Shown piece by piece: positions 1 to 12,749 of a stretch of DNA of 12,749 nt. Under the pieces are notes generated by a model, which worked only from the letters and a program-made list of their open reading frames with translations, was not told the origin of the DNA and searched no databases. The DNA is taken from the NCBI GenBank assembly GCA_963721455.1, contig CAVRJG010000009.1:1-12749 (forward strand). The letters run 5' to 3'. Every line of letters begins with the position of its first letter. The first letter of the stretch is position 1. A program made the translations under genes and the position numbers. This DNA is from an uncultured Methanosarcinaceae archaeon (GTDB lineage: Archaea > Halobacteriota > Methanosarcinia > Methanosarcinales > Methanosarcinaceae).

Positions 1-935
1 GAATGAATTAAAAGAAAGAATTAGTCAATATATAAACCAGATTAACGAAAAGCAAGTTCTATTTACGTGGAGATATAAAATGGAAAAAATGGATGAAATG
101 CCTGGTGGAATCACAGTCTAAAAGGGCGTTAATTAGGAATCGATGCACTAGTGGTCTATTATTTTTTTTAGCTTCCATATGTGAGAGTCATATTATTTGT
201 GACCCCGGTGGTTTAGTTTTTGAGTACTATAATTTAAGAAAATTGATGGTCGATAATATTGATTATGGAATTGACCCCTTGAGAATAAGGATAAATACTG
301 AAGATTATGAGGAATGGGATTATTATCATCCTGAATACGATAGAGAAGTAGAGATAACTAAAAAACTATTCAAAGAGAAAATAGAGACAGAGCTTCCAAA
401 GACTTTTTTTGAACCAAAAGAAATAAAAATCCCTGTAACTGAAGAAGAGTTTTTTGAAATAGTTGATGAAATAATATCTAATTTTAAAAATATGATTGAA
501 AACAGTGGGTATGAGTTATTATGGGATGAAAGTGGCAAACAAAGAAAAGAAGAAATTTGCCAGGTATTATTCGATGTTTGTTTAAAAAGTTATTGTAAGA
601 GTAGAGGAATAGATCTAACCAGAGAACCGGAAACAGGAAGAGGACCAATTGATTTTAGATTTTCTTCTACTGTAGATTATATTGCTCATGTGGAGTTAAA
701 AAAAGACAGTAACCCAAAATTGGCTCACAGGTTAAGTAAACAATTACCAACATATATGAGTTCAGAGGATGTGAGATTAGGATTCTTTATCATCTTCGAT
801 TTTGGCAATAAAGATATATCGAAATTAAAAGAAAAATTAGAGAAGCAACGTACAGAATTAGAGAAAAATCAAAACCTGAAACTTCGAATAATCTATATTG
901 ATGTAAAACCAAAGCCATCTGCCTCACACGTATAA
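1..935 (+). CDS. PD-(D/E)XK restriction-endonuclease-like protein; probably 5'-partial with a +1 frameshift near 48-51 (intact ORF 93-935)
   Basis: The C-terminal part has E(EICQ)...REPETGRGPIDFRF...HVELK...QLPTYM, a PD-(D/E)XK-type catalytic pattern. Frame 2 is open from base 2 (NELKERISQYINQINE). Removing one A from the run at 48-51 joins it to frame 3 (SKFYLRGDIKWKKWMKCL...). Confidence 0.7.
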
Positions 936-936
936 T

Positions 937-1700
937 TTAACTAACTTTTTCACATAATTCGGTTTTCAAATTTAATTTTCCTTTTTTAATCCTATCCTTT
1001 ATTCTCTTCAATGTACTTCCATGCTTAATTCCTATTTTTCGGGCTTCTTCAGGAGTTAAAGCCAAAATTTTTTCATTTATCGCTTCTTCATTAATGAAAC
1101 CTTGAGACTTGGTAACATCCAAAGGCTGATCCTCAATATTATGGCTTTTTTCCCAATGTAGACAAACCCATCAGCCTGAGTACGCTTTCTCTCTAAAACT
1201 CCTATCTCTCCATCAAACTTGTTTTCCATGTGCTCAATATATTTCAAAATTGTCCTGCTCAAAGGTTTAAAATATTGAACTCCTTGTTTGACTTCTCCCG
1301 TTTGATAATTGATAAATGGCTCATCCACTATTTTCAGGAAATCCTTGGTGAAAGGAGCCAGCGGCTTAACAGCTTTACCGTTTTCCTTAATTGCCTGGAA
1401 CCCTACAAGGAAGAAATTAAAAGGTTTAATCTGCTCTTTCCAGGGCTTTCCCTTATTCAGTTTCTTGAACCTGTTCAGCATGTGGAAAGTGCTAACGGTA
1501 AGCTGAGAAATTGCATAGAAGTTAGAATATTTTTCTTCAATATCTTCCTCAGTAATTTGTCCATAATGAAGCTTAAGAATATCTTGCCAGATCTCTGCCT
1601 GCCAATCCTCAATTGAGTTAGGGAAAGGGTTTGTCAAGTGTCCAAGCCCATGAAGCTTATAGATATTTCATCGTCCATAAAAGATATTTTATCGTCCATA
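937..1700 (-). pseudogene. C-terminal remnant of a family B DNA polymerase of the Methanosarcina casposon type; 5'-truncated and frameshifted
   Basis: ORFs 1077-1637 and 937-1122 join across a 1-nt deletion near 1141 (YIGKKA/NNIEDQPLDVTK). The frame extends upstream as YKLHGLGHLTNPFP. The motifs KLHGLGHL, W-x-DIL, IKPFNF-x-LVG, KFDG-x-x-GVLER, YIGK and the terminal HTH-like EARKIGIK-x-x-STLKRIK match my recollection of casposon PolB C-termini; no search was run. No exonuclease or catalytic polymerase motifs remain. Confidence 0.6.
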
Positions 1701-1702
1701 AA
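1661..1702. repeat. 21-bp tandem duplication (1 mismatch)
   Basis: AGATATTTCATCGTCCATAAA (1661-1681) is followed by AGATATTTTATCGTCCATAAA (1682-1702). Confidence 0.85.
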
Positions 1703-1788
1703 TATGATATAGATCAAGCGGTAGAAATTGTATACAGCATTATCGAATTCTGTAATAAATTAAATAAATTCCTTAAGGGGGTCAATAA

Positions 1789-3525
1789 ATGGACGGAAAC
1801 CTGAAGCGACAACATTATACGGATATTCTCGAAAGAATGAAGACCTATTTTCCCTCCCCAGTATCCAATCCTATTATGGATGGCTACTTGGTTCATACCA
1901 TTTCACACTTTCTCGACCATGTAGACAGTTTAAAATCCACTGTACCTATACTCGGTATTGGGCAAGAAGAATTCCTTGAGTGTACCTTTCACAATGTTGA
2001 CAAAGAGAGGCTTTCGATGTTGCCAAGAACAAAGCTGGAGACAGAGGTTGAAGGTCTAAACTTCCCAGAGGATATGGGTTCGGTGGAAAATATTACCGAA
2101 TTGCTGGCAAATTATTGTAAGGACATGATCATATGGGCACATCCGAATTCACAATCTAACGTTATCCCTCCCTCATCAATACCCAGCATTCTGGCTTTCA
2201 TTGCTACGGCAATCTACAACCCAAATATTATAGAGGATGAATTCTCTGCCAGGTTTGCTGAAGCTGAGATTGAGAGCATAGCGATGCTCTCGGATCTGAT
2301 TGGTTATGATTCGCAAAGATCAGGTGGTCTATTCACTTTTGGCGGTACTGGCACGATTTTTTATGGTTGCAAATTAGGGATTGAAAAGATGTTCAGTGGA
2401 CGTGCCATGATTGAGGGAATTCGCGAAGATGTCAAGATTATAGCTTCGGATTCGTCACATTATTCGAAACTTAACGTGGCAGGTTGGCTGGGAATCGGAA
2501 CAAAAAATATCGTATCCATACCTACTACCCACGAAAATGAAATGTCACTGATCAGGCTTGAAGAATACCTGCGGCACGCGTTCGAGAGAGAAGAGAAAAT
2601 TGCTACTATCATAGCCACTTTAGGCACTACGGATGCTTTTGGAGTTGATGACGTGGCTGCTATTGTGCGGCTTCGAGACCAGTTAGCTAAAGAATATGAA
2701 TTAGAACACCCTCCTCACATTCATGCCGATTCGGTTATAGGCTGGTCATGGACTGTATTCAAGGATTATGACTTTAATGGCAATCCTCTTGGTTTCCATG
2801 CACGTACATTGCGCTCACTGCAGGATTCTCTTGAACGAATCAGAAGCCTTCATATGGCAGACAGTCTGGGAATTGATTTCCATAAAACTGGATATTCACC
2901 CTACATATCAAGCGCTTTTATTGTCAAAGATAGGAAGGATCTTACCCTCCTCAGTCGTGCACCAGAGCAAATGCCTTACCTTTATCAGTTTGGCTCTTAC
3001 CATCCAGGGATATATACCCTTGAATGTTCACGCTCCGGGGCAGGTGCACTAGCGGCTTTAGCCAATATGCGCCTGTTCGGCAAGCAGGGTTATCGGGTCT
3101 TGATCGGTCATGTGGTCGAGATGTCAGAGATGCTGCGCGAGCGGCTGGAGGCATATTCCTTTATTCATGTCCTTAATGACTACAATTATGGACCAGTCAC
3201 TCTCTTCCGTGTTTATCCTGACGAGGTAGATGCAAAGGATACATTCCAGCGAGAATTGACTGAAGCAGACTATCGAGAACAACTGGAAAAGAACAACACC
3301 TATAACCGCCATATCTTCAATCATATCCATGAGCGGGCTATGCGTGGAGATGGTGTACTCCTTTCATGGACTGATGCTTATCGGCATTCTGACTATGCTG
3401 ACGTTCCTCCTGTTGCAGCCATAAAGTCGTTCATTCTGAGCCCGTGGACGGATTTGAATTCGGTAGATCTTGTGGTTCGTCAGGTATTGGAGGCACGGAT
3501 GGAACTTAACAAAAAAAACAAATGA
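1789..3525 (+). CDS. Group II pyridoxal-5'-phosphate-dependent amino acid decarboxylase (GAD/DDC family), substrate unknown
   Basis: 578-aa ORF with FTFGGTG, SHYS, ATLGTTDAFGVDD, HIHAD and ADSLGIDFHKTGYSPY (PLP lysine), plus TLECSR. An SD-like GGGGGT lies at 1777-1782. Confidence 0.93.
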   Translation: MDGNLKRQHYTDILERMKTYFPSPVSNPIMDGYLVHTISHFLDHVDSLKSTVPILGIGQEEFLECTFHNVDKERLSMLPRTKLETEVEGLNFPEDMGSVENITELLANYCKDMIIWAHPNSQSNVIPPSSIPSILAFIATAIYNPNIIEDEFSARFAEAEIESIAMLSDLIGYDSQRSGGLFTFGGTGTIFYGCKLGIEKMFSGRAMIEGIREDVKIIASDSSHYSKLNVAGWLGIGTKNIVSIPTTHENEMSLIRLEEYLRHAFEREEKIATIIATLGTTDAFGVDDVAAIVRLRDQLAKEYELEHPPHIHADSVIGWSWTVFKDYDFNGNPLGFHARTLRSLQDSLERIRSLHMADSLGIDFHKTGYSPYISSAFIVKDRKDLTLLSRAPEQMPYLYQFGSYHPGIYTLECSRSGAGALAALANMRLFGKQGYRVLIGHVVEMSEMLRERLEAYSFIHVLNDYNYGPVTLFRVYPDEVDAKDTFQRELTEADYREQLEKNNTYNRHIFNHIHERAMRGDGVLLSWTDAYRHSDYADVPPVAAIKSFILSPWTDLNSVDLVVRQVLEARMELNKKNK

Positions 3526-3767
3526 CCTCCTGTTACTTTCAAGGTCGTCTTTATCTTTAAGATCTGGAGTACAAACCATTCCTGCTTCCGGGCTTTCTGC
3601 CTTTTACTGGAATGCGGCAGATACAATCCCCTGCTTGTGTGGGATTTTCCTGCAGAAGTGAAATTCATCTTCATAAAAGAAGGCTTAAAAATTAAAACTT
3701 AACTGACTGAGTTGGGCTTTTGAAAGTTTACTGATTACTTTATGGAGTTGCTGGCTTCCCGGAAAAT

Positions 3768-4946
3768 TCATTTTTCTCTGAGGCCGGATCTTTTAACCCT
3801 TGCACGGGCTGCTTCAGCTTGCGTTTTGAGCCCCTTGCTTTCCCACAGGTCAGCTGCGATTTTAAAAGCATTTTCTGCTCCCTTCGGGTTGCCAAGCCTC
3901 AGGAAAACTCTCCCCTTTTCATACCAGGCTTCGGGAAAATCCGGTTTCTGCCGGATTGCCTTTTCGAAAGCGTGCAGGGCTTCTTTTTCCAGACTGGTTT
4001 CAAAAAGTACTTTTCCTCTGAGATGCCAGGAGTCTGCGTTCTCAGGCTTTGTCTCAAGGGCTTTTTCAAAAGCCTCCCTGGACTTCTCAAGCTCTCCTAG
4101 CTTGAAATACAGTTTCCCTTTTTTGAACCAGACATCTGCGTCCTCAGGATTTATTTCAAGGGCTTTTTCGGATTCCTTCAAATCTTCTTCGCACTGGCGA
4201 ATCAGGGAAAGCACAGCGTCCTTCCCTTCCCAGGCGTTTTTCTGTACAGGGTTCAGGGAGATTGACCTCTCGAAAGCCTCAAGTGCTGGCCTGAAACGTT
4301 CGAGCTTCATGAAAGTAAATCCGGTATTGGTCCAGAGCCCTGCATGATCGGGATTGATTTGAGAGGCTCTTTCAAAAGTTTCAAGAGCTTCTTCATAGTT
4401 TTTGAGTTTTAGCAGGGTAGTTCCTCTATGAAACACAGCTGCAAAATGCTGCGGGTTTTCGGAAAGTACACCGTCAAATTTTTCAAGTGCGAGCCTGAGC
4501 CTGCCCTGCCTGTAAAGAGTTACTCCTTCCTCATAGAGGTTTTCCGCATTTTTCTTGCTTCCTTTATCCCGGGCCTCACATTCGATACCGTCCTTCCGAA
4601 GCCCGGTTTCAGAGAGATGCCTGAAATCTGCAGATGTTTCCAGGCCAGGCCTTGCATCAAGGTATATGAATTCCTCTTTTGGCACAAAGGACTTGCAAAT
4701 CCATTCCGGTTCAACCTTCCTGTTCGTAATGATGCAGTATCCGTTCACGTACTTAGAACAGACCCCGCAGCAGTAGATGTGCCTTTCCAGCCGGTACCGG
4801 ATCTGGTCAAGCTCGGTGGTCACCAGCCCCTGGTTCAGCCTTGTTTTGAAGGTTTCATAGGGGATATTTTTAATTTTGATATAAACTGTTGACGGAGCAG
4901 GCGGGTCCCATTCTGGAGAGTTTGAGGTTCGTTTTATGCAAATCAT
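3768..4946 (-). CDS. Tetratricopeptide repeat protein with N-terminal Cys-rich domain
   Basis: About seven 34-aa TPR units (e.g. AVFHRGTTLLKLKNYEEALETFERASQINP, VWFKKGKLYFKLGELEKSREAFEKALETKP, AWYEKGRVFLRLGNPKGAENAFKIA). The N-terminus contains CCGVC-x7-C-x12-C. Confidence 0.92.
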   Translation of the reverse strand: MICIKRTSNSPEWDPPAPSTVYIKIKNIPYETFKTRLNQGLVTTELDQIRYRLERHIYCCGVCSKYVNGYCIITNRKVEPEWICKSFVPKEEFIYLDARPGLETSADFRHLSETGLRKDGIECEARDKGSKKNAENLYEEGVTLYRQGRLRLALEKFDGVLSENPQHFAAVFHRGTTLLKLKNYEEALETFERASQINPDHAGLWTNTGFTFMKLERFRPALEAFERSISLNPVQKNAWEGKDAVLSLIRQCEEDLKESEKALEINPEDADVWFKKGKLYFKLGELEKSREAFEKALETKPENADSWHLRGKVLFETSLEKEALHAFEKAIRQKPDFPEAWYEKGRVFLRLGNPKGAENAFKIAADLWESKGLKTQAEAARARVKRSGLREK

Positions 4947-5010
4947 GGTCCTATGCAGGTTTTTCTGGTTTTATGGGATTATTTGTAGAAAATAATGTAT
5001 CTATAGAAAA

Positions 5011-6354
5011 TTACGTATTTATCTGTGCTTCGTCCTGGGATTTAATTGTATAGTCGAAATTCCACCAGCCGCTTTTCTCACTTTCCTGACCGCCGGGACT
5101 TACAGCCCATACACGCCAGCGGCCGGGTGCCTTAACCGGAAGCTCAAAAGAATAACTGGTCCTGGTTATACCGGACTTTATCCGTGATCCGGCTGATTCC
5201 GAAAGCCACGAACCGGAGCCTGAGTCATATGCATCGATTTCTACCGTATAGTTTGCCGCTCCCGGAATGGCTTTCCACTCCAGTGTAATCCCGGAAGTGG
5301 AGCTGTCGAATACAGTTCCGTCTGCCGGTGAAAGTTGCTCTGGCGTTGAAATCGGTGCAGGAGAAGGCATAGAAACCGGCTCTTGAGAGGCAGGTACGGA
5401 AGGCTCCTGTACAAATACGATTTTGGTAGCATCTACACTCCCGAGTTCATTGGTAGCTGTCAGGGTGTAAGTCGTGGTTTCATCGGGAAAGATACGCTGG
5501 CTGCCAGTTAAACCTACGGCCCCTACTCCGGGTTCTATGGAGATTTTCGCAGCTGAGGAAACATACCATGTTAAATTGGAACTCTCTCCTTCCGCAATAG
5601 CATCTGGATTTGCATTAAAAGAACCGATAGATGGCAGATTTTTTTGAGATGCCGGGTTCTCCCGGGATGCCGGATTCTCTTGAGGTGTCAGGTTTTCTTC
5701 CGCAGACGGAAGGGCCGATGGAAGAACGTTTCCAGTGGATGTAAGGTTCTCCTCAACTGCAACAGTACAGTAAGCTGCGTCGTCTTTATCGCCGTTGGAA
5801 GCTGTAAGTTTGTATGTTGTAGTTCTGGCAGGGGATACATTCAATGTTCCTGTGGGTTCTGCAACTCCGATATCAGGCTTTATGGTAACGTTTGAAACTC
5901 CGGTAACGTGCCAGTTCAGGACTGCACTCTCTCCTGTTTTAATGGAATCAGGACTCGCATCAAATGAATTGATGAGCAAAGGATCTCCTTTGACCGTAAC
6001 CGTGCAGAAAGCGACTTTTTCCTTTCCGTTACCTGTCGCTATCAGTTTGTAAGTTGTGGTTTCAGGAGGATAAACAGAAAATGACCCGTTCGAATTTACG
6101 GCTCCGATGCCAGGCTCTATGGTAACATTGTTAGCGCCGGAGACTCCCCAGCTTAAAACGGAAGGATCTCCTGGCTCGATAAGTTCCGGACCTGCATTAA
6201 AATTATTGATTTCCACAATTGCTGCAGGAAACAGGACTTTAAGAGCGATAGCTATACTCAGTATGGTACCAATCAATTTTAGAACTTCTGGAAATGAGTT
6301 CCATAGAGATTTAAGTTGATGCAACATTGATTCTTTGCTGTCTTTTTTATCCAT
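5011..6354 (-). CDS. Membrane-anchored cell-surface protein with three Ig/PKD-like beta-sandwich repeats and a C-terminal FN3-like domain
   Basis: Start placed at ATG 6354 (MDKKD), with GGAG upstream. A hydrophobic segment (LIGTILSIAIALKVLFPAAIV) is followed by three ~75-aa repeats of the form I-x-x-F-x-A-x-P..I..G....L.W.V......I.P.(I/V)G.....G.....P..TTTY.L.A. These lead through a Pro/Ser linker to P(E)QLSPADG...LEWKAIPGAANYTVEI...WRVWAV. Confidence 0.85.
   Translation of the reverse strand: MDKKDSKESMLHQLKSLWNSFPEVLKLIGTILSIAIALKVLFPAAIVEINNFNAGPELIEPGDPSVLSWGVSGANNVTIEPGIGAVNSNGSFSVYPPETTTYKLIATGNGKEKVAFCTVTVKGDPLLINSFDASPDSIKTGESAVLNWHVTGVSNVTIKPDIGVAEPTGTLNVSPARTTTYKLTASNGDKDDAAYCTVAVEENLTSTGNVLPSALPSAEENLTPQENPASRENPASQKNLPSIGSFNANPDAIAEGESSNLTWYVSSAAKISIEPGVGAVGLTGSQRIFPDETTTYTLTATNELGSVDATKIVFVQEPSVPASQEPVSMPSPAPISTPEQLSPADGTVFDSSTSGITLEWKAIPGAANYTVEIDAYDSGSGSWLSESAGSRIKSGITRTSYSFELPVKAPGRWRVWAVSPGGQESEKSGWWNFDYTIKSQDEAQINT
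5648..5701 (-). repeat. In-frame 18-bp tandem repeat in the linker (ENLTPQ/ENPASR/ENPASQ)
   Basis: GATGCCGGGTTCTCCCGG, GATGCCGGATTCTCTTGA and a degenerate third unit GGTGTCAGGTTTTCTTCC. Confidence 0.75.
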
Positions 6355-6638
6355 AACCAGACTCCAGGCAACCTGTAAATTAAAACAAAACACTTAGTTA
6401 TTATATCAGGTTGAAAAACCGATATATTTCAGAAAAAGTTCGTCTGAACAGTCAATTTAAATATTATATATTTTTTAAATTAATGTTGAAATATATCCAG
6501 TAGTTTAATACTATAATATATATTAATTTTGGCATATAATTTAAAAATATTCTAAAGAAGTTTCCGAATGATAAGAGAAACCCTGTGAATATTGTTTTTG
6601 AATGTGTTAGTTTAGCCCTGTTGAAAACTCATCGTGCT

Positions 6639-6660
6639 GCCAGGTTAAACTATTTATGTC
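6639..6660 (+). promoter_or_regulatory. Putative BRE/TATA promoter of the first small membrane-protein gene
   Basis: GCCAGGTTAAACTATTTAT is conserved upstream of the paralog (6982-7000), while the sequence between it and the RBS has diverged. A second TATA-like TTTATATA lies at about 6673-6680. Confidence 0.5.
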
Positions 6661-6713
6661 GATTACTCCTAATTTATATACATATTCATTAATAATATAA
6701 AAGAGGTAAATTT

Positions 6714-6926
6714 ATGAACTGTAACTGTAGGAGAACACACGGAATTCCCGCATTGTTTTCTTTTTTTATCCCTGGCATGGGCCAGCTTGTAAAGGGAGAT
6801 CTGTCCAAGGCACTTGGCATCTGGGTAGCCCTGATAATCTGTGGATTCATGAGCGTTATCGGAATTGGAATTTTAATGGGAATGGTTGTCTGGATTGCGC
6901 AGATATATGATGCCTATAATGCATGA
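6714..6926 (+). CDS. Small membrane protein, paralog 1 (70 aa)
   Basis: SD-like GAGGT upstream. Contains HGIPALFSFFIPGMGQLVKG, two hydrophobic helices and a terminal QIYDAYNA. Conservation with the adjacent paralog supports coding status. Confidence 0.88.
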   Translation: MNCNCRRTHGIPALFSFFIPGMGQLVKGDLSKALGIWVALIICGFMSVIGIGILMGMVVWIAQIYDAYNA

Positions 6927-6981
6927 AAAATAGGTTGAGAAATTCGTTTTAGAGAATGTCGTTTTAAAGGAGAAAGACTCA

Positions 6982-7003
6982 GCCAGGTTAAATTATTTAT
7001 ACC
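6982..7003 (+). promoter_or_regulatory. Putative BRE/TATA promoter of the second small membrane-protein gene
   Basis: GCCAGGTTAAATTATTTATA contains TTTATA about 40 nt before the ATG and duplicates 6639-6657. Confidence 0.55.
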
Positions 7004-7040
7004 CGCCCTCTCATTAAATGTTTTAAAAAAGGTAAGTTTT

Positions 7041-7247
7041 ATGAACTGTTGCAGAAAACACGGAATTCCAGCATTATTTTCGTTTTTCTTCCCGGGCCTG
7101 GGCCAGCTTGTAAAGGGACATCTGTTCAAGGCACTGGGCATCTGGGTAGCCTTCATAATCACCGGAGCCGTGCATATTTTTGGGGCTGGCATTCCAATAT
7201 GGCTAATCATATGGATCTGGCAGATCTATGATGCCTACAACGCCTGA
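7041..7247 (+). CDS. Small membrane protein, paralog 2 (68 aa)
   Basis: AAGGT upstream. HGIPALFSFFFPGLGQLVKG...KALGIWVA...QIYDAYNA is closely similar to 6714-6926. Confidence 0.88.
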   Translation: MNCCRKHGIPALFSFFFPGLGQLVKGHLFKALGIWVAFIITGAVHIFGAGIPIWLIIWIWQIYDAYNA

Positions 7248-7417
7248 AAAGCAGGTTAAGAGAAATCCGGAATGGATAGAATGAATGTATAGTAAAGTAA
7301 GTTACTTAGCTATAAATCAAACTCTTGCTGAAAATTAGAAAATTCAGTCTTGTTTTTTCGATTGTTCTTTCTGAATTCTCCTTATCTGGTTGAGGCTGAG
7401 CCGTCTATTTTCAATTT

Positions 7418-7530
7418 TACTATAAATATCTATCAAAATCTATCAAATTGATAGAAAACAGAAAGACAATCGATATCAATATCCATCTACATCTATCAAT
7501 ATCTATCAAAATCTATCAAATTGATAGGAA
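7418..7530. repeat. Two copies of the phased-repeat/palindrome element (centres 7447 and 7520)
   Basis: 7418: TACTATAAAT ATCTATCAAA ATCTATCAAA TTGATAGAAA. 7471: CGATATCAAT ATCCATCTAC ATCTATCAAT ATCTATCAAA ATCTATCAAA TTGATAGGAA. Confidence 0.95.
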
Positions 7531-7625
7531 ATCACAGTAATTGATCGAAGAACCGGGTAAAACTGAAGAAAATCTACTTCTTGCCCTTGCTAATCCAAAT
7601 AATATTAGATAAATTTTTAAATGTG

Positions 7626-8183
7626 TCAGTATTTGCGTACCATTTCCGCCTGCCATTTCGTTTCCGGCCACCCTCTGAAGCCTCTCAGCTTGTTTATATC
7701 GTCCAGATAATTTATCACTTCATCAGCCTGAAAACCAAGATCTCTAAGCACACATCCAAGGACTGTCCCGGTTCTGCCTATACCTCCCATGCAGTGGACA
7801 ACAATACCTTTTCCAGCATCCATTTCTTCTCTTATTACATTGGTTGCTTTTCTGACAAGCCACTCCTGTGTTTCAGGATCATATGGATTATTGCCATAGT
7901 GCAGGTCTTCTAATTCTGCAGAAAAAAGTACCTTGAGAGGATAAGGGTCATAAAAAACCTTTGAATCACAGAGACAGACAACACTTGAGAATCCCGCATC
8001 ACCAATCTTTTCCCAGGGCGTGCGCATCGCGGGGTGAGACATGCCAGCGAGAAGCACAGGCTCCTTAAGCACTACATACAGATTCAGTGGAATTCTTATG
8101 CCTTCTATTACAGGCATCGACTGCGGACTCAATAATGAGGGAAACATGCTAAGAGTATGAGGTTTGGAGATATAAATTTTCAT
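7626..8183 (-). CDS. Dual-specificity / protein-tyrosine phosphatase family protein
   Basis: Intact CX5R P-loop (VVHCMGGIGRTGTVLGC), upstream LAGMSHP and VVCLC, and downstream PETKWQ (Q-loop-like). The start could be a later Met. Confidence 0.92.
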   Translation of the reverse strand: MKIYISKPHTLSMFPSLLSPQSMPVIEGIRIPLNLYVVLKEPVLLAGMSHPAMRTPWEKIGDAGFSSVVCLCDSKVFYDPYPLKVLFSAELEDLHYGNNPYDPETQEWLVRKATNVIREEMDAGKGIVVHCMGGIGRTGTVLGCVLRDLGFQADEVINYLDDINKLRGFRGWPETKWQAEMVRKY

Positions 8184-8306
8184 TAGCTGGTTTGTGGCGG
8201 CTGGAAAGTTTTGAAGTCTGAACCAGAGTTATAGTGTAGTTTGAAAAAGTTATTTTAACTTAGGGGTATTGCTGGAAAAAAATCGGTTTTCAGTGAAAAA
8301 AACGAA

Positions 8307-8517
8307 AGATATCAGAATCTATCAAAATCGATCAAATTGATAGAAAAATGATGGGAAAATATTATCAAGGAACTTAGTCCATATGTAATATTTTAGTTAA
8401 GAAAACTATCAATATCTATCAAAAAGTATCAAATTGATAGAAAGAAATATAGGAGATAACTATCAATATCTATCAAGATCAATCAAATTGATAGAAAAAG
8501 ATAGAAAATGATAATAT
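8307..8517. repeat. Three copies of the phased-repeat/palindrome element in the divergent phosphatase/fic intergenic region (centres 8336, 8433, 8487)
   Basis: 8307: AGATATCAGA ATCTATCAAA ATCGATCAAA TTGATAGAAA. 8404: AACTATCAAT ATCTATCAAA AAGTATCAAA TTGATAGAAA. 8458: AACTATCAAT ATCTATCAAG ATCAATCAAA TTGATAGAAA AAGATAGAAA ATGATAATAT. Confidence 0.95.
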
Positions 8518-9808
8518 GAAACTCCCAGTGGTCCCTGAATTTTCAAAAGAAGCTCTTGAAGAAGCTGGAAAATTTCTGCATGATGATAAAATTGCAGAGT
8601 TAGCCCATAGATACAATGAAAGGTATCTGCACTGGGAGGAGTTAAAGCACAGGAAACTTCCCCTCGACCCGGTTATAATATGGAATTTTATGAAAATTTC
8701 AAGGAAATTAAAGGCGAGATCTCTAGAGTTTGGGGACTGGGTTTTCAAGTATAATTTAATAGACGAATTTCAGGAAAAACTTCATATTCTGGATAAATCC
8801 GCAGCAGGAAATCTTCTCAGCAGTCTTGAAGCCTTGCAGGACAATAGAAGAAAATACATAATCAGTTCCCTGATGGAAGAAGCAATAGCTTCAAGCCAGA
8901 TAGAAGGGGCAGCAACTACAAGGGAAATTGCAAAACGGATGCTGCAGGAAAACAGAAAGCCCAAAAATAAAGACGAAAAAATGATTGTAAACAATTACGC
9001 TACAGTGAAGCATATCGTGGATTTAAAAAACGAAGCCATCACCCCGGATAAAATCCTTGAAATCCACAGGATGATTACAAACGGAACCCTTGAAAAACCC
9101 GAATACGAAGGCAATTTCAGAGAAAACAACGAGATTGCAGTTTATTCCCATGACGGGACACTGCTTCACAAACCTGTAGAATACCCTGAAATTCCGAAAT
9201 TGATTAATGAATTGTGTGATTTTGCCAACAGCAAGGATGAAGATTTCATTCATCCGGTTCTAAAGGGAATAATCATTCATTTCCTGATCGGATACATCCA
9301 CCCCTTCAACGACGGCAACGGCAGGACCGCACGGGCTCTTTTCTACTGGTATCTTCTTAAAAATGACTACTGGCTTTTCGAGTACATGGCAGTATCAAAA
9401 GTAATAAATAATTCGAAAAAGCAGTACAGAAATGCCTACCTCTACACCGAATCCGACAGAACCCCGAACGATTCCGGCGACCTCACATACTTCATCAAAT
9501 ACAATCTTGACTGTATTAAAAAAGCCCTTGACGACATCCTCGAATACCTGGAAAGAAAACAAAAAGAGCAGTCTCAAGCCTTAAAAATCATAACCGAATC
9601 AGGGGATCTGACTTTAAGGCAGGCAGAAATCCTCAAGCAGTTCTTAAAGCAGCCTGAAAAACCCATCACAATTAAAGAAATAGTGACCACTTACAGCGTG
9701 GCATACGCCACTGCCAGAAGTGACCTGTTCAATCTTGAAAAGTTGGGTTACGTTGAAAAAAGGAAGGCTGGAAAAGAGTTTATTTTTATATTCAAGAAGA
9801 TTGATTGA
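8516..9808 (+). CDS. Fic family protein (AMP transferase), class II-type, with C-terminal winged-HTH-like domain
   Basis: Canonical HPFNDGNGRTAR (about 9299-9334). The autoinhibitory (S/T)xxxE(G/N) motif SSQIEG lies N-terminal to the core. The C-terminus LTLRQAEILK...ITIKEIVTTYSVAYATARSDLFNLEKLGYVEK has a wHTH pattern. Confidence 0.95.
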   Translation: MKLPVVPEFSKEALEEAGKFLHDDKIAELAHRYNERYLHWEELKHRKLPLDPVIIWNFMKISRKLKARSLEFGDWVFKYNLIDEFQEKLHILDKSAAGNLLSSLEALQDNRRKYIISSLMEEAIASSQIEGAATTREIAKRMLQENRKPKNKDEKMIVNNYATVKHIVDLKNEAITPDKILEIHRMITNGTLEKPEYEGNFRENNEIAVYSHDGTLLHKPVEYPEIPKLINELCDFANSKDEDFIHPVLKGIIIHFLIGYIHPFNDGNGRTARALFYWYLLKNDYWLFEYMAVSKVINNSKKQYRNAYLYTESDRTPNDSGDLTYFIKYNLDCIKKALDDILEYLERKQKEQSQALKIITESGDLTLRQAEILKQFLKQPEKPITIKEIVTTYSVAYATARSDLFNLEKLGYVEKRKAGKEFIFIFKKID

Positions 9809-9823
9809 GGTTTTAGGGTGCTT

Positions 9824-9873
9824 TGTTATCAGAATCTATCAAATTGATAGAACATGACAAAAATTAATAGACA
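9824..9873. repeat. Sixth copy of the phased-repeat/palindrome element just after the fic stop (centre 9843)
   Basis: TGTTATCAGA ATCTATCAAA TTGATAGAAC ATGACAAAAA TTAATAGACA. Confidence 0.92.
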
Positions 9874-10000
9874 AGAAGGAGTGCTTCTAGGCCATCTAGT
9901 CCACAAATTAATCCTGTTTTGACTCGGGCAGGCTGAGACTTTTAAAACTCTTTTTGAAAGCTCCTGAAAATCTCGCACAATTATGCTACATCAATAACAA

Positions 10001-10076
10001 ATGAAAAAATTAATACACATCTACTCATACTTTAATTGCTTCTCCATAACTTAACCAATTTCTGAGATCTGAGGTA
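10001..10076 (+). promoter_or_regulatory. Putative BRE/TATA and RBS of the HD-ATPase gene
   Basis: Purine-rich GAAAAAA is followed by TTAATA (10010-10015). GAGGT at 10071-10075 precedes ATG 10079. Confidence 0.4.
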
Positions 10077-10078
10077 CT

Positions 10079-12716
10079 ATGTCTGAACCATTGCCAGTTG
10101 AAATCACTAGAACAGGAATTTGGCAGCGTACACTTGCTTATCAAGAAGGAGATATAGATTCATTGTCAAAAGGCAGATTAAGAAATGCTTTCATAATGTT
10201 TCGAGAACGGGCAGAAATGCTTTCAAAAGAGATTTCTCGGGATTTGCCGGAATTTACTGTTCATGATATTACGCATATAGACGCCTTATGGGAATTGGCT
10301 AACCTAATAATTGGCCCTGATAACCACTTGACGCCTGCTGAAGCTTTTGTTCTTGGGGGAGCTTTTCTAATTCATGATCTTGGAATGGGACTAGCTGCTT
10401 ATCCAGAAGGAAAAGAAGCTTTACATAAAAATGATCGTTGGAATGATACAATTACTTACTTTTTAAAGGAAAAACTCGGACGTTTTCCAACAAAGGAAGA
10501 AATTGATATTCTTGATGAAGATATTGAAGATAAAGCGATTGGAGAAGTATTGCGTATCCTTCATGCAGAGAAAGCTGAAGAGTTGGCTTTTGTTGAATGG
10601 AAAGACGAATCATCCAGTCCAACAAGCTATCACCTTATAGAAGATCCAGAAATTCGCAATATATATGGATCAATTATAGGTAAAATAGCTCATAGTCATT
10701 GGTGGCCGGTTAAAAGATTAGATGAAGAATTTCAGACAATTCTTGGAGCTCCCTCAATTTTCCCAAATGAATGGTCAGTAGATCCGCTGAAACTTGCCTG
10801 CATTTTACGCTTGGCAGATGCGAGCCATCTTGATAGCTCAAGAGCTCCTGGATTCCTGGAAGCATTACGTAAACCTTCAAAGTATTCTAGTGAGCATTGG
10901 AAGTTTCAAGAAAAATTAAATAAGCCAAGAGTGGAATCGGATAGATTACTGTTTACTTCAGGAAATTCGTTTTCAATTGATGATTTCAATTCATGGTGGC
11001 TATGCTACGATACCCTACGCATGGTTAATCGAGAGTTTGGAGAAGTAGACGCTCTTCTTGCGGATAAGAATAAACTCAGATTTCGGGTCAGAAGTGTGGC
11101 AGGGATTGAAGACCCCGACCGTCTAGAAAGATTAATACCAACAAAAGGTTGGGTTCCTGTAGATGCAAGCATAAAGGTCTCAAATGTCTCATCTTTGGTT
11201 CACAAGCTTGGAGGTGAACAACTTTACGGAAAAAATAACACTATTCCTCTTCGGGAGTTAATTCAAAATTCGATAGATGCTATCAAAGCGAGAAGAATTC
11301 TTGATAATAGACCAGATGGACTGGGGAGATATAACTGTCCGGTCAGGAAAAGATTCTGAAGGTTATTGGATTGAAATAGAAGACAATGGCATTGGAATGT
11401 CTTCAGAGATCTTAAAAGGTCCTTTTTTAGACTTCGGAAATTCCTCTTGGGGATCTCGATTAATGCGTGAAGAACATCCTGGCTTATTAGCAAAAGGATT
11501 TCAGTCTATAGGTAGATATGGGATAGGTTTTTTTTCAGTTTTCATGTGGGGTAAACATGTTCAGGTTATTACACGACGTTATGATTATGCTCAGCAAGAT
11601 ACGATAGTATTGGAATTTAGTGGTGGTGTTGAATCTCGCCCAATATTAAGGAAAGCTCAAAGGAATGAATTTTTAAGGGATGGTGGTACGCGTGTTCGTG
11701 TTTGGATGGAAGACGAACTACAATTTGACATTCCGAAACTTTACTATAAGCAGGAACCGAACCTTGACAAAATTTGCTCTATTATTGCTCCAAGTATAGA
11801 AGTAAATCTATATATCCAAGAAAGAGAGGAAAAAATACCGAGAAAGATAATTTCTGCGTCTGATTGGGTTAATTTAGACAGTAAGAAGCTTTTTAATAGA
11901 GTTTTAGTTTATTCTGAAAACGAAATTACAGATAGTACTAACTTTTTAAATGTCATATGTGAAAATATAAAACCTTTGAAAGATGCTGAAACAAAATTAT
12001 TGCTCGAGCGTGTATTGTACCCTATAATGAAAATGGAAGATTAAAAGGTATTGTTACTGTTGGTGGTTTATACTCATGTACAATGAACAATATAGTTGGA
12101 ATATTTATGGGCGACTCAAATACTGCCTCCGAAATTGATGCTGAACCTATTATTAGTATTCAAGAACTTCATAGATGGGCAACTGAACAATCACATTTAG
12201 TTTCTAAAATGTATGATAATGGAGAACTTAGTTGAATGTGCTTCAGTAATAAGAGCACTTGGTGCTGACATTGGGAATCTTCCAGTAGCCTACTCAGAAA
12301 GTGGATGGAAGAACTCAGAAGAAATATCTAAATGGGCTAGAGAATATGACGAAATTATTTTCCTTCAGGATGAAGATTATTATATTCAGAGTCAGAAATA
12401 CAAAGAACTTAAAGTTCACAAAAACGTTCTGGTAGTAGCTGGTTGGTCTCCATCTCTCTTGAACTCTGAAGGACATTTTAGATGGCCAACATTAATTAAT
12501 GAATGGCCCGGAGAGTTTTGGTTTTACAAGAGAACAATGGAAGGAGTGGTTATTGAAGTCTTAGCAAAAGCTTGGTCTATTTCATTATCAGATATATTAT
12601 CAGTATCAAAATTTTCAGGGGATATTAGTTATGAGAGAGAAATAGGCATTGGGGATGGAAAATCAGTAATCAAAAGCGTAGATATAATTAAAAATCCAAA
12701 GAACTTTAGGATTTAA
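10079..12716 (+). pseudogene. HD-domain + HSP90-like GHKL ATPase fusion (~878 aa reconstructed), interrupted by three 1-nt frameshifts (pseudogene or sequencing error)
   Basis: HD motifs: FTVHDITH, LIHDLGM, HSHW, LRLADASH. GHKL boxes: LRELIQNSIDA, IEDNGIGMS, IGRYGIGFFS, GGTRV. Shifts occur at about 11318 (+1, RPD/DWGD), 11989-11991 (-1, KDAE/NKIIARAC) and 12221 (+1, MYDN/ENLVEC). The segment 11990-12235, absent from the ORF track, is open (NKIIARACIVPYNENGRLKGIVTVGGL...WATEQSHLV). Confidence 0.88.
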
Positions 12717-12749
12717 CTTTAAAATTGTAGAAAAAACTAAAGAGAAAAT

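Follow-up and report, generated by a model that had tools for sequence, protein, structure and literature searches.

Six repeated elements surround two genes of this archaeal locus, fic and a phosphatase gene on the opposite strand, and raise the question whether they delimit gene cassettes or regulate a gene beside them. The former was proposed in the initial annotation, in which the elements were taken as possible sites of a cassette-capture system. The stretch of DNA analyzed (the window) is an entire contig, C9, of 12,749 bp. The features of the locus are as follows.

7420..7454, plus strand: element E1, two direct repeats of 10 bp, of which the first is degenerate (CTATAAATAT), then the palindrome CTATCAAATTGATAG
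7473..7527, plus strand: element E2, four repeat units (two degenerate), then the perfect palindrome
7626..8183, minus strand: dual-specificity/PTP-type phosphatase gene, ORF of 185 aa (Pfam PTP-SAK, 1.5e-11; Tc-R-P, 3.3e-10)
8309..8343, plus strand: element E3, distal fic-promoter array
8406..8440, plus strand: element E4, upstream half of the conserved pair of putative operators; palindrome at -89 relative to the ATG
8445..8453, plus strand: TATA-like box AAATATAGG, between E4 and E5
8460..8512, plus strand: element E5, proximal putative operator; palindrome 8480-8494, at -35 from the ATG
8516..9808, plus strand: fic gene, class II Fic AMP-transferase, 430 aa
9614..9793, plus strand: region coding for the winged helix-turn-helix, aa 367-426
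9826..9850, plus strand: element E6, a single repeat, then the perfect palindrome; 28 bp past the fic stop

Each element is a directional array of one to four direct repeats (ATCTATCAAN) with a 10-bp phase, leading to the palindrome at its end; the last repeat doubles as the left arm of the 15-bp palindrome, the arms of which are arranged 7-1-7. The palindromes start at positions 7440, 7513, 8329, 8426, 8480 and 9836, and the six elements together span 7420-9850. The initial annotation had described the order correctly (two elements, the phosphatase gene on the minus strand, three elements, fic on the plus strand, one element), and its centre-to-centre distances of 73, 97 and 54 bp were reproduced, as was the constant orientation of the elements regardless of gene orientation (6/6 on the plus strand in the window; 100/100 oriented as fic in the clade of the window). 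With up to two mismatches the palindrome gave 12 matches in the window, which are the same six sites counted on both strands, against 0.07 expected by chance; none of 200 shuffles reached 12. In the 3.94-Mb assembly, the palindrome (at most one mismatch) and the repeat pair occur at these six sites only and nowhere outside C9, and the reversed-pattern control gave no match in the same assembly.

Several arrays show similarity to those of relatives. E1, a distal array, begins 190 bp after the end of the small gene sm68, and on its left it is flanked by sequence homologous to the first array of the fic promoter in relatives. E2 lies 99 bp past the phosphatase stop and looks like a hybrid, its left part resembling the second promoter array of genome G110 and its right flank the element found downstream of fic in relatives. 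Homology to the fic upstream region of relatives begins at position 8310, within E3, which shares the repeat variant TATCAGAAT with E6. On the right side of E5, GATAG/GATAA repeats with a 10-bp period extend to the fic ATG. No Rfam family was found in the window at gathering score, so the intergenic arrays contain no RNA known to that database, and the single-strand hairpins of the elements are weak (7-8-bp stems, -3.6 to -6.6 kcal/mol).

The product of fic contains the Pfam domains Fic (6.4e-21) and HTH_DeoR (5.7e-5, at aa 368-419). The catalytic motif HPFx[D/E]GN[G/K]R is present as HPFNDGNGR at residues 262-270, and the N-terminal inhibitory helix motif (S/T)xxxE(G/N) as S126-S-Q-I-E130-G131; the catalytic motif and S126, E130 and G131 are invariant in 22 aligned relatives. 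The PADLOC SoFic model PDLC03963 matched residues 101-428 at 5.5e-48, over profile positions 36-353 of 361, and by this profile the protein fits the SoFic family of anti-phage defence, with a putative role in defence. A sequence search of the PDB matched CccR (7xux, the best match, 1.7e-12) and SoFic. In the predicted structure (pLDDT 85), which Foldseek matched to SoFic, CbFic2 and CccR with 3zcn and 3eqx as top entries, aa 367-426 form three helices and a two-strand wing. The predicted recognition helix H3 comprises aa 397-409 and starts with Y397-A398. The symmetric site in the gene's own promoter that goes with class II Fic proteins of this winged-helix type is found here in the palindromes at -35 and -89.

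The association of the elements with fic extends well beyond the window. The repeat-plus-palindrome pattern was found in 42 of 177 genomes of the family (reversed control, 0), at one locus per genome. Of the 20 genomes whose Fic orthologue is at least 80% identical, 19 have an element within about 100 bp of the gene, the lone exception being a fic gene fragment. In the clade of the window (29 loci, some of them near-duplicates, e.g. L080-L084 with L049), at least two arrays precede fic at all 27 loci that have upstream DNA, and an element occurs within 200 bp past the fic stop at 16 of 28. Palindromes of the window type are located at about -35/-25 and -89/-80 from the ATG, flanking the TATA-like box, which is conserved between the two proximal arrays throughout this clade and is the presumed fic core promoter. 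The layout is retained in Fic relatives with 44-93% identity, where in most cases a TATA-like box lies between two arrays, but the half-sites are specific to the clade (ATC, ACC, ACT, GCT, CCT). Other clades repeat the two-array plan at -24/-78 or -34/-112, with TTTATATA, TTTAAATA or TTTATAA as the TATA-like box at the equivalent place; the 53-57 bp spacing of the E4/E5-type pair recurs in the window clade and in the TACTAA-type clades.

The half-site changes together with the first two residues of the predicted recognition helix. A C-terminus was available for 100 Fic loci, 89 of which had at least 130 bp of upstream DNA, and a script found the palindrome in 61. Helices starting with Y-A or Y-G go with ATC (32 loci), AAC (2) or repeat-only ATC (10); at 16 further loci of this helix type the script found none, and imperfect ATC-type sites were recognized by eye. 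Y-D goes with ACC (2/2), Y-Q or Y-E with ACT (21/21), H-Q with GCT (1) or ACT (2), and N-Q with CCT (1); at two L-Q loci the script found no palindrome and CTGCTAA was seen by eye. Within the scripted set, no locus combines ACT with an A or G helix, or ATC with a Q helix. A change of half-site affects the direct repeats and both palindrome arms together. One scripted match, TCCTAAATTAGTA at -152 of locus L118, is off-type and looks spurious. A limit of the co-variation is that it involves few independent switches, with about five half-site types among related sequences. Because half-sites co-vary with the helix of the adjacent Fic at about 90 loci, and because the arrays flank the TATA-like box, the elements are best understood as protein-binding operators.

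It is therefore very likely, judged from sequence comparison, that the Fic protein encoded between the elements, a SoFic/CccR-type enzyme of a methanogenic archaeon, binds them as its cognate operators and thereby controls its own gene. The C-terminal winged helix would read the half-site TATCAA, several Fic subunits would line up along one DNA face on the half-sites with their 10-bp phase, and two subunits would meet head to head on the terminal palindrome. Since E4 and E5 bracket the TATA-like box and would cover the presumed transcription start, bound Fic would shut off fic, i.e. silence its own potentially toxic gene by autorepression. The least certain step concerns E3, E6 and, beside the phosphatase gene, E1 and E2, which may be auxiliary or duplicated operators; these extra copies may strengthen repression via looping, prevent transcription from running into fic or beyond it, or also control the phosphatase gene. 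Several observations weigh against Fic operators. Well-kept elements occur beside the phosphatase gene in genomes of the same genus that lack fic and have no cognate winged helix: no Fic match was obtained at E <=0.01 in G143 and G133, and only distant Fic paralogues with different helices in G111, G135 and G137, yet all five have elements. The copies at the 3' ends of convergent genes are not required for simple promoter occlusion, and the downstream copy is kept at only 16 of 28 loci. Direct repeats do not match the two-fold symmetry of a dimer, and the geometry of the site departs from the 10-N26-10 arrangement of CccR.

The phosphatase gene probably starts at its second ATG, at position 8147, which would give a protein of 173 aa. 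A conserved TATA-like box at approximately 8170-8179 lies 26 nt upstream of that ATG, and promoter and start are conserved in eight loci. Among genomes of the genus and metagenome contigs, the presence of this gene and of fic varies, as does their relative position. At nine loci fic is located 3' of the phosphatase tail (L046, L049, L051, L055, L074, L080, L081, L083 and L084), and at three (the window, L079 and L089) on its 5' side; eight loci have the phosphatase gene and elements without fic, and some others have fic without an adjacent phosphatase gene. Positions that are 'empty' retain one to three elements, as in G143 and at E1/E2 of the window. Other genes are found between elements in some relatives, a point that the initial annotation had proposed to check: G013 has an AlbA_2/HATPase_c_4 gene there, and G135 has genes of the S-layer and histidine-kinase kinds. 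Its proposed test, whether gene presence/absence breakpoints fall at the palindrome centres, came out in part: homology of the window to G132 or G110 breaks off within elements, but another breakpoint (8239 in the window versus 947 in L079) lies off them, and L079 carries a fic 3' remnant. The 24 sequencing runs with matching sequence were all metagenome contig sets, with at most 0.30 of the sampled words, and no RNA run was among them; four of these runs were compared with the window and gave only short contigs of relatives. One contig (X2) joins 7420 to 7494 and skips 73 bp, so that E1 and E2 are collapsed to one array, and contigs that step back within arrays show variation in copy number. 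In one X1 contig the fic stop (9809) is joined via 21 unrelated letters to an element whose best alignment is with E3 (8309); this is read as the relative's own downstream element, not as the junction of a circle.

A dedicated site-specific recombination system for the capture, excision and reordering of single-gene cassettes, with its recombinase encoded elsewhere in the genome, would account for the bracketing of single genes by elements of constant orientation, for their variable presence and order, the elements retained at empty positions, the breakpoints within elements and the other genes between elements in G013 and G135. It could also draw on G130, where an exact element copy adjoins a tyrosine integrase; the integrated element to which they belong is a separate locus, distant from fic. 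Such a system is nevertheless highly improbable. None of the 14 ORFs of the window encodes a recombinase or matches an integrase family, in agreement with the initial annotation, and the co-occurring recombinase which that annotation suggested looking for did not emerge, as none recurs among the 73 neighbouring ORFs scanned; these include only three unrelated transposases (one ISAZ013-type, one IS605 OrfB and one DDE_Tnp_1) and the G130 integrase, each at a single locus. The 7-1-7 arms differ from the core of tyrosine recombinase sites, which has a 6-8-bp spacer. The sites correspond neither to attC nor to dif, as was noted initially: the GTT/AAC core is absent, the hairpins are weak, the two genes lie on opposite strands, and the arms are not 11-6-11, with all elements in one orientation. 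Hin/hix-like invertase sites, of which TATCAA is reminiscent, have a different half-site spacing, and no serine recombinase was found. Moreover, fic and the phosphatase gene each have a promoter of their own with a TATA-like box, each genome has its elements at a single locus only, some breakpoints are located off the elements, and co-evolution of the site sequence with the Fic winged helix would be unexpected for a recombinase site. The cassette-capture proposal has only partial support: genes have been lost and reshuffled at the elements, but a dedicated capture system is not supported.

That well-kept elements occur in genomes lacking this Fic, and one copy in an integrated element distant from fic, would be explained if the elements were operators of a different, unlinked host protein that regulates fic, the phosphatase gene and the genes next to them. 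The winged helix of Fic would then be used otherwise, e.g. for DNA-stimulated activity as in CbFic2, which, according to the available part of its description, binds DNA without known specificity and is stimulated by it. This is quite improbable, since from clade to clade the half-site changes along with the recognition helix of Fic and the elements of this genome are unique to the fic locus. A MarR gene is found near some relatives' loci, but here the MarR-Lon block is on contig C15 while elements occur only on C9, and MarR was rejected as the binder for this reason. Two other candidates were discarded as well: the AlbA_2/HATPase_c_4 protein of G013, which has a Pfam 'Fic-like_C' winged helix but no AYATAR-type helix by eye, and the distant Fic paralogues of fic-less genomes, the helices of which differ. 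The short contig (12,749 bp) could suggest a small plasmid, and phased direct repeats next to an inverted repeat recall the iteron/operator pairs of Rep proteins; the elements would then be iterons or the partition site of a replicon, either integrated or extrachromosomal. This is barely conceivable: no Rep or other replication, partition or integrase gene is present in the window, the period is 10 bp and not about 22 bp, and the flanking genes (TPR gene, p460, sm70/sm68) are, together with the elements, syntenic in complete chromosomes of relatives.

With the elements as operators of Fic, the rearrangements would follow from ordinary recombination. Because the arrays form direct repeats of 35-55 bp that flank single genes, they are open to such events, by which fic and the phosphatase gene would have been lost, duplicated and rearranged many times within the genus; the cassette-like appearance of the locus would result from this, and to account for the rearrangements nothing more is needed than recombination of operator arrays that form direct repeats. 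A double purpose of the arrays is unlikely. They would then silence fic and also make it a self-delimited module of a toxic defence gene, which pops in and out of a few element-marked slots by recombination of its own operators or by a recruited unlinked recombinase, with orphan elements as empty landing sites; in polyploid methanogens, a defence gene would then be turned over in a cassette-like manner.

Fic enzymes that carry a DNA-binding tail occur widely and include the SoFic family of anti-phage defence; to our knowledge, no more than one or two of them have a known DNA site, and we know of nothing on the regulation of Fic in archaea. This locus and its approximately 90 relatives offer a testable recognition rule, in which two half-site bases go with the first two residues of the recognition helix. 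The same loci share a conserved operator plan, with phased direct repeats leading to a palindrome and two arrays around the core promoter, that extends to archaea. The locus also illustrates clearly that operators in several copies may look like the boundaries of cassettes and bring about the loss and rearrangement of genes, which calls for caution in scans for new mobile systems.

Literature searches returned no paper on palindromes of Methanosarcina Fic genes and, for the combination of Fic domain, HTH, autoregulation and direct repeats, nothing beyond CccR and the papers of a prior search. Integron attC sites have RYYYAAC...GTTRRRY cores in an imperfect palindrome of 57-141 bp that folds as single-stranded DNA, IntI is encoded adjacent to them, and their cassettes are promoterless and co-oriented; pdif/Xer modules are delimited by 11-6-11 XerC/XerD sites of alternating orientation. 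The locus shares with both the repeated sites between single genes and the variable gene content, but it has no IntI or Xer-type layout, its elements have one orientation, its genes have their own promoters, and its site sequence changes along with a DNA-binding domain encoded next to it. A further parallel is offered by the iterons and operators of plasmid Rep proteins and the heptad arrays of the omega repressor, where one half-site is read head-to-tail and head-to-head and binding on one DNA face is cooperative; the protein folds and the periods differ from those found here, and the elements of the window have no replication role.

The closest parallels are bacterial Fic proteins. The available text on CccR of Yersinia pseudotuberculosis (PDB 7XUX) describes a dimer that binds inverted 10-bp boxes in its own promoter and represses its own gene (PMC9755527). 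The Fic protein of the window resembles it in domain order (class II Fic, C-terminal HTH), as best PDB sequence match and in fold. In that account the CccR site consists of two 10-bp boxes 26 bp apart (10-N26-10), whereas here a contiguous 15-bp palindrome follows 10-bp-phased repeats; the window locus has several arrays per promoter and copies at gene 3' ends, and its host is an archaeon with a TATA-type promoter and no secretion context. SoFic of Shewanella oneidensis, which is similar by PADLOC profile and by the top Foldseek entries, is described in the accessible part of its report as a dimer that binds within the 100 bp immediately before its own gene (10.64898/2026.07.09.737422), and its family is assigned to anti-phage defence in the available portions of two sources (PMC12249575; 10.64898/2026.07.09.737422). 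A small antitoxin downstream, AS1, is a feature of SoFic. The neighbour of fic in the window is the PTP-type phosphatase gene.

The six directional element copies (E1-E6) that lie between 7420 and 9850 are best read as operators of the adjacent Fic protein with its C-terminal winged helix (wHTH), a reading that is considered probable. Each element is built of 1-4 direct repeats of ATCTATCAAN, phased by 10 bp, the last of which forms the left arm of a 15-bp palindrome, CTATCAAATTGATAG. The assembly comprises 3.94 Mb in 73 contigs, of which C9 (12,749 bp) is the entire window. As methyl-coenzyme M reductase alpha is encoded in it, the organism is a methanogenic archaeon.

Genes and element palindromes of the region
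6714-6926, + strand: sm70, small gene of 70 aa, paralogous to sm68
7041-7247, + strand: sm68, 68 aa
7440, + orientation: start of palindrome, E1
7513, + orientation: start of palindrome, E2
7626-8183, - strand: PTP/dual-specificity phosphatase gene (Pfam)
8329, + orientation: start of palindrome, E3
8426, + orientation: start of palindrome, E4
8480, + orientation: start of palindrome, E5
8516-9808, + strand: Fic gene, fic (Pfam)
9836, + orientation: start of palindrome, E6
10079-11359, + strand: HD-CE gene (Pfam, PF24391, 1.9e-58)
11277-12044, + strand: HATPase_c_3 gene (Pfam)

At up to 2 mismatches the palindrome is matched 12 times in the window, representing the six sites counted on both strands, against a chance expectation of 0.07; 12 matches were attained in 0 of 200 shuffles. 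Genome-wide (3.94 Mb), the palindrome (≤1 mismatch) and the repeat pair are both confined to these sites, and reversed-pattern controls gave 0. The repeated elements observed in the initial annotation were confirmed, and its order of elements and genes and its spacings of 73, 97 and 54 bp were correct.

The sm70 and sm68 products are 69% identical (218-nt repeat D2). Between their homologues, relatives carry a gene of 612-659 aa, which in the genome studied here is found on contig C39. The phosphatase ORF has its first ATG at 8183, overlapping a conserved box of TATA-like sequence, AAATTTATATC, at about 8169-8179 of the minus strand. The start used in relatives corresponds to the second ATG (8147), 26 nt past the box, a distance which suggests a leaderless mRNA. 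The HD-CE and HATPase_c_3 genes overlap by 83 nt. The pair is missing at this position in every relative examined, is matched by no PADLOC model, and could represent an insert of variable-island or defence-like character adjoining E6.

Among 177 family genomes scanned, the repeat-plus-palindrome pattern (≤1 mismatch) was found in 42 and its reversed control in 0; matching genomes have nearly always a single element cluster each. Fic orthologues (E ≤1e-40) are present in 60 of the 177. Where the orthologue is at least 80% identical (20 genomes), an element adjoins the gene in 19; in the remaining genome the gene is fragmentary and lies on a small contig. Pooling of genome loci with metagenome loci (80 kept of 111 confirmed) yielded 29 loci of the window clade. 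Several of these are near-duplicates of each other and the following counts are not independent: at least two arrays precede fic in all 27 loci with upstream DNA, an element lies within 200 bp past the fic stop in 16 of 28 with downstream DNA, and element orientation is that of fic in 100 of 100 elements. Relative to the fic ATG, the two proximal palindromes lie near -35/-89 or -25/-80, one on each side of a conserved box rich in A/T, AAATATAGG (8445-8453 in the window), a putative archaeal TATA box.

The same upstream plan, 2-3 direct repeats in 10-bp phase followed by the palindrome, occurs in Fic relatives down to 44% identity. Most often two arrays flank a box of the form TTTATATA, TTTAAATA or TTTATAA, the proximal one lying between box and ATG. 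The half-site varies by clade, and repeats and both palindrome arms change together. A scripted comparison covered 100 Fic loci with a C-terminus, 89 of them with at least 130 bp upstream and 61 with a palindrome within 130 bp; helix classes were defined by the two residues before the invariant T-A-R of the helix.

Half-site pairs
CTATCAA/TTGATAG: window clade; variants in 53-63% clades
CTACCAA/TTGGTAG: L124, L125
TACTAA/TTAGTA: L126-L140, L141-L155
TGCTAA/TTAGCA: L142, L151; CTGCTAA in L121, L122
TCCTAA/TTAGGA: L153

Helix classes and half-sites in the scripted set
Y-A or Y-G: ATC 32, AAC 2, repeat-only ATC 10, none 16
Y-D: ACC 2
Y-Q or Y-E: ACT 21
H-Q: GCT 1, ACT 2
N-Q: CCT 1
L-Q: none 2 by script; CTGCTAA by eye

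Within this set, ACT was found with an A/G-type helix in 0 cases and ATC with a Q-type helix in 0 cases; the sequences are related and represent only about five half-site switches. One hit of a scripted search, located at -152 in L118, is off-type and apparently spurious. The co-varying residues, Y397 and A398 in the window Fic, are the first of the predicted recognition helix. As judged from these sequences, the co-variation is the pattern that would be expected if the Fic winged helix reads the sites, and it would be difficult to explain had they been made for an unrelated recombinase.

Some genomes limit the operator reading. In G143 and G133 no Fic match was found at E ≤0.01, though good elements are kept, and G111, G135 and G137 have good elements but only distant Fic paralogues with other helices. 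This would mean either recent loss of fic or use of the sites by some other factor. The 3' and distal copies may act in looping, as a roadblock where genes converge or in co-regulating the phosphatase gene, or may simply be left over from duplication. Another genus is represented by G007, in which locus L067 (3884-5105) contains a perfect two-repeat element and, about 300 bp away in opposite orientation, a short Fic gene (300 aa, only 26% identical).

Three arrangements of fic, phosphatase gene and elements occur in the genus.

Arrangements of the locus
sm68, arrays, fic (forward), element, phosphatase gene (reverse): 9 loci (L046, L049, L051, L055, L074, L080, L081, L083, L084)
Phosphatase gene on the opposite side of the arrays: 3 loci (window, L079, L089)
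Phosphatase gene with 1-3 elements, without fic: 8 loci (L052, L058, L059, L060, L061, L068, L069, L070)

In further loci (e.g. L047, L048, L077, L078, L085, L050, L075) fic and the arrays occur with no phosphatase gene alongside. The PTP-type phosphatase gene neighbours this Fic within the genus only and remains beside elements where fic is absent; a functional pairing, e.g. counteracting AMPylation, is possible. In G109 (L046, 1527-5334) the element upstream of the phosphatase gene is adjoined by a Gabija-like pair, which consists of an AAA_15/TOPRIM ATPase of the OLD family and a UvrD-type helicase, the latter divided between two ORFs.

The initial annotation had proposed that the elements are recombination or insertion sites of a cassette-capture system. 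The variation of gene content and order at the elements across the genus fits this proposal, as do several breakpoints. Homology between window and G132 ends at 7463 and starts at 7495 and 8310, all inside elements. In comparison with the close relative G110, whose Fic is 96% identical, the window carries the phosphatase segment, at about 7550-8309, between two copies of an array pair of about 130 bp. E2 is composite, G110-like on its left side and continuing on the right into the flank seen after the downstream-of-fic element of other genomes. E3 and E6 share the repeat variant TATCAGAAT, typical of that downstream element. G143 has one element at each of the two positions occupied by fic in relatives, a metagenome contig has E1 and E2 merged into one array, and other genes lie between elements in G013 (AlbA_2/HATPase_c_4) and G135 (S-layer and histidine kinase). 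The G013 protein (L053, 8149-9702) matches Pfam 'Fic-like_C' (1.3e-6) at its C-terminus, making it the second protein of this array to have a Fic-type winged helix, though one of differing helix sequence. Not all breakpoints are at elements, however: the ATPase_2/DUF234 gene of L079 and G143 is absent from the window, and the right end of this difference is the start of E3, but its left end (8239, versus L079) is plain intergenic DNA. L079 also holds about 100 bp resembling the fic 3' end plus a downstream-type element (2654-2754) before the promoter arrays of its intact fic, a remnant of tandem duplication with partial deletion.

The remaining evidence makes a recombination system dedicated to cassettes unlikely. 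As initially annotated, no recombinase is encoded in the window (0 of 14 ORFs), and the sites, with a 7-1-7 palindrome, have neither attC nor dif layout. The search for a co-occurring recombinase was negative: among 73 Pfam-scanned neighbour ORFs (23 plus 50 chosen from 97 clusters of unlabelled ORFs) none recurs, and an ISAZ013 transposase, IS605 OrfB, DDE_Tnp_1 and one tyrosine integrase are single occurrences. The integrase belongs to an integrated element at another G130 locus (contig 11, L057, 5500-7095), where an exact copy of G130's own fic-operator variant has the integrase gene on one side and three 37-bp repeats on the other; the primase-polymerase and DUF5906 helicase genes of the integrated element come next. 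Element ssDNA folds into stems of 7-8 bp only (-3.6 to -6.6 kcal/mol), and fic and the phosphatase gene each have their own promoter-like box. Methanosarcina cells are polyploid, and in such cells single genes flanked by direct repeats of 35-130 bp offer sufficient substrate for the observed deletions, duplications and reorderings.

Operator function has precedents among Fic proteins. The window Fic matches the PADLOC SoFic model (5.5e-48), and among solved structures it is closest in sequence to 7xux (1.7e-12), given as CccR in the CccR paper (PMC9755527). An AlphaFold model with 22 relatives as input (mean pLDDT 85.2) places C-terminal helices at 367-378, 386-393 and 397-409 ahead of a wing of two strands; its fold matches are SoFic (3zcn, 3eqx), CbFic2 (8cil) and CccR (7xux). 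CccR is described as repressing its own promoter, to which it binds as a dimer; the HTH domain contacts two 10-bp boxes that are inverted relative to each other and spaced by 26 bp (PMC9755527). For SoFic, a 2026 preprint describes the dimer bound to the 100 bp immediately preceding its gene (10.64898/2026.07.09.737422), and PMC12249575 describes an anti-phage abortive-infection toxin with a small antitoxin downstream. The CbFic2 HTH is described as binding DNA, which raises CbFic2 activity (PMC10628234). Read as operators, the elements would make this locus an archaeal, architecturally distinct variant of the known CccR/SoFic-type autoregulation.
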